This document shows, in pieces, positions 1 through 64,000 of a DNA stretch of 64,000 nucleotides. How positions within the stretch are numbered: position 1 is the first letter of the stretch; each line of letters begins with the position of its first letter. Under the pieces are notes generated by a model that made no database searches, was not told the origin of the DNA, and saw only the letters and a list, made by a program, of their open reading frames with translations. The position numbers were made by a program, and so were the translations under genes. The DNA lies in the IMG/VR virus record IMGVR_UViG_3300047558_000137, positions 310,315 through 374,314 of that record; one strand, written 5' to 3'.

Positions 1-808
1 AATGTCCCATAATCAATGGAGAAAAAGTCTTCTCGGTCACCGATATGGTATTGCCATACTCAATTGATTCTCCGTATATAGAAACAAATGTATTCCTATA
101 GTATTCTCTATGTGGTGGTGCGTATACAATTGGTCTGTGACGACTTATACCACGCTCTAATTCTGCAACATCTCTGCACATAGGTCTTTCTGACTGCGGA
201 AATAGTGCTCTTGGAGGGTTGCTGTCAACGCTTCCTATATAGCCACGATCATTAAACGATTGCAAAAGATCAACTAACATAGTCCTGTATTTTCTAGGAC
301 GATCTGTATTACGATATGTTGTGTTAGTTGAAACAAAAATTTTGTTTTTCTGCATTGCATCAGGATGATCAACTGATTCATAATCACTTGGATGACTATA
401 GTGCAATACATGTGAACTATCACTATATTTGTAATGTTCATAATATGATTTGGTCATATTATATAGATAATCCAAGTAGATGATCTTAGGATGTTCTACA
501 TTTGGATCATAGGCACTAGTAAATGTTAAATCATGCACTGACCCAGGAATTCTATCTAGAATACGCTGTGCTTGATCTTCTTCTACGTGTAGATCAAACA
601 TGATCATTGAGCGATAACTATAAGTCTTATACAGATCTGCGTCAATACAGTCTGATTTATAAAAATTATTTGCAATCAATATGTCAACAGCACCACTATA
701 ATCTGTATTTTTACGATACTGATAGTTGGTATTGTTTAGATCAAAGAACCAACCATATTGATTCTTACGTGTGACTTTGTTGAAGTCTGGGTCTAGTATT
801 GTTAGCAT
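1..808 (-). CDS. Hypothetical glycosyltransferase-like protein (TEKT...PL..GH family), 3' end outside window
   Basis: Not in ORF track. Manual translation from ATG at 808 (MLTILDPDFNK...) appears open to the window edge and ends ...VSIYGESIEYGNTISVTEKTFSPLIMGH, the same motif as ORFs 3942-5051 and 51323-52309. Confidence 0.7.
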   Translation of the reverse strand, partial: MLTILDPDFNKVTRKNQYGWFFDLNNTNYQYRKNTDYSGAVDILIANNFYKSDCIDADLYKTYSYRSMIMFDLHVEEDQAQRILDRIPGSVHDLTFTSAYDPNVEHPKIIYLDYLYNMTKSYYEHYKYSDSSHVLHYSHPSDYESVDHPDAMQKNKIFVSTNTTYRNTDRPRKYRTMLVDLLQSFNDRGYIGSVDSNPPRALFPQSERPMCRDVAELERGISRHRPIVYAPPHREYYRNTFVSIYGESIEYGNTISVTEKTFSPLIMGH

Positions 809-822
809 GTATATATTATATA

Positions 823-899
823 TGGCGACCCCGAATGGATTTGAACCACTGACATTTGGTTTTGGAGACCAACGTTCTGCCGGACTGAACTACGGAGCC
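823..899 (-). tRNA. tRNA-Trp(CCA)
   Basis: GGCTCCG/CGGGGTC acceptor, anticodon arm TTGGT-CT CCA AA-ACCAA, TTCAAAT T-loop, encoded CCA. Confidence 0.95.
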
Positions 900-907
900 A
901 TATTAAA

Positions 908-1121
908 TTTGTAAGTAGTGCTACCATCATTATAAGCACCATTCACCCTTTACGTAAAGCCTAGGCTGGGACTCGGTACGTTACTTGGGATTCATCCAGC
1001 CTGTGCGCCACTATGCACCCGAGTCTTCCGACCCGTTGGGAATCGAACCCACGACCTTTTACTGTTTAGGTAGTTCGAACATACCATTAACAGCGTGACT
1101 TCACTTGCTAACACTTACAAA
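908..1121 (-). ncRNA. Unidentified ~215-nt multibranch structured RNA in tRNA array
   Basis: Terminal 9-bp inverted repeat TTTGTAAGT/ACTTACAAA; internal hairpins TGGG-TTCGATT-CCCA, CGGGTC-GGAA-GACTCG, AGGCTGG/CCAGCCT; fills the gap between two tRNAs. Confidence 0.65.
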
Positions 1122-1124
1122 ACT

Positions 1125-1216
1125 TGGCGGAAGGCGGAGGAGTCGAACCCCATCCCCGTTAGGAGAACCTGGTTTTCAAGGCCAGTCGCAGGACCAACCC
1201 CGCTGCATCACCTTCC
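1125..1216 (-). tRNA. tRNA-Ser(UGA) with 8/4 acceptor/T-stem fold
   Basis: Acceptor GGAAGGTG/CGCCTTCC (8 bp), T-stem GGGG/CCTC (4 bp), anticodon loop CT TGA AA, long variable arm TCTCC/GGGGA, G73, CCA. Confidence 0.9.
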
Positions 1217-1225
1217 ATAATAGAT

Positions 1226-1374
1226 TTTCTGAGTGACCAGCTATCTTTCTCAAGGACTCACTGGCTTGTCTCGTAGAGGAGAGTTTAAACTACCCGATGT
1301 TGCTACTGGTGTGTCAGTCTCAAGAATAGGGACCTAGCGCACCGGGGACTCAATCCAAACGTCTAACTCAGAAA
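1226..1374 (-). ncRNA. Unidentified ~150-nt structured RNA in tRNA array
   Basis: Terminal inverted repeat TTTCTGAGT/ACTCAGAAA nearly spanning the gap between flanking tRNA-type genes; internal hairpins. Confidence 0.55.
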
Positions 1375-1376
1375 CT

Positions 1377-1449
1377 TGGTGGATCAATGCGGGTTCGAAC
1401 CGCTACTGAGACCCATAATGGCAATCCCAGTTACTCCTAGACTTGACCC
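1377..1449 (-). ncRNA. tRNA-like RNA lacking a D-stem, with Ala identity elements (tmRNA tRNA-like-domain mimic)
   Basis: GGGTCAA/TTGATCC acceptor with G3.U70, A73, CCA; GCGG-TTCGAAC-CCGC T-arm; unpaired D-loop GTCTAGGAGTA; long ACTGGGAT/GTCTCAGT stem in place of an anticodon arm. Confidence 0.7.
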
Positions 1450-1455
1450 ATAACT

Positions 1456-1530
1456 TGGTGGAAGTAGCTAGATTCGAACTAGCGATAGTTACCGTATGAA
1501 GGTAGTGCATTACCACTTTGCTATACTTCC
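1456..1530 (-). tRNA. tRNA with CAU anticodon (Met or Ile2)
   Basis: GGAAGTA/TACTTCC acceptor, anticodon loop TT CAT AC, GCTAG-TTCGAAT-CTAGC T-arm, CCA. Confidence 0.9.
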
Positions 1531-1531
1531 A

Positions 1532-1625
1532 GTATTCTAAAACACATTAGTTGCCTAGCTTTGTCCCGGCAGTCGTTACCCGTCAAAAGGATAAAGAGCG
1601 TTTCATCTAATATGCTTTAGAATAC
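1532..1625 (-). ncRNA. Unidentified ~94-nt RNA closed by a 19-bp stem
   Basis: GTATTCTAAAGCATATTAG pairs fully with CTAATGTGTTTTAGAATAC on the minus strand using two G.U pairs (A.C mismatches on plus). Confidence 0.6.
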
Positions 1626-1637
1626 CCTGCATTTCTG

Positions 1638-1768
1638 CAGGATATGATAGGGTTGATACCCTACCCAGTTATTTGTACTCTGCCGTTATCGCCAGCATTT
1701 CATCCAACTGTCCGCCCGTTTGTGGCATGTTTTAAGTGCGCCACCCAGTCCTCGTTACTGGTATCCTT
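1638..1768 (-). ncRNA. Unidentified ~130-nt multibranch RNA
   Basis: Closing AGGATA/TATCCT stem with hairpins CCAGT/ACTGG, GTGGC/GCCAC, TAGGGT/ACCCTA. Confidence 0.5.
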
Positions 1769-1777
1769 CACACTACT

Positions 1778-1942
1778 CTACGGTTGTAAAGTACGTTCTT
1801 CCTGAACTTTTCTGGAACGATAGTGCCTTTCGGCCCGTTCCATCTTATCTTGGATCAACTTGTGTAGCTGTTCCTTAGTAAGAGTATGTTCAGTTGTGAA
1901 CTTTACTTCTCGCATACGTTGTTTCAAATTCACTTGTTTCAT
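1778..1942 (-). CDS. Small basic hypothetical protein (54 aa), first gene after the attenuator-like terminator
   Basis: ATG at 1942 (MKQVNLKQRMRE...) preceded by AGGA; the ORF-track start at 1960 lies in the terminator U-tract. Confidence 0.5.
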   Translation of the reverse strand: MKQVNLKQRMREVKFTTEHTLTKEQLHKLIQDKMERAERHYRSRKVQEERTLQP

Positions 1943-1958
1943 TTTCTTTCCTACAAAC

Positions 1959-1991
1959 AAAAAACCCTAGGGTTTTTAGTCCTAGGGTTCC
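1959..1991 (-). terminator. Intrinsic terminator, putative attenuator
   Basis: AACCCTAGG-ACTAAAAAC-CCTAGGGTT followed by TTTTG on minus strand; its 5' arm GGAACCCT is also complementary to AGGGTTCC in the upstream leader ORF. Confidence 0.8.
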
Positions 1992-2019
1992 TTTTAGTTT
2001 AGAATGTAAGTTTGTTTAC

Positions 2020-2163
2020 TTAACCATCCCATCCCTCTCGGAACCCTGTTGTAATCTCTGGTGTGCGATCACTATTTGTATTCGCAAACAAAGACCAATA
2101 GGCTGACATGCCTAGTCCGGGCTGTTGTTGTTTAAGCGAATGACAGAATGTGTGTTGCATCAT
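2020..2163 (-). CDS. Putative attenuator leader peptide (47 aa)
   Basis: MMQHTFCHSLKQQQPGLGMSAYWSLFANTNSDRTPEITTGFREGWDG*; ATG 7 nt after a consensus -10 box; ends about 30 nt before the terminator. Confidence 0.65.
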   Translation of the reverse strand: MMQHTFCHSLKQQQPGLGMSAYWSLFANTNSDRTPEITTGFREGWDG

Positions 2164-2170
2164 GTTTCCT

Positions 2171-2199
2171 ATTGTATTTTATTTATCTCTTTGTGTCAA
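2171..2199 (-). promoter_or_regulatory. sigma70-type promoter with late-type ATAAATA in the spacer
   Basis: TTGACA-17 nt (caaagagataaataaaa)-TACAAT. Confidence 0.8.
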
Positions 2200-2233
2200 C
2201 CACTATATCAAATAGTGGTAAAATTGTTCATTT

Positions 2234-2324
2234 TGGTAGGAGAGACCGGAGTCGAACCGATATCAGCCAATTATCTGTTGCTACGGGGTATAAGCCCGCC
2301 GTTTTACCATTAAACTACTCTCCC
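2234..2324 (-). tRNA. tRNA-Ile(UAU) with long variable region
   Basis: GGGAGAG/CTCTCCT acceptor, GCGGG-CT TAT AC-CCCGT anticodon arm, ~21-nt variable region, TTCGACT T-loop, CCA. Confidence 0.85.
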
Positions 2325-2332
2325 AGAAAATT

Positions 2333-2418
2333 TGGTGCGACTGGCCGGAATCGAACCGGCACGCCATTACAGCGGGAGATTTTAAGTCTCCTGTGGCTAC
2401 CAATTACACCACAGTCGC
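2333..2418 (-). tRNA. tRNA-Leu(UAA)
   Basis: GCGACTG/CAGTCGC acceptor, GGAGA-CT TAA AA-TCTCC, long variable arm, CCA. Confidence 0.95.
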
Positions 2419-2426
2419 ATCTACGA

Positions 2427-2477
2427 TCATAACAATCGTATTCGTAACTGGAATGTGTCTAAGGTAAGTTGTTTCAT
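2427..2477 (-). CDS. Putative 16-aa leader peptide rich in UUA/UUG/AUA codons
   Basis: ATG AAA CAA CTT ACC TTA GAC ACA TTC CAG TTA CGA ATA CGA TTG TTA TGA (MKQLTLDTFQLRIRLL*); ATG follows the -10 box by 6 nt; stop is 8 nt before tRNA-Leu(UAA). Confidence 0.55.
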   Translation of the reverse strand: MKQLTLDTFQLRIRLL

Positions 2478-2483
2478 GATCTA

Positions 2484-2512
2484 ATTGTAATTTATTTATC
2501 TTTTACTGTCAA
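2484..2512 (-). promoter_or_regulatory. sigma70-type promoter with late-type ATAAATA in the spacer
   Basis: TTGACA-17 nt (gtaaaagataaataaat)-TACAAT. Confidence 0.8.
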
Positions 2513-3369
2513 ATGACTTTTGCATCTGTACAGCTCTTGCATAAACTGCCGCTATTGTAGCAAGGTTCTGCATTCAGTGCAAGCAATTTGGTAAATTCAG
2601 GACCTGTAAACAAATCTTCATACTTTTGTGTTAAAAGATTGCCCAGCACATGCTTGGTATCGTAGTCCATACAGCATAATACTACATCTCCATTAGGCAA
2701 CAAAACGTTTTGGTCATATAGACTTGTTTTACCGCAAACTACGGGCTTTTTGTGTTCTATAGTAAACACAACAGGTTGCTCTTTGATCTGCTCTTTGTTT
2801 AATGTACCTGCACGATCATGGGCCGCAATACTCCAATCATGACTGACGTATACCCCGGGTAAATGGCGAATTGCTGGATGCACTCCATGATCACTCATGG
2901 CCATTGCTTCGTAATGTATACCTGCTGCCTGTACAATTTCACGCATACCAATGTAGGCGTATTCCCATTCTTCACTGAGCTTCCAACCCTTCATGTTACC
3001 TGCTTCGTCAGGAAAGTGTATCTTGAATATGTCAACTTGGCCTGCATGATTTAGTAACAGTTCGCCTACTCTATGTACTGTAGTTTCGTCCCAGTTGTAT
3101 AGTGTAGTAAAGATGGCAACTTGCCTATCATTTTCTAGGGCATACTCTAGCATGTCTGTACAGGCCGGATTAACCCAGGGTTCTGCCATGCCAGAAAAGT
3201 CAATACGACAATCCCATGGTAGTCGATCTACTACTGTTTTAAATGTATCCAAGCTCATATACTTGGCATCTTCTTTACCATATGCATCACGTAGGTTGTC
3301 TTGTGGACAAAACGTACACATTAGGGGACAACCAATCATGGTTGTTATTTCCATTGTTTTGTGGCTCAT
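2509..3369 (-). CDS. Radical SAM protein with SPASM/twitch domain
   Basis: CPLMCTFC (CxxxCxxC) and C-terminal C...GDVVLCC...CKSC. Confidence 0.9.
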   Translation of the reverse strand: MSHKTMEITTMIGCPLMCTFCPQDNLRDAYGKEDAKYMSLDTFKTVVDRLPWDCRIDFSGMAEPWVNPACTDMLEYALENDRQVAIFTTLYNWDETTVHRVGELLLNHAGQVDIFKIHFPDEAGNMKGWKLSEEWEYAYIGMREIVQAAGIHYEAMAMSDHGVHPAIRHLPGVYVSHDWSIAAHDRAGTLNKEQIKEQPVVFTIEHKKPVVCGKTSLYDQNVLLPNGDVVLCCMDYDTKHVLGNLLTQKYEDLFTGPEFTKLLALNAEPCYNSGSLCKSCTDAKVI

Positions 3370-3608
3370 GACTTATTTAACTGTGCCCAAGCGAGCCAGG
3401 ATCTAAAACTTTCATAGACCGCTTGCGCTTCTTTATCATCTTGATCGATTCGTACTCCACGCACATAGAAACCATTATGGCTCACACGTAGCATTTCTTC
3501 TGAACCTGAATGAAAAATAATGCTATTTTTTGCCGCTTCAATTGCATCTACATCGATACTAAACAACTTTTTTGGGGGTTGTTCGTAGTTAAACTGAGAG
3601 GTGGTCAT
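3366..3608 (-). CDS. Hypothetical protein
   Basis: ORF tightly packed with neighbours. Confidence 0.7.
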   Translation of the reverse strand: MTTSQFNYEQPPKKLFSIDVDAIEAAKNSIIFHSGSEEMLRVSHNGFYVRGVRIDQDDKEAQAVYESFRSWLAWAQLNKS

Positions 3609-3945
3609 GCTTAATTTCCCTTACTGGATCGCCCAATGCTTCGGCTAGGTTGTTCTTAATTGTAACACGTATGTTATTATAATTACGAATTTCAACTGCT
3701 CTGCGCCCAATCTCCTCGTAGCCTAGGTTGTCTTCTAGTCCGCGACGTAGATCGCTTTCCAATGCCCAAATGCTTAGATGCACAACTTCTAGTCGCTCAA
3801 GCAATGGCTGTACAGGTTCTAGATCAAATCTTTTGGCCTGTTCAGCATAGTAATCGTATTCAGCTTGGTTACCTAGACCTTTATCTAGTTTAATCTTGGC
3901 AATTACTAATCGATCTAATAGTTCTACTACTGGGAAAAATATCAT
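3589..3945 (-). CDS. Hypothetical helical protein (ELLDRL...IW.LE..LR family)
   Basis: ORF with 4-nt overlap to upstream gene. Confidence 0.75.
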   Translation of the reverse strand: MIFFPVVELLDRLVIAKIKLDKGLGNQAEYDYYAEQAKRFDLEPVQPLLERLEVVHLSIWALESDLRRGLEDNLGYEEIGRRAVEIRNYNNIRVTIKNNLAEALGDPVREIKHDHLSV

Positions 3946-5051
3946 ACGTACTTCTTAAATTGTTCTAATGTTAAGTCAGGAAGATTAATGTAATCTGTGT
4001 CTGCATATTGTGGCAGTGCATCAATTAAGATTTTATACAAATCAAAATAGACTTCTTCTGCTAAACGATACATAATCATTCTGTTATGCTGACGAATTTC
4101 TTGTGTTGGCTCAACAAGTTTTACATCAGATTTAACTAAGCGTTCAACTTCTGCGGCCACTGCACGTAGGCGCTCTCCTGGATACTCTAGACTATCGTAA
4201 GACTCATCTATTAGATCGCCAAACGTTTTAAACCCAAAGGCATGTAAGTGTCTAAGTGTATATTGCCCGCCTACTACAAGAAATGGATGCCCAACTAATA
4301 ACGGCTTGTATGTTTTCTCTGTTACAAAGGTTTCGTTAGGTGCTGTTTCCAATGCTAGACTAAATTCTGTGTGCCAGTAATGCGGCGGATAGAAGTTTTC
4401 AAATCTAAAATCTTCATGGAAGTTTGCATTGGGCCAATCAATGATTGGCTTAACATCTAGTTCAGTACGATCGGGAATTCTGTAATCAATGAAGCTGTGG
4501 ATGCTTTGATTTAAGATATCTCGTTCAATCAGTTCCTTAAACATTTCTTCTCTATTGTGTCGGCGTGTGCCATTTAAGAAAAGATATTTAAAAGTCTTTG
4601 GAAATGTGCTGATACCATCTGCGGTATATGCAAGTCTAGCACGATTAAACTCTGTAGTTAGTCTATAGACAAAATACTTGTCTAGATTGTGTTCAACGAA
4701 ACCATCAACTGCCCTATTGCCTTGCTTAACCAAGTGAATAGGTATGCGTCTACGCACATAGTCCCTAGTGGGGTAATAACTACTGCTTAGTGTACTTTCA
4801 CACTCACTTGGATAGTAGAAAATAATTGGAATGCCCAGGCTAGCACAACGATCAATAATTTGCTTGGCATAGTCGCCATCGTTGCCCGGGACTTCTTCAA
4901 CAAAGGCATCTGTTATTACAGCATCGCCTGTAATATCTTCTGGATTTTTTACAATGGTGTAGGGTATGTTATACAGTTCCAGTACTGTAGTTAATAATCG
5001 ATTTCTTGCACTACTAGGCCCAAGGGTCTGTCGAATTAAAAAATTTATCAT
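3942..5051 (-). CDS. Glycosyltransferase-like protein (TEKTYKPL..GHPF family)
   Basis: Start corrected to MINFLIRQ (5051), because the longer ORF overlaps tRNA-Leu; ETAPNETFVTEKTYKPLLVGHPF resembles the GT10-like motif. Confidence 0.65.
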   Translation of the reverse strand: MINFLIRQTLGPSSARNRLLTTVLELYNIPYTIVKNPEDITGDAVITDAFVEEVPGNDGDYAKQIIDRCASLGIPIIFYYPSECESTLSSSYYPTRDYVRRRIPIHLVKQGNRAVDGFVEHNLDKYFVYRLTTEFNRARLAYTADGISTFPKTFKYLFLNGTRRHNREEMFKELIERDILNQSIHSFIDYRIPDRTELDVKPIIDWPNANFHEDFRFENFYPPHYWHTEFSLALETAPNETFVTEKTYKPLLVGHPFLVVGGQYTLRHLHAFGFKTFGDLIDESYDSLEYPGERLRAVAAEVERLVKSDVKLVEPTQEIRQHNRMIMYRLAEEVYFDLYKILIDALPQYADTDYINLPDLTLEQFKKYV

Positions 5052-5057
5052 GTTATA

Positions 5058-5134
5058 TGGTGCGGATGGTGGGACTCGAACCCACAAAATTTGGCTTCTA
5101 AGACCAACACGTATACCAATTCCATCACATCCGC
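5058..5134 (-). tRNA. tRNA-Leu(UAG), short variable loop
   Basis: GCGGATG/CATCCGC acceptor, TTGGT-CT TAG AA-GCCAA, 5-nt variable loop, CCA. Confidence 0.92.
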
Positions 5135-5145
5135 GTATGTGATCT

Positions 5146-5174
5146 AGTATAGTGTATATATCTTTATTTGTCAA
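5146..5174 (-). promoter_or_regulatory. sigma70-type promoter for tRNA-Leu(UAG)
   Basis: TTGACA-17-TATACT. Confidence 0.8.
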
Positions 5175-6768
5175 GCGGGTATAGCATTTTATAAAAATCT
5201 TTTGATGCAATACCTGTTAAACTTTGTTCTCTATACTTTTCACCCAGTTGATTAAAATACTCGATTGCCAGTGATTCAGTGTCCGAATCTAATTCTGTTA
5301 ATAATCCCTCTGTCGGTATATCATAGTATGTAGCCTGCGATACCCAAACACTCCTAGACCATAGATACTTTTTATTTCTAGCATCAACAACATTTCTTCT
5401 ACTTGTATTATTAATTAAATCATACAACATTTGAATCGAGTTTTGCTGCCTACCAACTTCTCTCATGTTTTCCCAATAAGGAGTATCCTTTTTGCAAAGA
5501 TGAAAGGCAAAACGAATACGTAGTAGTGTATCTGCCATACGCATATTAACATACTCGTTGAAGTCTTCTTTCCATGTGCAGTCTAAATTTGTATCTGTTT
5601 TTAGATTGTCTACAACAAATTCAATTTTGCCTAGTGCAGTTGAAAAAGCATTAGCATCATACGCATCTACTAATCCATGACTTAGCCCTATTGTTATACA
5701 ATTATTAACAAATGCTTTTTCTTGGTATCCAGGCTCCCATGAAATTAATCTAAAGTCTACATCTGTTTTACCAGTTTTTTGGTAATACTCATCCTTTAGT
5801 GATTCAACATTGGTTGTATGGCGAGAATTGAATACATATCCCTCGCCACTACGAACATCCATTGCTACACTAAAATGCCAACCTTGATCCATTGCACGAA
5901 TGTATGCATTGCTAGTTCGTTCGTTATCGTCGGTATATTTGTGTGGCCCAACAATGCATCTATCATTGAATGAATCATCTAGATGCTTAAACTTGTAGGG
6001 TAATTTTTTGCACAAAACTCTAGCGAAGCCAGTGCAGTCAAAATATAGATCTGCTGTTGCATGTGAGTCATCGTCTAATAGTAGATAATCAATATCGCCA
6101 TTTTCTTTTAACACAACATCCTTAATTGCAATAGGTAACTCTTTAACACCGGCTGGCTTGCCTACCATATTATGAACCACTGCCCCAATTCGCATAGCAT
6201 TAATATGATATCCAAATGTGCCACGTGGATGATTCCATTGCCCGGTTGTTATATTATAAGGTATTCTATCGTTACGCGAATACCAATAAGATTGGCTTGA
6301 ATGTCCTGTATATAAATCCTTAGGAGTTCTATACTCTAATTGATTTAGTAGGCCTTTATTTTTTAAGTACAACCATACATCGAGCATATCATATGGTGTT
6401 TGCGATTTATAAAAAGATGAATACTTTACTGCATCTATTCCACTCTCTTTAAAATCATTAAGTATTCCCATGTTAGGAACATCAGCATGATTTGTGTAGA
6501 AAACTGAATTGCTGTTATCCCAGTCCTGAAACCGAGACCCTACTCGAAATATCGATCCCGATTCTTTAATCCATTTAATATCTTTTTCAAACCCTAGCAC
6601 CTTGTTCATAAAAGATGATGAGTTCCATTGTAGTGCTTCTCCTACTCCCACCACTGGAGTTTTTGGATCGTATATAAGTGTTACGTCTAGATCTGGTCTA
6701 TTACGCTTAATAGCAGATGATACAAAATTGCCGGCTGCGCCAGCGCCAACAACAATTATTTTTTTCAT
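5164..6768 (-). CDS. Tryptophan-halogenase-family flavoprotein (divergent)
   Basis: Start corrected to MKKIIVVGAGAAG (6768); VGVGEA and ADLYFDCTGF motifs. Confidence 0.85.
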   Translation of the reverse strand: MKKIIVVGAGAAGNFVSSAIKRNRPDLDVTLIYDPKTPVVGVGEALQWNSSSFMNKVLGFEKDIKWIKESGSIFRVGSRFQDWDNSNSVFYTNHADVPNMGILNDFKESGIDAVKYSSFYKSQTPYDMLDVWLYLKNKGLLNQLEYRTPKDLYTGHSSQSYWYSRNDRIPYNITTGQWNHPRGTFGYHINAMRIGAVVHNMVGKPAGVKELPIAIKDVVLKENGDIDYLLLDDDSHATADLYFDCTGFARVLCKKLPYKFKHLDDSFNDRCIVGPHKYTDDNERTSNAYIRAMDQGWHFSVAMDVRSGEGYVFNSRHTTNVESLKDEYYQKTGKTDVDFRLISWEPGYQEKAFVNNCITIGLSHGLVDAYDANAFSTALGKIEFVVDNLKTDTNLDCTWKEDFNEYVNMRMADTLLRIRFAFHLCKKDTPYWENMREVGRQQNSIQMLYDLINNTSRRNVVDARNKKYLWSRSVWVSQATYYDIPTEGLLTELDSDTESLAIEYFNQLGEKYREQSLTGIASKDFYKMLYPLDK

Positions 6769-6776
6769 AGATAAAA

Positions 6777-6853
6777 TGGTGCGCCCGGAGGGACTTGAAC
6801 CCGCGACCAATGGATTATGAGTCCACTGCTCTAACCAACTGAGCTACAGGCGC
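6777..6853 (-). tRNA. tRNA(CAU), probably Ile2 (lysidine type)
   Basis: GCGCCTG/CGGGCGC acceptor, GTGGA-CT CAT AA-TCCAT, CCA; body resembles bacterial tRNA-Ile2. Confidence 0.9.
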
Positions 6854-6864
6854 AACAAGTCTCT

Positions 6865-6893
6865 ATTATATAGCAGGCATCTTTTAATGTCAA
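6865..6893 (-). promoter_or_regulatory. Perfect consensus sigma70 promoter
   Basis: TTGACA-17-TATAAT immediately upstream of the tRNA. Confidence 0.88.
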
Positions 6894-6901
6894 CTTGGTA
6901 T

Positions 6902-7654
6902 TTACCGACGCTCGATATCCTCTTCAATACAATCTGTGCCGTACTGTATTTCTACAATTTTGCAAGGTGTATTAAACGGGTTAACTAAACGATGCCATCC
7001 GCCACGTGGGATGTGTATACTCATATGTTCGCTTAGTTCCTGTACTGGCATGAAATATCCATTATCCATTTGCTGTTCGACAATGCATTGTCCTTCGCTA
7101 ACGTGCCAGTATTCAGAACGTTTCCAGTGTCGTTGCATACTTAAACTCTGCCCGGGATTTACTGTTAACTCTTTTACTTTAGTACCAGCAACTTCGTGTA
7201 GTACACGATAGTACCCCCATGCACGTTCAGTCTTAGGCGCTTTCCATTCTTCTAGGATCCAACTGCTACTGTTAGCTTTATTCTCTCCGCCAACACCAAA
7301 TTTAAAGACTACATCTTTCTCAGTCATTTCTGGAATATTATCTATTGTTCGGTCACCGCCGTTAGCAAAGATAATTTCATCGTTTGGATATAATTGTTTG
7401 ACTAAACGAATAGCATTAGTAGAGCTACCATCATCGTCATTATATGCAATTACATCATCCACCATTGATAAATTTTCAATAATAACAGAACGCTCAAACC
7501 ATGGCATAAAAGCTCGCCCCTTTTTGCGCTCAAGCCAGTCATCGCTGTTAACTCCGACTACAAGACGATCGCCTAACTCTCTGGCGGCTTTAAAATAGGC
7601 AATATGCCCGCTGTGGATAGGATCAAATCCGCCTGTTACTAATACTATTTTCAT
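6902..7654 (-). CDS. Cytidylyltransferase-like domain fused to cupin (mannose-6-phosphate isomerase type II C-terminal-like)
   Basis: GGFDPIHSGH (HxGH) N-terminal domain; RAWGYY...LSMQRH..RSEYW...EIQYG...EEDIER cupin. Confidence 0.9.
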   Translation of the reverse strand: MKIVLVTGGFDPIHSGHIAYFKAARELGDRLVVGVNSDDWLERKKGRAFMPWFERSVIIENLSMVDDVIAYNDDDGSSTNAIRLVKQLYPNDEIIFANGGDRTIDNIPEMTEKDVVFKFGVGGENKANSSSWILEEWKAPKTERAWGYYRVLHEVAGTKVKELTVNPGQSLSMQRHWKRSEYWHVSEGQCIVEQQMDNGYFMPVQELSEHMSIHIPRGGWHRLVNPFNTPCKIVEIQYGTDCIEEDIERR

Positions 7655-8409
7655 TAATTTGTAATCTTATAAAATTGTTTGTCTAGCCAACATACAACTA
7701 GATCATCTAAACGTGCGTATCCATATTTGTTTACACTGTTTACTAGACTATCATTGATTAAACCAGCATCGGCCAGGTCATACCAACTAGTATCAGGACT
7801 TAATGGTTCCATGTCCATTGCATAAACTGCTGCATATAACCAAGGACTGTTGTCTTTACGATAGAAGTACGCATCATTGCAATCAAATCCATTGATAGCC
7901 AACATGTAAATTAAGTTTAAGATATTATACCCAAACCGTTGCTTGTGATGACTTTCAATAACAATACGACCATTATATGCATAGGTCATTTGTGGAACTG
8001 CCAACATTAGCATTCCGTTAACATTTAAAGTCTGTTTCCATGCCTTTAAACATTCATAGGGATCTGTGGCTAACTGTAGACTGTTGTGGCTCCAAATTAA
8101 ATCAACCTTAACCGGAAGGGTCCCGTATCGTTCAAAATTTCCCTCAACTGGGATTATATTTGGGTTATCTTTTAGTACGTCTGGATCTAGTCTACTAATG
8201 TCTTGGTCAACTGCATATACTCGATAGTTCCTTGGCTCAGGTGGATCATCACGAGTATGTAGTGTTGCCCACCACGCAGTATCTAACCCGGCGCCACATC
8301 CCATATCGGCTATCGTAGTTAAGCTATCTAAAAAACTGTCATAGCCATAGATTAAATTTAGAACTTCTAAACTATGTTCATGACTATCGTATGAATTTTT
8401 AAACACCAT
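7654..8409 (-). CDS. Class I SAM-dependent methyltransferase
   Basis: IADMGCGAG motif I; DLIWSHNSL; LNVNGML. Confidence 0.85.
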   Translation of the reverse strand: MVFKNSYDSHEHSLEVLNLIYGYDSFLDSLTTIADMGCGAGLDTAWWATLHTRDDPPEPRNYRVYAVDQDISRLDPDVLKDNPNIIPVEGNFERYGTLPVKVDLIWSHNSLQLATDPYECLKAWKQTLNVNGMLMLAVPQMTYAYNGRIVIESHHKQRFGYNILNLIYMLAINGFDCNDAYFYRKDNSPWLYAAVYAMDMEPLSPDTSWYDLADAGLINDSLVNSVNKYGYARLDDLVVCWLDKQFYKITN

Positions 8410-8647
8410 GTCGTAATACTTCTATAACTATGTTTTCTTTTAACTTTTTAAGTCTGGGCTCAAGTTGATAGTATGCTTCTGTTACTTCTGCATCTGACCC
8501 CCAGGCAATAAGATTGTTTAACTGCCCGGCCCATTTTTCGCAAGTATCTTTTTCTATCTGAAGTCCAATGGCATTATGTTTAGGTTTAGACCTAACGCAA
8601 CGATAAAAATCGTCTACTAATTCTGCCGCTTGCTCTCTAGTGATCAT
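8399..8647 (-). CDS. Hypothetical protein
   Basis: Overlapping start/stop with neighbours. Confidence 0.7.
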   Translation of the reverse strand: MITREQAAELVDDFYRCVRSKPKHNAIGLQIEKDTCEKWAGQLNNLIAWGSDAEVTEAYYQLEPRLKKLKENIVIEVLRHGV

Positions 8648-9099
8648 GATACGGAAATGTCTTCCATTCCTGCTGTTCTTAGGCGAACAACGTGTCCTAA
8701 CATAAAGTTTTTACTTTCAAGACCTTTCATTACCCCAAGCCATTTATTCCTTAGTAGAGCAACTTCGTTAATAATTGTTTCAAAGTCAACTACTTCATCT
8801 TCGGCTTCGGCATATTTTTCTGCATCCCTGCTAGTAAGAGCACGGGCATAGCCTTCGAGATACTTTTTGTAATGTTTTTGCCTAATCTTGCGTAACTGTA
8901 TATTAAGGTAATTAAGCACCGCTTCAATCTCTTGTAATTGATTAAAACGGTGCTCAGTTATGCCTGGAAGATCGCTAAGTCCTTTCTCTACTTTACCACG
9001 AATAGATATTTCATACTTGGCCGTGGCCAACTCTTTATCGTAATAATCAATAAAGTTTGGTATGTGACTTAGATCCGATACTACCTTATTATACCACAT
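8644..9099 (-). CDS. uvsY: UvsY-like recombination mediator
   Basis: 151-aa helical protein with KYLEGYARALTSRDAEKY motif, near uvsX. Confidence 0.7.
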   Translation of the reverse strand: MWYNKVVSDLSHIPNFIDYYDKELATAKYEISIRGKVEKGLSDLPGITEHRFNQLQEIEAVLNYLNIQLRKIRQKHYKKYLEGYARALTSRDAEKYAEAEDEVVDFETIINEVALLRNKWLGVMKGLESKNFMLGHVVRLRTAGMEDISVS

Positions 9100-9101
9100 C
9101 G

Positions 9102-9335
9102 TTAATCTTCATATCCGGAATCATCGTCGTAATCTTCTTCGTAGTCGCTAGCATACTCTTTGTATGCTTTACTAAGAGCAGAATCTGTCCCCGAAAATTC
9201 TTTTAATTCAAGATCATTGAGCATGTCAACTAACATGCCCATAATATTATCCGCAGCTTCTTGCCGATCTTTCTGCGGAATATATTGTTTTAGAGTAGTA
9301 TATACTTCACTTAATACATCTACTTCAATACTCAT
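9102..9335 (-). CDS. Small acidic hypothetical protein
   Basis: Between uvsX and uvsY with tight junctions. Confidence 0.75.
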   Translation of the reverse strand: MSIEVDVLSEVYTTLKQYIPQKDRQEAADNIMGMLVDMLNDLELKEFSGTDSALSKAYKEYASDYEEDYDDDSGYED

Positions 9336-10411
9336 TCTGTTGCTTCCTCTTCAACTGGTTGTTCAATAGTCGGCGCATCTAACAAATGTGGATTAGCCAT
9401 AATGTCTGCCATTACTTTGTCAAGGCTACCGTTGTCATTACGTTCCCATGCTTTACGGAATTGTTTGATGATTTCACCATCTTTAGTAGTGTAAACAAGA
9501 CTGTTACCTTCTTTCTTCAACATGCCTTTGCCTTCAATTAAGTCAGTTAACCCTGAGTAAGGGTTCATGCCTGTTTCATAAGGAATCTTAACTTGAACAC
9601 TTTCAAAAGGTTTAGCATAACGTGTTTTCATGATTTTACATGCGGCACGGATACCTTTAACTTCTGAAATCTTGTTACCGTCTTCATCTTCTTTAAGTTT
9701 TAACTTACGCATAGCAACAACAATACTTGATGCATAGATAAAGCCTTGACCACCAGAGATCTTATCATCTGGATCAAACATATCTTGACTAGCGTATGTA
9801 TGATTAGTTGCAACCAATCCAATATTTAAGTCACCAAACATATTTACACAGTTACGAACAAGTGCTGTAAGTGCTTTAGGCTTACGGCCCATGTCGCCTT
9901 TGAGATCACCTGCTTGGAACTGATTAACGTCTGTGGGAGTCAACAACATGCCTAATGAGTCAAGTACAAACAAGACCTTTGGGCGTTGATCTTCGGGTAG
10001 TGTTTTATATTCTGATACAAACTCACTGATCATTTTAGCCACATCGTCGATCATGGCCATGTTGAGTTTAAGTAGTTTGTCCTCAGACGTATCAACTCCG
10101 AGGGCATGTAACCACGCTTCATCAAGAGCATTTTCAGTATCGATAAGAATGACATAAATGCCTTGTTCTTGTGCATTTTTAACCAAGTTGCCCGAACAGA
10201 TAAAGGATTTACCCGCACCAGATTCTCCAGCAAACACTGTAACCTTACCCATTGGTATACCACGGTTAAAGTCCCCACTAATAAGATAGTTAAGAGCGTA
10301 GTTGTTTGTTGAGATCCAGTCTGTTGGATCGTTGAAGCCGATGGAGATTCCATCAATGCTTTTAGTAATGCTTTTACGAAATTTGCTTACGTCGAATGGT
10401 TTAGTTGCCAT
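9332..10411 (-). CDS. uvsX: UvsX/RecA-like recombinase
   Basis: Walker A GESGAGKS, IDTENALD, VLDSLG, SGGQG. Confidence 0.95.
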   Translation of the reverse strand: MATKPFDVSKFRKSITKSIDGISIGFNDPTDWISTNNYALNYLISGDFNRGIPMGKVTVFAGESGAGKSFICSGNLVKNAQEQGIYVILIDTENALDEAWLHALGVDTSEDKLLKLNMAMIDDVAKMISEFVSEYKTLPEDQRPKVLFVLDSLGMLLTPTDVNQFQAGDLKGDMGRKPKALTALVRNCVNMFGDLNIGLVATNHTYASQDMFDPDDKISGGQGFIYASSIVVAMRKLKLKEDEDGNKISEVKGIRAACKIMKTRYAKPFESVQVKIPYETGMNPYSGLTDLIEGKGMLKKEGNSLVYTTKDGEIIKQFRKAWERNDNGSLDKVMADIMANPHLLDAPTIEQPVEEEATE

Positions 10412-10431
10412 AAAATTATATTCCTTGAAAT

Positions 10432-10498
10432 AGAAAAGCCAAGTACGTGATCTGACGCAGTTTATCTTTCTGCCGATCTATATCTTCGTACTTGGCTT
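10432..10498 (-). terminator. Long interrupted hairpin / terminator between gp32 and uvsX
   Basis: AAGCCAAGTACG/CGTACTTGGCTT 12-bp stem with inner GATC and GCAG/CTGC pairs, followed by TTCTATTTC. Confidence 0.6.
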
Positions 10499-10508
10499 AG
10501 GGGCCGTA

Positions 10509-11504
10509 TTATTGCTTACGGCTACGGATCATCGCTAGGATGTCTTCAGCACGTTGGCTGCTAGGTTTAGCAACTGGTGCTTCTGCTGCTTCTGCGGCAT
10601 CATCTTCCCATGGAGCAGATTCTGCTACTGGAGCAGGTGCCGGTGTTGCTGGACGAGCTTGTGCTACTGGTGTAGGTGCTTGTGCAGGTGTTTCACCATC
10701 TGTGCCTGTACCTACATTCAAGCCAGCTGGCTTGTAGTAGTTGGCCCAACGATCTGGGTCATATGGTTGGCCATCGACAGATGCTTCAAACATCTCTTTG
10801 ATAACTTTCAACTCAACATCACCTGGCTTCTTAGGTAAGAAGTCTGCCAAGTTATGAAGACCATATTGCTCAATTGCTGCCGCTTCATCTGCTGTTAGTG
10901 CAGACTCTTTACGTGCCCAGCTACTTGTGCTGTAGTCAGCATAGCCGCCTTTGCTTGTTTTCTTGATGCTGAAATCAAGACCAGACTGATAGTCAGTAGG
11001 CATACTGTCCATGTCAGGATCCATCAATGCATTCTTGATCAAGTTAAAGATTTGTGGGCTGATCACAAATCGACGGATTGGATTTTCTGGTGTCTTGTCG
11101 TCACCAACTGGGTTATCGCGAACAAAGCCTTGGAACAAGTAGCTTTTCTTTTTCCAATATTTGCGACCCATATCTTCGAGGTTAGGGTCCTTAAACCATG
11201 TGCGTACTTCTGCAAGTACCGGACATGCCTCGCCCCACATCTCAACGCACGGTACTTGTACCATAACAGGCTTGCTGTCTGCTTGACCTTTGATGCCAGC
11301 AAAAGGCAACTTGATCATAAGTCTTTCGACCCAGAAAAAGTCATTCTTTGTATTTGCATCAGGAAGGAATCTTACGCGAGCTGTTGTGTTTTCTGGAATG
11401 TTCCAGTGTGCGTAAATGGCGTTGTCGCCTTGTGGTCTGTTACCGCCACTGCGGTTCTCTTGTGCTTGTAGTTTAGCGCGAATTTCTGCCAATGTCATAG
11501 CCAT
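10509..11504 (-). CDS. gp32-like single-stranded DNA-binding protein
   Basis: VRFLPD, CPVL, K..KGGYADYSTS motifs; acidic/Pro-Ala tail; adjacent to uvsX. Confidence 0.9.
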   Translation of the reverse strand: MAMTLAEIRAKLQAQENRSGGNRPQGDNAIYAHWNIPENTTARVRFLPDANTKNDFFWVERLMIKLPFAGIKGQADSKPVMVQVPCVEMWGEACPVLAEVRTWFKDPNLEDMGRKYWKKKSYLFQGFVRDNPVGDDKTPENPIRRFVISPQIFNLIKNALMDPDMDSMPTDYQSGLDFSIKKTSKGGYADYSTSSWARKESALTADEAAAIEQYGLHNLADFLPKKPGDVELKVIKEMFEASVDGQPYDPDRWANYYKPAGLNVGTGTDGETPAQAPTPVAQARPATPAPAPVAESAPWEDDAAEAAEAPVAKPSSQRAEDILAMIRSRKQ

Positions 11505-11602
11505 AATGTTTCTCCTTAATAAAATGTGCCATAATAAATGTGTTTAGCACACAACATGTATTGTGCGCTTTTGTATTTACCTTTGTCAAAGGTTTTTTAG
11601 AA

Positions 11603-13159
11603 TTATTTTGCCAAACCTGCTAAACGACGAATAAATGATAATGAATCATTTTCGTTTACAACTGGTTCATCCATCGTAGTATTACCAGTTTGGTTTGCGT
11701 TGTTAGGTGGTTCCGGACTTACTTGTGCAGTAAAGTTATTTTGATCTTGTGCATAGCTTGGTTCAGGCATAACAATGTCTGCTAACAACTCTGGTTGGTT
11801 TTGTTCAATCCAAGTTTTTACAATACCACGCACATCAGCATCAGGGCCTTGGCCGCGGTCACTTGCGTAGTTCTGCACTAGCCGTTGTAATGAATCTTGA
11901 TTTGGTATTAGCTTTTCTAAAGTAGATGTAGCGTCGATGCCATTGATGCCACCAGGTTGTGCCTGTGCAAAGAAATCACTTAGTGATGCCGGTGCTTGTT
12001 CCATGTCTTCCAACATAGTCGATGCCCATTCATCTAACTCATAACTTAATTTACTTGCCGCTTCATTTTGTTGTTGCTTGTATGCTCTATATACATAAGG
12101 CAATGCTTCGTCAAAACGGCTATCGTATACTTTCTTAACCCAACGTTCTTTTAATGCTTCTACATCAACATCTTCTTCGATGTCGTTTGCTGCCACAAAG
12201 TTTTCTTTGTAGTCTTTAAAGTAACGTTCACTACGCAAATGACCAAGTGTTTTCTTTAGTTTCTCGTAGTGAGTAACTGCGGCACGGGTCATGTCGTTTG
12301 TTTCTTGGTCTTCAAACTCACGTAGTTTTTGGCTACGAACAAAGTGCTTCATTGCTGCCATCTCATGTACCATATTGTTGATATGGTTAGAGAAGTCATC
12401 ATATAACGACCCGCCTTGTGTTAAATGTTCCGCAAGTGCATAGGCACCATTTAAATTTGTATGCTGTAATAGGAAACGTTCGCCAAGTTCAGTTTCTAAA
12501 AAGATGCTTTCAATTTGACGACTACGTGCGCCGCGAATTTCTTCATCTACTTTGTTCTTGTGACGAACTAGAATCTTGCATTTGCCTTTGTCGGCAAAAC
12601 TGTTATAAGGGCGGCCTGGTGTGCCATATAACTTGCTTTCAGTAACAGGTGCTTCAGCTGAACTGAATGTATCATCTGTTTTGGCCTGTTGCTTAATATC
12701 TCTTATGTCTAGGTTACTCTTAGTAATATCACGTGTGTCAAAGCTCAATAGATTGCGCTTGGCAAACTGACGTAGATTACGCAGGAACTCGTACCAATTT
12801 TTACGTTGGTCTTCGTCCATGTCTCTAGTAATGTTTTGTGCAAAATAAATCTTTACACTTGTTTCGTCAATCAAACTGATAGTAATTTTACCAAATCCTG
12901 TTTCAGCAGCAGGTTTAACTTTTGCATCTGGCATCTTGTTTAGTAACGAATCAAGTTTGCTATCAATGCTACCAAACTCACCTGCTAGATCTTCGTCGAG
13001 TCCATCAACTTTGTTATCCACATAGGTAAAGTTAAAAAAACGTGCTTTTTCTGGATCACTAGTGGCGTTGGCTTTTTCGTCGCCAAGTACTATGTTAGGG
13101 AAACGGCTACGTATTTTATCAAAAAGGGCTGCTGCTACTGATTCAATTTCTTTAGACAT
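11603..13159 (-). CDS. Hypothetical late protein, probably virion/head associated
   Basis: TAAATA late box 5 nt before ATG; C-terminal IRRLAGL motif shared with scaffold. Confidence 0.75.
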   Translation of the reverse strand: MSKEIESVAAALFDKIRSRFPNIVLGDEKANATSDPEKARFFNFTYVDNKVDGLDEDLAGEFGSIDSKLDSLLNKMPDAKVKPAAETGFGKITISLIDETSVKIYFAQNITRDMDEDQRKNWYEFLRNLRQFAKRNLLSFDTRDITKSNLDIRDIKQQAKTDDTFSSAEAPVTESKLYGTPGRPYNSFADKGKCKILVRHKNKVDEEIRGARSRQIESIFLETELGERFLLQHTNLNGAYALAEHLTQGGSLYDDFSNHINNMVHEMAAMKHFVRSQKLREFEDQETNDMTRAAVTHYEKLKKTLGHLRSERYFKDYKENFVAANDIEEDVDVEALKERWVKKVYDSRFDEALPYVYRAYKQQQNEAASKLSYELDEWASTMLEDMEQAPASLSDFFAQAQPGGINGIDATSTLEKLIPNQDSLQRLVQNYASDRGQGPDADVRGIVKTWIEQNQPELLADIVMPEPSYAQDQNNFTAQVSPEPPNNANQTGNTTMDEPVVNENDSLSFIRRLAGLAK

Positions 13160-13172
13160 AATACTATTTAGC

Positions 13173-14732
13173 TCAAATCATTATGAACGGCATGGGTTCA
13201 ATAAAGGTATCTGCACTGTCCCGTAGTTCTTCATCCATTCCAGAATCATAACTTTGTAACATCTGAATCATGCGTATTGCCAGTAATGTAGACATAACTA
13301 AGTCATCGTGTTCGCCTATTTTGGCTGCATAACTAGTGCCCGCAGCCACAAACGTTTTAAGTTCTGAAATTAATAGCTTACTTGCAATAGCAATACGTTT
13401 GGTTTCTACTAGACTCTTTAACTTAGCACAGGCTGCTAATTTGGTTTTGTTTGTTGTAGTAAAACCTCTGCGCTGACGGCCTACCCCCATACGCTTTGGT
13501 TCTGTTAAGAATGTTCCTGGAATTGTTTCTTCGCCCAGTTCATTGATAGCAACTAATGCTGCTTCCCCAAGGGTGTTGTTTTCAACACTGTAATAAACGT
13601 TTGTTGGTCCTGCAATGTCTGCTAGGTATTGGCAAATTTCTTTCATAATAACAACTTGCCGTTGCACCAGAGTTTTATTATGGCTCCATTCAGCAACTTG
13701 TTTTAAGCCAGGTAATTCGAATACCTGTATAGCAGCCGGATCCGACCCAGTACCTAAACTTGGGTCGAGTGCAACTACGTAAGTACAATCCTTACTTGGT
13801 TTTTTGTACCAACGAATCTGCCCTTGTTTTTCAATTGGGTCTATGCCAGCCATTTCAACTAGGTGCAAGGGATTAATTAGTGTTTCATCAAAGATAATGA
13901 ATTCACATTCCATTTCACGACGGAAACGTTCGTCCCCTAGTTGGGCCCGCATTTCGTCTGCCCATTTTTCATCACGATCCGGATGCTCGCGCCAATCACT
14001 GCGGAACGCTTTAAATCCATTTTTGCCCAATGGGGTTTCGTTACCATATTCATCAAATGTATTGTTGGCGCCGCGCCAAATTAAAGCAAATTGATCTTCG
14101 TCACTATTCGGAGTACTTGTAATAATACACTTACCACCAGTTGCTAGTGTAGGAGTAATAGCTGTCCAGAATTCGCTGGCAATGTTTGGTCTAACGAACG
14201 CAAACTCGTCACAGTATAGGAGAGAAATAGACATACCCCGTCCTGTGTTTTCTGTTGTAGTTTGGCTTACAATACGGCTACCGTTTTCAAAGTCCAGTGA
14301 TCCTTTGTTGTAACTTGTAACACCAGCACGTATAAAGTCCGGGCAGTTCTCGTATGCGTAACGCACCCGTTGCATAATTTCTTGGGCGCCAATATACTTG
14401 TGCGCCGCAACCAAAATAGTCGAGTCTGGAACAAACATAGCATACCAAAGTAAGTAGCCTGCGGCACTTGTCGATTTACCAGTTTGTCGAGGCATTAGAC
14501 TGATACTGTACCTATATCCATGATAGCTATCAATTAGTCGTTCTTGGTACTCAAACGGGACATATTGAATACTACCCTTAGTTGGGTGCTGTATGTAAAA
14601 GTAGTTACTCATAAAGTAACGTGGCCCAGTTACTGGATCTGCACACTTAGCAATTTCAATAATCTGCTGTTCAGTGTAAGACATCTTTTGATAAGGTGTC
14701 TTAATAATTGCAGTTTCTAACGGTTTACTCAT
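13173..14732 (-). CDS. terL: Terminase large subunit (T4 gp17-like)
   Basis: PRQTGKS Walker A, LLYCDEFAF Walker B, ITSTPN, ALDPSLG, HDDLVM nuclease motifs. Confidence 0.97.
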   Translation of the reverse strand: MSKPLETAIIKTPYQKMSYTEQQIIEIAKCADPVTGPRYFMSNYFYIQHPTKGSIQYVPFEYQERLIDSYHGYRYSISLMPRQTGKSTSAAGYLLWYAMFVPDSTILVAAHKYIGAQEIMQRVRYAYENCPDFIRAGVTSYNKGSLDFENGSRIVSQTTTENTGRGMSISLLYCDEFAFVRPNIASEFWTAITPTLATGGKCIITSTPNSDEDQFALIWRGANNTFDEYGNETPLGKNGFKAFRSDWREHPDRDEKWADEMRAQLGDERFRREMECEFIIFDETLINPLHLVEMAGIDPIEKQGQIRWYKKPSKDCTYVVALDPSLGTGSDPAAIQVFELPGLKQVAEWSHNKTLVQRQVVIMKEICQYLADIAGPTNVYYSVENNTLGEAALVAINELGEETIPGTFLTEPKRMGVGRQRRGFTTTNKTKLAACAKLKSLVETKRIAIASKLLISELKTFVAAGTSYAAKIGEHDDLVMSTLLAIRMIQMLQSYDSGMDEELRDSADTFIEPMPFIMI

Positions 14733-14792
14733 AAGTATTTTTCATATATAATATAAGTATATTTAACTGTTATCAGTCAAAAAGAAATCAAA

Positions 14793-15377
14793 ATGTCAAA
14801 TACTCTTTTACTCAATGCAAACTATGATCCAATTTCGATTCTGCCACTGAGCGTAATCAATTGGCAACATGCACTAAAGTTGTACTTCTTAGATCGTGTT
14901 ACGATTATAGAATCCTACGACGATTGGGTAGTACGCAGTGAAAAGCTCACTATCAACGTGCCCAGCGTTTGCGTGACTAAAGAATACTTTAACTACAAAA
15001 GAGCAGTTAAGTTTAGTCGTGCCAACATGTATCTACGTGATTTGTATACTTGCCAATATTGTGGCGAAGTATTTCAAAGTACAGCACTAACCATCGACCA
15101 CGTGATTCCACGTATGGCTGGCGGTAAGACTAACTTTGAAAACTGTGTAACTAGTTGCAAGCCATGTAACCATCGCAAGGGTAGCAAGCTGATGAAGCCA
15201 CTGCGTGAGCCTTATAAGCCTGATTACTATAGTTTGGTTGCTAAATGGAAGGATCGCAAGATCCATGTGCCAAAGGCATCATGGTATCAGTATCTAGGTA
15301 TTAAGAATCCTGCCCTGGCAGAGGACGCTGTTGATACTGAGGGTGCTTATCTAGGTAACTTTCGATTTGACGTCTAA
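14793..15377 (+). CDS. HNH endonuclease
   Basis: RDLYTCQYCG...TIDHVIPR..GG...N.VTSCKPCNHRKG. Confidence 0.92.
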   Translation: MSNTLLLNANYDPISILPLSVINWQHALKLYFLDRVTIIESYDDWVVRSEKLTINVPSVCVTKEYFNYKRAVKFSRANMYLRDLYTCQYCGEVFQSTALTIDHVIPRMAGGKTNFENCVTSCKPCNHRKGSKLMKPLREPYKPDYYSLVAKWKDRKIHVPKASWYQYLGIKNPALAEDAVDTEGAYLGNFRFDV

Positions 15378-15702
15378 GATCTCTAGCGTCTGCAAAGTTA
15401 ATTAAAAACCATAAATCCGTCCCGGTCTTGGCGTTGTATTCACGTTCAAGTTCGCGACGGGTTTTTTCTTTTGGATTCTCTATTGTTCCAACTGGACTGG
15501 CTACACCGTATTCTGTACTGTTAGGAACGTTGTCCATTAAGCCTGCTACTGCACCCTGTAGGCCACCCGGAACTGGTGCTGTTTCAACAATACCTGCTAA
15601 TTTTTTAATTTCAGATAAGTCTGCGGCATCCATAACTGCATCTTGCTCACCTGTTTCTCCAGGCAGAACAAAGTTAGCACTTGTTATACGATACTGCTTC
15701 AT
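15301..15702 (-). CDS. Hypothetical protein
   Basis: Coupled to upstream ORF; contains IKKLAGI motif. Confidence 0.7.
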   Translation of the reverse strand: MKQYRITSANFVLPGETGEQDAVMDAADLSEIKKLAGIVETAPVPGGLQGAVAGLMDNVPNSTEYGVASPVGTIENPKEKTRRELEREYNAKTGTDLWFLINFADARDLRRQIESYLDKHPQYQQRPLPGQDS

Positions 15703-16094
15703 TTCTTTTTAGATTTTAATTGAACTGGCCCGGGGTTGCGATGTGGACTATGTTTATGAGTATCTTCTGGCTCAGCACTTTTAGACCACGGTTGAATTTT
15801 TTTAACATCGCCCGGAATTGTTGCGTCTGCCTGACGAAACATGTTGTATTCTTCTTCTGTATAAGGATGTTCACTGTTATACTTCTCAATCCAACTATAA
15901 GCATCCATATCAACTGGCTTACTAGGATCTTTACCATCAGCCATGGCAGTAGCCATCCATTTACGGTTAGCATAATTAACACGGTCATATCCGCCGTCGT
16001 CGCGACTAACAGTTATACTTTTTTGCACCGCTTTGTGTTCGGGCTTTACTGTTCCATGGATATTTTCTGTAATGATAATGTCAGTGATTTTCAT
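15699..16094 (-). CDS. Hypothetical protein, possible internal head protein
   Basis: TAAATA-N5-ATG; N-terminus MKITDIIITE. Confidence 0.75.
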   Translation of the reverse strand: MKITDIIITENIHGTVKPEHKAVQKSITVSRDDGGYDRVNYANRKWMATAMADGKDPSKPVDMDAYSWIEKYNSEHPYTEEEYNMFRQADATIPGDVKKIQPWSKSAEPEDTHKHSPHRNPGPVQLKSKKK

Positions 16095-16102
16095 ATAAGT
16101 AT

Positions 16103-16861
16103 TTAGCGTAATTTTCTTAAAAAATAATTAGCAATTGCCATATGAGATTCTATAGATAGCTGGGATATTTTTGTACCCTGAGATGGCAAGTACGTAAACA
16201 TACCATCAATCGGTTCTCTATTTCTGTTAATGATCAGCTCATGCAGCTCTGAACCAATTGATTTAGCAGTTTGTGCTATTAGCAATTGATTTTTTCTATA
16301 GTTGTAGTTGTTACTTACCCAATCAATGTGGTCCCACCAATCAGTATAAGGGACTTCATTTATTTCTGAATATATACCGCCTTGAAATTTTTTACTAACA
16401 AACTCTCTAGTAGAAAATCCGGGCCACAATATGCAAACATGTTTTACTGCCCCATCTAATGCTAACATTGCTTTAGCTAAAATACGGGCCATTCCATCAG
16501 GACTTAAACTAGGTACACTTAAATTAACTACAGTTTCTGATCTTTGATTTTGTATAAGTGATGAAAATATATTATTAAACTCAACGCCTCGACCCATTCC
16601 ATCACTGTCACTTATAACTAAAATTAATTCTTTTGTTTTTAAGTCATCTAAGATGTAATCAAAATTTGATCTGTACCCTAGGTTATTAAACGTATAGTTG
16701 ATGCCCGCTTGTTCTAGTGTTATATCGTGTACATCTGGTCCTGTTAGTTGTATTCCATGGCGTGTCACAACTGCCCATGCAGGTGGAATTTCAGGTTTCC
16801 AATGTTCGTTAGGCAAGTGATCTTTGCCTAATAGCTGTTCTATTTGTTCTACTAGATCCAT
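16103..16861 (-). CDS. SGNH-hydrolase-like hypothetical protein
   Basis: YTFNNLGYRS...ISDSDGMGRGV...VVNLSV. Confidence 0.55.
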   Translation of the reverse strand: MDLVEQIEQLLGKDHLPNEHWKPEIPPAWAVVTRHGIQLTGPDVHDITLEQAGINYTFNNLGYRSNFDYILDDLKTKELILVISDSDGMGRGVEFNNIFSSLIQNQRSETVVNLSVPSLSPDGMARILAKAMLALDGAVKHVCILWPGFSTREFVSKKFQGGIYSEINEVPYTDWWDHIDWVSNNYNYRKNQLLIAQTAKSIGSELHELIINRNREPIDGMFTYLPSQGTKISQLSIESHMAIANYFLRKLR

Positions 16862-16873
16862 GGAGTATTTAAG

Positions 16874-16900
16874 AAAAAAGCGAGCCCGGGCTCGCTTTTT
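16874..16900. terminator. Bidirectional intrinsic terminator
   Basis: AAAAAAGCGAGC-CCGG-GCTCGCTTTTT. Confidence 0.8.
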
Positions 16901-16919
16901 ATTTGGGGCAAGTTAATAA

Positions 16920-18914
16920 TCAATTAACTTTTTTGATACTTTCGTATTCAGCAGCTAATGATGCTTCTAACGCTAGAATCGATTCGTCTGTTGAACGAAC
17001 TGGTTTAGCTGGACGGTTTGGTTGCTGTGTCATACGGTTGTCACCTGGGCCACCGTACATGCTCTTTTCACCTGCATCGCCTTCGCCAGGGCCCATTGTG
17101 CTAGCATCCATGCTGTAATAATCTTCTTCTGGCTCATTGGCAAATTCTTCTTCGATGCCTTCGTCACCAATGCTTACCATTTCTGGTTCAGCTGGTTGAG
17201 ACATAGCTTGATTGCTATCGCCAGCTAAGCCAGCAATCTTCAACATCTGCATTAGCTCGTCAACTGCACTGCCGTCTGCACTGATAGTAACATTCTTGTT
17301 ACCGTCTGTACTTTGGTTTGTGTTAACAGAAATGTTGCCATCTTTTTCCATTCCTGGGACGCCTGGCATATCGCACTCATCCATTTCGTCGATGTCTACT
17401 TGTTTAACAGCATTGGTACCAGGAATCTTTTGACCGATTGCAATGTCGTCATTTTCTAGACCACCAGTGAAACGGTTACCTTCTTCTACTTCATCAGTGT
17501 CAAAAGTTTGACCAAATGCGCTAAATTCGTCACGGCCTGCTTTTTCCGCGGCGTTATCTTGTTGGCTAATGTATTCACCACGACTAGCTTCGTCCATGTC
17601 TGCTTCATCAATGTCTCCACGTAGGCGATCAAAATCGGCTGCTGTTAATTTACCTTTTGGTTCTGCAACATCTAAACGATCTTGATTACCAGGTAAGTCG
17701 CGGCTTTCAGCAACATTCAATCCTGCTAAACGAGCTAGCTCATTTAGTTCAGCATCTTCCATTGTGCGCTTGTTCATAGTATGACGAGTTAATGCATCGC
17801 CTGTTGGGCCACCTAGTGCATCAATTGCCTTGTTAACACCACCAGCAACTGCGCCTGCAGCACGAGCAACAATACCAGGCTTGGCAGTAGGTGTTCTGAA
17901 GTCTGGGTTTAATGCCATAGCATCTTGACCAGCTGGGCCAGGTGGATATCCACGTGGGTTACCTACGCCGTCTGTAACAATCTTCTTACCATGATTGTGA
18001 ATCTTTAAGAAGGCTTCTAGCTTGTCACTGCAATGACCTGTTTTCTTAAATGTGTTGATGTCTTGTTGTAGTTCAGACAACATTTCGCCAACAGTCATGT
18101 CAGTTTCTTTCATCATGTCAGCAAAGTTAATGCCTTCTTTGATGCTCTTAGCAATCTCATGCCCTTTAGAGACTACCTTCTTTGGTAAGTTATGTGCTGG
18201 CTTTGTGCCATAGCCTGCTTGCTTCTTAGCTGCTGCCATACCGATTGCATATTTGTTTTTCGGTGCTTCGTTTACGCTTTCGCCCCAATGTCCTGCATCG
18301 CCGGAGTCATTATGAGGATCTGCTTTACCTTTGATTTTGCGACCTTCTTTGCCACTAGGTGGGGTATCAGGTGTACGACCAAATGGGTCATTACTCTTAG
18401 GGCCGGACATTGGCTTTTCATTTGTGTCTTCTTTGTCGCGGTAACCATAGTCACCTTTGTGTACTTTACCTTCTTCCATGCTGTGCTCAGTACAAGTACC
18501 AGCTTCGCACATTGCACATTCTTCAACACTTTCGGCCCAACCTGCTGCTTGAGCTGCACGAGTCAATGAACCTTTGTCCATCTTAGAACCTTTAGCAATA
18601 GCTTGGTCAGCAACACTGGCTGCTGTTTGTGTTGTGTTTGGCTTCTTAGCCTGTGGCGCCATTGTAACTTTATTCATGTTGCGTGGATCTAAATCTGTTG
18701 CTACCTTGCTAGCCAATGCGCCAAAGCCTTCAGCAAATTGGTGTGCTAGTTTAGCTTCAATTTTATTAACACCTTCTAGTACGCTACCTTTGGCTTCTAC
18801 GCTTTCACGTATTTGTTGCACCAGGGCATCATGCTTTTCTTGTGGAGTTGGCTTTAAAGATTCCAACTTGCCTAATATACTATAAATGTTGTCGTGGGGG
18901 AAATTTTTGCTCAT
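16920..18914 (-). CDS. Large acidic low-complexity protein, probable prohead core/internal head protein
   Basis: Many (V/I/M)xE motifs typical of gp21 protease substrates; two RLAGL-like motifs. Confidence 0.65.
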   Translation of the reverse strand: MSKNFPHDNIYSILGKLESLKPTPQEKHDALVQQIRESVEAKGSVLEGVNKIEAKLAHQFAEGFGALASKVATDLDPRNMNKVTMAPQAKKPNTTQTAASVADQAIAKGSKMDKGSLTRAAQAAGWAESVEECAMCEAGTCTEHSMEEGKVHKGDYGYRDKEDTNEKPMSGPKSNDPFGRTPDTPPSGKEGRKIKGKADPHNDSGDAGHWGESVNEAPKNKYAIGMAAAKKQAGYGTKPAHNLPKKVVSKGHEIAKSIKEGINFADMMKETDMTVGEMLSELQQDINTFKKTGHCSDKLEAFLKIHNHGKKIVTDGVGNPRGYPPGPAGQDAMALNPDFRTPTAKPGIVARAAGAVAGGVNKAIDALGGPTGDALTRHTMNKRTMEDAELNELARLAGLNVAESRDLPGNQDRLDVAEPKGKLTAADFDRLRGDIDEADMDEASRGEYISQQDNAAEKAGRDEFSAFGQTFDTDEVEEGNRFTGGLENDDIAIGQKIPGTNAVKQVDIDEMDECDMPGVPGMEKDGNISVNTNQSTDGNKNVTISADGSAVDELMQMLKIAGLAGDSNQAMSQPAEPEMVSIGDEGIEEEFANEPEEDYYSMDASTMGPGEGDAGEKSMYGGPGDNRMTQQPNRPAKPVRSTDESILALEASLAAEYESIKKVN

Positions 18915-18916
18915 GA

Positions 18917-19501
18917 TTAACCTCTAGGTTTACGATATACTGTATTCTGTGTTGTGCCTACAGGACTTGTAGTACCGACACCTTCAGTCGACATTGCGCC
19001 AGACTTTTCACCTTCAGCAGCAAATTCAAATTTGCGGCTTTCTAATTCTTTTAGTAGACTACCTACACGAACTTGTCCAGATAGTTCTTGTCCACCTTCT
19101 GTTGCTTTTAATTCAGCGTCAGTTAGAATAGCACCTGTGTTACCTTGTCCTAAACCTTCTGCTTCTTCTGTATCAACAGCTTCATTTAGATTACGTACAC
19201 AAATCCAATCTGGATTTAACATTGCACGTTCTTTGATTGTTTGACGTATTTGAACAGTGGTTGCAGGATATGTTACTTTAACATCAAACTGCCAGCACTC
19301 ACATGCACCCCACTGTGGGAATTCTCTGTGTTCCATAATTGGAAGACTTTTAACTGGACTAACACTTTCTAGCTGATATGTTTCTAGTGCGTGTTTGATA
19401 CGGTCCATTACTTCGCCTTTTGGCTCAATTGTTGCCAATTTGATACGAAACTCATATGGCTTGTTAAGCTCAAAAATGTATGACTGAAATGCTTTCATCA
19501 T
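18917..19501 (-). CDS. Hypothetical virion protein
   Basis: Late box upstream; N-terminus MMKAFQSYIFE resembles the T4 capsid targeting sequence. Confidence 0.7.
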   Translation of the reverse strand: MMKAFQSYIFELNKPYEFRIKLATIEPKGEVMDRIKHALETYQLESVSPVKSLPIMEHREFPQWGACECWQFDVKVTYPATTVQIRQTIKERAMLNPDWICVRNLNEAVDTEEAEGLGQGNTGAILTDAELKATEGGQELSGQVRVGSLLKELESRKFEFAAEGEKSGAMSTEGVGTTSPVGTTQNTVYRKPRG

Positions 19502-19535
19502 TATAATCCTATATTCTATATTTAGCCAGAAAGGC

Positions 19536-20030
19536 TCATTTATCTTTCTTGCCTAGTATCTGTTTTAGTAGTTCATTGCGATCAAGCACAACGCCCTGCC
19601 CATCAATTGGTTCTTCTGGGTCGGCTGCACCCGTTTTTGCATCTTTTTTAATTTGGTGATCTAGTCTAGCTTTGGCTAGTTGCAGGTTGATCATACGCAA
19701 CTTCTTGTCCATTTTGGCTGTTTTAGCTGTAATGGCGTGCCCTAATAGTGTACCTGCTGTTTGAAATATAACGCCACCAAAACGTGGGTCAACATTCATA
19801 CCTAAATCAAGTAGGTCTTCGGCTTTGCTTTTTGCCAGCTCTGCTAGTTCATCTAGATCGGAATCGCTTGAGTCCAGATCTGATACTAAAGGCAGTGCTG
19901 CATCAATTTTATCAATTGCTAGATCTACTTCGGCAATAATTGCTTTGTTTTCTTCAACAGTAGCTTTGGCTTCTTCTGTTGTAATTGAAGCTTCGGGTAG
20001 ATTAAATAGTTCTTCGAGTTTTTTGGTCAT
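19536..20030 (-). CDS. Putative terminase small subunit
   Basis: 164-aa helical protein ending DRNELLKQI, similar in size and C-terminus to gp16-type proteins. Confidence 0.55.
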   Translation of the reverse strand: MTKKLEELFNLPEASITTEEAKATVEENKAIIAEVDLAIDKIDAALPLVSDLDSSDSDLDELAELAKSKAEDLLDLGMNVDPRFGGVIFQTAGTLLGHAITAKTAKMDKKLRMINLQLAKARLDHQIKKDAKTGAADPEEPIDGQGVVLDRNELLKQILGKKDK

Positions 20031-20038
20031 ACCAATAT

Positions 20039-20476
20039 TTATTTGGCACGGCCCTGGTGGAAAATATCGTTTTCGGTAACAACTCTAAACTTTAGTCCCT
20101 GTGCCGCACACCAAGCACGGGCCGCTTCCCATTTTGCCATATTTAGAACTGCGGCCGCTTGGGCACGTGGACTACGTCCAGCTTCTTGTAAACTGGTTTC
20201 TTTTGTTGGTTTTACTTCTATTACTTCAGCATGTTGTTTGCCCGCGGCATCTACGTAGACCATTAAAAAGTCTGGTACATAGATGGTCATTTTATTTGTA
20301 AATGGATTGCGGTAACTAATATGTATTGCTTCACTGGCCCATTGTGTAACTGCTGGATTGTTATCACAAAAGGTCATAAACGTATGTTCCCACCCTGAGC
20401 GATAAGTTGGTGCTTTGTTCCCTACATACTTCGCTGGATTTTGTATTTGATATTTGCCTTGGGCGTATTTGCTCAT
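20039..20476 (-). CDS. Head completion nuclease (T4 gp4-like, TnsA-like fold)
   Basis: NPAKY.G, YRSGWE, W.SE, YVPDF, EVKP, AKWEAA, F.VVTE. Confidence 0.92.
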   Translation of the reverse strand: MSKYAQGKYQIQNPAKYVGNKAPTYRSGWEHTFMTFCDNNPAVTQWASEAIHISYRNPFTNKMTIYVPDFLMVYVDAAGKQHAEVIEVKPTKETSLQEAGRSPRAQAAAVLNMAKWEAARAWCAAQGLKFRVVTENDIFHQGRAK

Positions 20477-20865
20477 AATAGAATTGTTCTAGCAACGTAA
20501 GGACTAGTCTTTGTAGTTCCTCTGATTCCCAACGTACTTGTTGGTGCTCTGTTGATATTTAAAAAAGCAATTAGATAATTGTTTAATTGACCTTTAGGCA
20601 AACGCTGGAATTCGCTTAATACATTTAACGGATTTATATTCTGTGCCATTGCTGTATATAAAACTGCTGCCGCTAAATTTTTTGCAGCCATTTTATTACT
20701 AGTATACTGTTCAAAGAATCCTAGAATAGCTGCATCAGTATCCGACGAAACATTAAACGGAATAGAATAAAAATTGTTAAAATATTTTCTTGCATCTAAT
20801 TTATCTGTTGCTAGGCTAATGTCTGGACCCGATAAATTTGTTGCTGTAGTTATCTGTGTAGTCAT
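20473..20865 (-). CDS. Hypothetical protein
   Basis: Coupled ORF in the structural block. Confidence 0.75.
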   Translation of the reverse strand: MTTQITTATNLSGPDISLATDKLDARKYFNNFYSIPFNVSSDTDAAILGFFEQYTSNKMAAKNLAAAVLYTAMAQNINPLNVLSEFQRLPKGQLNNYLIAFLNINRAPTSTLGIRGTTKTSPYVARTILL

Positions 20866-20872
20866 AATTTAA

Positions 20873-22369
20873 TTACTCGTAATAGCCACTGGAGAATACA
20901 TCAAAAGACATACCAGATGGTGCGTTAAACAGATAATCAGAGTATATATTGGAAGATACTGCACCAGAGAATAGCTCACTTGCTGGTTTTGCAATATTCT
21001 CAGATACAAAACCTCCAATACTGTTAGAAATCTGATCAGATACTTTACCTACGTAGGCATTAATTGCAGTTGATGCATAACCTATTGCATATTGTGTTGC
21101 CATGTTTTGTACTGTTGCTAATGCAGCCTTAGGATTAGCAATAACTGATGCAGCCATACCAACAATAGATTGACCATTACTGCCAAGGCCCTTAGCAATG
21201 CCGCCAATAACCCCGTTAGCCAATGAACTAGCGGCATTATTAACAATTCCATAGCCTGCTGCCTGAAGTTGTTGGCCAACACTTTGACTGCTACTTACGC
21301 CCCTGGCTAGGCTACCAAAACTAGGAACTGCAATACCACCATTGTTAACAACCGACCCGGCAGCAAATAATGTACTTTGATTAAACACTGAACTAAATGT
21401 AGTTGCACCGGTAAATGTTGCTGAAGATGTTGTGCCAGCAACATAGTAATAAGGGTTTCTTGTAGCAGGACTATCTGCTAAGTCCGTAATAGTGTCCGGT
21501 ACTTGTTGTGTAGTTCTAGAACTGTTATCATAATGTAAATCAATGAACCCGCCAACGTTGTTTTCTGTAACATACCCTGTTAGATATTTTACTGTTTCAT
21601 ATTGCACAGTCATGTCGTGTTGCATGAGATTGTTTTCTCCCATGGTATGATCGCCATGCTTGAAACTTGTAATGATTGGATTTATTAATTCGTATTCGCT
21701 AAACTGTCCTTGATACAAACTATAAATTCTAATAGCTTGTATGTATTGATATTCTTGATAACTGTTAGTTGAAGTGTAATAACTGCCAACTGGCATTGGG
21801 CGAGGAGTATATCCCCATTCGAAATTTGTACGGCTTTGATATTTGTGAGGTGCAGAATATGTTACATCATTATAATCTGGATCTCTATAAAAGTAACTGT
21901 AGTAGTCATACCAAAAATTTCTCACGTTATCTGCCTGGTCGTCGTGAAATGAAATTGTTACTGGATCGTAATTAATTTTATTCTGTGTAATATTTTTACG
22001 ATTGTAGGCATTGTGAATTTTTGTATCGATGCTAAACTTTGGTAGTGTAACGCTCTTAACAATTACACCAAGTTCTTGTGCTGCGTGATTGCTAACTGTA
22101 CTAATCAATGGATTAAAATCAAATTCTACATAAAATAGAAATCCATATTTAGGACTTAGTCTAAATTGACTGTCTGTAAATATTCTAGCAGCGTGTTTGT
22201 AATCATGAAGTATTTCTTCTCTAGGGGCCGCGGCTATTGTCGTTTTTGCTGTGCTAGGATAATTATCTATACCTGTCAAAATTCGCTGAGGAGAGGAAGT
22301 TAAGTCGGCTTTAACACCTTTTGCATAGTTGTTAAGTCCAAAGACAGGGTTTAATACTTGGTCGGCCAT
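20873..22369 (-). CDS. Tail-tube-fold protein (baseplate tube initiator-like)
   Basis: VKSVTLPKF...YDPVTISFHDD tube-family motif; start set at MADQ, 5 nt after TAAATA. Confidence 0.7.
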   Translation of the reverse strand: MADQVLNPVFGLNNYAKGVKADLTSSPQRILTGIDNYPSTAKTTIAAAPREEILHDYKHAARIFTDSQFRLSPKYGFLFYVEFDFNPLISTVSNHAAQELGVIVKSVTLPKFSIDTKIHNAYNRKNITQNKINYDPVTISFHDDQADNVRNFWYDYYSYFYRDPDYNDVTYSAPHKYQSRTNFEWGYTPRPMPVGSYYTSTNSYQEYQYIQAIRIYSLYQGQFSEYELINPIITSFKHGDHTMGENNLMQHDMTVQYETVKYLTGYVTENNVGGFIDLHYDNSSRTTQQVPDTITDLADSPATRNPYYYVAGTTSSATFTGATTFSSVFNQSTLFAAGSVVNNGGIAVPSFGSLARGVSSSQSVGQQLQAAGYGIVNNAASSLANGVIGGIAKGLGSNGQSIVGMAASVIANPKAALATVQNMATQYAIGYASTAINAYVGKVSDQISNSIGGFVSENIAKPASELFSGAVSSNIYSDYLFNAPSGMSFDVFSSGYYE

Positions 22370-22385
22370 AACAATATTTATCAAT

Positions 22386-22414
22386 AAAAAACCCGGCGTT
22401 TTACTGCCGGGTTA
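22386..22414 (-). terminator. Intrinsic terminator after tail tube gene
   Basis: AACCCGGC/GCCGGGTT stem followed by TTTATT on minus strand. Confidence 0.75.
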
Positions 22415-22438
22415 AATTTTTCATTATTCTTTCGAATA

Positions 22439-23056
22439 TTAGTTAATTGCTGATCCAGGTGTCTTTGTAACAACTGTACGGCTACCAACCCCACCGCCAA
22501 CTGATTGAACTGCGTTATCAAACTTAATTGTTAATGCAATCTGCACAGGGTCGTTACTGTTGTATGCCATATCGCCCCAATCAACTTGGCTTAAGAAGCA
22601 ACCATATAGGTCCCATGCTTCAAGTACGATTGGAGTACTAGCGCCGTTACCGCCGTCTAACACTTCATAGCTCATTTGGAATTTGTAGTTAATACCAGAT
22701 GCTGCACTAGCTTGTTCTAAGAAATCGTATTGCTTTTGAACTTGCTCTGCAACAATCTTGCTAACTGCACCAGTAGAATCATCGCGTAAGTTTACGGTTG
22801 TTTCTTGCCATTCTGGTTTACCTTGTAGATATACTTTGCTGTTGTAAACATCAATTGTAATTGGGTTGAAGTTTACGTTCGGGCGCTTAATATCCACAAC
22901 TTGTTTAGTTAACTCGTTCGTTTCGTTTGATACACCAAAATTAGTAAATGTTGCACGAAAACGATACTTTAATTTTGGCATCAACAAACCCTGGCTCTCT
23001 GAGCTTTGGTTATTTGCTAGAGGCACTGTAAATTTGCTTAATGATCCTGTTGCCAT
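22439..23056 (-). CDS. Tail tube protein (gp19-like)
   Basis: PKLKYRFR, GKPEW, W.LYGCF; directly downstream of sheath. Confidence 0.9.
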   Translation of the reverse strand: MATGSLSKFTVPLANNQSSESQGLLMPKLKYRFRATFTNFGVSNETNELTKQVVDIKRPNVNFNPITIDVYNSKVYLQGKPEWQETTVNLRDDSTGAVSKIVAEQVQKQYDFLEQASAASGINYKFQMSYEVLDGGNGASTPIVLEAWDLYGCFLSQVDWGDMAYNSNDPVQIALTIKFDNAVQSVGGGVGSRTVVTKTPGSAIN

Positions 23057-23093
23057 TTGTTATTCTCCTGTTACTCTTATTTATCCAAACTTC

Positions 23094-26000
23094 TTAGGTA
23101 GAAGCTGCCCCTAAATTAGCGATTGTTCCAGGATTGTACAAGGCTATAGGAATGTAAATAAACTCAACATCACGCATTGGCTCAACAGCAACGTCAACAT
23201 ATAGTTGATTGTTTGCAATTGCGCTAGATGTGTTATTGTTAGAGTCACAAATTACTAAGAAGTCATATAGACCGCGCTTGCTTAGAACATCGTGTAACGC
23301 ACTTTCAATTTGACGTGCAATAGTTTTTCTTGTTACAACGTCATTTGGTTCAAACAAGAAACCATTGCTGATTGTCTTGAAGACTGTGCGTAGATAGTTT
23401 TCTAGACGTACAACATTAATCTTGTTTCTAGAAGTTGTGTCGCCACTACGTGTTTCTTGACCCCAGATTACTAAACCTGTACCAGGCAATTGTGTAATTG
23501 GGTTAATATTTAATGAATATAGTGAATCACGTAGACCTTGGTTAATACCGTTGTGTACAAATGCACCAGTAGTTTTATTAATATAACCAATGTCACTGAT
23601 GTTGCTTACTAGACCACGATGTACACCAGCTGGTGCAAACCATTGATAGCTAACATTATCGTTGTACAAGAATGTACGTAGTACTGCATGACTTGCTGGT
23701 ACTGCAACTGTATTTCCTGCTAGGTCGTTTGTTAAACCAGCTGGGTAATACACACCTAGGTATGGGCTAGCTGTTGCTAGGCCGTCACCATTGGTATTGT
23801 TGCTCCAATTTGTAATGTCAGTGGTAGATGGTGCTAATGTCATTGGTGTGTCACCAATGATAAAACCAGTATTACCACGATCATTGTTTAACGTTACTAA
23901 GTTGTCAATTAGCTCTGGATAACCAGGTGCAACTAGCAAGTTAAAGTTGTAAGTTTCTTCACGAACGTCAATGTTACTATCAACTGCTGACTGTAAAGCT
24001 GCTACAACAATAGCACGTTGAGCTGCTGAACCTGCCTTCATAACACCGTTCTCATCTAATCCGCTATCGCTAACCCAAGAGTCAGTAATAGTTGGTGTGC
24101 TTGTTGGCAAACCTAATGTGTTAGAACCAGCTGGGAAACTTGCGGCGTTAAAATAGTCTGCTACAAATTTCTTAACGTTATAACCGCTGCGGCGTGTGTT
24201 AAACAACAAGATACCACGTGGATATAGTTTGTAGTTAGGTGCATCTAGATCTAGATAATCGCTAGTTAGCATATCAACTGTAGATGGGATGCCTTCATTG
24301 ATTGGATCCACTGCGCCGTCTGCACTCCAACGTGCGTCAGCAAAAATGATACCATTTGAGCTTACGTGATCGGTGTTGTCTATTGCTACCCATGCGCTAC
24401 CGTTATAACGATATAGACTTGGATAGTTTACTAAATCACTGCTGTCTAACCAAATATCGCCAGCTGCTAAAGCAGTACTGTCGCTTTGGCTTGTTGGCTG
24501 ACTTGCGCTTACGATAACACCCATTGGGTCAGTGTTTCCTAATACATAACCGCGACTATCTGTGCCGGCACCTTGGTAGCCTTTCCAACCAGAACTAGTA
24601 TTAACCATAATATCTACTTCGCTTGGATTGCTGTAATACCACAAAGTTCCGTCAACTGGGTTGCTAGTTGGGGCGCTCGCTTGGTATGATATAAAGCGGT
24701 TTTGTCCTGTAAAATTACCAATATTTACAACATCGGTAATAGGGTTTACAGTGTATCCTACACGTTGGTATGGTACTAAACTTGTGTTATCTACTACAAA
24801 TCCTGCATCTTGCAATGGTGTATCACTTACGTTTGTTAAAGTAACTTGGCCACCTAGTGCATGGCTGATAGTAATAGTTCCATTGCTATTAACCTCTGCA
24901 GATACATAAGGAACGTTGGCCGCTAAAATTGCTGTAACAAAATCTTCAGCTGACCCGCTGCTTAATGCAGGGATAGTTGCACTATTTGTTACGCCGCCTA
25001 TTCCTGTTGCGCCAATAGTAAATGATCCAGTGATATCTGTCGGTGTATCACCTGTTCCAGATGAAGACACATTATCTGTTGATCCACCTTGTACAGAGAA
25101 TGTCAACGCATTATATGTAGTATCACCTACTAGATATGTTGCAACTGTTGTACCGTGCGGAATATTTTGGCCACCACCAGCTGGGTCTAAGTTAGCAATT
25201 GCGCTAACAAAACCAGTATACATAGAAACGCCAACTGAAGCCCAGCTGTCAGTTGATGCGTTGTATTTCTTCAATGAAGGATTAAAACCGCCACCTGTTG
25301 ATGTAGTTTTCCACCATACACTTCCTGATGGGCGAGGTTGAGAATCTGATGCGTACCAGCCACCTGTTGGCTGTTGAGCATAAGTGCCGTAGAAGAAATA
25401 TGGGCAGTAGTAAGGGTTGCCTGAACCTACTGTAATTCCACAATTGTCCAACGGTGTATTTGTTGAATCAGATTCAACAAGAATTAGTTTACCGTCGGCT
25501 GATCCACCTGTACTTGCAGCTGAACTTGTTACATAGAATGACAAATAGCCGTCATTTACTTTTGCCTTAACACCAGTAATTGCTGCTGCGTTAACTGCCG
25601 CAGCCAACGCTGCTACTGTACCAGTGTTAAATGTAACTGTTGTACCGTTAACAGAAATAGTGCTAGCACCAGCTGTTAATGTTAGTGTTGGGTTAGCAAC
25701 TGTACCTGTTGCAACTGGCAATGATAACTGCCACTCTGGGCTACCAACTTGTACCCAAACGTTAGGGCCTGGACCACCTGAGCCTGTTACAACTGCACTT
25801 GAACCAGTTTTGGAAAATAAACGAATGTAACCTAGTGGTTTAACGCTAGTATCTACTGCAACTAATGCATAGTCACCTGGCTTACCAATTGATGCAACTG
25901 GGGTAGCTACATCTGTTGTGCCGTTATATGTGCTATATGTAACCTTGTTACTATCTGTAACTACAATAGGATTAATATGAGTAAATCCTGGTGTTGCAGA

Positions 26001-26450
26001 AGTATTATCTAACTCATACAAACCAAATTCAGTATTTGCTGTGTCTAGCCATAAATCGCCGTCGGCTACACGTCCAGCTGGACGAACTGATGTGCCTGCT
26101 AATTGTGCTAAATCAACATCTGCACGGATAGCATACAATTGATTGCCTAAACCCAATGCGCTATATGCTGATAATAGGCCGTATTCGTTACGTTCGTCGC
26201 CGTTAATTGGTGTACCAGCTGAGCTCAATTGGAAGCCCGGTGTGCCCATAGCTGTTACCAAATCACGTTGACTTGTAAACGATAATAATTTGCCAGCATT
26301 TGCTTTACTTGTGCCTACTGCTGGGCTATTGTTATATGTTTTGTCTTGTGCTGTTGCTAATAGTACCAATGGGACAGAGCCAACATTTGAATTTACATAT
26401 TGGCTTTGGTCATTAATGGAAATTTGAATTCCTGGTGAAACTAGTGCCAT
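23094..26450 (-). CDS. Tail sheath protein (gp18-like) with large insertions
   Basis: MALVSPG, WFAPAG..RG, INPI, WGQET, INVVRL, FLFEPND. Confidence 0.95.
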   Translation of the reverse strand: MALVSPGIQISINDQSQYVNSNVGSVPLVLLATAQDKTYNNSPAVGTSKANAGKLLSFTSQRDLVTAMGTPGFQLSSAGTPINGDERNEYGLLSAYSALGLGNQLYAIRADVDLAQLAGTSVRPAGRVADGDLWLDTANTEFGLYELDNTSATPGFTHINPIVVTDSNKVTYSTYNGTTDVATPVASIGKPGDYALVAVDTSVKPLGYIRLFSKTGSSAVVTGSGGPGPNVWVQVGSPEWQLSLPVATGTVANPTLTLTAGASTISVNGTTVTFNTGTVAALAAAVNAAAITGVKAKVNDGYLSFYVTSSAASTGGSADGKLILVESDSTNTPLDNCGITVGSGNPYYCPYFFYGTYAQQPTGGWYASDSQPRPSGSVWWKTTSTGGGFNPSLKKYNASTDSWASVGVSMYTGFVSAIANLDPAGGGQNIPHGTTVATYLVGDTTYNALTFSVQGGSTDNVSSSGTGDTPTDITGSFTIGATGIGGVTNSATIPALSSGSAEDFVTAILAANVPYVSAEVNSNGTITISHALGGQVTLTNVSDTPLQDAGFVVDNTSLVPYQRVGYTVNPITDVVNIGNFTGQNRFISYQASAPTSNPVDGTLWYYSNPSEVDIMVNTSSGWKGYQGAGTDSRGYVLGNTDPMGVIVSASQPTSQSDSTALAAGDIWLDSSDLVNYPSLYRYNGSAWVAIDNTDHVSSNGIIFADARWSADGAVDPINEGIPSTVDMLTSDYLDLDAPNYKLYPRGILLFNTRRSGYNVKKFVADYFNAASFPAGSNTLGLPTSTPTITDSWVSDSGLDENGVMKAGSAAQRAIVVAALQSAVDSNIDVREETYNFNLLVAPGYPELIDNLVTLNNDRGNTGFIIGDTPMTLAPSTTDITNWSNNTNGDGLATASPYLGVYYPAGLTNDLAGNTVAVPASHAVLRTFLYNDNVSYQWFAPAGVHRGLVSNISDIGYINKTTGAFVHNGINQGLRDSLYSLNINPITQLPGTGLVIWGQETRSGDTTSRNKINVVRLENYLRTVFKTISNGFLFEPNDVVTRKTIARQIESALHDVLSKRGLYDFLVICDSNNNTSSAIANNQLYVDVAVEPMRDVEFIYIPIALYNPGTIANLGAAST

Positions 26451-26551
26451 GGTTATATTCCTTTATAATACATGTTATGAATATTTAGTTTAAAAAGGAA
26501 AAAAGGCACTACTACAGGTGCCTTGGCAAAGGTTTTGCAATAAATAGGTAT

Positions 26552-26902
26552 ATGCTAGAACGTAAATTATGTCCTGTATGCCATACTAATCCGGTTGCTG
26601 TTAACTATGTTAAAGATGGTGTTACCCATTATCGAAATAGTTGTGCTAGCTGTATCCGAAAAGGGCGTAAATTAAAGCCGACCCCGCCGGCTTGGGCAAG
26701 ATCGGGCTATAAGAAAAAAGCAAACTGCGAGAAATGCAATTTCAAATTTAAGTTTCCAGAACAGAGTGTTGTGTTCAATGTAGACGGAAACTTAAAGAAT
26801 AATAACTGGGCCAATTTAAAAACGGTTTGCCTTAATTGCCAACAAGAAATTTATAAAAGCAAACTGGGGTGGAAGGCTAGCCCTATTGTGCCAGATTTTT
26901 AA
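26552..26902 (+). CDS. Cys-rich hypothetical protein (degenerate HNH-like)
   Basis: Four CxxC pairs; DGNLKNNNWANLKTVCLNC lacks the catalytic His; TAAATA-N5-ATG. Confidence 0.7.
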   Translation: MLERKLCPVCHTNPVAVNYVKDGVTHYRNSCASCIRKGRKLKPTPPAWARSGYKKKANCEKCNFKFKFPEQSVVFNVDGNLKNNNWANLKTVCLNCQQEIYKSKLGWKASPIVPDF

Positions 26903-27494
26903 GTTGGGTATACAACTGTTCGATGCTGCCGTTATTGTCAATTATCGCATCAAACTCTGTTCCAGCCCAACTGTATTCGCTAGCATGAATACCTAGTTCT
27001 TTTAGTTTAGTCTGTGCAAGTAAGTCACCAGCATTGGCGTTTGCAGCCATAACATACCAGCTAGGTTGTTCGCCACGCTGTATCCAAACAATCTTTGCCC
27101 CACGCTGTTTTAGAACTTTAATTTCATTTGGAAATCGGCAATCTGTAATAACAATGCTGTCTTTACTGGTGCGTAGTTTGTTTTCCAAACTAGCAATCCA
27201 CATATCATCGTGGAATTCTTCACGTATAACTTCTGTGCCCCATTGCTGTAGTACATAACGTGGTGTAATAGGCTTGCCCAGTCGTTCACTCCACCAGGCA
27301 TCAGGTTGCTCTCGCCATTCGCGGCTTTCTTTAGTACGACCTTCTAGCATTTCCCTGTCCCACCCGAATACTGAGCTCACAGCATCTTTAAGACTATTAG
27401 CAAAACTCTCACGTCTGAACTCGTGGAAGTTTACAAGATAATCTGCCGCTGTATCTTTACCGCTACCAATTAAACCGCAAATGCCAATGATCAT
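26883..27494 (-). CDS. Deoxynucleoside monophosphate kinase (T4 gp1-like)
   Basis: GLIGSGKDT, FANSLKD, PRYVLQQWGTE, ITDCRFPNE, HASE. Confidence 0.93.
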   Translation of the reverse strand: MIIGICGLIGSGKDTAADYLVNFHEFRRESFANSLKDAVSSVFGWDREMLEGRTKESREWREQPDAWWSERLGKPITPRYVLQQWGTEVIREEFHDDMWIASLENKLRTSKDSIVITDCRFPNEIKVLKQRGAKIVWIQRGEQPSWYVMAANANAGDLLAQTKLKELGIHASEYSWAGTEFDAIIDNNGSIEQLYTQLKNLAQ

Positions 27495-27524
27495 AAAAAA
27501 TGCCCCTTTCGGAGCATTTTAACA

Positions 27525-28436
27525 TTAACCTGTAATCCAAGTCAACGGTTGTGAGCCATCAACATAGGTTTTTAGATCCTCTTCTAGTTTAATCATTTCT
27601 TCTTTGGCTTCTGCTACCATACTGGCACCGTTTAGACTTGCGCCACCTTGAGGGCCGGCAATAGTGCTGAACTTGCTGTATGCTTGTCCTAACAACATCT
27701 TACTGAAGCTGTATGCATACTCCTGTAACCACGGAAATGCGTAAGTATCATTAAAGATCATTTGATCTGGTTTGGTGTTATAAATCCATAACAAGACATC
27801 TTCTTGCTGATCTAACGGGGGGTTTGCGCCTTGATAAGGCATCTTACGCACAACAACCAGCTTTTTAGTAACTGGGTTGAATGTAAAGTTCATAAAGCCA
27901 CCGAACATACGCATAGCCAACTTCTGATAGTCAACAAATAGTTCATAGTTAGTCAGGCCACCCACACGACCTGCTGTTAGCATATAAGTGTTTAAATAGC
28001 CCGAAGCAAAGGGTTCAAATTGACTTGCTGTTGTGCCTGTTACGCTACCAATACCTCGACGATAAATTGCACGTACTGTTTGTACTTCTTTAGGCAATAT
28101 GTATTCTTGTGTTTCGGGCAATAGCTTTAAGTGTGCATAGCTTTCTTCAACGCTGTTTTGAGCACGTTGGCGGTACTTAACTAGGGCCTGTGTAATAGCC
28201 ATTTCATAATGCTCTTTTTCCAACTCAACATCAACAATGCCATCACCTAAACGCATACGAACGTAGTCAGTTATAGCCGCACGTTGTGCATCAGATGAAG
28301 TATAGTCAGTCGGGTCGTAGGCAATGTGTCCTGCGCCCGATCCTGTGTTTGCATTGAAAAGGCTAGCAGTTTCTATGTTCTGATGTGCGTCAAAACCCGA
28401 TTCTGCTGTTGGGGTATTTGGATATGGTGTTGGCAT
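27525..28436 (-). CDS. Neck protein (gp13-like)
   Basis: RLGDGIVDVEL, SKFSTIAGPQGGASLNG; start at MPTPY with AGGA SD. Confidence 0.85.
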   Translation of the reverse strand: MPTPYPNTPTAESGFDAHQNIETASLFNANTGSGAGHIAYDPTDYTSSDAQRAAITDYVRMRLGDGIVDVELEKEHYEMAITQALVKYRQRAQNSVEESYAHLKLLPETQEYILPKEVQTVRAIYRRGIGSVTGTTASQFEPFASGYLNTYMLTAGRVGGLTNYELFVDYQKLAMRMFGGFMNFTFNPVTKKLVVVRKMPYQGANPPLDQQEDVLLWIYNTKPDQMIFNDTYAFPWLQEYAYSFSKMLLGQAYSKFSTIAGPQGGASLNGASMVAEAKEEMIKLEEDLKTYVDGSQPLTWITG

Positions 28437-28462
28437 CGCTGTTCCTATATCCAATATTTATG

Positions 28463-28717
28463 CTAATCCCGAAGCAGATCCCAAATCCCATACTTCTCGT
28501 AATTGGCCCATTCGGGACCTTTGTATGCTAGTTCAAGCTCGCTTCTACGTAATTGATACTCTAGATCACGTATCTCTGCTATAGCACCTGGCTTGTACGG
28601 CAGTTTTTTAGCGCGAACTTGACCAATCTTGTTACGGATCCATTCTTGTTCGCGCTGTAATCTACCGACATACTCAGGCTTTGTGTTAGGCGGTTCTAAG
28701 TAATACGACATCTTCAC
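28463..28717 (-). CDS. Hypothetical protein
   Basis: ORF filling the gap; plausible composition. Confidence 0.55.
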   Translation of the reverse strand: MKMSYYLEPPNTKPEYVGRLQREQEWIRNKIGQVRAKKLPYKPGAIAEIRDLEYQLRRSELELAYKGPEWANYEKYGIWDLLRD

Positions 28718-29873
28718 TAATCCTACCGTTTAATTTGGTTTCTGTAGCTTTGATATCTTCGATAAACTTACGCAACTGCACTTTACCAGCTTTGGCAAAC
28801 TCTTTTAGCTTTTCATCTGGCTTGCGTAGGGTTTTACTGATTGACTTGTCAGTATCAAATCCAATAATTGTGGTCCCTTTGATTCCCAGGGTTTGATAGC
28901 TTGCAGACACATATTTTCCCAGCTTGCGAGTTTTAATGTTATAGACCCAGAGCTCTGCGGCTCCAATAATGTCTGCAGGATTGATTGACACGATCTTAAG
29001 AGCGGCATCTGTTTTACAATATTTGAGCTTGGCAACCAGTTTTTCTTTACTTGGAGCCTTCTTAACTCGTGCTTTCTTAGTAGCTTTTTTAACGCCTCTG
29101 TACTGCTCAACTGCACCAAGTAGGTCATCGATCCAACCAATGATGCGTTTGAAGTCAGCGGTTTTAAGATAACTGTAAGCCTCTTTAAGTTGTTCATCCT
29201 TTTTACCTTGTGCTTCTTCAAGTTCTGCTTTGCGCTTTTTGTAAACAGCTTCATACTTGCTCAATTGGCTCTGTACAACGCTGTTAGACTGCAACCAGTC
29301 GTAGGGCTTGAACTTATCTGCTGTATTTGCGACAACATCATCAAACAGGCCTTCAAGTTCGCCGATCAACTCGCTTGTTTTTTCGTTAAGGCGATCCTGG
29401 ATAGTTGGCACGTATGCTTTAGGCTTGTCGTCCTCAGCAGTCTCAACAACTTCCGGCTCAGCTTTTTCAATAACTTCAAGGATACACTTGTCAATAAACT
29501 CAATGTGGTTGCCACGGAACTGCATACCTTTGCGGTGTGCCATAATCAAACTGCATACGGTCATCGGTAGCAGGCGATCGCTAGCACGGATAAAGGCTCG
29601 TACTTCATCTTTAGTAAACTCGCTGTTGCCTTGCATCCACTCTACAACATGCTTTTTACAGTCTTTTTGGCTGTAGTAGTAATTGTAGTAATAAAAGCTC
29701 TTACGCAAGCGGTTATCAAAACGCTCTTGGTCCCACTCTTTAGCTTCTTCGGGCCATTCAGGCTCAGCACCTGTGTACTTTTCATCTGCAAATGCAGCCA
29801 AACGCACTTTGGGCTGTTTGGTTTTAATCTTGATACCAGCAACTGTTGCCATTAGATTCTCCGTTTTTTCCAA
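28686..29873 (-). CDS. Hypothetical protein (Lys-rich C-terminus)
   Basis: 395-aa ORF; likely start at MATVAG (29852). Confidence 0.8.
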   Translation of the reverse strand: MEKTENLMATVAGIKIKTKQPKVRLAAFADEKYTGAEPEWPEEAKEWDQERFDNRLRKSFYYYNYYYSQKDCKKHVVEWMQGNSEFTKDEVRAFIRASDRLLPMTVCSLIMAHRKGMQFRGNHIEFIDKCILEVIEKAEPEVVETAEDDKPKAYVPTIQDRLNEKTSELIGELEGLFDDVVANTADKFKPYDWLQSNSVVQSQLSKYEAVYKKRKAELEEAQGKKDEQLKEAYSYLKTADFKRIIGWIDDLLGAVEQYRGVKKATKKARVKKAPSKEKLVAKLKYCKTDAALKIVSINPADIIGAAELWVYNIKTRKLGKYVSASYQTLGIKGTTIIGFDTDKSISKTLRKPDEKLKEFAKAGKVQLRKFIEDIKATETKLNGRISEDVVLLRTA

Positions 29874-30079
29874 TCATATGTGTTACCGTCGGGCAACACG
29901 CCTTCTTTAATACTGTCCACGCCTTGTTTGCCCACTAGGTTAGGGTTCTCTGTTGCAATAACAACAAAGGTGCCGCCGGCATCACGGGCGTCTTTGGCCA
30001 CGTTCAATGCTTCGCCTAGTTCTGTTCGGAACAAACTGTGTTCGCGACCAATTTTGTCTGTCCAGTATATTTTATGCAT
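29852..30079 (-). CDS. Hypothetical protein
   Basis: Coupled ORF ending YDWKKRRI. Confidence 0.7.
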   Translation of the reverse strand: MHKIYWTDKIGREHSLFRTELGEALNVAKDARDAGGTFVVIATENPNLVGKQGVDSIKEGVLPDGNTYDWKKRRI

Positions 30080-30530
30080 TTTCTAATATTTTGTAAAATA
30101 ATTGTTCGAATTTTACAGTGAGCAGTTTTTCTCGGCTCCATGCCTCACGTTCCCATGGGCGGTCCCAATACTCTGCGTTGACCTGTTTGCCTAACCAAAA
30201 ATGTGTGTCACCGTCATACTCGTCAACAAAGAACCAGTAGTGCCCTTTGACCATTTGCTTAACATGAATCATTTCATGTGCTAGTACTTGAATCAATGAG
30301 TCAAACTTCAATGAGCTGTCTACAAATATCACAATCTGCTTACGGCCCTTAACAGGATCGTCCATTTGGCACATGCCCCGGGCACCTTGATCTTTAATCA
30401 AACCCTTGACAGAGTATACATAAAGATCAAATTTGTTGTTTAACAACTTGAGTTCTTCTGCATAGAATGGCACAGCCATGTCAATGATCTGAAACAAACG
30501 ATTAGTTTTTGCGCGGATGTGTAAGTTCAT
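30072..30530 (-). CDS. Zincin-like metallopeptidase domain protein
   Basis: LAHEMIHVKQ (HExxH) and PWEREA; extended -10 TGcTATAAT 6 nt before ATG. Confidence 0.8.
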   Translation of the reverse strand: MNLHIRAKTNRLFQIIDMAVPFYAEELKLLNNKFDLYVYSVKGLIKDQGARGMCQMDDPVKGRKQIVIFVDSSLKFDSLIQVLAHEMIHVKQMVKGHYWFFVDEYDGDTHFWLGKQVNAEYWDRPWEREAWSREKLLTVKFEQLFYKILENA

Positions 30531-30555
30531 AGCTTAATTATAGCACAGTTTTGGA

Positions 30556-30822
30556 TTAGCTGTATGTTAGCACAGCAATTAAACTATATTGCTGGAAATG
30601 TTTAATACTTTCGTTAAACTTTTCCTCAATTTCCCGGTATTTTGTTGTAAAAACGCCACGGCGCCTGCAGGCAATCATTTCTGTGTCTAGCTCTGCCCAG
30701 TACTTTCGTACTACATTGTAGAACTTCCACATTGCACTTTTAGCACGTATATCAGATATTGACTGTAGTGCTGTTAAACACTCGTCCAATTTAAGGTGAT
30801 TTTGGTGGTGGTGCGCTTGCAT
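30556..30822 (-). CDS. Hypothetical protein
   Basis: ATG 6 nt after sigma70 -10 box. Confidence 0.7.
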   Translation of the reverse strand: MQAHHHQNHLKLDECLTALQSISDIRAKSAMWKFYNVVRKYWAELDTEMIACRRRGVFTTKYREIEEKFNESIKHFQQYSLIAVLTYS

Positions 30823-30828
30823 GTCAGC

Positions 30829-30868
30829 ATTATACGATAAAATGGATAAACTGCCAAGCCCATAAATA
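30829..30868. promoter_or_regulatory. Divergent promoters: sigma70-type (minus) and late TAAATA (plus)
   Basis: Minus TTGGCA-17-TATAAT (30857-30829); plus cATAAATAc upstream of the gp14-like gene. Confidence 0.65.
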
Positions 30869-30886
30869 CAACATTAGGGACTAAAC

Positions 30887-32062
30887 ATGGCAAGATTAAG
30901 TCTTTGGAAAGACGGTCGTCACAGTAACGATTATAAATTTATTGATCGCAGAATTAGCGAGATGTTTACCATTGGCGGTACAGGCATTTTGGTTAACAAA
31001 TATCTAGGACCAGTAGAACAAACTGGTAGCACAGATCCTACGAAACCCGATTATACAAATCAAAGCGAATTAAACATTCAAGACTTGCTTTGGATAGAAA
31101 ACCGAGATCGCAAATATGATCCGGATGTTTATAAAATGCGTGGCATCTATCAACGTGCCGACAGTGACTTTGATTTAAGTCAGTTTGGACTGTTTTTACA
31201 AACTGGTACACTGTTTATGGTGTTTCATTTGCGAGACATGGTAGATATTTTAGGTCGCAAACTAATGTCAGGTGACGTATTAGAACTACAACACTTGAAA
31301 GATTACGACTCTTTGGATCAGGACGTTCCAGCAGCACTAAAACGTTACTATGTTGTTGCTGATACTAGCTTTGCTAGCGAAGGTTTTAGTCCGACTTGGT
31401 GGCCACACTTGTGGCGTGTTAAGCTGAATCCGTTAGTGGATAGCCAAGAATACAAAGACATTATTGATAATATTGCTGCCGGTCCCAACACTACTACTCC
31501 AGTTGGTCAGATTTTAAGTACATTAGACAAATACCAAGCAATTAATGATGCTATTGTGGCACAGGCCGAACTAGATGTTCCAAAGTCTGGCTATAGCACA
31601 GAGCCATTCTATACATTGCCTACTACAGAAGATTCTGCTAATCCAATTGGTCCAATAATTAGCGCAGATACATTGGCAATTACTGCCGACAACACCGGCA
31701 CAACTGTTAATTCAGGTGTATCTAGTCCTTTGGACAAGATAAAAGGATACCTAACAGGCGATGGTATTGCACCAAATGGTTTAGTTACCGGATCAGGTAT
31801 ATCATTTCCTCCTGATGCTAACCAAGGTGATTATTTCCTACGCTTAGATTATCTACCTAATCGACTATTTAGATTTAACGGCACACGCTGGTCTAAAGTA
31901 GAAGATGTACAACGCACTAACTTAACACCTGGTGCAACAAATAACACCACACAACGTAGCGGCTATGTTAACAATTCAAACACATATACTGACGCTCAAG
32001 GTAATACATATAATGAATTACAACCGTTAAGCAGTATATTAAATCCTAAGGCAGACAATTAA
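30887..32062 (+). CDS. Neck protein (gp14-like)
   Basis: IQDLLWIENRDRKYD, DLSQFGLFL, GDVLEL; precedes gp15-like gene. Confidence 0.75.
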   Translation: MARLSLWKDGRHSNDYKFIDRRISEMFTIGGTGILVNKYLGPVEQTGSTDPTKPDYTNQSELNIQDLLWIENRDRKYDPDVYKMRGIYQRADSDFDLSQFGLFLQTGTLFMVFHLRDMVDILGRKLMSGDVLELQHLKDYDSLDQDVPAALKRYYVVADTSFASEGFSPTWWPHLWRVKLNPLVDSQEYKDIIDNIAAGPNTTTPVGQILSTLDKYQAINDAIVAQAELDVPKSGYSTEPFYTLPTTEDSANPIGPIISADTLAITADNTGTTVNSGVSSPLDKIKGYLTGDGIAPNGLVTGSGISFPPDANQGDYFLRLDYLPNRLFRFNGTRWSKVEDVQRTNLTPGATNNTTQRSGYVNNSNTYTDAQGNTYNELQPLSSILNPKADN

Positions 32063-33441
32063 TGGCAGCGGTACAGTTTACATACGACGGACAACTGCGT
32101 CGATTCGTGACACAATTTATTAGAATGGTGTCAAACTTTCAAGTTGAGTTTGGAAAAGATGCACAAGGCAATAGAACATTACAAACTGTTCCTGTCTATT
32201 ATGGAGATGCAAGTCGTCAAGCATCAATGATCCTACGCAACAACAGCGAAAACATGATGAATGCTGTTCCTGCTATGGCTGCATACATATCATCACTAGA
32301 TTATGATCGTGAACGTATGCAAAATCCATACCACGAAAGTGTAATGCGTGTTAGAGAACGTAGTTTCGATACAGTCAATCATGAATTTACTACAACACAA
32401 GACGGAATCTACACTGTAGAACGTTTAATGCCGGCGCCATACAAACTAACAATGAAGTTAGATATATGGACTAGTAACACAGAACAGAAGCATCAATTGA
32501 TTGAACAGATGATTCCTTTGTTTAATCCTGGATTTGAAATACAAAGTACAGATAACTATCTTGATTGGGCCAGTTTAAGTGTAGCATTGTTAACCAATGT
32601 ACAATATACCAGCAGAACAGTACCAATGGGTGCAGACGAAAGCATTGATATTGCAACCCTAACGTTTGAATTACCAATTTGGATAACACTACCTGCTAAG
32701 GTTAAGAAGATGGGCGTTGTTGCACAGATCCTTGCAAACATTTACGATGCAAATGGTGATCTAAGCGAAGACTTTATTACTGCATCACAAGGATTAATTA
32801 GCCAACAACGCTTTACACCAATGAATTACAAAGTATTGTATATCGGAAATACATTAACATTGTATAAGAGTTCGGCAACAGATGCAGGTGGCGTAGTACA
32901 CGGCAACAAAGTTCGTTGGAGAGACATGGCTAACCTATACGGAACCATTGTTAATGGTATAAGCCAAGTTCGTTTAACGTTTGATTATCCAGACGGTCCA
33001 CACGAAATTGTAGGAACCGTTGCATTTGATCCTAGTGATGATAGTAAATTGCTGTACACGCCGATACCAGCAACACTTCCTGCAAACACAATGTCGCCAG
33101 TTGATGCCATCATTGATCCACAGAACATTAGTAATGACAATCTCGGACTATTATCTCCAAGTACAGGCACACGTTATTTGATACTAAATCCAATCGGTGC
33201 AGCAAATAGCGAGTCGGCAGTGGCCTGGGCAGGAACAGCGGGAACTAACTTAATTGCTAACGCCAATGATATTATCCAATGGAACGGAAATTACTGGACT
33301 GTCTCTTTTGATTCTAGAGAATCTAGTGTACAATATGTAACAAACTTAAATACAACCACACAATATCGTTGGACCGGTAATGAATGGGTTAAGAGTTACG
33401 AAGGTCTATACGATTCAGGCTACTGGAGCCTAGTAATATAA
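32062..33441 (+). CDS. Tail sheath stabiliser/terminator (gp15-like)
   Basis: YDGQLRRF, VPVYYG, PAPY.L...LDIW, Q.IEQ..PLFNP. Confidence 0.85.
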   Translation: MAAVQFTYDGQLRRFVTQFIRMVSNFQVEFGKDAQGNRTLQTVPVYYGDASRQASMILRNNSENMMNAVPAMAAYISSLDYDRERMQNPYHESVMRVRERSFDTVNHEFTTTQDGIYTVERLMPAPYKLTMKLDIWTSNTEQKHQLIEQMIPLFNPGFEIQSTDNYLDWASLSVALLTNVQYTSRTVPMGADESIDIATLTFELPIWITLPAKVKKMGVVAQILANIYDANGDLSEDFITASQGLISQQRFTPMNYKVLYIGNTLTLYKSSATDAGGVVHGNKVRWRDMANLYGTIVNGISQVRLTFDYPDGPHEIVGTVAFDPSDDSKLLYTPIPATLPANTMSPVDAIIDPQNISNDNLGLLSPSTGTRYLILNPIGAANSESAVAWAGTAGTNLIANANDIIQWNGNYWTVSFDSRESSVQYVTNLNTTTQYRWTGNEWVKSYEGLYDSGYWSLVI

Positions 33442-33442
33442 A

Positions 33443-33868
33443 ATGGAACACACAGAAGGCGTTGGTGCATTAGTCTATGCACAGTCAACCAACCGTTACT
33501 TATTCTTGTTACGGAATAAAAGCAAACATGCAGGTGTTTGGGGCATCGTGGGCGGCAAAGTTGATGCCGGGGAAACAGTAATACAAGGGCTTGTTAGAGA
33601 AATACAAGAAGAAATCGATCGAGATTTCTCTCATAAGAAATTTATTCCATTAGAAACATTTACTGCCGATAATCAGAAGTTTGTTTACTACACATTTCTA
33701 GTAAGTGTAGACGATGAGTTTATTCCTAAACTCAATGATGAGCATCGTGGATATTGCTGGGTAGAACTAAATGATCATCCAAAGCCCTTACATCCGGGCC
33801 TTTGGAGAAGTTTTAACTTTGAAATAGTTAAAAAGAAAATTAAGACTTTAGAAAATATTCTTAATTAG
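33443..33868 (+). CDS. NUDIX hydrolase
   Basis: GGKVDAGETVIQGLVREIQEEI Nudix box. Confidence 0.9.
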   Translation: MEHTEGVGALVYAQSTNRYLFLLRNKSKHAGVWGIVGGKVDAGETVIQGLVREIQEEIDRDFSHKKFIPLETFTADNQKFVYYTFLVSVDDEFIPKLNDEHRGYCWVELNDHPKPLHPGLWRSFNFEIVKKKIKTLENILN

Positions 33869-34605
33869 CCAATATCAGCTTCAACTACAAATTCTCTAGT
33901 GTCAATTTGACGGAAGTTTGGTAACGCTTGTAATTCCGTTGGTAACCAATATTCCTTAGTTGGCATAACCCTAACAAAATCAACTGCTGGGTAAGTTTTT
34001 ATCACTTCTATTAATGTCATTGCCCAGAATTTTGTATTATCCTGCATTTCTGCAGATGATGCATATCCTCTAGTATCTTTGTATATATTATTTGTCGGTT
34101 CAACGCCATGGTTAAAGTCGTAGCCTAGTAAATAAACTTTTGTGTGACCGTCAAAACAAGCTAGATAGGCTGCAATAGCACCAGCATTATAAGATGGATT
34201 CTGTGGAATTAAATAGAATTTATCAGGATAATCAATGATATGTTGACCATTGGTATAGACAATGTGTGATACACAATATCCTGATTCGGCAAGTTCTTGC
34301 ACCATGCTGCTAGTGGCAACTAAAAAATCTGGAGGGAATTCACGATATAATGCATTGCATCCATAACTCTGCAATTTATCAGCACCAAGAATACCTCCGC
34401 GGTGTCTTGCAATAAGATTTAAATCAAACCCTAACCGGCTTTCTCCATTGCCAATACAAACAGCTTGACTAGTGGTGTGAGTGTTAAAAACTCTGTTTGG
34501 AACGTGTTCTGTTACTGGATCCCAGTTATTGTCACTAAGAGTCAAACTAGTAACTACGTTTTCCCCGGCGTATGTTTCGCGATAGATTTGTTTTAGTTTA
34601 TGCAT
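33865..34605 (-). CDS. Hypothetical protein (DUF115/MptE-like or glycosyltransferase-related)
   Basis: CIGNGESR, YGCNALYR, VYLLGYD motifs. Confidence 0.6.
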   Translation of the reverse strand: MHKLKQIYRETYAGENVVTSLTLSDNNWDPVTEHVPNRVFNTHTTSQAVCIGNGESRLGFDLNLIARHRGGILGADKLQSYGCNALYREFPPDFLVATSSMVQELAESGYCVSHIVYTNGQHIIDYPDKFYLIPQNPSYNAGAIAAYLACFDGHTKVYLLGYDFNHGVEPTNNIYKDTRGYASSAEMQDNTKFWAMTLIEVIKTYPAVDFVRVMPTKEYWLPTELQALPNFRQIDTREFVVEADIG

Positions 34606-34641
34606 ACCATTATCCTATAGCGTATTTATGGACTTTTTCTA

Positions 34642-35952
34642 TTAGAATCGCCCAACTACTACTTCGATGATTGCAAATTCGTTATCTGCAACTTCTCCCA
34701 ATGACTTACCAAGAATACAGCCAGGTTGGTATAAATTTTTGTTTATACGTTCTGCATATTCTGTATATGCGCTTGTTACCAGTACATCACCTTTTGTTAC
34801 AGGGCCGTGTACTTTACAAGGAACACGACCTGTAAATGCCACCGGCATGCCTTTTGCTTCACTATTCATCAAATAAGCAGGATTTGTAGATATAACACCG
34901 GCTACTCTAGTGTCATGGGTTTTATTTGTTGATGTAATTTCTTTTGTACCGCCAAATATTACCACAGTCCCGGGCTCATACACTCGGTCCGATTCATATA
35001 TTTCTGCCAAGTCCGCATATTGTGCTGTTGTTGCCTTAGCAAACACGGTGTTAAATGCTGCACCAGTAGCACCAATATTACCGGTGCCAGTTGTACCACC
35101 ATTGGCAATAGCAACTGTCTGGTTTTGTATGCCTACAGTAAATACACCTAGGTTATTGAAACTACCAAGTACTGTGCTATTCGATTCATTGATGTTTGCA
35201 ACAAAACGTAAAGTAGATGATGCTGCATCAATACCAAAATTTTGATTGTTTGCATAATAAAAGTTTACACCCGGGCTATCTGTAGTACCATTGTCAAAGT
35301 TAACTTCACCTTGTGCAGTCGCAGACCCTTTTAAGAAGGTACCGGTGCCGTGTTGTGTTTGTCCACCAATGCGTAAGTTACCAGCAATACCGGCGCCGCC
35401 AGATACAACTAATGCACCGGTTGTTGTGCTTGTGCTAGTAGTTGTGTTAGAAACTGTTAACGAACCAGCTTTTACAGCATCGTAAATAATACCTGCATCG
35501 GACCAGTTAATTGTAGCCGCCGGCTCTGATTGTACGTTACTAAAGAATGTCCAAGTACCTGTAGAATAATTTCTAACAGCACCATGGTGAGCGTAGACGT
35601 TAGCTGGGCCACCAATACTGTCACTAAACAAACCAGTATCATAGTTCCATGGGTATAGTGTATTGGATACCAAATAGACCATTGGGTCTGTGATAGTTAA
35701 CTGTGAAGTAGAAGATGCAATTAAGTTTGCAGTATAGATATTTCCACCAACACGCAAATCGCCGGTGATCCCTGTACCGCCCTGAACTACTAAAGCACCT
35801 GTGGTTGTACTTGTACTTGTAACTGTTCCGTTGCCGATAACAATATTACCACCTACAGTTCGAGTCCAAGCGTTGTTAGCAGTTGAATAGATGTAGGCAA
35901 TGTTATTAACTGTTACAACTTGATTATTCGTTGGACTTGCCGGGAATGCCAT
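34642..35952 (-). CDS. Fibre/spike protein with C-terminal autoproteolytic chaperone-like (Peptidase G2-type) domain
   Basis: TTGALVV.GG repeats; AQYADLAE...GVISTNPAYLMN...GRVPCKV. Confidence 0.75.
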   Translation of the reverse strand: MAFPASPTNNQVVTVNNIAYIYSTANNAWTRTVGGNIVIGNGTVTSTSTTTGALVVQGGTGITGDLRVGGNIYTANLIASSTSQLTITDPMVYLVSNTLYPWNYDTGLFSDSIGGPANVYAHHGAVRNYSTGTWTFFSNVQSEPAATINWSDAGIIYDAVKAGSLTVSNTTTSTSTTTGALVVSGGAGIAGNLRIGGQTQHGTGTFLKGSATAQGEVNFDNGTTDSPGVNFYYANNQNFGIDAASSTLRFVANINESNSTVLGSFNNLGVFTVGIQNQTVAIANGGTTGTGNIGATGAAFNTVFAKATTAQYADLAEIYESDRVYEPGTVVIFGGTKEITSTNKTHDTRVAGVISTNPAYLMNSEAKGMPVAFTGRVPCKVHGPVTKGDVLVTSAYTEYAERINKNLYQPGCILGKSLGEVADNEFAIIEVVVGRF

Positions 35953-35973
35953 TATTTGTTCCTTATGCTATAT

Positions 35974-38733
35974 TTATTGGCCCTGGAAAGCCGACGTAGG
36001 AGGCGTAAAGTTTGCTGTGTATCGTGCAAAACCTTTAGTTATCCTTATGTCATCTAGATATCCACTGAAATAACTAGATGAGGCGTTAGTATCTCGACCA
36101 ACATAAAGAGAATATGGAACACTATAATTTCTACTATCTGAGTATGTAGAACCTACCTGTGTACCGTTGACAAACAATTTAGAACTACCCGAAGCTCTAG
36201 ACAACGCTATGTGATACCAAGTTCCTGTGCTAGGAGTTGCGGGACCAGAAATAGCGGCAGCAACAGTCGGTGAAATATAATAGGTAAAATTACCAGCAAC
36301 TTGATTCCATAGAATACCCATACGGTCAGTTGCGGCATTTGTAGTAGATAACCAAAGTAGGTCTTGTCTACCCGTGGTACTGTTAAAGTTGACCCAAAAC
36401 TCAACAGTAAAGTCTCCAGTTCCAAACGCATACAACGGAGTAGATGCCAAATTAGTAAGATAATCAGTAGTGCCATTGAAACTCATACTGGCAGTGCCAA
36501 ATTTTGTAGTTGCTGTACTTAATTTTGCACTACCTACTGTTACTATGTCGCCTGAAGCGTGTGCATCAACAATACCACCGTTGGTCATATTCATAAGCAG
36601 ACCGGTTCCTGCCACTGCTGTTAGCGGAGCAGTAGGGGGTGTAAATGCTGCCGTATATAATGCTGTTCCTTTAACTACTCTGGCATCAGTGACATAGCCT
36701 TGAGTTGAAGTATTTGTTTCGCCCGGCGATAGTCCTAAATTAAATGTGCCAGTATTACTAAACGAAGACGAATTAGTGTAGGTATAAGTTTGAGTACCAT
36801 TTAAGAATATCCTATTAGTAGATCCACTACGGCTAAATGCAAAGTGATACCATTGCCCTGCTGTAATACCAGATGCAACAGTAGTAGCATTGATAATATC
36901 CCAACTACCATTGTTAGAACTAGAATACATTGTAATAGTAGTGGTCCCGCCACTAGCTGCACCAGTCCAGAACAGATACGGAACGTATGGGGTAGTGCTG
37001 CTACGTTGTGTAAAAATAATCTGCTGACTGTTTGTTAAACTTGTGAGATAAAACCAAGCTTCAACAGTAAAATCTCCCGGTAATGTTGCCCAAGCAGCGT
37101 TATTAGCCACTGAAGTGTAGTCAGTGCCAGCGCCGTTATAATATGCACTGCCACCATTAGTTGCAGGTGCATAAGAGTTTGCGGGTGCAAATGGACTAAA
37201 TGCCTGTGCCGAAATACTACCAGTTGGAGTAATTGCAAAATTGTTTGTTGAATTATCTATTAATCTATTAGATTGTAGCCCTAAGAACACTGTGTTTGCA
37301 ATTGCCGTTAATGGCCCAGTTGGCGGAGTAAAGTTGGCTGTTACGGTGTTCGAGCCACTGTATAGAGCCGTTCCCCTAACAATACGAAAATTAGATATGG
37401 ATCCTCCGCTAAATGGGTAGCCTGTACTATAGTATGCCCCAATAGACAAATAAGTTGTAGATGTATAGTTGGTAGTGTCGGCTGCAGAATATATCTGAAT
37501 ACCGTTGATATAGGTCTTAAAGGTGCTACCCGATTTAACCATTGCAAAATGATACCACTGATTTATTGCAGGGGTGGTGCCAATCCCACTGGGATCACCA
37601 CTATTTCCTTGAAAAAGGTGCCATAAATTATTATACGTTGACAATGCTACTGCATTAGTAGAGTTACTTGGTAGATATCCACCAGATGATATTTGAAAGA
37701 TACCATTATTGCTACCTATAACACTAAACATTACCCAGCCTTCTATTGTAAAATCTCCCGCTCCGAGCCCGCCGGTTATAGATGCATTTAAGTATGATGT
37801 AGTAGAAGGAGTATAATATTGACTCCATCCTGTGGCACTGAATGGACTAAATGTTCCTTGTGTTGCACTTCCTGCACGAGTAACTGTTAAGTTATTTGTG
37901 CTACTATCTAAGAAAGTATTGTTAGTTGCAGCATTGGCAGTATTATTACCAGTGTCGCCGTTTAACAAAAGTGTGGTATAATTAAACTGTGGGTCAGATA
38001 CTGCAACAGTCCAAGTAATAGTTTGCTGTGTAGCCTGCCCTTCTTGGTCAGTTGCAATAAGAACAATTGTACCTGTTGTATTTGCAACATATCCTGTTGG
38101 TGTACCGCTTAAATAACCGGCACTTACTAAGCTGATTCCAGTGGGCAATGTACTACCTGCCTGTAGTGTATACGTTAACGTGCTATCACTTGATGCTACC
38201 AATGAAACGTTACCTGCTGCCCCGTTTTGAAAACTTACTGCGGCTGTGGTCCAACTCGGAACACCAGAATACCGTACACCGTTTGTGGTAATTGTTCCAA
38301 CGTTGGTTGGCGAAAAAATCATCAAATTAACGTTACCTGCACTTGCTGCGGGACAAATAGCACGTATCTGAGATGAGCTAATAAATGTGTTTGATACCAG
38401 AGTATTATTAATATAGACATTACTATTGGCAACAAAGTTAGTGCCATTAATTAATATATTTCCGCCTGCTGTGCTCACCGCAATATAGCCAACAATAACA
38501 GCATTGTTAGAGTCTAAATACTGAACGTTAGCAATAGTTGGGCCACTTGCAACTGTAACCGTTGAAACTGAAGCACTAGTGCCCGGAGCCACTACTCCCA
38601 AATTAATTGTTGACGAAGCATTTATCTTAGCTCCAGACACCGAAATACCAGTAGGCGTGTAGATATCTACTGTTTGCCCACTAATAGCACTAGCAGCCTG
38701 TGTTCTACGTGTACTAGATGCTCGAACACCCAT
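35974..38733 (-). CDS. Virion protein with Ig-like and three LamG/ConA-like lectin domains
   Basis: Three GDFT(I/V)E.W...WYH.A...R(I/V).KG.A.YT..FTPPT modules. Confidence 0.85.
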   Translation of the reverse strand: MGVRASSTRRTQAASAISGQTVDIYTPTGISVSGAKINASSTINLGVVAPGTSASVSTVTVASGPTIANVQYLDSNNAVIVGYIAVSTAGGNILINGTNFVANSNVYINNTLVSNTFISSSQIRAICPAASAGNVNLMIFSPTNVGTITTNGVRYSGVPSWTTAAVSFQNGAAGNVSLVASSDSTLTYTLQAGSTLPTGISLVSAGYLSGTPTGYVANTTGTIVLIATDQEGQATQQTITWTVAVSDPQFNYTTLLLNGDTGNNTANAATNNTFLDSSTNNLTVTRAGSATQGTFSPFSATGWSQYYTPSTTSYLNASITGGLGAGDFTIEGWVMFSVIGSNNGIFQISSGGYLPSNSTNAVALSTYNNLWHLFQGNSGDPSGIGTTPAINQWYHFAMVKSGSTFKTYINGIQIYSAADTTNYTSTTYLSIGAYYSTGYPFSGGSISNFRIVRGTALYSGSNTVTANFTPPTGPLTAIANTVFLGLQSNRLIDNSTNNFAITPTGSISAQAFSPFAPANSYAPATNGGSAYYNGAGTDYTSVANNAAWATLPGDFTVEAWFYLTSLTNSQQIIFTQRSSTTPYVPYLFWTGAASGGTTTITMYSSSNNGSWDIINATTVASGITAGQWYHFAFSRSGSTNRIFLNGTQTYTYTNSSSFSNTGTFNLGLSPGETNTSTQGYVTDARVVKGTALYTAAFTPPTAPLTAVAGTGLLMNMTNGGIVDAHASGDIVTVGSAKLSTATTKFGTASMSFNGTTDYLTNLASTPLYAFGTGDFTVEFWVNFNSTTGRQDLLWLSTTNAATDRMGILWNQVAGNFTYYISPTVAAAISGPATPSTGTWYHIALSRASGSSKLFVNGTQVGSTYSDSRNYSVPYSLYVGRDTNASSSYFSGYLDDIRITKGFARYTANFTPPTSAFQGQ

Positions 38734-39062
38734 TATGACAACTCGCTTCCAAATGCACTTATTGATACATTACCAATACCAGCGTTTGCACTCAATACAT
38801 CAGTATTACCTAGAGTCATACCAATGGTCAGCGTAATTGTATCGTTGCCTGGCAAAGGAGTATTGTAGTTAATATAGTGTTTGCTTGAGATAGCAGCATT
38901 TCCTGGCTGTACTGCTATACTAAATGTTGTTGCGTTGGCGCTTTGATTACATACTGCAATGGTACTAATCACTGTTTGTGTTGCCGCGGGTACTGTATAT
39001 ACCGTAGTTAATATGTTTGCCGTTGGGTTAATCTGTCCCAGTACTTTATATGTTGTTGCCAT
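38733..39062 (-). CDS. Small virion structural protein
   Basis: MATTYKVLGQ...YTVPA...FGSEL. Confidence 0.75.
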   Translation of the reverse strand: MATTYKVLGQINPTANILTTVYTVPAATQTVISTIAVCNQSANATTFSIAVQPGNAAISSKHYINYNTPLPGNDTITLTIGMTLGNTDVLSANAGIGNVSISAFGSELS

Positions 39063-39070
39063 TTTCTTCC

Positions 39071-39775
39071 TTATGTCCCCATTAACAAGAATGGGCTAAG
39101 TACATCCCCGCCGGGTATAGTAACTGTTCCGCTACTTATAGTTGGGCTTGTTATATCAACCCAAAAACTACCAGTACTAACGTTTTGATATTCATACAAA
39201 ATATCACCTGTTGTGTAATACCATTGATCTCCGGTCTTTGGACTTGTTGGTGCTGTTGTTGATGCAGTATATGTAATGCCACTGCCGCCGCCACTGCCAC
39301 TACTATAAGGACTGCCGTTAGCCCAATATACGCCACTGGTAGTCACTAGATTAGCAACTGTAGTAGTTGTGCCTGCTGTGTTAGCATATATGTTACCACC
39401 AAACGTTACTGTATTAACATTGGCGGCTAAGTTAGCTAACATCTGAACGTTACCATAGCTACTGCTTACAAACGGAGTACCATTTGCAAAATAGAAAGCA
39501 TTGGCACTGATATTTCCCACAGTGACGTTTGCGTAGCTAGTTGCTGATACATTAGTATTAGTTACGCCGGCATTGTTTGTATAGGCTACAACCATGCTTT
39601 GAGCACTCTCGCTCCAGTATAGTGCTACATTGCTAACTAGACCATTTGCTCGATTAAACAAGAATCCAACGTCGACGTTGGCACTGGTTGCACCTTGATG
39701 CAGAACTGTAATTGGGTCAGTAAATCCAATTATACTTGTGTCAATATCCTTAATTTTTGGTCTTGTTAATGCCAT
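39071..39775 (-). CDS. Fibre-associated structural protein
   Basis: MALTRPK, APTSPKTGDQWY, LSPFLLMG. Confidence 0.75.
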   Translation of the reverse strand: MALTRPKIKDIDTSIIGFTDPITVLHQGATSANVDVGFLFNRANGLVSNVALYWSESAQSMVVAYTNNAGVTNTNVSATSYANVTVGNISANAFYFANGTPFVSSSYGNVQMLANLAANVNTVTFGGNIYANTAGTTTTVANLVTTSGVYWANGSPYSSGSGGGSGITYTASTTAPTSPKTGDQWYYTTGDILYEYQNVSTGSFWVDITSPTISSGTVTIPGGDVLSPFLLMGT

Positions 39776-39805
39776 AGCTTATCCACTAATACTCAGTATT
39801 TAGTT

Positions 39806-39829
39806 AAAAAGAAAAGGGCCGAAGCCCTT
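39806..39829 (-). terminator. Intrinsic terminator with cUUCGg tetraloop
   Basis: AAGGGC-TTCG-GCCCTT-TTCTTTTT. Confidence 0.8.
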
Positions 39830-39849
39830 CATCTTTTAGTATGAGTTGT

Positions 39850-40944
39850 TTATACTCTTCCGATAACTACTTCGATTTGGCCTTTTGCGCCACCAAAATC
39901 TGCAAGTGCTTTACCGATAACTTGTCCAATTTGGGCATTGTTATTTGTTTTAGCGTAACCAAATCCTGCACTAACCATTAAGTCACCTTTGGCAACTGGG
40001 CCAATTACATTACATGGTACACGACCTGTTAGAGCCAATGGAACTACGTTTGTACCTTGTAAGCCACCATTCATCAAGTGAGCAGGGTTTGTAGATACAA
40101 CACCAGCTACTCGCTTTGTATCCGGTGTTGCTAATGTAACTTCTGCTGTACCGCCAAATTCAAGTACCTGTCCTGCGGCATATTGAGCATCAGCTTGATA
40201 GTTTTCTGCCAAGTCAGCATATTTGGCCTGGGTAGCAATACCATAGAATGTATTCCACCAAGTAGTAGATGATCCTAAGTTATAGGTTACGTTAGCACCA
40301 GGTAAAATGTGTCCTGCTTTAATTGTGTCCCAAACTAAACCTGCGTCAGACCAGTTAACTGTGCCTGTTGGTTCACTTGCCACGTTGCTAAAAAAGTTCC
40401 AGGTATTACTAGAGAAAGCTCGTACAACACCAGTGTGTTGGTAAATGTTTGACCCACCGCCAACAAAGTGACTGTACATACCAATATCAAAGTTATATGG
40501 ATATGCGTTGGCTGCTAAGTAAACCAATGGTGCAGTAACGTTTAATTGAGAAGAACTTACAGTGTTCAAACTTGCTGCATATAAGTTGCCGCCAACACGC
40601 AAATCACCCCCAATACCTGCACCGCCGGCAACTACTAAAGCACCTGTAGTGGTACTTGATGTTGCTGTTGTTGATGCTGCTACAACGTTACCTGATACTG
40701 TTGCTATACCACCTATGTTTACTGCTCCGGATACACCAGCACCACCAACTACTACTAAAGCACCTGTAGTTGTACTCGAACTGGTTGTGCCCGATCCTGC
40801 TACTAAGTTTGCTGATCCAATTACTGTTGGACTTGTACTAGTAGAAGTTATCGGGCCTGATGTACTTAAACTGCCATCTGTTGCGCTAATTGTCAACGCA
40901 CCTACTTGAAGTCCGTTTTGTACTACGAAATTACCATTTGCCAT
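39850..40944 (-). CDS. Fibre protein with C-terminal YADLAE autoproteolytic chaperone-like domain
   Basis: Paralog of 34642-35952. Confidence 0.75.
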   Translation of the reverse strand: MANGNFVVQNGLQVGALTISATDGSLSTSGPITSTSTSPTVIGSANLVAGSGTTSSSTTTGALVVVGGAGVSGAVNIGGIATVSGNVVAASTTATSSTTTGALVVAGGAGIGGDLRVGGNLYAASLNTVSSSQLNVTAPLVYLAANAYPYNFDIGMYSHFVGGGSNIYQHTGVVRAFSSNTWNFFSNVASEPTGTVNWSDAGLVWDTIKAGHILPGANVTYNLGSSTTWWNTFYGIATQAKYADLAENYQADAQYAAGQVLEFGGTAEVTLATPDTKRVAGVVSTNPAHLMNGGLQGTNVVPLALTGRVPCNVIGPVAKGDLMVSAGFGYAKTNNNAQIGQVIGKALADFGGAKGQIEVVIGRV

Positions 40945-40983
40945 TTTTTATTTTCCTTCGGTTCCATATTCCCCGTTAAAGGT

Positions 40984-43900
40984 TTAGATTGCTATATAAT
41001 CTTTCTGGATTCTTACTGTGTTAGTTGCATTAGTTGCAATAAAGCTCAACGTTGTTGTTGACCCAGATTGCGATGCAGCAACTACACCTAAGTTTCCGCT
41101 TGTCTGTACCACAGCGTATGTTACTTGTGTGGCTGTTGTTCCGTCTGTTACAACTAGAACTTCTTGTGCTTGATAGTTTGCACCATTCTTAACTTGAATA
41201 ATGTACTTAGCAGTTCTATAACTGTTGCTGCTAAAGCTGTCAAGTGTAGTTACGGTATTTGCACTAGCAACACTTACGTTGGCTATAGCACTAACTTGTC
41301 CACCTGTGGTATCCCAGTACGTTGTTGCTGTAGTACTAGAACTACCTGTGTATACGTATGCACCATTGTTATCAACTTGGAACTGCATGTAACCGTTAAC
41401 ACTAGCAATACCAGTCACGGTTTGTGTAGTTGTTAATCTACGTACATCGATTGTGTCACCTATTGATGGAGCTTCTGTAAATGTTAATGTTGCACCACTT
41501 ACACTATATGCAACAGTAGGTTGTTGTAACACACCGTTGATTGCAACCATAACTGCGGCAGTAGTAGAACTACCTGCCATAGTAAAGGCCACTGTGCTAC
41601 CATCGCCTGTAAATGTATCAACTGCAATAACAGTAAACTGACTACTTACCAAGTTCCATCCAGGGGTAGATCCACCGTAGTATTCGATTGCACCTAGTGT
41701 AGTGTTATAACGGAACATACCAACTGTATCTGTTCCGCCGGCACTACCAGGACGCTGAGCACTTGTACCTGTTGGTAGCAAGATTGAGTCTGTTGTGTTG
41801 ATCTGTAATTTTGCACCAGTTACAAACGTACTTGCTGTTGCACTGTTACCGATTAAAACTTGATCGTAAGTTGCGCTTGGACGAGCCCATAACAGCGTAG
41901 TATCGTTCTTACCTCGGATAATAGTATCGTACCCAGCAGTTTGACTGCCGTTTAGTACGGTTGCACCACCGTGATATGTGTTACCACTTATACTTGTGCC
42001 ACCCCATACTTGGAACGCACCAGTATTGGCTGTATTAGTATTGTTTGTTGGCAATTTAACAACAAATGTACCACTGTTGCTTGAGTTGCCATGGAAACGT
42101 GCAACTTCTGCGTTGGCGTGGAATGATCCGGAACCAATTACAATGTCTTTGTAACTACCAAAATCACTAGTACTAATTACTAAGTTGCCGCCATATGAAT
42201 TATCAGTTGGCTTAGTAAACAAATAACCATCATGTGGTTTAGTAATTGTATAGTTGCCGTCGTTAAATCCAGAACCAGCAACACCCATGTCAACCCAACC
42301 ACCGGCGTCTGTACCAATGTCAGAGTAGGCAGCATAGTCTGAAGAACCATAACTGTTAGTGTTCTTTAATGCAATTTGAGCATAGTTAACACCGTTGTCT
42401 GTTGCAATAATTGTTGGAGTGCCAACATTTACGTTATAAGAAGCAGAACCAATGTATAGGTTGTTACCAATGTATGCGTTACCTGCAATGCTTGCACCAC
42501 CAGCAGATACAACTAATGCACCAATACCAATACCAGTGTTCTCTGTTGCACTTGCGGCAACTAGGTTACCATTGAATACGCCAGTCTGCGTGAATGTTGC
42601 AGCTTGAGCTACACTTAATGTAGAATTTAATGTAGTTGTACCAGTAACTGTTAGAGTATTACCTACTAATACTTCTTTACCAGTAACAATGTTACCGCTA
42701 ACACCGATGCCACCTTTAACAACTAATGCACCTGTTGTATCACTGGTACTAGCTGTTCCGCTGACTGCAACAATATTGCCACCGGAGATAAATGTACCGC
42801 TTGATGTTAATGTAGTAAATGCACCAGATTCTGGAGTAACGTTACCAATTACACCTTGGATACCACCACCAACGTTTAACGCACCAGCAATTCCGGTGCC
42901 ACCTGATACTACTAACGCACCCGATGAAGTACTTGTTGATACTGTTGTGTTGGCTGCTATAAATTGGCCAGTTTTTATTGTACCATATGTGCCGGTGATA
43001 ATGTTACCATTTTCACCAGTTACTGGACTAACAAATTCATACCATTCAAAGTGGCCAGTGTCTGCTGTACGACCAAAGAACGCAGATGACTCATCACTGA
43101 TTGCCGGATTCCAGAAATGCACTCTCATACCAGAATCAAAGAATTTCACATTGCTGGCTATGGCTGCGCCGTTGGCTCCAGTATTCAATTCAATAATCGG
43201 ATCTTGAATTGTTACCTTTGTACTATTAATATGCGTACCCACGCCATTGACATATAAGTTACCACCGATTACTGCTGTGCCGCCAGCATTAATTGCACCA
43301 GATACACCAATGCCACCTGATACTACTAGGGCACCTGTTGTAGTGCCACCGCTAGCTGTGCCGCTGGCTGCAACAATGTTACCGCCTGTTTGTAAAACAC
43401 CGCCGATGCCAACACCACCTGTTACTACTAATGCACCTGTAGTTGTGCTTGTGCTTGCAGTGCTGTTACTAAATGATGCGCCTGTACCAATTAATTGTTT
43501 GTTTAGGTTCCAACTGTCTGTTGCAGAAGTATATAACAATGTAGCACTTGCGCCATCAACTGTTAGCCCTGCGCCGTTTGCAGCGGCAGCACTCGCTGCA
43601 CCTTTGGCTACTGTAATATTCAAGTCCGTTACATCAAGTGTAGTAGATTGAATAGCAGTCATTGTACCTTGAACTGTTAGGTTACCTGCAATAATTGCAT
43701 TGCCACCGACGTTCAAGTTTTTAGTAATGCCAGCACCACCGGAAACAATTAATGCACCATTGGAACTAGTAGTCGATTCAGTTGCGTTAGTTACTGAGGC
43801 TACGCCTCCTACATTAATTGCACCGGATATGCCTGCCCCGCCAACTACTACTAAAGCGCCTGTAGTTGTGTTTGTACTTGCCGTACCACTGGCTGCTACA

Positions 43901-45681
43901 ACGTTTCCACTTAGTGTGGATATGCCAGTTACGCCTAGTGTTGATTGTAATGTCGCGGCTCCTGCTACGTTAATAACGCCGCCGATATATGCGGCTCCTG
44001 CTACACCTATACCACCAGTTGATACAATTGCTCCCGTGGTTGTACTTGAACTACTTGTTCCGCTGGCAGCAACAATATTACCAGTGCTGGTAAATGAACT
44101 GCTAGCAGTTAATGTTGTAAATGCACCAGTGCTTGCTGTACTAGACCCAATTGGTGTATTTTGAATACTACCGGCATAAATTGCACCACTAACACCGGCG
44201 CCGCCTGCAACTACTAATGCACCTGTGGTTGTATTTGTACTTGCTGTACCACTGGCTGCTACAACGTTACCACTAGCAGTTATGGTAGAACCAAATGTTG
44301 CAGCACCAGTCTGTGAACTAGTACCACCGACGTTTAATGCGCCACTAATGCCAGCTCCACCTGCAACTACTAATGCACCTGTAGTTGTACTTGAACTAGT
44401 TGTGCCACTTGCTGCCACAATGTTGCCAGCGGCATTAATTATTCCGCCTGTGTATAATGCGCCCGATATACCAGCGCCTCCAGTGACACGCAATGCACCA
44501 GTTGTTGAACTAGTTGCTGCTGTAGTTTGCTTTAATATTAAATAACCGCCATTACTTACGTTGCCATGGAAACGTGCAACTTCGGCGTTTGAGAAAAATG
44601 ATCCTACACTAATTGCAATATCGTTATAGCTACCTGCTTCGCTGGTACCGATTACTAAATTACCGCCGTATGTGCTGCTTAACGGACGAGTAATTAAATA
44701 TCCGTCTTGTGGTGCTGTAATTGTATAGTTGCCATCGCTAAATGTTGATCCGGCTATACCAACATCAACCCAGCCCCCAGAATCAGTTCCGTTATCAGCA
44801 TAGGCTGCAAAGTCAGATGATCCTGATCCTGCACTGTTAACCATTGCTATTTGAGCGTATGTTGACCCGTTGTCAACTGCAATAATAGCCGGAGCAGTTA
44901 AGTTTTTACTAAATGATGTACTACCAATATACATGTTGTTGCCAACATATAAATTACTTGCAATAGATGCACCGCCGGTGCCAGTAATTATTAATGCGCC
45001 AGTGGTTGCACTTGTTGTATCTACACTACTTGAAAGTATTACGTTACCACCCAAGTTTGTTCTTCCGGCTACACCCATGCCACCAACTACTACTAGCGCA
45101 CCAGTAGTAGAACTTGTGCTTACTGCACTGCTTGCAGCAACAATATTACCTGTGCCTGTTAACACACCGGAAATATTTGTTGTATCCAAAGTAGATGTGC
45201 CAGTTACACCTAGTGTTGTGCCAACCGTTAAACTATTTGTTACTGTACCAGAAACTACTGTTGTATTACCAAGTTTTGCGTTAGCAAATCCAGTGTTATT
45301 AATAGCACCAGCGGTTGTGCCAGTTTCAGTGGTCATTATGGCTTCAAACGCTGCATCTGCTTCTTTCCATACCCATGCTGCGTTTACAGAACCATATGGC
45401 GCTAAACTGCTTAGGTTACGGTTAACCAACATACCAATATCGTATGTTGGAGACCCAGCATAATTGTTGTTAAACACAACAATCGGGTCATTAATGTAGG
45501 TGTTAATTGAGTTTAGCTGTGCAAAGCTATTTGCCACAGTTAAGTTACCAAGGATAGTAACGTTTGAGTTTAATGTTAGGTTTGCATTAAATACAGATCC
45601 AACTAAGGTACCCGGTGCCAATTTGACATAGGTAATTGTTGAGTCTGTAATCTGATTATTCTTAATTCTGGTAACGGCCAT
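40984..45681 (-). CDS. Long repetitive tail fibre/baseplate-associated protein
   Basis: More than ten TTGALVVxGGxGIxG repeats; start likely MAVTRIK. Confidence 0.8.
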   Translation of the reverse strand: MAVTRIKNNQITDSTITYVKLAPGTLVGSVFNANLTLNSNVTILGNLTVANSFAQLNSINTYINDPIVVFNNNYAGSPTYDIGMLVNRNLSSLAPYGSVNAAWVWKEADAAFEAIMTTETGTTAGAINNTGFANAKLGNTTVVSGTVTNSLTVGTTLGVTGTSTLDTTNISGVLTGTGNIVAASSAVSTSSTTGALVVVGGMGVAGRTNLGGNVILSSSVDTTSATTGALIITGTGGASIASNLYVGNNMYIGSTSFSKNLTAPAIIAVDNGSTYAQIAMVNSAGSGSSDFAAYADNGTDSGGWVDVGIAGSTFSDGNYTITAPQDGYLITRPLSSTYGGNLVIGTSEAGSYNDIAISVGSFFSNAEVARFHGNVSNGGYLILKQTTAATSSTTGALRVTGGAGISGALYTGGIINAAGNIVAASGTTSSSTTTGALVVAGGAGISGALNVGGTSSQTGAATFGSTITASGNVVAASGTASTNTTTGALVVAGGAGVSGAIYAGSIQNTPIGSSTASTGAFTTLTASSSFTSTGNIVAASGTSSSSTTTGAIVSTGGIGVAGAAYIGGVINVAGAATLQSTLGVTGISTLSGNVVAASGTASTNTTTGALVVVGGAGISGAINVGGVASVTNATESTTSSNGALIVSGGAGITKNLNVGGNAIIAGNLTVQGTMTAIQSTTLDVTDLNITVAKGAASAAAANGAGLTVDGASATLLYTSATDSWNLNKQLIGTGASFSNSTASTSTTTGALVVTGGVGIGGVLQTGGNIVAASGTASGGTTTGALVVSGGIGVSGAINAGGTAVIGGNLYVNGVGTHINSTKVTIQDPIIELNTGANGAAIASNVKFFDSGMRVHFWNPAISDESSAFFGRTADTGHFEWYEFVSPVTGENGNIITGTYGTIKTGQFIAANTTVSTSTSSGALVVSGGTGIAGALNVGGGIQGVIGNVTPESGAFTTLTSSGTFISGGNIVAVSGTASTSDTTGALVVKGGIGVSGNIVTGKEVLVGNTLTVTGTTTLNSTLSVAQAATFTQTGVFNGNLVAASATENTGIGIGALVVSAGGASIAGNAYIGNNLYIGSASYNVNVGTPTIIATDNGVNYAQIALKNTNSYGSSDYAAYSDIGTDAGGWVDMGVAGSGFNDGNYTITKPHDGYLFTKPTDNSYGGNLVISTSDFGSYKDIVIGSGSFHANAEVARFHGNSSNSGTFVVKLPTNNTNTANTGAFQVWGGTSISGNTYHGGATVLNGSQTAGYDTIIRGKNDTTLLWARPSATYDQVLIGNSATASTFVTGAKLQINTTDSILLPTGTSAQRPGSAGGTDTVGMFRYNTTLGAIEYYGGSTPGWNLVSSQFTVIAVDTFTGDGSTVAFTMAGSSTTAAVMVAINGVLQQPTVAYSVSGATLTFTEAPSIGDTIDVRRLTTTQTVTGIASVNGYMQFQVDNNGAYVYTGSSSTTATTYWDTTGGQVSAIANVSVASANTVTTLDSFSSNSYRTAKYIIQVKNGANYQAQEVLVVTDGTTATQVTYAVVQTSGNLGVVAASQSGSTTTLSFIATNATNTVRIQKDYIAI

Positions 45682-45765
45682 TTCCCACTGCTCCAATTAT
45701 AGTGTATTTAGCCAAAAGGAAAGGTTTATAGCTTGCGGGCTATAAAATAATTAAGTTGATTGATT

Positions 45766-47379
45766 TTAGTAGCCGCCAGTTAACGGGCTACGTTTCCATG
45801 TATTTGTAGCTGTACAAACATAGATATAATTAGCATCCCAGCAAATTTGTCCCGTTGTGCCAGGTGCTGTGCTTGTTTTTGTTGCTTGTGGTGCCGATAA
45901 TATACCACTAAGTGTAATATTACCTGATACTGTTAAATCATCAGACAATGTTGTATTCATACTTACAACACCACCTAAGAATCTAATGTCAATTACGTCA
46001 GTTGATGTTGGTACTTCAGCAAAAGTAATTTGTGTTCCACTAACTGTATAAGCCACACCGGGCTGTTGTATAGTACCGTTAATGCTTACTAGAATACTAG
46101 TATTTGTAGCTGTTTGATCTAACGTGAATACATTATTTGTGTCGTCGCCGGTAATTGTTTGATCTGTTACGGTGTTTGTAACTGATATCCACACACTACC
46201 GTTGTAATACTCAACTGTTGAATTATCTGTGTTAAATCTAGTATATCCTGGTACCCCTGAAGGTCTATGTGCAGTATCTCCCACTGGTAACTTAATTGCA
46301 CTTGATCCAACAAAACTAACAGATGATGTTACATTAGATCCAATATAATCAGTATGCAAGTTGCCGCTTAACATTACATTACCGGCATTGATATTTCCGT
46401 TGAATATTGTTAGATAACTAGCAACGTTTGCGTTTGAATATACCTGTGTTTGTAATGTTGCGATTGCTGCGTTGGCTGCAGAGACGTTAGCATTTAATAA
46501 ATTAATACTAGTTGCCTGTGTAGCAGCATTACTAAACAATGTAGTAATGTTTGTTGTTGCTGTGCCCAGGTTAGCATCTAAATTACCTAACCACGTGGCC
46601 TGTACTGCGGCATTACTAAACAATGTTGAAACATTTGATTGTAATGTTGATATTGCAGAATTAGCTGCTGTTACATTGGCATCGATATTATTAATTGCAG
46701 TAGCCTGCGTGGCTGCATTACTAAACAATGTAGTAATGTTTGTAGTAGTTGTACCTAGGTTTGCATCTAAGTTACCTAGCCATGTTGTATGTACTGCGGT
46801 TGTTGCTTGTAAGGCGCTTACGTTAGAGGCTGTTGAACTTAAATTGCTGTAAACATCAACGCCGTTTACTGTTGCAGATGCAACATGAATAGTTGTACCA
46901 GAGCTGTCGGTAATATTACCTAGCAGTTCATTTAATCCTGCAATAGCATCAGTAATCTTTGTTGTTGTAGTAAATGTTAATGCATTACTAAAAGAACCTG
47001 TTGTGTTAGTTCCTAAGGGGATATTATCGCCCTCAAATCCTTCAAGGTTTGTTAGAGTTTGTAAGTTACCCCAACTTAAATTACCGTTACCATCTGTATA
47101 TACAATATCATACGCATTACCGCCAGTGACAATTACATTACTAATTGATCCTAGTCCTACTTTACCAGTATTACTAGTAATTGTATTACCAAGTATTATA
47201 AGGTTAGCAAGTTTAACATTACCGGGACTATCAAAACTATAGGCAGGGCTAGAATTATTAATGCCAACACGACGTGAAGACACATCAGCATATATTAAAT
47301 TCCCGTCAATAGCAAGATTAACACCCTGGCGTTCCAGGTTGCTAAACAACATTGGTCCGGTAATGCGCCCTATTGCCAT
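45766..47379 (-). CDS. Fibre/baseplate-associated structural protein with coiled-coil duplication
   Basis: MAIGRITGPM; 63-aa internal duplication; C-terminal WDANYIYVC.ATNTWKR. Confidence 0.8.
   Translation of the reverse strand: MAIGRITGPMLFSNLERQGVNLAIDGNLIYADVSSRRVGINNSSPAYSFDSPGNVKLANLIILGNTITSNTGKVGLGSISNVIVTGGNAYDIVYTDGNGNLSWGNLQTLTNLEGFEGDNIPLGTNTTGSFSNALTFTTTTKITDAIAGLNELLGNITDSSGTTIHVASATVNGVDVYSNLSSTASNVSALQATTAVHTTWLGNLDANLGTTTTNITTLFSNAATQATAINNIDANVTAANSAISTLQSNVSTLFSNAAVQATWLGNLDANLGTATTNITTLFSNAATQATSINLLNANVSAANAAIATLQTQVYSNANVASYLTIFNGNINAGNVMLSGNLHTDYIGSNVTSSVSFVGSSAIKLPVGDTAHRPSGVPGYTRFNTDNSTVEYYNGSVWISVTNTVTDQTITGDDTNNVFTLDQTATNTSILVSINGTIQQPGVAYTVSGTQITFAEVPTSTDVIDIRFLGGVVSMNTTLSDDLTVSGNITLSGILSAPQATKTSTAPGTTGQICWDANYIYVCTATNTWKRSPLTGGY
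46480..46795 (-). repeat. Intragenic tandem duplication, period 189 nt
   Basis: GCATTACTAAACAATGTAGTAATGTTTGT at 46526 and 46715, partial copy at 46610; protein TWLGNLDANLGT.TTNITTLFSNAATQAT x2. Confidence 0.85.
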
Positions 47380-47388
47380 TTACACTCC

Positions 47389-47811
47389 TTATGCAGCATC
47401 AGTGCTGTTAATATTGTGTATAATGGTAATGCGGTTTGGGTTTACTCCTGGGGCCGGCGGTGGGCTTGTGAATGTTATGTTAGTTGTGCCGTTAACATTG
47501 TAGTTAGTAACCGGCTGTTGATATACACCACCAATGAATACTGCAATTGCACTAGCATCTGACTCAGCTTGTGCCATAGTAAAGTCAACAGAGCTTCCGT
47601 CTCCAGTTAAGTCATCAACAACTAGCTGTACTGTACCAATCTTGGCAATTTGATTCCATGATCCGTTGTAATAAAATTCAACCTTATTGTTAGTTTGGTT
47701 AAATCGAACCACTCCATCTACTGGTGCATCACCTAGAGCAGATGTTGCAATAGGAAGTCTAACACCAAGTACACCTGGGGTGATGTCTGGGTTTTTAAGT
47801 AGTCGTCCCAT
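47389..47811 (-). CDS. Virion structural protein
   Basis: GDGSSVDFTM...VFIGGVYQQP module shared with neighbouring fibre proteins. Confidence 0.8.
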   Translation of the reverse strand: MGRLLKNPDITPGVLGVRLPIATSALGDAPVDGVVRFNQTNNKVEFYYNGSWNQIAKIGTVQLVVDDLTGDGSSVDFTMAQAESDASAIAVFIGGVYQQPVTNYNVNGTTNITFTSPPPAPGVNPNRITIIHNINSTDAA

Positions 47812-47813
47812 TA

Positions 47814-48128
47814 TTAAATTCCAATCGAACTTACTGTTGCTGTTACACTGTCACCTGCGCTACAATTTGCACGAATGCTATCACCGTTTGCTAAAATAAA
47901 TTTTTCAGCGTAAATGATGTATGTATTTTGTGCTGTGATACTTACGTTGGTGTAAATGGCATTGTTAGCGTTAGCAATAACGCCAGACCCTGTTACCATG
48001 TATACGTTGCAGGTCACTGTTGCACCTGTTGTATTGCACAAATGAATTGTTGTAATTGCACTGCTACCAGAGCTAGCATAAATGTTAGCTGCGGTTCCGC
48101 TTGTTAATCTGGTATTTTGTATAGCCAT
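47814..48128 (-). CDS. Small virion structural protein
   Basis: Resembles 38733-39062 (ITTIHLCN / ISTIAVCN; LANGD / LGNTD). Confidence 0.75.
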   Translation of the reverse strand: MAIQNTRLTSGTAANIYASSGSSAITTIHLCNTTGATVTCNVYMVTGSGVIANANNAIYTNVSITAQNTYIIYAEKFILANGDSIRANCSAGDSVTATVSSIGI

Positions 48129-48138
48129 TTAATTTACC

Positions 48139-48711
48139 TTATCCAAAAATAATACTGTACTTAATTGCTGCGGCCTGCGTGGCCAACTCTTGTGCAGCCA
48201 ATGTTGTGTTTGTTACATATAGTCCCGAACCGCCGCCGCCCGGTGTCTGACTATAAACTACGTTGTATCCACTTACTGCTGTGGGAACAACTGCGGTGTT
48301 TTGTATAGCAAGATTGCTGTCAACGGTTACATTGGCTGCGGTTGATGAATATAATGTGTACCCTAACATATCTAGGTTAGAGTTTAATGTTAACCCGCCA
48401 GTTGAGCTAGATGTAGCGATATTAGCAAATGTTGATCCATCTGTAGTTAACTGCCATTGATCATATGCTTCATTCCATCTAATAGATGTTGTAGCAGATG
48501 ACCCCCTGTCAATTTCAATACCCGAGTATACCGCAGTAACTCCGGCGCCCGTTTCGCCTTTGTTCAGTGTAATAATGTTATCATCTACAGACGTATTTGT
48601 ACTGGCCACAGTGGTCTGTGTCCCTGTAACTGTCAAGTTACCAACAATAGTGACATTTCCACCAATACTTTGTATTGTGTAATCACCTGCGACTTTTTTG
48701 TACGTTGCCAT
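48139..48711 (-). CDS. Virion structural protein
   Basis: DNIITLNKGE..AGV...SGIEIDRG; late box upstream. Confidence 0.75.
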   Translation of the reverse strand: MATYKKVAGDYTIQSIGGNVTIVGNLTVTGTQTTVASTNTSVDDNIITLNKGETGAGVTAVYSGIEIDRGSSATTSIRWNEAYDQWQLTTDGSTFANIATSSSTGGLTLNSNLDMLGYTLYSSTAANVTVDSNLAIQNTAVVPTAVSGYNVVYSQTPGGGGSGLYVTNTTLAAQELATQAAAIKYSIIFG

Positions 48712-48763
48712 TCTGAAAACCCTGTTTTAGTATATTTAGCCCAAACAAACAGAATAAAATTTC

Positions 48764-48792
48764 AAAAAAATAGCAGCCGAAGCTGCTATTTT
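48764..48792 (-). terminator. Intrinsic terminator with cUUCGg tetraloop
   Basis: ATAGCAGC-TTCG-GCTGCTAT-TTTTTT. Confidence 0.85.
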
Positions 48793-48811
48793 GATTTTAC
48801 AGTTTAAACGA

Positions 48812-49894
48812 TTAGAAACCGCCCGTTGCTGTGTTATAAGCCCATGTTAGTTCGCTACCTGCAAACTTGGCGCCGTTGGCACCTTGTGCATATACTTGTG
48901 CTTTACATCCGCCAGTGTGTTCACTGAACCAAATACGAACTGGATACCATTGACCTGCTGTTAGTGTTACAGAGTTAGCACCGTATACACCCGATGTGGC
49001 TGCATTGCTGGGCATTGACTTGTTGTTGCTGCCTAACAAACGTGTGGCGTTAGCCGGTGTTCCGGTTGCGGCTGTGCCAATCCACATAGCTATATGATCG
49101 TCTGATTCGGCGTAGAAGTTATAGTTTTGTGTAGTTGGAACTTGCACATACCCTTTCCATTCCATACTGAACAAACTTTCGCCTAGGCCCGGACCGTCTG
49201 ATTGTTGTCCCCAACTTACATAGGTATCAGCGATAGATTTGATTGCTGTTGCTGTATCAAAGAAACTATAGTTCCATGTTGCTGGAAGTGAGTTACTTGC
49301 GGCAGTAAAGTTACCATCATATTTGGTTCTCCACAATCCCGATGCAGAGTTAGATACACTCGCAACGTTTCCACCTGGGTTGTATGGTGTACCAATGTTT
49401 GCGTATGTAACACCTGATAAGGCGGCTGCACCAAGTTGATATGGCGTATCGCCGGATCCGGGGACTGGGTAGTCACCGTTTATGTCATCACCTTCTAAAT
49501 CAGTGGCACTTGCCATTGCAGAGTTAGTACCAGCTTCTTCAACTTGCCAATACCCGTCAGTGGTACTTGTGCTAAAGTTCCATGGGAAACTTTGGCGGCT
49601 TCCACCATATACTACCGTAATACGATGACGGTTAATTTTTGTTGCTTGTTGAACTGTGCCATCATCATATTTAAACGAAATAGACATTTCACCTGGTTGC
49701 AAGTCTGCACTTGCTTTGTCTTTTAAATAGCAAACGGCAGTATTACCGTTGGTGTCGATACACTTAAATCTCTTAGAGCCTGTCTGCTCAAGAATATAAC
49801 CTTTCACGCTGGCTGTACCGTTGTGAAATTGTACTTTAAGGTTATTACCTGAATCTGCACCGAATAATTGTTGTTTACTTAAAGGGCGTCCCAT
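48812..49894 (-). CDS. Putative head decoration protein with C-terminal PA14 domain
   Basis: FSMEWKGY..VPTT..YNFYAESDD...WI...LTAGQWYPVRIWFSE..GG is PA14-like. Confidence 0.75.
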   Translation of the reverse strand: MGRPLSKQQLFGADSGNNLKVQFHNGTASVKGYILEQTGSKRFKCIDTNGNTAVCYLKDKASADLQPGEMSISFKYDDGTVQQATKINRHRITVVYGGSRQSFPWNFSTSTTDGYWQVEEAGTNSAMASATDLEGDDINGDYPVPGSGDTPYQLGAAALSGVTYANIGTPYNPGGNVASVSNSASGLWRTKYDGNFTAASNSLPATWNYSFFDTATAIKSIADTYVSWGQQSDGPGLGESLFSMEWKGYVQVPTTQNYNFYAESDDHIAMWIGTAATGTPANATRLLGSNNKSMPSNAATSGVYGANSVTLTAGQWYPVRIWFSEHTGGCKAQVYAQGANGAKFAGSELTWAYNTATGGF

Positions 49895-49905
49895 TCTTAG
49901 ACTCC

Positions 49906-50379
49906 TTAAGCGTATGCTACTTGTACAAAACCAGTTGTACCGGCGGCGTAATCTGTAACATATTTGTTACTAGTTGTTGCTGCGGCTAGGTGATAACGAT
50001 ATTTGTTACCAGACCAGTCCCATACAAATTTGTTAGTGATACGTGCTGCATAGAAAGTGCTTGCATCGGCCAATGTAACTAAAATGTACATTTGACCTGC
50101 GGCCAATGTACCAGAGTTAACTAGTTGACATTGTCCTGTACGTGTACCATCGGTTACTAAGAAATCTTTGCGACCTTTTTGTGCTTTAATAGAACCGTTA
50201 CCAGATGATCCGCCAGTTAGAAAAACCTGTGGTTGAATCTGACGGCCAGTTTGGCTAGTTAGACCACCTGTACCACCTACGTAAGTACCAGCTGGAATTT
50301 GTGTTGGCATAACATAACGGTCATGCATCTGCCCGTTTGCAGATTCTGTTTTTGTAATTTTTAATGCGCCTCTTGCCAT
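49906..50379 (-). CDS. Putative head decoration/structural protein
   Basis: Strong SD TAAGGAG; IKAQKGRKDFLV resembles the N-terminal module of 48812-49894. Confidence 0.7.
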   Translation of the reverse strand: MARGALKITKTESANGQMHDRYVMPTQIPAGTYVGGTGGLTSQTGRQIQPQVFLTGGSSGNGSIKAQKGRKDFLVTDGTRTGQCQLVNSGTLAAGQMYILVTLADASTFYAARITNKFVWDWSGNKYRYHLAAATTSNKYVTDYAAGTTGFVQVAYA

Positions 50380-50400
50380 TTTATTTCTCCTTAAGTTGGC

Positions 50401-50450
50401 GTTCTAGGCCTACGCAGTGGCGCTGCGTAAACTCTCAATTAAGAGCGAAC
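50401..50450 (-). promoter_or_regulatory. Structured 5' UTR (three-way junction) after a late promoter
   Basis: GTTC...GAAC closing stem with CTCT/AGAG and TACGCAG/CTGCGTA hairpins, starting 2 nt after TAAATA. Confidence 0.6.
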
Positions 50451-50457
50451 ATTATAT

Positions 50458-51330
50458 TTACCGTAATTTGGAGAAAAGATAGTCGGCCCAAAGTGCGTGT
50501 CCTGCAGAGTTAGGATGGCAGGTGCTGCCTTTGAGGTTGTATTCGCTAGTGCCCAGAAAGTTCCAACGTGTGCCCACACGATCCATGATATCTAAGAACT
50601 CAGCTTTACGAGTTACATCATCTTTAATAAACTTTTCAGTCAGAGGAGTAATGCTCATTTGCCCAATAAACGGCACAGGCTTTTGATAGTTGTCAAAGTC
50701 AACCCGATCCTGTATCACATCGCACCAGGTTTTATCTAATAGAAATAGTTTAGGATTTTCTGCCCAACTATCTGTAAACGCCCTACTTACATACCAATCG
50801 ATCATTGGATGTCTATTAAATATTGCTTCTAGATTGTTAAACAAGTATTGTTCAACTTGCACTAGAAATTGTTTGAGGCTGTTGCTTGAATCCCAGAATT
50901 TTGTATATTGCGGTGTTAGGTCTACTACACGGTTGTAAGTGGCTTCGCGTAGATCTTCTGTTAAGGTAATAACAACATGAACTTCTTTATAGTCGTAAAG
51001 ATATGGTTCTATTGCTCCTAGCTGTTCTAGCATCCAATAGTTGCTACAGCCGGGTTTAGCAATATTAACCCAACTTGCGCCCATTTGATCTGCTAACTTA
51101 CGCCCGAATATTTGTGTAAGGCGAACAGGATCGTCACTTGCCCGTTCCCAGTCGATGCAACCTAGGTGGTCTCCCCAGGTCCAGCTATCGCCTATTGTAA
51201 TTAGTAATTTATCATTATGTATATCTTCGTGATACCATCGACGATAGGTATACGGGTTAGCAGGGTCATAGTCTTTCTGTCGATGATCTATGGCCTGTTC
51301 AGGAGTCAACGATTGATAAAATTTATACAT
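50458..51330 (-). CDS. SGNH/GDSL-hydrolase-like protein
   Basis: IGDSWTWG, NIAKPGCSN, HPNSAGH. Confidence 0.75.
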   Translation of the reverse strand: MYKFYQSLTPEQAIDHRQKDYDPANPYTYRRWYHEDIHNDKLLITIGDSWTWGDHLGCIDWERASDDPVRLTQIFGRKLADQMGASWVNIAKPGCSNYWMLEQLGAIEPYLYDYKEVHVVITLTEDLREATYNRVVDLTPQYTKFWDSSNSLKQFLVQVEQYLFNNLEAIFNRHPMIDWYVSRAFTDSWAENPKLFLLDKTWCDVIQDRVDFDNYQKPVPFIGQMSITPLTEKFIKDDVTRKAEFLDIMDRVGTRWNFLGTSEYNLKGSTCHPNSAGHALWADYLFSKLR

Positions 51331-52309
51331 TGAATATTTTTTTTATTCTATTGTCGTAAGGTATAACATTCAAACATCTTTGATTGTATATAAAGATATC
51401 TTGATAGTCATTATATAGTTTAGGAATGTCTAGTGTCAACAGTCTATTAAATTCTCTAGTTAATGCCGAGAATCTTTCGGCCGGATCTTCTATAGTATCA
51501 AAACTGTAATTAACAAATGGTGCTAGTTCAAAGCCTAGTTCTCGCACACGCTGTACACTACCAGGGTTAGCAAATGGTAAAATTATATGCCCTTTTACTA
51601 ATGGATCGAATGTTTTTTCCGTTATGTGTATTAAATCTGATTCTACACAATTACTTTCTACGTAGATACTTATGTAACTATCTAGATAAAAATGATTAGG
51701 CACTGGACTAAACGCACCAACTACACTTTCAGGTTCTAGAAACTTTCCTTGGCTGCGATTAGAAACGTAGCCATCTAGATCTTTTACAAAGTTATATAAT
51801 TCTTTTCGCCAGCCGTATTCTCTACCTAGCAAACTCATGAACATCTTAGATCTAGTGTTAATAAAATCTAAGTCAGGTAAGCGATAGCCTTGATATTTGT
51901 AGTGATGAAGATATAAGTTCTCTGGTACAGACTCTGTGTAATAGGCTTTAAATCTATTCCACATAAAATCCCATGCAATAACTTTTACGCCGTCTATTGC
52001 AAAATCAGGACTTTGATTTACAGTCAAATAATATTTGTTTGGATGCTTAAACTCTGAAACAAATTTATAAAATCTTCTATGATCGTAATCACTTATATTA
52101 ACTAGGTCGTAAAACACAACAGCACGAGATTCATCTGCTAAATGTGCGGCTGTAGTTTCCCATATTAACTTGTGTGTATTGTAATGGTCCACTAGTGGAT
52201 AAAAGTACACATCGTTGGGTAGATTGTTTACGTCTAGTCCAAGTATTTGTAAATGATAAGGTAGGTCGTCGCCTTCAATACCTTGTGTAACGTTCGGTAT
52301 ATAATGCAT
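51323..52309 (-). CDS. Glycosyltransferase-like protein (TEKTFDPL..GH family)
   Basis: ISIYVES...ITEKTFDPLVKGH; paralog of 1-808 and 3942-5051. Confidence 0.65.
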   Translation of the reverse strand: MHYIPNVTQGIEGDDLPYHLQILGLDVNNLPNDVYFYPLVDHYNTHKLIWETTAAHLADESRAVVFYDLVNISDYDHRRFYKFVSEFKHPNKYYLTVNQSPDFAIDGVKVIAWDFMWNRFKAYYTESVPENLYLHHYKYQGYRLPDLDFINTRSKMFMSLLGREYGWRKELYNFVKDLDGYVSNRSQGKFLEPESVVGAFSPVPNHFYLDSYISIYVESNCVESDLIHITEKTFDPLVKGHIILPFANPGSVQRVRELGFELAPFVNYSFDTIEDPAERFSALTREFNRLLTLDIPKLYNDYQDIFIYNQRCLNVIPYDNRIKKIFNV

Positions 52310-52985
52310 TGAGAATGTCTGCTATCTGTATGTGCCCTTGTTGATTAGGGTGAAATAATTTGCCTAGAAAAAATTGATTAGTTGTTATATCGGGTAAACG
52401 GTATTCTTGTCCTGTTAGTAAGTATGTTATTGTGTCCCTAATAACTGTACGCATACTAACAATGTCAATATATTTGCTCAAATCCACTGATTCAAAGTAA
52501 CTAAAGAATAAACAGTCAATGTCGTTATTTTCACAATAGTTTTGAAATGCAAATATTGTTTGTGCTGCAACAAAACTATTATATTCATTGCACTCGACCA
52601 TACGATACATTTCGCCGGCTAGAGTATTAAAATCTCTAACTACCTCCGGTGGTCTGCCTGACTGATGTATGTCGCCGGTGCGGTAATTTGCTTCAGGAGT
52701 AATATTAACAAATTCGTTTAATCTGTTGCTATAGGTTAGATATCGGGTGGGGCCAGACAATCCTACCATGAATATTTTTTTAGTATCTTGATACTGTTCT
52801 GCCTGTTGTATGTAGTCAAACAATTGAACTGTTAAATGCCCAACACCGCTAGCAGGACAACTTAAATTTAATGTTTCTGCGTTACGTTTTCTGCCTAGAT
52901 GTGCTAACCAATTTTGTTCGTCGGGTCTATCTAGTTCTGATCCAAAAGTCCAACTATCGCCGAACCCTACTATTAGAGTTTTCAT
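52275..52985 (-). CDS. SGNH/GDSL-hydrolase-like protein
   Basis: FGDSWTFG, HPNQQGH. Confidence 0.75.
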   Translation of the reverse strand: MKTLIVGFGDSWTFGSELDRPDEQNWLAHLGRKRNAETLNLSCPASGVGHLTVQLFDYIQQAEQYQDTKKIFMVGLSGPTRYLTYSNRLNEFVNITPEANYRTGDIHQSGRPPEVVRDFNTLAGEMYRMVECNEYNSFVAAQTIFAFQNYCENNDIDCLFFSYFESVDLSKYIDIVSMRTVIRDTITYLLTGQEYRLPDITTNQFFLGKLFHPNQQGHIQIADILNALYTERYTRY

Positions 52986-53002
52986 AACATTACTTAGCCA
53001 AC

Positions 53003-53027
53003 AAAAAAGGCTCCGAAGAGCCTTTTT
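53003..53027 (-). terminator. Intrinsic terminator after major capsid gene (cUUCGg loop)
   Basis: AAAAAGGCTC-TTCG-GAGCCTTTTTT. Confidence 0.88.
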
Positions 53028-53059
53028 GTCCTTCCCATCCCTTGGGTTGGTATTCCGAA

Positions 53060-54238
53060 TTACTGGAATGATAGGTTAGATACAGTGATCTCACCAACGT
53101 AGTCGCCAGCGTTACCTAGAGACGATGCTGTGTTTGTCAACTCAACATAGCCGTAACGTGTCATGAACGATACTACTGGTTCGAATGTTGTTGGATCTAA
53201 AACAACACCAGAACTCATCAATGGGATGTATGGGCAATAGAATGCCGCTGCATCAGCTTCAGAAGAGCCTTTGTAACCAACTAGAACTGGTTGGCTGTCA
53301 CCAGCGTAACCGTCTACATAAATCTTCATTGCACCGTTCAATGTACCAACAAACTTAGTGTTTGTAGGTGCTTCGAATGTACCTTCTGTTGTACGAGCAA
53401 ATGCAGAAGTAGTTGCAGATTGCAATACTGTCAATGCAGCTGGACTTACAACTGCCCAGTTACCTGCGCCACGACGTGTACGTTGTGCGATCAAGTTAGC
53501 TGTACGGTTGATCAATACTGCTAGAGCAGCGTGTTCATCACCAACGAATGTTGCTGTACCAGAAACGGCAGCTTGGTCGTATGCGTAGTCTGTAGCAGCC
53601 AACGCACGTAGAGAACCTAGGATCTCTTGGTCGATTTCAACTGTGATTTCTTGTGCCAAAGCAGCCATAATTTCAGCTTCAACGTCTAGACCGTGCATAG
53701 ATTGTGCATCTTGTGCAGCTTCAAATGTCCAACGTGCTGACAACTTACGTGTCTTAGCTTCAACAACTTGTTTCAAGATTTGAACGTTGATACGGTTACC
53801 TGCAACGCCTTCTAGGGCTGCGGTAGAAGTAGCTTGTCCAGTTGTGTTGCTACCAGAGTATGCAACAGCAATCTTGAATGGGCTCAATGCCTCGTCACCG
53901 GCTGTAGTACTTGTACCATAGCCGCTACCGTCAGCTACGCTATCAGCGTAACGAACACGTAGAGTGTGAATTTGTGCTACTGGGCCAGTCATTGGCTGAA
54001 CGCCAACGATTTCGTTAGCAATAACAGTAGGCATAACACGACGGATAACTGGTAGAATTACACGGTTAAGTGTAGCTACGTTACCTGCTTGAGTTGCGCC
54101 GCCTGATGCATTTTCTGCCAACATCTTGCGTGTGTTTTCTAAGATCACACCCATAGTAGTGCGCTTAGATCCGTTTAAGCCTTCTAACAGGGCTTCTTTT
54201 GTTTCGCCCCAACGGCTTTCTAATAATGCTTGTGTCAT
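53060..54238 (-). CDS. Major capsid protein (T4 gp23-like)
   Basis: VGVQPMTGP, AKTRKLSARWTFEAAQD, EIDQEI, FYCPYIPL, FMTRYG. Confidence 0.98.
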   Translation of the reverse strand: MTQALLESRWGETKEALLEGLNGSKRTTMGVILENTRKMLAENASGGATQAGNVATLNRVILPVIRRVMPTVIANEIVGVQPMTGPVAQIHTLRVRYADSVADGSGYGTSTTAGDEALSPFKIAVAYSGSNTTGQATSTAALEGVAGNRINVQILKQVVEAKTRKLSARWTFEAAQDAQSMHGLDVEAEIMAALAQEITVEIDQEILGSLRALAATDYAYDQAAVSGTATFVGDEHAALAVLINRTANLIAQRTRRGAGNWAVVSPAALTVLQSATTSAFARTTEGTFEAPTNTKFVGTLNGAMKIYVDGYAGDSQPVLVGYKGSSEADAAAFYCPYIPLMSSGVVLDPTTFEPVVSFMTRYGYVELTNTASSLGNAGDYVGEITVSNLSFQ

Positions 54239-54263
54239 AATACCTTTTTCTCCTATTTAGGGT

Positions 54264-55385
54264 TTATTTAAGCCCTGCTAAACGTTTGATTTCAAACACA
54301 TTGTCTTGCGACTCTGTTTTTGCAACTTCAACGGCAGTTTTAGCAGTTTTATCACCAGTAACTTCTACTACACGACTTTCTGTCAACATAGCTGCTTTAG
54401 GGGCAGACTCTTTAACAGTAGTTGTATTATTTAGAACTGCTGGTAGATACTTTTCGTATGCACTCTGTAATTTATCAGTTTGCACACTTTCTAGTAAATC
54501 ACGCATAACAGTGGCTTTTTCCTTGTTCAATGGCTTCAACATTTCTGCAAGTTTTTCCTTGCGTTCTGCTGATTCCTTGATAATGCGGATTTCTTTCTCT
54601 TTACTCTCAACTACGGCTTGTTTGCTTTCAATTACCTGAACTGCTTCAGACAATTTGTTAGTTACTTTAGCTACAGTAGCTTGTAACTCACGGATTTGCT
54701 TGTTCTCATTTAGATGAGTACCAGCGAATTCGCTTGCAAACGCTTCAAATAGACGACGACCAAACATGTTCTCACGAGCAACTTGGATGTCTTCTTTTAG
54801 TTGAGTCAACTCTGACTCTAACGAACTGGATACGGCCTCTTTAACAGCCTGTGCAGATTGAGTAATGAACTTGCTTTGTAGTTCAGCTAGTTTAGCCTTA
54901 CCTTCAGCAACAAGTTTAACCTTAGCTTCCACTACGGCACGCTTGTCTGATTCAAACTCTTTAATTTCTTCTGCCAGAGCGCGGATTACAAATTGTTCTA
55001 ATTTGCCAACTGCATTTTCGTAAGTTTTACGATCTGCACGTAGTTCTTTGATTTCTTCGGCTAGTTTAGTAACCATGAAACTGTTGAACTTTTCTGCGCT
55101 TTCATTCATGTGTGACTTGAATTTCACACGATCTTCTGCTAATTTTTTCTTTTCGTCTGCGAACTCAGAAAGTTCAGCAGTGAGAGACTCAGTAACCATT
55201 TTGTCTAGAGCTTCAACCATAACTTGTTTGTCATGTTGGTAACGTTGTGCGAATTCTTCACGTAGCTCAGCACGTACAGATTCTTTAGCTTCGGCAATAC
55301 GAGATTCCCAAGCCTCAGCAATAGCTGTGCGTGTGTCTTCGTTAATAATTCCGTTATCCAACAATGGTTTGATAGCATCTAACAT
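54264..55385 (-). CDS. Prohead core scaffold protein (gp22-like)
   Basis: Coiled-coil protein between protease and capsid genes. Confidence 0.9.
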   Translation of the reverse strand: MLDAIKPLLDNGIINEDTRTAIAEAWESRIAEAKESVRAELREEFAQRYQHDKQVMVEALDKMVTESLTAELSEFADEKKKLAEDRVKFKSHMNESAEKFNSFMVTKLAEEIKELRADRKTYENAVGKLEQFVIRALAEEIKEFESDKRAVVEAKVKLVAEGKAKLAELQSKFITQSAQAVKEAVSSSLESELTQLKEDIQVARENMFGRRLFEAFASEFAGTHLNENKQIRELQATVAKVTNKLSEAVQVIESKQAVVESKEKEIRIIKESAERKEKLAEMLKPLNKEKATVMRDLLESVQTDKLQSAYEKYLPAVLNNTTTVKESAPKAAMLTESRVVEVTGDKTAKTAVEVAKTESQDNVFEIKRLAGLK

Positions 55386-55399
55386 CTGGATATTTCTCC

Positions 55400-56038
55400 T
55401 TAAATTTTTAGGTCTTTGATGAGGCGTTTAACTTCCTCTTGCAAGTACTTTTGTACTCTTTGATTTTCCTTGGCTTCACGTGCCATTTCAAAAACCTGTT
55501 GCCCACCGCGCATATTCATTAAGCCCTCATAGATTGCTTTTGGATATGCATTCGGAGCACTAGGTTGTGCTACGATGTCCACAGTAATGATTTCAAAATC
55601 ACTAACGTGGCCTGATCCTTCATTAACATTACCTGATCCACGTGAACTTACACCTAGCTTAACACCGCTTGTTAGCATTGCTTCAACTAGATTGCCCATC
55701 GGAGTAGGTAATACTTTTAATTTTCCAAAACCACAAGGACCGTCCATCCACATTTTTTCAATCATGTGGCTAACACGGTCCAAGTTAATCTTTAAATCGT
55801 CTGGATGATCTAACTCACCCAATACGCTATAGCCCTCAGAAAGTTGGCTATTGATTGCGGTAACAGCTCGTTCAATTTCATGAACGGGATACACCCTTTG
55901 GTTAGCGTTCTTCACGCCACCTTGGATGAATATCCCTTCCATTTTAAGCGTCTTACCTTTTCCGTCAGCAGAGTCTTCGGATAAGACCTTAATCCCTGCC
56001 CGGTCAAAAGTTAAGTGCTCTTTTAGGTACAAAGCCAT
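55400..56038 (-). CDS. Prohead protease (gp21-like)
   Basis: N.NQRVYP, GELDHP, VSH, GVSSRGSG, D.VAQPSAP.A. Confidence 0.97.
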   Translation of the reverse strand: MALYLKEHLTFDRAGIKVLSEDSADGKGKTLKMEGIFIQGGVKNANQRVYPVHEIERAVTAINSQLSEGYSVLGELDHPDDLKINLDRVSHMIEKMWMDGPCGFGKLKVLPTPMGNLVEAMLTSGVKLGVSSRGSGNVNEGSGHVSDFEIITVDIVAQPSAPNAYPKAIYEGLMNMRGGQQVFEMAREAKENQRVQKYLQEEVKRLIKDLKI

Positions 56039-56050
56039 TATCGTTCCTAA

Positions 56051-57106
56051 TTATTTACGGCCTGTGTTCTGTACTTGTACAGACTTCTTGGCTACTGGTA
56101 CGCTACCGCTTGTAGTTTGGCCTTCTTTACCATGTTCAGTGCTATATTCACCTTCTTTAGTTTTGAAAGCACCACCAGCTTTACCACCTGGAACGTTGAT
56201 GTTACCAGATTTGATTTCGCCTTGGCCTTTTGTATATTCGTTGTTTGGTTTTGGTGTTGGCTTACCGTCAGCAGCTTCTTCGTTACCCTTACCGTTAACG
56301 ATGTTACCGTTGTCACCACCAAAGTCAGCACCTGGGCCATTAGGAGATTTGCCGTTAATAGGAGCCTTCTTACCGGCTGCACCAACTGCATCACCTTCGC
56401 TAGCACCTGTTAGATTCATGTCTTGAATCTTGTCTACGTATTCGCGCATTAATTCTGCTGTAGACTTACGGCCTTCCATTTTACCGGAACCGCTCTTGCC
56501 AGATTGTGCAGAACCAGACTTACCTGATTGTGCGCTACCAGCTTTACCGCTAGCTGCTGATCCAGACTTGCCAGAACCTTTAGCAAATGGGTTTTCACCT
56601 TCTGCAATTGGATTTTCTTCACCAGCTGGCTCTTCTTCGCCACCGAATGGGTTTCCACCTTCTTCGCCACCTTGATCTGGCTCAACGTCACCAGCATTTA
56701 GCTCGTCGTCTCCACCTAGGATGCTGTCGAACTTAGCTAGCAATTCGTCAACTTTGTCTTCGATTGTGCTAACTTTAGATTCTAGATCTTGTTCGCCGCC
56801 CATGTCGCCACCTGCGTCCATGCCGTGTTCACCATCAGCTGGGAAATCACCAGAAGCTTCGCCGTCATCGCCGGCTGCATCTAGATCAAATTCGCCTTCG
56901 CCTTCGCCCATAGCTTCTTCGTCAGCTAGTTGGTTGTTTAGGTCTTGTACTTGTGCGCCATGGATGTTTTCTTCCATAGACTCTTCGTCCATGATAGATT
57001 CATAAATGTCGCGGCTCTTTTCTACAACGATGTTATGGAAAAGCTCGCGAGCTTTTTCGTTTTCATCATTGATGATGTATTCAATTAGTTTTTCAAACTT
57101 GTTCAT
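56051..57106 (-). CDS. Acidic prohead core protein (gp67/gp68 position)
   Basis: Acidic Gly-rich protein between portal and protease; SGK(S/A)GSA repeats. Confidence 0.7.
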   Translation of the reverse strand: MNKFEKLIEYIINDENEKARELFHNIVVEKSRDIYESIMDEESMEENIHGAQVQDLNNQLADEEAMGEGEGEFDLDAAGDDGEASGDFPADGEHGMDAGGDMGGEQDLESKVSTIEDKVDELLAKFDSILGGDDELNAGDVEPDQGGEEGGNPFGGEEEPAGEENPIAEGENPFAKGSGKSGSAASGKAGSAQSGKSGSAQSGKSGSGKMEGRKSTAELMREYVDKIQDMNLTGASEGDAVGAAGKKAPINGKSPNGPGADFGGDNGNIVNGKGNEEAADGKPTPKPNNEYTKGQGEIKSGNINVPGGKAGGAFKTKEGEYSTEHGKEGQTTSGSVPVAKKSVQVQNTGRK

Positions 57107-57203
57107 AAGAACTCCTTAATATGTTTGGCTTTGTAAAGTTATTTACAAAACTATGTATATTTCGGGGTTAAATGGGTGTTTTTTGAAGGATTTTGCGGAA
57201 TAA

Positions 57204-57437
57204 TTATAGAACGCCCGGTGCAGCACCTGGTTCTGGAGCAGGTGTGTATTGATTTGCAACGTCTTTTAATTTCTTCTCGTGCTCAAGTTTACGCACGTCA
57301 TGACTGATTCGTAACTGGTGCAGGTGCCCTAGAGTAATACGGTTAGTACGGCTATCCGTGGGTTTCTTTACACTTTGGTCAGCTTTTTGGTCTTGATAAC
57401 CATATGGTGCCGGATCAAATAATTCAGTTACAAACAT
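57204..57437 (-). CDS. Small head-module protein
   Basis: TAAATA-N5-ATG; directly downstream of portal. Confidence 0.75.
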   Translation of the reverse strand: MFVTELFDPAPYGYQDQKADQSVKKPTDSRTNRITLGHLHQLRISHDVRKLEHEKKLKDVANQYTPAPEPGAAPGVL

Positions 57438-57457
57438 AATACTATTTAACCTTTTGG

Positions 57458-59167
57458 TTATAAAACTGGGCCAGCGCCAGCTGGTGCTACTGCACCTGGC
57501 ATTCCGCCCATTCCTGGAGCACCTTGTCCCATATCTGCGCCCGGAGGTCCTGCAGGAGTTTCTGGACCCAATGCTTCCATATCGCTTTGGATACCACCTG
57601 GGCTAATTCCTACACTACGCAAGCCCGGGCTTTCAACTGGTGCTGTCTCAACATTACCACGTTCTTCGTTCCATGCTGTTTCGTTTTCACTAATCTCCTG
57701 CTCAGTCATACCTAAATAACGCTTCATTAAGAAACGCTTACTTAGATAAGGGATAGGTTCTAGCTGTGTAAATGTAGCAATACGTGCAGAGTCAATGTCT
57801 GCTTGACGGTATTGTGCAAAGTTTTGTGGCTCATTAAACGTTAGATCAAACAGACTTCCATCAATATTAAAGCCTCTCCAGCGCATAAACAGCTTGAATT
57901 CGTTGTCTAATTTGTCTGCAACCATGGACTGTAGACGTTGGCAATACTGGTTAAAGCGCCATTCTTGGATAAGTGCTGTACCTACACGGCCGTCTGTATA
58001 TGCTTGACTACCGTCATCTGCTGTAGTAGGCAAATAGCTACTAGGAATACGCAAACCACGGAATAACTTGTTAGTAAAGAAGCGCAAATCAGTAATTTCG
58101 CCTAGGTTTGCGCCGCCAGGCAATACATCTACGCTAGACCCACGACCGTCTGCTGTAGTAGGGAAGAAGTAATCTTCGTTTGTGCTTAATGGATTATATG
58201 TAGCATCCATCATGTTTTGTGCGCCCGCACCAGTTTGTGTAGGAATACGGCGCTGATGAATTTCGTTTTTAATACGTTCAACAAATGCCATAGCCATGTG
58301 ACTTGGCATGTTACCTACGTCAATCTTAAAGATTCTACGCTCCGGAGCACGTTGTACACGATAGATAATAATACTATCTTCTAGCAGTTCTTTCTGCTTA
58401 AAGACCTTAAAAATGTTCTCTAATACACTGTTACCGAAAGGCCAAAATACGTCCAGACCCTCTGTTAAACTCAGGTGTAAAATGTGTTCTGCGGCAATTG
58501 CAGCTTCGTTTTTAGCATGAGTAAAGCGACTTCCGCCACCGTACGGTGCTTGTGGCTGCACGTATGCACCCGACGGACCACCCGTTTGTGGGTGGTTAGT
58601 ATAGGTATCTGTAGTAGCCACAGCGGTCATTGTTAGGTTTTGGAAGTTAGGATTTAGGTCCTTAATTAAGTATTGCTCGGGCTTTTTGCCTTCACCTTCG
58701 TTAACAATAACCTTGGTAACCTTACTCATTTCGGTCCACATTAACTTAAAGTTTTCTGGATCACGAATAAAAACTTGGTCCCCGTACTTGATAGTATTAC
58801 GGAAGATTTTGAAGATACGCTTGTTAAAATCATTAAGTGCTACCCATTGTTGTAGCTGTTCTTTAATGATTTTTACTTCGTTATCACTTGGTTGTTCTTT
58901 ATACTTGATAGTAAATGCTGTGTGATTTTCTTGGTTCTTTTGTGTACAGAACTCAGCTAAAATATCTAGAGCCGCGTTAACTTCACTATCCATATCCATT
59001 TGTTCGTATTGGTTGTAACGCTCAACACGGTTAGGGTGCCCAATATATACTTCAGGCAACTGGCTTTGATAGTTACGGAATCCAGGATCTGGTGCGCGGC
59101 CATTGCCCAGTGTACTCACGTTACTAGGTAAATTACTGGTCTTAAAATACTTTTTCCATCCGGCCAT
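57458..59167 (-). CDS. Portal protein (gp20-like)
   Basis: LLEDSIIIYRVQRAPERRIFKIDVGNMP, EDYFFP, LPGG.NLG. Confidence 0.97.
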   Translation of the reverse strand: MAGWKKYFKTSNLPSNVSTLGNGRAPDPGFRNYQSQLPEVYIGHPNRVERYNQYEQMDMDSEVNAALDILAEFCTQKNQENHTAFTIKYKEQPSDNEVKIIKEQLQQWVALNDFNKRIFKIFRNTIKYGDQVFIRDPENFKLMWTEMSKVTKVIVNEGEGKKPEQYLIKDLNPNFQNLTMTAVATTDTYTNHPQTGGPSGAYVQPQAPYGGGSRFTHAKNEAAIAAEHILHLSLTEGLDVFWPFGNSVLENIFKVFKQKELLEDSIIIYRVQRAPERRIFKIDVGNMPSHMAMAFVERIKNEIHQRRIPTQTGAGAQNMMDATYNPLSTNEDYFFPTTADGRGSSVDVLPGGANLGEITDLRFFTNKLFRGLRIPSSYLPTTADDGSQAYTDGRVGTALIQEWRFNQYCQRLQSMVADKLDNEFKLFMRWRGFNIDGSLFDLTFNEPQNFAQYRQADIDSARIATFTQLEPIPYLSKRFLMKRYLGMTEQEISENETAWNEERGNVETAPVESPGLRSVGISPGGIQSDMEALGPETPAGPPGADMGQGAPGMGGMPGAVAPAGAGPVL

Positions 59168-59198
59168 ATATGTTCTCTTTTATGCTATATTTACCGCA

Positions 59199-61697
59199 TT
59201 ATGCGCTTACACGATATATCTTCTCTAGTTCGCTAGCTTGGTCTTTGTTTACTTTTACTAGTTCTTCCATCTTTTCAATCATGGTTGCAAACAGCCTTGC
59301 AGTTTCATTTACACCTGTGACTTGTGCTGGTCCACTGATTAGTTCTGCACCTGCTTCACCAACAATCCCTAATTCCCCGGCACCTAATCTTCCGCCTTTT
59401 TTCATTAGCTCAACGTGTACATGCTCACCATTTCCGCTAGCGTTAGGATGTGCTTCTGCTTTAGCTAACCCATTTAATATTTGATTAATAGCTGCTAATG
59501 TTGCATCCCGGGTACGTGGATCATTAAATTCAGCAATGTTAAGATCCGCAGCTTTACCTTGTGTGTGCTTACTATTTTTATTATTATCTTGATGCCATTT
59601 ATCATTTAATGCATTAATTGCATTAATGTGTAGGCCCGGCATACTACGTATCCTTTTAACAACTTCTACTAGTCGTTGTTCTGCGGCACCGCCGGCTGTA
59701 GCTTCACCAGGCTTACTTCCACGTAGTAAATCTGTTAGTCCTTCGTAATTGGTAGTCATACTTCCCAATGGACTAAGTTCTGCTACTTCTAACGGCTTAG
59801 TGCTGCCGGCCATTTTTTGCGCGGCTTCCTTTTTACGTGCTTCTCTATATGCTCTAGCTTCGTTAGCCAATGCTTCATCTTGTTCTCGACGTGCTTTTGC
59901 TTTTCTTGCCGCAGCTTCTCTTTGTGCCGCTGGATCGGGCCCAGCAACCGTAGCGGCATCTTGTGCTGCTCTTACTTCTTGATTTGCCAATCGTGTTCGT
60001 TCAGCTGCACGTATTTCTTCGGCTGTTTGTGGCTTCTTGCCAGTTAATTTTTCTACTAGCTCTAGAATAACTCCAGAAAATTTATCAACAGCATCACCGA
60101 ATGTTGGGCCAAATTTAGTAACTAATGTTTCATTGAAGTCTACCATCCTGGTAGCAATATTAGCCATCTTAGGTAAACTCTCGACTGTAATTTCGTCCAT
60201 ACGCTTTTTAAACTTTTGTATAGACTCTAATAGAGCATCGTATTCAGTTGTTGCTTTATCTGTACCAGACTTACGCTTTTTATCTTGTTCAGCTAGTTCC
60301 TTTAAGGTACTTCCTTCAAGGTTAACACGCTTGTCTGTTGCTGATACAATTTGAGATGTATTTTTGTTTAATCTAGAAACATACTCGTTTTGCGTAGCAA
60401 ATGCTAATCTTGATACGTTAGCACCTTGATCTGTAAATTGCTTTAATGCACTTTCGTTGCCTTTTAATACTTCTGCAGTTGATTGATAAAACTGTTCTTT
60501 AGTATTACGTGTGGCAGCAACCATTTCTTGTGCCATTTTTACAAATAAGCCATTACTCTGTGCATTTGCTTCTAAGCCAGCTTGACTAATTACAGTACCG
60601 TTAACTGCAATTTCTTCAACAATATCAGCAAAATCATCGCCCATCATTGATTTAGCAATTAGAATTTGATTCTTAAGATTTTCTGCATAGTTAGTGCCAT
60701 TTCTAGCATCCTCTGCTGATAGACGATTAATAGTGGCCTGTGTTGCAGCATGTTTTAACCGTTCTTCTATTTCTTTCTTCTGTTGTGCCGCGGTCATGCC
60801 AGTTATGGCTGTCATTTCCTTAAGAGTTACTAGATAAGCGCCGGATCCTTTTTCTAAGAACTGGTAATTCTTAACCGTATCTATACCAGCTTTTGCGGCC
60901 AGCTCTGCATATTGTGCCGCAGCTCCGTTAACAGCTTCAAACGAGCCATACATAACCAGCAGGCCTTTTTCATTATTTCTTGCTTCTCGGCCCATGGCCA
61001 TAACTCTGTTGGTAGCTTGTTGTATAGTGCCGCCTAGTGTAGATAGCCCTTCAACGTTTTCTGTAACAAATTTACTATATTGAGCTATAGACATGCCACC
61101 GGCGTGTGCAGCTTTACCCATTTCTGTTAAGTTGCCGCCAAAGGTGACACCAACTTTGCTTAGATTATTGTAATTGTCGACAAGAGCCTGGCTGTTCTCC
61201 ATCATCATCTTGCCAACTTGTAGACTCATGTCTATAGCAACAGATGTGATTTTATCTACGCCAGCAATAGCTGCACCAAGGAAAGGAATACCCGAGAACA
61301 TTGAGCTTAATGCGCCAGTTATAGACTTAATTGCATTTCCAAGCAAATTCATTGTAGGAATTACAGAAGTAAATGCCTTGTCGGAAGTATATATAGCCTG
61401 TGACGAATCTATAGCACCGCTAGCAAATTGATGTAATCCGCCTAATACTTTCTTAATACCCTCGGCAATGGCCTTTTCACGATCTTCTTCGTATTTTTGC
61501 TGTTTCTTTTGAGTTTCGATTAAATCAAGTTTGGCTTTAATTTCCTGCTCGGAAACTTTGTGTAACTGGGCCAGCTTCTTAATAAAGGCTTCTTCTTGTA
61601 GCTGAGCCTTTGCCATCATGCGGGCTTGGCTTTCATAGCCAGAGTTAACCGTTCCTAAAATCGAATCAAGTTTGTCTAATCTATCTTCTACAGCCAT
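59199..61697 (-). CDS. Tape-measure/baseplate-hub-like protein with C-terminal M15-type peptidase
   Basis: Long helical body; SKHTQGKAAD...GEHVHVE Zn-peptidase motif; GIVGEAGAELI tail motif. Confidence 0.75.
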   Translation of the reverse strand: MAVEDRLDKLDSILGTVNSGYESQARMMAKAQLQEEAFIKKLAQLHKVSEQEIKAKLDLIETQKKQQKYEEDREKAIAEGIKKVLGGLHQFASGAIDSSQAIYTSDKAFTSVIPTMNLLGNAIKSITGALSSMFSGIPFLGAAIAGVDKITSVAIDMSLQVGKMMMENSQALVDNYNNLSKVGVTFGGNLTEMGKAAHAGGMSIAQYSKFVTENVEGLSTLGGTIQQATNRVMAMGREARNNEKGLLVMYGSFEAVNGAAAQYAELAAKAGIDTVKNYQFLEKGSGAYLVTLKEMTAITGMTAAQQKKEIEERLKHAATQATINRLSAEDARNGTNYAENLKNQILIAKSMMGDDFADIVEEIAVNGTVISQAGLEANAQSNGLFVKMAQEMVAATRNTKEQFYQSTAEVLKGNESALKQFTDQGANVSRLAFATQNEYVSRLNKNTSQIVSATDKRVNLEGSTLKELAEQDKKRKSGTDKATTEYDALLESIQKFKKRMDEITVESLPKMANIATRMVDFNETLVTKFGPTFGDAVDKFSGVILELVEKLTGKKPQTAEEIRAAERTRLANQEVRAAQDAATVAGPDPAAQREAAARKAKARREQDEALANEARAYREARKKEAAQKMAGSTKPLEVAELSPLGSMTTNYEGLTDLLRGSKPGEATAGGAAEQRLVEVVKRIRSMPGLHINAINALNDKWHQDNNKNSKHTQGKAADLNIAEFNDPRTRDATLAAINQILNGLAKAEAHPNASGNGEHVHVELMKKGGRLGAGELGIVGEAGAELISGPAQVTGVNETARLFATMIEKMEELVKVNKDQASELEKIYRVSA

Positions 61698-61758
61698 TTA
61701 AAATACCCAGTTAATTATGTGATAAGTACATATATCAATTATTTATGGAGTACTTTAT

Positions 61759-62604
61759 ATGAGTAGTTTATCCCCTAATCCATTGGCCAAACATTTTAGA
61801 CAGCCTGCACTTTATATCAAACTTCCTAGCCACGGGCGCTGGTATCCTGAGGGCGAAATTGACATTAGTGCAACTAACGAAATCCCTGTTTACCCAATGA
61901 CTGCCCGGGATGAGATCATGATGAAAACTCCCGATGCATTAATGAATGGTGCTAGCACAACACAGGTTATTAAAAGTTGCTGCCCAAGCATTAAAAACCC
62001 CGAAAATATGCCTATTGTAGATTTAGATGCAGTATTGCTAGGCATACGTCTGGCTACATATGGCCCAGAAATGGAATTTACAACGGCATGCCCTCACTGC
62101 AATACAAAAGCAGAAAAAGCCCTCAATGTATCTATTCTACTAGATAAAATTGTTTCCGGCGACTGGACGTATCCTATAAAGTATAACGGATTGGAAATTA
62201 CATTAAAGCCGCAAACATATAAAGACTTCAACGACAATAACCTAATGAACTTTGATGAGCAACGTCTATTGCAAGTAATGCAAAACGATACAATGGATGA
62301 AGATGAAAAAGTTAAAAAATTCGACGAGATGTTTGCTAAACTAGTTGCAACCGGGATTAGTCAAGTTAGCAAAAACATTGCAAGTATTAAAACTGCTGAA
62401 GGGGTTATAGTTGACAACCCGGACTTTATCAGAGAATTCTTAGATAATTGTGAAAAAGGCGTTTGGAATGCTATCAAAGAACGTTTAGATGCTATTAGAC
62501 GTGAAAACAATTACAACGAAATAGCATTAACCTGTGAAAATGAACAATGCGGCAAAGACTTTATTGCGCCGTTTGTATTCGAGCAATCAAATTTTTTCGT
62601 ATAA
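61759..62604 (+). CDS. Baseplate hub assembly / tail chaperone protein (T4 gp26-like)
   Basis: LPS.G..Y, PMTARDE, DLDAVLLGIRLATYG, CPHC, C-terminal C...C...NFF. Confidence 0.85.
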   Translation: MSSLSPNPLAKHFRQPALYIKLPSHGRWYPEGEIDISATNEIPVYPMTARDEIMMKTPDALMNGASTTQVIKSCCPSIKNPENMPIVDLDAVLLGIRLATYGPEMEFTTACPHCNTKAEKALNVSILLDKIVSGDWTYPIKYNGLEITLKPQTYKDFNDNNLMNFDEQRLLQVMQNDTMDEDEKVKKFDEMFAKLVATGISQVSKNIASIKTAEGVIVDNPDFIREFLDNCEKGVWNAIKERLDAIRRENNYNEIALTCENEQCGKDFIAPFVFEQSNFFV

Positions 62605-62828
62605 GGCTTTTGACATTAAGCAATCAAGAGATCGTTGAATTAATTGATTCAATGAGTAAAGATGCAAAAGCCATTAAAGAAGAGCTCTTAACATTATGCT
62701 GGTATATGAGGGGCAGTGTTAGTTATGACGATTCTATGATGTTATCTCCCGAAGAAAGAGATATTATTAACAGCATTATTAAAAAGAACTTAGAAGCCAC
62801 TAAGGAAACAGGATTACCATTCTTTTAA
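62589..62828 (+). CDS. gp51-like baseplate assembly segment, probably expressed by -1 frameshift from the upstream gene
   Basis: In -1 frame, open through slippery A AAT TTT TTC; CWYMRGSVSY...LSPEER motif; no good SD for internal ATG at 62652. Confidence 0.65.
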   Translation, partial: KFFRIRLLTLSNQEIVELIDSMSKDAKAIKEELLTLCWYMRGSVSYDDSMMLSPEERDIINSIIKKNLEATKETGLPFF

Positions 62829-62879
62829 GATCACTACGTGATCTGTTGTTTCACTTCGTTCACAACATTTATTTTATTA

Positions 62880-63253
62880 TTACAAGAGCGAAGCGATGTA
62901 GTATTCATCTAGATTAAGTGGTCACACTTTGCCCGCACAGGGCAAAAAATGACTTCATCTGAGTTGCACAGTCACTTAGCGTTACATCAATTACAGAGGC
63001 GGTTGTCCGGTACCTCGAGATGCGTCTTATCACAACGGCGGGCTAATATCTATACGCTAACATACATATTAACCGTGCTCAATCACTTGAGCGTCTTTTT
63101 AGCTTTTATTACTCTATTCAAATAACCAAACCGTAGCATTTACGATCGACGTCCTGTTAAGGATGGTGGTTAAGCACTCTAGTCAGCATAGAGATTTCCG
63201 TCCCCCTTTTTATCGGGTTGTCACTAGGCACCTGAACTTAGCCGGTGCGAGCC
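62880..63253 (-). ncRNA. Long structured non-coding element downstream of GIY-YIG gene
   Basis: Dense hairpins: GCACC/GGTGC, CTCTA/TAGAG, TCCT-TAAC-AGGA, GCTCAA-GTGA-TTGAGC, GGTTAATAT/ATATTAGCC, TTTGCCC/GGGCAAA; no ORF in the track. Confidence 0.6.
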
Positions 63254-63688
63254 TTAAACTGATAACTTGTTTATAATGTGGGAGCCATGGACACGGACTG
63301 ATATTTGTCCGTTATAGTAATCTGTTGATTCCAAAACTTTGTGTGTAAATTGTTCTCGAGCCTCAACGTAGCTACATTCTGCTTTACTTTTACATAGGTA
63401 TAGTATTTCCCGTGTAAATTTGTCAGCACCTAATGCTTCTACATCTTTGTTTAATTGATCATTTGAGCCATAATATTCGCGCCAATCAGAGTCCACTTTG
63501 CTGCGGATTTTCTTTTTCTTTTTGGTGCCGTTTTTTAATTTTACTGTTTTGGTAGATGTTTTACTAAATTTTGCTAGTTTTTTGCCTATGTATTTGCGCC
63601 CTGATACAAGGTTTGTGATTAGATAGACAAAGCCCACACAGTCTTCTGGTAATTCATTGATTGTGTTGCCTTGATAAATCCATGTCAT
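63254..63688 (-). CDS. GIY-YIG family nuclease (single domain)
   Basis: GFVYLITN..SGRKYIGKK, YYGS, REIL, YVEAREQ, YYN. Confidence 0.85.
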   Translation of the reverse strand: MTWIYQGNTINELPEDCVGFVYLITNLVSGRKYIGKKLAKFSKTSTKTVKLKNGTKKKKKIRSKVDSDWREYYGSNDQLNKDVEALGADKFTREILYLCKSKAECSYVEAREQFTHKVLESTDYYNGQISVRVHGSHIINKLSV

Positions 63689-63708
63689 TGTACACTAATT
63701 TAGTCCTA

Positions 63709-64000
63709 TCACCACTCAGTGGCATATGAATCTGAAATTACTGCACTGTTACATTTGGTTTGGCATTCCTGCCAGCGGAAAGTTTGAAACTCTCCTGTCC
63801 AAAATGGATCCTCTAATACTTCTTGTACGGTTCTTGTTTTTAAATTAAATTTTTGAGCCAGGGTTTGCCATTCGTTGTTATGGTTATAACGGTTAGCTAC
63901 CCAACAGCAAGGGAATAATAATCCCTGACTATTGATGTATAAACCTTTGTTACCAATACCACATAAGGGCACTATGGAGCCATGATTTTTGAATTTTTTA
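63709..64000 (-). CDS. C-terminus of SPASM/radical SAM protein, start outside window
   Basis: Frame open to window edge; C...LYINSQG..FPCCW...CQTKC. Confidence 0.75.
   Translation of the reverse strand, partial: KKFKNHGSIVPLCGIGNKGLYINSQGLLFPCCWVANRYNHNNEWQTLAQKFNLKTRTVQEVLEDPFWTGEFQTFRWQECQTKCNSAVISDSYATEW

Follow-up and report, generated by a model that had tools for sequence, protein, structure and literature searches.

A candidate leader-peptide attenuator with a nearly all-amino-acid leader in front of a phage tRNA array

How might a large phage decide when to transcribe its own tRNA genes? Phage tRNA genes are usually discussed as aids to codon usage or as spare parts against tRNA-cleaving defences, and how their expression is controlled is almost unknown. 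The question is raised by a short stretch on the minus strand of a 64,000-nucleotide window (the whole stretch of DNA that was analysed, positions 310,315 to 374,314 of IMG/VR record IMGVR_UViG_3300047558_000137), which is part of a 374-kb uncultured viral contig. The window encodes a tail sheath, a portal and a large terminase, and the nearest cultured relatives are PA5oct-like jumbo phages at 55% terminase identity. A first-pass annotation, made from the sequence alone, had noted a promoter, a 47-codon ORF and an intrinsic terminator in front of a tRNA array, and had proposed that the ORF is the leader of a ribosome-controlled attenuator which senses the loss of almost any host tRNA. The observation is confirmed base for base, and the elements to be considered are the following.

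2171-2199, minus strand: near-consensus promoter of sigma-70 type, TTGACA (2199-2194), a 17-nt spacer and TACAAT (2176-2171), followed by seven nucleotides (AGGAAAC) before the ATG at 2163.
2020-2163, minus strand: leader ORF of 47 sense codons plus TAA (2022-2020), which starts ATGATG and is probably leaderless.
2085-2114, minus strand: hairpin TAGGC-loop-GCCTA (2114-2099) followed by a U-rich stretch, a candidate RNA polymerase pause site by inference only.
2040-2047, minus strand: 5' strand of the antiterminator helix, AGGGTTCC, inside the ORF at codons 39-42.
1984-2047, minus strand: whole predicted antiterminator hairpin (-24.4 kcal/mol), an 8-bp basal helix plus inner helices, with the stop codon in its apical part.
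1984-1991, minus strand: 3' strand of the antiterminator, GGAACCCT, the exact complement of AGGGTTCC, shared with the 5' arm and flank of the terminator, so that the two folds exclude each other.
1959-1989, minus strand: intrinsic terminator with 5' arm 1989-1981, 9-nt loop 1980-1972, 3' arm 1971-1963 and six T's 1964-1959; the 9-bp stem can be extended to up to 13 bp with A/G-U pairs.
1778-1942, minus strand: small ORF of 54 codons, of unknown function, with its own purine-rich ribosome-binding site, the first gene after the terminator.
1532-1760, minus strand: conserved structured RNA of unknown class, directly abutting the first tRNA.
1456-1530, minus strand: tRNA-Met(CAT), the first tRNA of the array.
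1129-1216, minus strand: long-arm tRNA-like gene with anticodon loop CUUGAAA, so probably Ser-UGA; it is not called by ARAGORN and matches the tRNA-Sec model at 37.9 bits, below the gathering score.
823-899, minus strand: tRNA-Trp(CCA), after which the array continues beyond the window start with Glu, Tyr, Asp, Gln, Ile, Asn, Thr and Ala.

Could such a layout arise by chance? The promoter pattern TTGACA-N17-TAYAAT occurs 3 times in the window against 0.05 expected, and the promoter at hand is one of four of the same type in window positions 1-8000, all sharing an AAAGAT-type spacer motif; two of these four near-consensus copies sit 11 nt before tRNA 5' ends. The terminator palindrome is unique in the window, with 0.01 expected. 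A perfect 8-bp complement between about 50 nt of ORF end and about 17 nt of arm plus flank has an estimated chance of roughly 0.7%, which alone is only suggestive. The 33 distinct sense codons and 19 amino acids (Val is missing) of the first-pass annotation are exact counts, but the codon diversity of this single leader is only moderately unusual: random 47-codon windows of the phage's genes have 27.3 +/- 3.3 codons, which places the leader in the top 4% for codons, and it is in the top 7-10% for amino acids. The case therefore rests on conservation and covariation in relatives.

Relatives were sought by three independent routes. The neighbouring radical-SAM gene gave one locus (L002), the terminator palindrome gave four more loci and a distant group of four (the L039 group), and back-translated leader peptide motifs, which are blind to the RNA structure, gave a further series. 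A fourth route used only a 14-nt motif of the downstream structured RNA. Here, 65 loci carried the extended motif, and a composition-blind procedure, which takes the nearest upstream intrinsic terminator and the longest ATG ORF ending within 70 nt of it, found a leader in 54 of them. Of eight loci with full upstream sequence in which no leader was found, four had leaders with weak U-tracts, recovered by eye and all with 20 amino acids, while the other four were GC-rich chance hits. In total the module occurs in at least 70 uncultured viral and metagenome contigs. There is no DNA match beyond the tRNAs, and no peptide match, in GenBank phage records, and PA5oct has no such leader before its tRNA array. 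Among cellular sequences, 34 hits to a 20-base gapped motif are about what chance predicts (about 28), and on inspection they lack the rest of the RNA, except for one 2-kb metagenome scrap. The leader and the structured RNA gave nothing in Rfam, Pfam or PHROGs, with no Rfam match other than tRNAs at E up to 1 in window positions 1-8000 or at E up to 0.5 in seven related loci.

In the family, the order is promoter, short ORF of 28-73 codons, intrinsic terminator, an optional small ORF, the structured RNA and a dense tRNA array. Homologs of the small ORF, which has no Pfam match and only weak PHROG matches, sit at the same place in most lineages and are absent in others, where the terminator is only 23-55 nt from the structured RNA. 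This RNA has 43 predicted pairs, 21 of them with compensatory changes, and its motif is found in more than 60 viral contigs. A tRNA array follows in all 16 relatives with enough downstream sequence, the other two loci being cut short, with up to 11 tRNAs in the next 2.2 kb; pooled over the loci, the arrays cover all 20 amino acids. The first things gated are the small ORF and the structured RNA, and only then the tRNAs, which corrects the first-pass description of a gated tRNA/ncRNA array. No strong promoter lies between the terminator and the array in the window. Transcripts from an upstream promoter at 2512 probably also enter the leader, because no terminator is seen after tRNA-Ile, and in those transcripts AGGA 6 nt before the second ATG could serve as a ribosome-binding site; both points are inference.

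Consider first the RNA. In all 18 close relatives the 3' part of the ORF can pair with the 5' arm of the terminator and its upstream flank, and the paired bases change together: TTCC/GGAA in the window, TCC/GGA in four lineages where one base is lost on each side, TTCTTA/TAAGAA and TTTAAAG/CTTTAAA, as well as C-G to T-A swaps. In one relative, L068, an A-T pair has become G-C, and the 3' arm of the terminator has changed to match as well. The terminator stem also covaries, with CCCTAGG, CCCTGG and CCCCAGG variants that each have a matching 3' arm. A plain alignment of the antiterminator region with MAFFT and RNAalifold predicted no pairs, because the helix shifts register between lineages, and a core-anchored alignment and a covariance-model alignment were used instead. 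With the former, matched strands give a summed helix score of 115.5, against 94.6 +/- 4.5 when strands are permuted between 13 lineages, and none of 100,000 permutations reached the observed value. With the latter, 79.9% of cells are paired against 73.8% in shuffles, 7 pairs are changed on both sides against 3.3, and the covariation score is 0.206 against 0.111 +/- 0.013 (0 of 500 shuffles reach it), while slid controls reach at most 0.079. That alignment is fitted to the structure and contains two spurious rows, and relatedness inflates such tests, so that more weight is given to the explicit compensatory changes and to an independent set of 50 distinct leaders found through the downstream RNA motif. 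In this set, the duplex energy against the terminator arm has a median z of -3.1 relative to random segments of the same locus, and 82% have p<0.05.

The 5' strand of the helix sits in reading frame 0, 1 or 2 depending on the lineage, and L002 keeps AGGGTTC through a compensated frameshift; the constraint is therefore on the RNA. The antiterminator hairpin is present in the minimum-energy fold of all 18 close homologs when the 3' arm of the terminator is left out, and often even in the full transcript. For the window, the antiterminator fold is predicted at -33.2 kcal/mol and the terminator fold at -28.7 kcal/mol. The hairpin at 2114-2099 folds on its own at -12.5 kcal/mol and is nearly invariant at the nucleotide level, third codon positions included, in the 13 closest relatives, but in predicted folds it does not pair with the antiterminator strand, and no other upstream segment that does so was found. 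From this follows the prediction that without a ribosome the transcript is read through, and that termination needs a ribosome that keeps pace. The first-pass annotation had called this the classical trp/his layout, but it does not appear to be the four-segment arrangement.

Consider next the ORF. Frame 0 is open in every relative examined, while the other two frames carry 1-8 stops, and indels upstream of the antiterminator are 3, 6 or 15 nt. Variation over codon positions does not show a clean third-position excess (21, 18 and 23 variable sites), and synonymous and nonsynonymous counts give no clean coding signature, because RNA-level constraints overlie the coding constraint; the coding argument therefore rests on frame maintenance, in-frame indels and composition. 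Where tabulated, in the 18 close relatives and 54 further leaders, the stop codon lies upstream of the terminator arm, inside or at the 5' edge of the antiterminator hairpin, a median 9 nt after the 5' strand and 20-34 nt before the terminator arm. Among 61 distinct leader starts, 33 begin ATGATG and 39 have a promoter match of at least 9 of 12. The -10 box lies 6-10 nt before the ATG in 38 of these 39; it ends 6-7 nt before the ATG in 30 and 9-10 nt before it in 7 more. The mRNA is therefore probably leaderless or nearly so, although a minority instead have a purine-rich 5' leader.

It is across the family that the composition of the leader becomes compelling. Of 65 distinct leaders, 28-73 residues long and falling into 27 clusters at 45% identity, 42 contain all 20 amino acids, 15 contain 19, 7 contain 18 and 1 contains 17, while all 20 occur in 3.2% of length-matched windows of long ORFs from the same loci and in 1.8% of the 1,460 other small ORFs there. 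With one median member per cluster, the Fisher combined p is 5e-10 with the phage composition as null and 8e-13 with the leaders' own pooled composition as null. The distant L039 group packs all 20 amino acids into 28 residues, for which the iid p is 2.4e-5 with the window-gene composition and 1.3e-4 with the pooled-loci composition, and which none of 12,614 real windows does. Leaders of 38-41 residues with all 20 occur in several unrelated clusters. Furthermore, a mean of 19.2 of 19.5 distinct residues lie upstream of the antiterminator strand, and 30 of 50 leaders already have all 20 there, although the last roughly 4 codons before the antiterminator add about 1.3 amino-acid types, and a ribosome stalled at these might already mask the strand, so that those residues may not be sensed. 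Some leaders lack 1-3 amino acids, most often Val or Cys. Given the peptide, the number of distinct synonymous codons is also slightly high, with a mean z of +1.1 and 94% of leaders above expectation. Leader codons are, in contrast, not enriched for those Watson-Crick-cognate to the phage's own anticodons (0.51 against 0.565), which means that a feedback loop is not visibly tuned at the codon level. The three comparative tests proposed in the first-pass annotation, ORF conservation, covariation and excess diversity against genome-matched controls, all came out positive.

These results are best explained by a ribosome-mediated transcription attenuator that acts as a gauge of aminoacyl-tRNA supply or translation speed in general, rather than of one amino acid, and that controls the phage's own tRNA supply. 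This reading is supported with fair confidence, but its function is inferred from sequence comparison, with no measured transcription start, termination or ribosome occupancy. Transcription would start at or within about 3 nt of the AUG, so that a ribosome loads as soon as the 5' end emerges, and the first 33-45 codons would be a test track that holds (nearly) every amino acid once or twice. When the ribosome keeps pace with RNA polymerase, it would run through the 5' strand of the antiterminator to the stop codon inside that hairpin and hold it open, the 5' arm of the terminator would be free to pair with its 3' arm, and transcription would stop at the U-tract. When any aminoacyl-tRNA is short, or translation is slow or absent, the ribosome would lag, the more stable antiterminator would form first, and the polymerase would read through into the small ORF, the structured RNA and the tRNA array. 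The new tRNAs would restore translation and shut the gate again, giving closed-loop control. As no anti-antiterminator was found in the predicted folds, any failure of initiation would also lead to read-through, which would make the device a sensor of translation as a whole.

In its furthest form, which is somewhat more likely than not, this reading makes the leader a deliberate all-20-amino-acid test track that a virus reads with the host's own ribosome to run its private tRNA set. It would then also work as a tripwire against any defence or stress that removes a tRNA, such as anticodon nucleases or tRNA depletion after host shut-off, whichever tRNA is hit. Induction by anticodon nucleases, as suggested in the first-pass annotation, is a plausible trigger.

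Among the alternatives, the one that survives best, although it is unlikely, overlaps with this reading and differs only in what limits translation in nature. The switch could report global translation capacity or timing, i.e., whether leaderless initiation and elongation keep up with transcription (free 70S ribosomes, initiator tRNA, initiation factors, the stage of host shut-off), and the composition would then only make the track representative of average phage genes. The predicted read-through fold of the untranslated state, the dominance of leaderless starts and the lack of match to the phage's anticodons are in accordance with this view. However, a merely representative ORF would not need every rare residue, and the presence of all 20 amino acids in 65% of leaders against 2-3% of controls, and in one 28-residue leader, points to selection for complete coverage.

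Less probable is a specific nascent-peptide arrest, as in tnaC or secM, where conserved motifs in the leader would stall the ribosome in response to a particular small molecule or factor. Residual motifs do recur across divergent leaders: His near the N-terminus, Trp in all but one leader (usually one, mid-peptide), and N-S/D-D-R before the antiterminator. Little beyond composition is, however, shared between the 27 clusters, only 3 columns are invariant among six lineages, and some of the conserved stretches, for example the hairpin at 2114-2099, are constrained as RNA. It is also improbable that the unit is an independent small gene or a dual-function small RNA, with the tRNA array expressed from other promoters or by constitutive leak-through and the complementary segment only shaping the stability of the 3' end. 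A promoter plus about 205 nt plus a terminator is the shape of a small-RNA gene, and attenuator RNAs and leader peptides can act in trans in other systems (PMC6614838, PMC7298713), but this is hard to reconcile with the covarying, mutually exclusive folds, with the position of the stop codon and with the constant placement of the unit directly upstream of the structured RNA and tRNA array. A chance ORF with chance complementarity next to an ordinary terminator is refuted by the conservation with covariation in at least 70 contigs.

Full-text literature searches found no description of a phage tRNA-array attenuator or of an all-amino-acid leader. If the element, about 240 nt in all, works as inferred, some large phages make tRNAs on demand, a textbook mechanism is extended from sensing one amino acid to sensing all of them, and the switch is also a compact genetic reporter of translation health.

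How does the element compare with known systems? With the leader-peptide transcription attenuators of amino-acid operons (trp, his, leu, thr, ilv, pheA; PMC1183508) it shares a short ORF upstream of the regulated genes, an intrinsic terminator between the two, an alternative helix that uses the 5' arm of the terminator, and an ORF that overlaps the 5' strand of this helix, so that ribosome position would decide which helix forms and a lagging ribosome would give read-through. It differs from them in that there is no run of codons for one amino acid but (nearly) all 20 are present, in that no anti-antiterminator (1:2) segment was found in predicted folds, so that the untranslated state is predicted to read through instead of super-attenuating, in that the leader is mostly leaderless, and in that the target is a tRNA array in a virus and not biosynthetic enzymes. 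The leaderless polycysteine short ORFs that act as cysteine-responsive attenuators in mycobacteria (bioRxiv 10.1101/834739) are likewise first cistrons whose translation controls a downstream operon, but they are cellular and sense one amino acid through a codon run, while here the composition is maximally diverse and the switch is an explicit terminator/antiterminator pair. The toiL upstream ORF of E. coli topAI-yjhQ, which senses several classes of ribosome-targeting antibiotics (PMC12121999), is also one short ORF that acts as a broad sensor of translation stress, where stalling at different positions gives the same output; it responds to drugs, probably through Rho-dependent termination and translation of the downstream gene, and appears to have neither an all-amino-acid design nor a link to tRNA genes. 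T-box riboswitches monitor tRNA charging by a terminator/antiterminator choice as well, but they bind one specific uncharged tRNA directly and need no ribosome. Stringent control of cellular tRNA and rRNA promoters by (p)ppGpp and DksA probably follows the same logic, in that synthesis of stable RNA is tied to the supply of charged tRNA at the ribosome, but there the sign would be opposite, since starvation lowers cellular tRNA synthesis, and the mechanism would be an alarmone acting at the promoter rather than a cis-acting RNA switch read by the ribosome.

Between the attenuator and the first tRNA lie two further elements, which are, in order of transcription:

window 1778-1942, minus strand: a 54-codon ORF directly after the terminator
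window 1532-1760, minus strand: a conserved structured RNA of about 230 nt

The ORF has its own ribosome-binding site, and homologs are present in most lineages and absent in others. It has no Pfam match and only weak PHROG matches to families of unknown function. The structured RNA is found also in the viral loci L041, L059, L046 and L051, and in more than 60 others. It is characterized by hairpin loops that hold AACGAGG and a CACUAUAA-like sequence, by the block AAACGGGCGGACAG, and by a long closing helix, and of its 43 predicted pairs, 21 have compensatory changes. No Rfam family and no GenBank phage match it.

Further structured stretches occur at window 960-1450 on the minus strand, where several tRNA-like or structured segments are not called by ARAGORN. 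These include 1447-1377, which has an acceptor-like stem and a CCA end, as well as 1375-1220 and 1120-960, which show long-range complementarity and T-arm-like motifs. The tRNA-Ile with anticodon TAT at window 2234-2324 (minus strand) is unusually long, 91 nt here and 94 nt in L041, which suggests an insertion or a long extra arm.

Four near-consensus promoters share a spacer motif of the AAAGATAAATAAA type, and two of them sit 11 nt before tRNA 5' ends:

window 6865-6893, minus strand
window 5146-5174, minus strand
window 2484-2512, minus strand
window 2171-2199, minus strand

Relatives often carry a second GATAAATAAA copy about 30 nt upstream of the -35 box, and this copy may be a regulator or UP-element site. 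The promoter at 2512 is followed after 6 nt by an ATG, which opens a 16-codon ORF (window 2427-2477, minus strand) that ends 8 nt before tRNA-Leu(TAA). This may be a second leaderless mini-ORF in front of tRNAs, or it may be chance. At window 2509-8409 (minus strand), tRNA genes are interleaved with auxiliary-metabolism-like genes, i.e., those for a radical SAM/SPASM protein, a tryptophan-halogenase-family protein, a cytidylyltransferase-cupin protein, and a methyltransferase. The mechanical ORFs 3942-5210 and 5164-6810 run over tRNA genes only because of upstream TTG starts.

Among the leaders of loci L054-L187, three C-terminal endings (of the types EGWDG, GDGYA, and GEKIPRI) recur in otherwise unrelated leaders. 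They look like interchangeable apical hairpin cassettes of the antiterminator, shared at the nucleotide level, perhaps by recombination. Upstream of the leaders in loci L085, L108, and L163 there are repeated short promoter-plus-transcript units containing TATACTTCACACATGAATTGAGAAAA, and these may be additional small RNAs. One leader clade (L083, L087, L128, L143, L168, L174, and L085) lacks the sigma-70-like -10 box and has instead CTAAATA 8-9 nt before the ATG, which is reminiscent of T4-type late promoters and which, if so, means that the timing of leader expression differs between clades.

Follow-up and report, generated by a model that had tools for sequence, protein, structure and literature searches.

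A codon-constrained, AUA-rich mini-ORF upstream of phage tRNA genes

In a 374-kb freshwater phage, a strong promoter is positioned directly in front of a 16-codon mini-ORF that ends 8 nt before two tRNA genes, and relatives of this mini-ORF, which almost always spell isoleucine as AUA, are found upstream of the same unusual AUA-reading tRNA in at least 10 other phage lineages. The ORF is therefore real and codon-constrained, and may allow the phage to gauge its own tRNA supply. We examined a 64,000-nt stretch (hereafter the window; positions 310,315 to 374,314 of IMG/VR record IMGVR_UViG_3300047558_000137), in which an initial annotation had pointed to a leaderless uORF whose codons match the two tRNAs behind it. 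What that annotation described is indeed present in the sequence, on the minus strand, with the following elements:

2507..2512 (-), the -35 hexamer TTGACA, which overlaps the TGA stop (2511-2509) of the upstream radical-SAM/SPASM gene (2509-3369).
2484..2489 (-), the -10 hexamer TACAAT, 17 nt after the -35; this promoter (P1) is of the GATAAATAA-spacer subtype, otherwise found only in front of a 47-aa small-gene family.
2478..2483 (-), a 6-nt spacer, TAGATC, between the -10 and the ATG; the start of transcription is predicted, from geometry, at or next to A2477 (leaderless).
2427..2477 (-), the mini-ORF, from ATG 2477-2475 through 16 sense codons (MKQLTLDTFQLRIRLL) to TGA 2429-2427.
2430..2447 (-), the tail codons UUA-CGA-AUA-CGA-UUG-UUA, the presumed sensing codons; the core CGA-AUA-CGA is shared with the family, and two further cognate UUA-type positions lie upstream, including 2460-2462.
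2422..2440 (-), a weak 7-bp hairpin that starts in the AUA codon and spans the stop codon.
2419..2426 (-), an 8-nt gap between the stop codon and tRNA position +1, holding the RNase P leader positions.
2333..2418 (-), tRNA-Leu(UAA), with CCA encoded, followed by another 8-nt gap.
2234..2324 (-), tRNA(UAU), 91 nt, with a 7/5 cloverleaf and a 21-nt variable arm whose loop, CAGAUAA, is invariant; CCA is encoded.
2200..2218 (-), a perfect 7-bp inverted repeat (CCACTAT/ATAGTGG) between tRNA(UAU) and the next promoter, not followed by a T-run.
1959..2199 (-), a paralogous unit comprising promoter P2 (2199-2171), a leaderless-type 47-aa gene (2163-2020) and an intrinsic terminator (1989-1963), which is the first terminator downstream of the tRNA pair.

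Both tRNAs were called by ARAGORN and supported by the Rfam tRNA model (55.6 and 62.3 bits), and a search of Rfam with 780-2560 at E <= 1 returned only tRNA-type hits. The promoter is one of only four near-consensus TTGACA-N17-TAnAAT sites in 64 kb (0.83 expected; 0 of 100 shuffles reach four). No Shine-Dalgarno sequence lies upstream of the ORF, and no terminator-like site was found between 2477 and 2234, as the initial annotation had stated. The hairpin overlapping the stop, also noted there, exists but is no better than expected (-5.6 kcal/mol, z = -0.02; 90 of 200 shuffles fold as well), and RNAalifold applied to 9 family members predicted only the tRNA helices, so that the hairpin could be rejected as a regulatory element. 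The absence of a conserved leader structure is as expected for a translated stretch. Classical ribosome-mediated attenuation with alternative terminator and antiterminator hairpins, suggested by a short ORF enriched in codons tied to the downstream genes, is thus contradicted by the sequence: there is no intrinsic terminator, no conserved leader structure, and only 8 nt between the stop and the tRNA. Pairing of the leader with the 5' half of tRNA(UAU) was seen in one MFE fold, but the z-score of the whole region was only -1.49.

The ORF contains 3 TTA, 1 TTG, 1 ATA, 1 CTT and 2 CGA codons. Contrary to the initial annotation, the codons matching the tRNAs are not rare in the phage: TTA is the commonest Leu codon in 35 window ORFs (26 per 1000), and ATA represents 20% of Ile codons. 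Taken alone, the enrichment is only a ~1% tail event, since five or more of 15 codons from {TTA, TTG, ATA} (5 of 15 in this ORF) occur in 0.7% of open 15-codon windows of this DNA and in 7 of 576 mini-ORFs, although this ORF ranks first among 85 mini-ORFs that end within 30 nt of a tRNA in the loci fetched for comparison. In addition, we could not detect a general excess of cognate codons upstream of tRNAs: none of 26 anticodon classes survived correction, and TTA upstream of tRNA-Leu(UAA) gave p = 0.94. On these grounds alone, the ORF could be taken for a product of chance, a reading that the initial annotation had left open.

Wider comparison argued against chance. ORFs of 10-16 codons, with the same register and a tail of the R-I-R-I-S-stop type, lie 5-15 nt upstream of the same long-variable-arm tRNA(UAU) in at least 10 other phage lineages. 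The members, designated by the number of the phage locus (L), and their gaps to tRNA(UAU) are:

L053, MSHLTFKRIRIS, 12 nt.
L179, MNQTAFNTIRIS, 7 nt.
L295, MKTFTIKRIRISY, 5 nt.
L298 and L311, MNHFTFKRIHITH, 6 nt, differing by TAA/TGA and CAC/CAT.
L306, MTPNAFSLIRIS, 6 nt.
L308, MIHFTINYIRIS, 11 nt.
L139, MTHATIIRIRIS, 10 nt.
L235 and L242, MM(T/K)HFSIAGSISIR, 14 nt.
L282, L310, L268, L157 and L299, longer frames closed by the same R-I tail.

Across nine non-identical copies, frame 0 contains 0 stops in 114 codons, as compared with 21 in 210 in the other two frames (P about 1e-5 if independent; the copies share ancestry, so the P values overstate independence). ATA occurs 17 times in frame and never out of frame, and Ile is encoded 17 times by ATA against 3 times by ATT/ATC, versus 20% ATA in window genes. 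The distance from the ATG to the first tail ATA is exactly 24 nt in seven lineages, although codons 2-8 are almost saturated with changes, and start and stop are kept, with TAA/TGA swaps and synonymous CGT/CGA and CAC/CAT changes. The association with tRNA(UAU) was specific: CGAATA[CT][CG] lies within 50 nt upstream of 5 of 97 tRNA(UAU) contexts against 6 of 1464 other tRNAs (p = 3e-4), and ATAnnnATA in 6 of 97 against 32 of 1464 (p = 0.027), with five control motifs flat. However, only about 6-8% of tRNA(UAU) genes carry the ORF. U at -1 is invariant in the 9 members aligned.

The window ORF shares with L053, L282 and others the ATG context, the ACC/ACT and TT(T/A) codons and the CGA-ATA-CGA core, and fits the family, as we define it here, in length (10-16 codons), in its tail (CGA-ATA-CGA-TTG-TTA-TGA, for a family tail of CGN-ATA-(CGN/CAY)-...) and in its 8-nt gap to a tRNA (5-15 nt in the family). 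It departs from it in two respects. First, in the window, L137 and L181, tRNA-Leu(UAA) stands between the ORF and tRNA(UAU), while in five relatives (L139, L298, L311, L179 and L306) the order is tRNA-Leu(UAA), ORF, tRNA(UAU); L139, for example, has no ORF before tRNA-Leu but has a family member between tRNA-Leu and an uncalled tRNA(UAU). Second, the window ORF has one ATA rather than two in its last five codons, UUG-UUA, cognate to the tRNA-Leu now adjacent, standing where relatives have AUA-UCC. This is consistent with the earlier prediction that uORF codons co-vary with the downstream anticodons, but it represents a single event, and the UUA link is seen only in this lineage.

The leaderless geometry also recurs. 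L235/L242 independently carry TTGACA-17-TATACT-6-ATG, with differing spacers; three long window ORFs have TATAAT-6-ATG; and in the 47-aa family the spacing from the -10 to the ATG is 6-7 nt in 9 of 13 members. Most mini-ORF family members, however, have neither a promoter nor a Shine-Dalgarno sequence in front of the ATG, while about half of the window's genes do have one. Among three haplotypes of the locus, all 4 changes between the -35 and the tRNA fall in the 6-nt spacer (TAGATC, TCAATC, TAGACC), the only fast-changing stretch, and in the 8-nt spacer, and none falls in the promoter or the ORF. The identity of the ORF in the close relatives L137 and L181 (51/51) is nevertheless uninformative, because the whole 660-nt block 2610-1951 is 97-98% identical, including synonymous sites at the 3' end of the radical-SAM gene. 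A variant in another metagenome changes codon 7 from D to N. RNA-library (Logan) contigs nearly identical to the phage cover 1729-2057 and 2126-2345 but not 2420-3000; such metatranscriptome contigs, which cannot show transcript ends, were too sparse to reveal 5' ends or leader coverage.

A megablast of window positions 1-6000 against cultured phages found nothing, as did a search of cultured phages with the L298 ORF plus tRNA, and no phage with the ORF is present in the 50,697 phage records searched. A back-translated peptide pattern hit only the window's own contig in IMG/VR, and BLAST of the leader against the comparison loci collected up to that stage hit only that contig and L137.

The promoter and first codons of the mini-ORF are copies of the 5' end of the neighbouring 47-aa unit, the rest of the gene being absent. 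P1 matches small-gene promoters at 23-26 of 29 positions, against 15-20 of 29 for the tRNA promoters that follow the radical-SAM gene in relatives, and this promoter subtype is followed by the small gene in 10 of 12 distinct occurrences, the other two being P1. A family profile built without the window hits P1 plus the first 13 nt of the ORF at E = 0.012, and pairwise alignment of the leader to the 5' ends of the L002/L077 genes gave z = 4.3-4.4, with 0 of 500 shuffles as good and with gaps that are not multiples of three. These observations raise the possibility that the ORF is an inert relic, a decaying stub that travels with the tRNA(UAU) cassette, and that the promoter simply drives a dicistronic tRNA precursor whose 59-nt leader is removed by RNase P. 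Such a reading is in line with the non-significant hairpin, the negative general cognate-codon test, and the finding that in relatives the promoter lies 8-12 nt from a tRNA, as do two other tRNA promoters in the window. A relic should, however, accumulate stops, frameshifts and ATT/ATC codons, whereas the frame, the 24-nt register and the ATA codons are kept, the tail is conserved while codons 2-8 are nearly randomised, and a second lineage keeps a consensus promoter exactly 6 nt before its ATG. We therefore consider the relic unlikely, although it is the strongest of the alternatives. An origin of the leader as a decayed tRNA-Met, which follows the same promoter position in relatives, received no support from alignment. 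The mini-ORFs or the 47-aa protein are also not supported as RiPP precursors for the adjacent radical-SAM/SPASM enzyme, because in relatives that gene is followed by tRNAs or sugar-modification genes and the pairing is not kept.

Three further readings appeared still less likely. The conserved AUACGNAUA(UCC) stretch could act as an RNA-level binding or cleavage signal in the pre-tRNA leader, for a nuclease, a modification enzyme or a phage protein, with the open frame as a by-product; this would fit the motif's association with tRNA(UAU), its persistence in a G+C-rich context in L157, the invariance of ATAC in 9 aligned leaders and the lack of obvious translation start signals in most members. 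It does not explain the conserved ATG 24 nt upstream, the absence of stops in only one frame, the conserved stop position with TAA/TGA swaps, or the promoters that place the ATG at the predicted transcript start; moreover, the motif's distance to the tRNA varies by more than 20 nt and no conserved pairing was found. The product might alternatively be a short cationic micro-peptide (...FKRIRIS) acting in trans, as the conserved R-I-R-I-S tail with synonymous Arg and His changes could suggest. This is improbable, since the near-exclusive use of ATA would remain unexplained, the N-terminal two thirds are not conserved, the window version ends in RIRLL, strict adjacency to one tRNA gene is not expected for a trans-acting peptide, and no Pfam or PHROG family was found for the related small protein. 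Finally, abundant translation of a short, highly promoted ORF with AUA close to the stop (in L268 and L299 it is the last sense codon) might sequester AUA-reading tRNA as peptidyl-tRNA, as with lambda bar-like minigenes, and so reshape host translation; minigene and hungry-codon effects are documented (PMC2490762). This is very doubtful, because drop-off is strongest for ORFs of at most 6-8 codons (PMC2490762) whereas these have 10-16, the phage's own tRNA(UAU) would also be depleted, and the cis adjacency to the tRNA gene is not explained.

Our preferred explanation, held tentatively, is that the mini-ORF is a selected element that acts in cis as a gauge of AUA decoding, and in this window of UUA/UUG decoding too. 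In this model, a consensus sigma-70-type promoter starts a transcript at, or within a base of, the A of the ATG, the first 51 nt of which form the mini-ORF, which arose from a duplicated 5' end (promoter plus first codons) of the neighbouring small gene. The family, whose members end in ...AUA-CGN-AUA-UCC-stop, would most likely be translated as a leaderless message here and in L235/L242, and elsewhere from an A/U-rich site 11-19 nt after the preceding tRNA. While the tRNA encoded just behind is scarce, ribosomes would dwell 2-4 codons before the stop; when it is plentiful, they would run on to the stop, where their footprint would reach the RNase P leader and the 5' end of the tRNA. Ribosome position would then change how well the precursor is matured or how long it survives, although the distance from the AUA codons to tRNA +1 varies from 15 to 37 nt, so that no single steric geometry fits all members. 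We favour negative feedback that caps a tRNA whose U34 could misread AUG. The sequence comparisons establish the architecture, the family, the open frame, the ATA bias and the recurrence of the leaderless geometry, whereas the transcription start, translation, any effect on tRNA synthesis or maturation, and the target and sign of control are inferred. The interpretation in the initial annotation is supported in part: the ORF is not a chance frame, but rare codons, a significant hairpin and a general cognate-codon rule are not supported, and the feedback mechanism is inferred.

Several systems resemble this arrangement in part. Leader peptides of amino-acid operon attenuators (trpL, hisL, leuL, ilvL, pheL/pheM; for pheL, PMC3082878) are 10-30-codon ORFs ahead of the regulated genes, with regulatory codons conserved at the codon level and clustered near the end, over which ribosome speed reports the supply of the matching charged tRNA; here, there is no terminator/antiterminator pair, the downstream genes are the tRNAs themselves, the stop codon lies 5-15 nt from the tRNA 5' end, and the message is predicted to be leaderless in two lineages. 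Leaderless polycysteine short ORFs proposed as Cys-responsive attenuators in mycobacteria (bioRxiv 10.1101/834739) likewise begin with AUG and are proposed to sense tRNA charging through codon content and to control downstream genes in cis, but occur in different hosts and target amino-acid metabolism rather than tRNAs. In tnaC-type control, as in our model, there is no intrinsic terminator and what matters is where the ribosome sits next to the stop codon and what it covers just downstream; tnaC, however, senses free tryptophan through the nascent peptide and acts on Rho, whereas here the presumed signal is codon decoding and the covered site would be the RNase P leader or the tRNA 5' end. 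The effect of lambda bar minigenes and hungry codons (PMC2490762) depends on rare A-rich codons such as AUA near the stop and on the pool of one minor tRNA, but these very short phage ORFs act in trans by sequestering peptidyl-tRNA and are 2-8 codons long, whereas the present family is physically tied to the gene of the tRNA that reads its codons. Dimeric tRNA precursors of phage T4 and promoter-proximal phage tRNA genes share a host-type promoter, two tRNAs a few bases apart on one precursor and 5' maturation by RNase P (presumed here), and other tRNAs in this window and in relatives lie 8-12 nt from a consensus -10; those have no conserved ORF in the leader.

The tRNA(UAU) is itself unusual, as Ile tRNAs normally lack a long variable arm. 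UAU anticodons combined with such an arm are found in nematode nev-tRNA(UAU) (PMC3333845, PMC4300185) and bacterial allo-tRNAs (PMC5389517), but nev-tRNAs are charged with Leu in vitro and allo-tRNAs have 8/4 or 9/3 structures, while the phage tRNA keeps a 7/5 acceptor/T structure and a 4-bp D stem, and the 7-nt loop of its variable arm resembles a GAU anticodon loop. Discriminator A73 and U12:A23 are present, but 29:41 is G:C; GenBank phage records annotate relatives as tRNA-Ile (tat), and an isoleucine identity is inferred from sequence alone.

Leader peptides that sense tRNA supply are textbook regulators of amino-acid operons, but to our knowledge have not been described for tRNA genes themselves, and full-text literature searches on this question and on the unusual tRNA found neither such a case nor a description of this mini-ORF. 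It remains possible, though less likely than not, that this is a self-gauging tRNA gene, in which the very first codons of the tRNA transcript form a translated mini-ORF built around codons that only the downstream tRNAs read well (AUA everywhere, plus UUG/UUA in this lineage). Ribosome transit over them would set how much mature tRNA is made, and the tail codons would be re-tuned when a different tRNA becomes the neighbour. This would be the first leader-peptide control of tRNA genes, working without a terminator and probably by ribosome occupancy next to the RNase P site. If the family works as proposed, it would show that phages regulate the dose of a risky tRNA, since a UAU anticodon can in principle misread AUG, and it would give a compact, portable, codon-specific sensor of about 50 nt. 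Small ORFs inside phage tRNA clusters, usually ignored in annotation, would become meaningful. Even on the cautious reading, the analysis defines a conserved, codon-constrained mini-ORF family, a small-protein family of predicted leaderless type, and a widespread phage tRNA(UAU) with an anticodon-like extra arm.

The window belongs to a 374-kb contig from a freshwater metagenome (IMGVR_UViG_3300047558_000137) that encodes a tail sheath-type protein and many genes without known families. Its first 7 kb, read on the minus strand, form a tRNA region interleaved with sugar-modification-type genes, including a Trp-halogenase-like gene, a cytidylyltransferase/cupin gene, a methyltransferase and a radical-SAM/SPASM gene. 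This region also holds tRNA-like genes that neither ARAGORN nor the Rfam tRNA model calls (1129-1216, 1377-1449 and about 1028-1110, minus strand): the stretch at 1129-1216 scores 37.9 bits on the tRNA-Sec model (below threshold), has a UGA anticodon and a long variable arm, and may be an 8/4-type tRNA-Ser like those reported in phages (PMC5389517), whereas the stretch at 1377-1449 ends in ...CCACCA and has a good acceptor stem but an odd core. Toward the other end of the window, positions 63120-63253 (minus strand), just upstream of a 144-aa ORF (63254-63688), gave a full-length match to the Rfam Polynucleobacter-1 RNA motif (79.8 bits against a gathering score of 37).

The arrangement described in the initial annotation was confirmed in the sequence, with the following order on the minus strand:

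3369-2509 (minus): radical-SAM gene, ending in a TGA that lies inside the TTGACA of the next promoter
2512-2507 (minus): TTGACA (-35)
2489-2484 (minus): TACAAT (-10), seventeen bases further on; this promoter is referred to as P1
2477 (minus): ATG, separated from the -10 by TAGATC, beginning the mini-ORF MKQLTLDTFQLRIRLL
2429-2427 (minus): stop codon of the mini-ORF
2418-2333 (minus): tRNA-Leu(UAA), beginning eight bases after the stop codon
2324-2234 (minus): tRNA(UAU) of 91 nt, beginning after eight more bases
2199-2171 (minus): a second promoter of the same form
2163-2020 (minus): 47-codon ORF, followed by a strong intrinsic terminator

Only four near-consensus promoters of this form exist in the 64 kb, as compared with 0.83 expected. 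Apart from P1 and the promoter at 2199-2171, the remaining two sit 11 nt in front of tRNA-Met (6853) and tRNA-Leu(UAG) (5134). The hairpin noted in the initial annotation as overlapping the stop codon is real but ordinary (-5.6 kcal/mol, z = -0.02), and no terminator was found before the tRNAs.

The tRNA(UAU) itself belongs to a widespread phage family of 91-95 nt, which we found in the window, in the related phage loci L038, L039, L042, L048, L051-L053, L057, L065, L137, L146 and L159, and in about 100 further IMG/VR contexts. Its acceptor and T stems covary freely, while the D arm, the anticodon arm and a 21-nt variable arm are almost invariant; the variable-arm stem shows compensatory changes, and its 7-nt loop, CAGAUAA, contains GAUAA, the anticodon-loop bases of a GAU Ile tRNA. 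This tRNA is nearly absent from 185,579 species genomes (2 hits), but is present in cultured Vibrio phages (Thalassavirus), where it is annotated simply as tRNA-Ile (tat). One idea is that the extra arm is an identity or decoy element.

Taken alone, the codon content of the mini-ORF would be compatible with chance or with a relic. TTA is the most used Leu codon in 35 window ORFs and ATA accounts for 20% of Ile codons, so that the codons are not rare in the phage, contrary to the initial annotation. Five cognate codons in 15 is a ~1% event: it occurs in 0.7% of open 15-codon windows and in 7 of 576 mini-ORFs, and this ORF is the top case among 85 mini-ORFs ending next to a tRNA in the loci examined. 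In relatives carrying the same radical-SAM gene (62-73% identity), a promoter overlaps the stop codon of that gene and a tRNA follows after 8-12 nt.

In two very close relatives, L137 and L181, the ORF is 51/51 identical. However, this says little, because the entire 660-nt block at 2610-1951, running from the 3' end of the radical-SAM gene through P1, the mini-ORF, both tRNAs and the small gene to the terminator, is 97-98% identical between these phages while the flanks are 60-85% identical, and looks like a recently exchanged module. Nevertheless, all four changes between the -35 and the tRNA among the three haplotypes fall in the two short spacers. Outside this block, a G+C-richer, structured-looking stretch of 240 nt (1531-1770, minus strand) lies just upstream of tRNA-Met (1530-1456); sixty bases of it (1621-1680) are 100% identical in L137, although the surroundings differ and L137 has an insertion, and no Rfam hit was obtained for it at E <= 1.

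The region at 1959-2199 (minus strand), called an attenuator in the initial annotation, is a self-contained unit consisting of a consensus promoter, a 47-aa ORF starting 7 nt after the -10, and an intrinsic terminator. This ORF (2163-2020) is a real, conserved small-protein gene, with homologues in at least 13 phage contigs that keep the frame through indels of whole codons and share AYWS, DR(T/S)xEI and EGWD(G/D)-stop motifs; no Pfam or PHROG family matches it, and sources call it hypothetical. In 9 of 13 members the ATG lies 6-7 nt after the -10, a conserved layout of the leaderless type as judged from this spacing. P1 belongs to the promoter subtype of this family, being identical at 23-26 of 29 positions, as compared with 15-20 of 29 for the tRNA promoters that follow the radical-SAM gene in relatives. 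Among all loci compared, this subtype is followed by the small gene in 10 of 12 distinct cases, and the other two are P1. In addition, a family profile built without the window hits P1 and the first 13 nt of the mini-ORF (E = 0.012), and the leader aligns to the 5' ends of some members with z about 4.3. The unit therefore began as a duplicated 5' end of the small gene.

Examination of all mini-ORFs next to tRNAs revealed a homologous leader in L053, a contig syntenic with window positions 11144-7663 and 2327-1829, in which the leader lies between tRNA-Arg and tRNA(UAU) and reads MSHLTFKRIRIS before the stop. The phage locus L179 has MNQTAFNTIRIS followed by a stop, between tRNA-Leu(UAA) and tRNA(UAU). 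A pattern scan for CGAATA upstream of the D-arm of the tRNA then brought in further phage loci, in each of which the sequence given ends at a stop codon: L295 (MKTFTIKRIRISY), L298 and L311 (MNHFTFKRIHITH, differing by CAC/CAT and TAA/TGA), L306 (MTPNAFSLIRIS) and L308 (MIHFTINYIRIS), as well as longer frames ending ...PRIRLR (L282), ...PRIRIR (L310) and ...TPRI (L268, the end of a normal gene), and MKENPAYFRI (L299). L235 and L242 have MM(T/K)HFSIAGSISIR and a stop, with three ATA codons, and L139 carries MTHATIIRIRIS and a stop between its tRNA-Leu(UAA) and a tRNA(UAU) that had not been called. In L302 (IMGVR_UViG_3300048592_000301, about position 6904 on the reverse strand), a tRNA with the same D arm but a CAU anticodon (possibly an AUA-reading Ile2-type tRNA) is preceded by a mini-ORF, MRIRIKFVMLF, that starts ATG-CGA-ATA-AGA-ATT and ends 4 nt before the tRNA.

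Several lines of evidence indicate that the frame is constrained as coding. In seven lineages the ATG is exactly 24 nt from the first tail ATA, although codons 2-8 differ at most positions. In nine non-identical copies, frame 0 has no stop in 114 codons, while frames 1 and 2 have 21 in 210 (expected 11.4; p about 1e-5 if independent, although the copies are related by descent). ATA occurs 17 times in frame 0 of these copies and never in the other frames, and Ile is encoded by ATA 17 times and by ATT/ATC 3 times; in L139 the two non-tail Ile codons are ATT and the two tail ones are ATA. Synonymous changes do occur elsewhere (CGT/CGA, CAC/CAT, ACC/ACT), and stops swap between TAA and TGA. No conserved structure was detected in the leader using RNAalifold, in which only the tRNA helices and an invariant U at -1 appear.

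The motif is specific to this tRNA: CGAATA[CT][CG] was found upstream of 5 of 97 tRNA(UAU) genes as compared with 6 of 1464 other tRNAs (p = 3e-4), and ATAnnnATA upstream of 6 of 97 as compared with 32 of 1464 (p = 0.027), with control motifs flat. Only about 6-8% of tRNA(UAU) genes have the ORF, however, and most copies have no recognisable start signal other than an A/U-rich stretch 11-19 nt after the preceding tRNA. L235 and L242 carry TTGACA-17-TATACT-6-ATG with different spacer sequences, an independent version of the leaderless geometry. The window also contains three ORFs of ordinary length (30072-30530, 30556-30822 and 2-808, minus strand; 152, 88 and more than 269 aa) that begin exactly 6 nt after a TATAAT and have no Shine-Dalgarno sequence, one of them with TTGGCA-17 upstream and one with an extended -10 (TGC), suggesting that the phage uses leaderless messages for some genes.

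In five relatives the order is promoter, tRNA-Leu(UAA), mini-ORF, tRNA(UAU), whereas in the window, L137 and L181 it is promoter, mini-ORF, tRNA-Leu(UAA), tRNA(UAU). Here the ORF has a four-codon in-frame insertion containing UUA, and its tail reads AUA-CGA-UUG-UUA where relatives read AUA-CGN-AUA-UCC. This is the co-variation between mini-ORF codons and downstream anticodons that had been set beforehand as a check, but it represents a single event. The general tests were negative: none of 26 anticodon classes shows enrichment after correction, and TTA is not enriched upstream of tRNA-Leu(UAA) elsewhere (4 of 37, p = 0.94).

Two freshwater metatranscriptome runs hold contigs nearly identical to window positions 2126-2345 and 1729-2057 (2 differences in 220 nt and in 329 nt), consistent with read-through from the tRNAs into the small gene. 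DNA carry-over cannot be excluded, and contigs cannot show ends; no contig covered 2420-3000.

Full-text literature searches for a mini-ORF upstream of phage tRNA genes, or for a phage tRNA(UAU) with such a variable arm, found no description of either, and a search for leader peptides in tRNA operons surfaced leaderless Cys-ORF attenuators in mycobacteria (10.1101/834739). This system is among the nearest analogues, together with attenuator leader peptides, tnaC-type occupancy control, and minigene and hungry-codon effects (PMC2490762); for the tRNA itself, the nearest are nev-tRNAs and allo-tRNAs (PMC3333845, PMC4300185, PMC5389517).

We conclude that the ORF is a genuine, conserved, codon-constrained element. 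The feedback loop proposed in the initial annotation, in which translation speed over cognate codons controls the tRNAs, is partly supported, being plausible but unproven. We favor the full sensor explanation only tentatively, and consider it unlikely, though possible, that the ORF is an inert relic. While the architecture, the conserved frame and the preference for ATA were established by sequence comparison, translation of the ORF, the sign of the effect and its target (RNase P, nucleases or Rho) are inferred.

In the model we favor, with the stop codon located 5-15 nt from tRNA +1, a terminating ribosome should cover the leader positions that RNase P uses and, in the short-gap members, the first bases of the tRNA as well, whereas a ribosome waiting at the tail AUA codons would sit 6-12 nt further back. 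The variable distance between AUA and the tRNA (15-37 nt) argues against any single rigid geometry. The mini-ORF would act in cis as an occupancy sensor, linking maturation or survival of the precursor to how fast AUA (here also UUA/UUG) is read, and its probable role would be that of a brake on a tRNA whose U34 could misread AUG.

Follow-up and report, generated by a model that had tools for sequence, protein, structure and literature searches.

Does the T4 gp26-like tail-hub gene of a giant freshwater phage encode one protein or two? The gene ends in AAT TTT TTC GTA TAA, which contains a possible slippery site for the ribosome, and the -1 frame stays open for 76 more codons. Lambda-type phages use a -1 frameshift of this kind to make a short and a C-terminally extended form of their tail assembly chaperones, whereas no equivalent is generally recognised in T4-type phages. 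An earlier note, made from the sequence alone, proposed that a -1 programmed frameshift at one of two overlapping heptamers fuses the gp26-like gene to a gp51-like ORF, next to a divergent tape measure gene. Here, we evaluated this proposal by comparison with related loci, and we find that it is strongly supported by comparative evidence, although frameshifting itself is inferred and has not been shown by experiment.

The locus

We analysed a stretch of 64,000 nt (the window) at the end of a 374,314-bp virus record from a freshwater metagenome (IMGVR_UViG_3300047558_000137), which is rated complete. The sequence and reading frames are as the earlier note described them, and the features of the locus are as follows.

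57458..59167 (-): T4-type portal gene (PF07230, E 4.6e-106).
59199..61697 (-): divergent neighbour of 832 aa, a probable tape measure or hub protein with a weak M15/VanY-like C-terminal region.
61759..62604 (+): gp26/gp51-family (PF12322) gene, 0-frame product of 281 aa ending in EQSNFFV, with a predicted TAC-like N-terminal domain (about residues 1-105) and two CxxC pairs; stop at 62602-62604.
62592..62598 (+): slippery heptamer T TTT TTC, X XXY YYZ in the 0 frame (codons Phe279 and Phe280).
62599..62604 (+): 6-nt spacer GTATAA, which holds the last 0-frame sense codon and the 0-frame stop.
62598..62828 (+): -1 frame extension of 76 codons, predicted to be helical, plus the stop TAA at 62826-62828.
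62605..62672 (+): predicted stimulatory RNA structure.
62828..62844 (+): terminator-like hairpin directly after the -1 ORF stop, from a consensus scan only.

The gene matches Pfam PF12322, 'T4 bacteriophage base plate protein' (E 1.1e-13; 51.8 bits against a cut-off of 24.5), and phrog_150, 'baseplate hub' (E 6.7e-17, profile positions 6-226 of 282), and it is the only PF12322 gene in the genome. After a -1 slip on T TTT TTC, reading resumes at CGT (62598) and the predicted products are 281 aa and 280+76 = 356 aa. The only candidate starts in the -1 frame are TTG 62610, with AAGG just 3 nt upstream, and ATG 62652, which has no SD. In a single sequence the motif is not beyond chance, given that TTTTTTC occurs 15 times in the window against 17.7 +/- 3.6 in shuffled sequences. 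Pfam, PHROG and NCBIfam scans of the 76-aa extension found nothing significant.

Comparison with related loci

To test whether the site is maintained, we collected 14 viral-contig loci, 80 metagenome loci and two GenBank phages that encode relatives of the protein, at 29-64% identity to that of the window. The in-frame heptamer T TTT TTC is present near the 3' end in 97/97 related loci, 90/90 after de-duplication, although background codon use predicts a frequency of only about 0.064 for an x-Phe-Phe site. The three wobble bases of the heptamer are T, T and C in all 90 loci, whereas neighbouring conserved codons vary synonymously (Asp GAT 33/GAC 27; Phe at -5 TTT 56/TTC 9; three codons for Pro and six for Ser). 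Elsewhere in these genes Phe is encoded by TTT in 74% of cases, and other Phe-Phe pairs are TTT-TTC in only 4 of 26 cases. In the 90 loci the codon before the heptamer is AAT, AGT, CAT, GAT, GGT or GCT. The second heptamer proposed in the earlier note, A AAT TTT (62589-62595), is lost wherever the preceding codon is AGT, CAT, GAT, GGT, GCT or CGT, and we rejected it as the slip site because it is not conserved.

Selection switches frame at the heptamer. Downstream of it, the 0 frame continues with G, A, V, E or D and reaches a stop 1, 3, 4 or 6 codons after the heptamer, and the 0-frame residues there are not conserved. The -1 frame instead reads a conserved F-F-R-x-R-L-L peptide, in which the first Arg is present in 90/90 loci and is encoded by all four CGN codons (CGC 27, CGA 15, CGT 17, CGG 31), and the second in 82. 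The variable base of that first Arg codon is silent in the -1 frame and non-silent in the 0 frame, and it lies upstream of every candidate start. The extension is 76-77 codons in nearly all loci and ends in a hydrophobic P-F-F type motif.

Between the upstream -1 frame stop and the invariant W-x-M-R-G motif, no ATG, GTG or TTG position is shared between loci. The commonest is TTG at +18, which is simply the second Leu codon of R-L-L and occurs in 47/88 loci. Seven loci have no canonical start at all before the motif, and 20 have no ATG.

The same T TTT TTC is found in the cultured phages PA5oct, Serratia BF, GAP32, XaC1, RaK2, KP13-7, Atu_ph07 and Phosso. In the first six of these the -1 peptides begin FFRSRLL, FFRTKLL, FFRGQLL, FFQRILV and FFRSQLL. 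A tblastn search with the BF trans-frame peptide finds 74 cultured jumbo-phage records (Escherichia, Klebsiella, Salmonella, Erwinia, Yersinia, Vibrio and others), and the alignment generally starts at residue 1 and usually overlaps the annotated hub gene. None of the ten GenBank records inspected annotates a joined CDS. Small ORFs are called here in Phosso, BF, GAP32 and XaC1, some from an internal ATG, while nothing is annotated there in RaK2, KP13-7 and PA5oct.

Natural fusions and two-gene loci

An exhaustive phmmer search with the 76-aa extension gave 226 hits, of which about 18 clusters are proteins of 319-351 aa that carry the extension in frame at their C-terminus. All nine that we scanned have a PF12322 domain in front of it, and their junction, L-D-x-S-x-x-F-R-x-K-L-I, aligns without gaps to the predicted trans-frame junction N-F-F-R-x-R-L-L. 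In this sister lineage, all 4 contigs with enough flank hold two tandem PF12322 genes, in which the fused gene is immediately preceded by a second, short gene of 276-297 aa ending in (D/N)-F-(F/L)-x-x-x. In one of the four (L117) the locus is the same as in the window, with a portal gene, a TMP-like gene and the divergent pair. None of the long genes contains TTTTTTC, and only 1 of 5 distinct short genes keeps it, where the -1 frame closes at once.

Gene copy number fits this picture. The window genome, Atu_ph07, PA5oct, BF and GAP32 each have one PF12322 gene, whereas T4 has two paralogues, gp26 and gp51. Both gp26 (E 8.8e-64) and gp51 (E 3.9e-52) are PF12322 and phrog_150 members, with gp26 covering phrog profile positions 14-235 and gp51 covering 13-280. 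One natural fusion (P0152) covers positions 56-270, with the match running into its extension. T4 gp26 shares the x-F-F C-terminal motif and ends in EFFELL, but with codons TTC TTT it has no slippery site.

The label 'gp51-like ORF' in the earlier note is right in spirit but wrong by position. In T4, gene 26 is followed by gene 25, and gene 51 is divergent from gene 26 and heads the 51-27-28-29 operon. However, T4 gp51 is itself a paralogue of gp26 with an extra C-terminal tail of about 50 aa, against 76 aa for the extension here. Comparing families by hhalign, the fusions align with gp51 homologues from the N-domain to the last residues (E 1.3e-4, probability 53%), so the long form has a gp51-like architecture, while the extension alone matches the gp51 tail only weakly (E 0.002, probability 13%). 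Alignments of gp26 or of the extension against single T4 sequences, and PHROG scans, gave nothing.

Predicted RNA structure

In the subclade of the window (33 sequences), RNAalifold finds a 9-bp helix between GGCUUUUGA, starting 7 nt after the heptamer, and UCAAAAGCC about 55 nt further on, with three compensated pairs. At the aligned codon positions, 49/89 distinct loci (55%) form at least 7 of 9 pairs, with types such as GGCUCUUGA/UCAAGAGCC, and the observed mean is 6.37 pairs against 5.77 +/- 0.08 when partners are shuffled between sequences. Other subclades pair the same 5' arm with 3' arms 30-80 nt away. Over all loci, the 8 nt at +7 to +14 have a pairing probability of 0.90, against 0.65 when the downstream sequence is shuffled, and a stem whose 5' arm starts 7 nt after the heptamer is predicted in 91% of loci against 46% of shuffled controls. 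The sequences are related, however, so the shuffling statistics overstate independence, and RNAalifold on an ungapped alignment of all loci and on the mixed second subclade gave no consensus structure. In the window, an 8-bp long-range stem (62605-62612 with 62665-62672) is extended by 62614-62617 with 62661-62664 and encloses a 10-bp hairpin at 62632-62655, burying both candidate starts. The predicted energy is -21.9 kcal/mol for the 95 nt after the heptamer. These predictions fit a stimulatory element but do not prove one. No SD-like stimulator was seen upstream.

Predicted protein structure and neighbouring genes

AlphaFold2 models the natural fusion P0152 with pLDDT 95.9 and pTM 0.92, and the extension forms four helices (helices at 262-337). 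A Foldseek search of this model against the PDB found nothing at E <= 0.001, and a sequence search of solved structures with the gp26 profile found nothing, while the matching viral predicted structures (BFVD) are gp26/gp51-type hub proteins. The N-terminal 105 residues of the window protein were modelled alone (pLDDT 89), and only 14 of 48,161 representative PDB chains reach Z >= 2 against this model. The top three are YqbN (3KLU, Z 6.1), the HK97 tail assembly chaperone (2OB9, Z 6.0) and Rbstp2171 (3FGX, Z 5.0), with the next at 3.7, and all three are described as tail assembly chaperones (PMC9603447). The likeness is modest (rmsd 4.4-6.1 A), and Foldseek against the PDB lists 2OB9 and 3KLU only at E > 1. 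Foldseek against AFDB clusters also returns several 'Phage tail assembly protein' entries (reaching E 3.2e-3, probability 1.00) and 'Phage tail protein E'.

The divergent 832-aa neighbour resembles tape measure proteins by language-model features (top hits at 0.92) and has a weak Peptidase_M15_3 match (E 0.063). Its RaK2 orthologue is annotated as similar to a tail tape measure protein, and its PA5oct orthologue was found in virions by MS. The order portal, TMP-like gene, divergent gp26 recurs in BF, GAP32, XaC1 and the L117 contig, although in Atu_ph07 the annotated tape measure gene lies elsewhere.

Alternative explanations

The downstream ORF could be a separate small gene of about 59-73 aa, translated from TTG 62610 or ATG 62652 or by termination-reinitiation at the gp26 stop, with the heptamer reflecting only a conserved Phe-Phe C-terminus. 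AAGG-N3-TTG is indeed present in the window and in 47/88 relatives, and nine relatives have an ATG overlapping the 0-frame stop (ATGA), so some independent initiation or re-initiation cannot be excluded in those genomes. As a general explanation it is unlikely, given that it cannot account for the invariant wobble bases of the heptamer, the -1 frame purifying selection on codons upstream of every candidate start or the loci that have no start. T4 gp26 and 4 of the 5 distinct short paralogues of two-gene lineages have lost the heptamer at this site (TTC TTT or TTT TTA), and in-frame fusions join exactly at this point. In the window, both candidate starts sit inside predicted stems and the SD spacing of 3 nt is too short.

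Transcriptional slippage, in which RNA polymerase adds one extra U in the T6 run, would give the identical 356-aa protein without any ribosomal shift, but we consider it very unlikely. Six T is probably short next to bacterial and phage slippage tracts, which tend to be 9 or more, and the run is never lengthened in the 90 loci although TTT TTT would also encode Phe-Phe. The conserved register, the terminal C and a stem placed 7 nt downstream are features of ribosomal rather than polymerase slippage. A homopolymer sequencing error or a real frameshift mutation splitting one 356-aa gene is more remote still. In-frame fused versions do exist in another lineage, but the same T6C and the same frame relationship are seen in 90 distinct independent assemblies and in finished genomes of cultured phages, and the fused genes have a different junction without a T run and, on the contigs with enough flank, come with a second, short paralogue.

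Discussion

We conclude that the single gp26/gp51-family gene of this jumbo phage very probably makes two proteins by -1 programmed ribosomal frameshifting. On this model, most ribosomes read AAT TTT TTC GTA and stop, giving the 281-aa form, while a fraction pause over U UUU UUC, held by the predicted stem downstream. The two tRNA-Phe re-pair one base back and the ribosome continues with CGU AUA AGG, adding a 76-residue helical domain to give the 356-aa form. By analogy with lambda G/GT and P2 E/E+E', the shared N-terminal part would be a chaperone for the neighbouring tape-measure or hub protein, and the extension would give a minority of molecules a second contact needed to nucleate the hub or tail. 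The ribosomal shift itself, the ratio of the two products and this chaperone role are inferred.

As in lambda gpG/gpGT, a -1 frameshift near the 3' end of an assembly gene is predicted to yield a short major product and an extended minor product, and the gene lies next to a tape-measure-like gene. However, it is divergent from that gene rather than directly upstream, the protein is much larger and belongs to PF12322, and the extension ORF does not overlap the tape measure gene. Phage P2 is also a contractile-tail phage with a T-rich slippery run and a -1 extension, but no sequence family is shared, and P2 E is about 90 aa and sits in the tube/sheath/TMP operon. T4 also makes two products from gene 26, but by an internal start (gp26'), and uses two separate, divergent genes for gp26 and gp51. 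In E. coli dnaX a heptamer is likewise followed by a short spacer and a stable stem, with an early stop in one frame, but the shifted product is the shorter one and an upstream SD-like stimulator is used.

The conserved frameshift of tail assembly chaperones is a hallmark of long-tailed phages, and we found no report of one in the gp26/gp51 family, including in the PA5oct and Atu_ph07 genome papers, in a literature search that missed most subscription journals. The T4 review lists gp26 and gp51 as hub assembly chaperones, with roles still described as uncertain or unknown (PMC3004832). The site ties this family to the G/GT logic through one gene with two predicted products, replacement by two genes in other lineages, and a predicted TAC-like N-domain next to a tape-measure-like gene. 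Several carriers infect E. coli (121Q, PBECO4), and in practice the finding also corrects the annotation of a core structural module in a whole group of jumbo phages. It is about as likely as not that the PF12322 family is the long-missing tail assembly chaperone pair of T4-like and RaK2-like myoviruses, with the short form corresponding to gpG and the long form to gpGT. The two forms would then be produced by a -1 frameshift in RaK2-like jumbo phages and their freshwater relatives, by tandem gene duplication in a sister lineage, and by the divergent paralogues gp26 and gp51 in T4. This would give gp51, an essential T4 protein of unknown function, a concrete role.

Features of the window and of related lineages

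Both predicted products end in a hydrophobic F-F motif, ...SNFF(V) for the short form and ...GLPFF for the long form, and this holds across most relatives. The stop of the -1 ORF is followed by a terminator-like hairpin. In the two-gene lineage, one short paralogue, located on contig L105, still has AAT TTT TTC, but its -1 frame closes after three codons, and it may be a relic of the frameshift state. In T4, gp26 and gp51 are paralogues of one Pfam/PHROG family, and gp51 homologues carry a further precomputed Pfam entry, PF28602. The positions of these features, and of those described below, are as follows.

Window 62826-62844 (+), end of the -1 ORF, with a terminator-like hairpin after its stop
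L105:411-1295 (+), short paralogue of the two-gene lineage
L101 (T4) 3803-5229, gp26 and gp51
Window 63254-63688 (-), GIY-YIG SegE-type homing endonuclease gene
L117:1-709 (-), T4-type portal gene in a contig of the two-gene sister lineage
Window 823-6853 (-), six tRNA genes
Window 63120-63253 (-), match to Polynucleobacter-1 RNA

The window also carries a GIY-YIG SegE-type homing endonuclease gene (PF19835, E 5.9e-35), and a SegE-type gene also lies near the same locus in the sister-lineage contig L117. In this contig, the T4-type portal gene product (963 aa) carries intein-splicing and HNH hits, so the portal gene appears to be interrupted by an intein. The six tRNA genes of the window are Trp, Met (two copies), Ile-TAT, Leu-TAA and Leu-TAG. 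Directly 3' of the segE-like homing endonuclease gene, we found a full-length match to the orphan Rfam family RF01718, Polynucleobacter-1 RNA (79.8 bits against a gathering score of 37, E 1.3e-16). The match lies inside a jumbo phage genome. It may hint at the host, or at a phage origin for this RNA motif.
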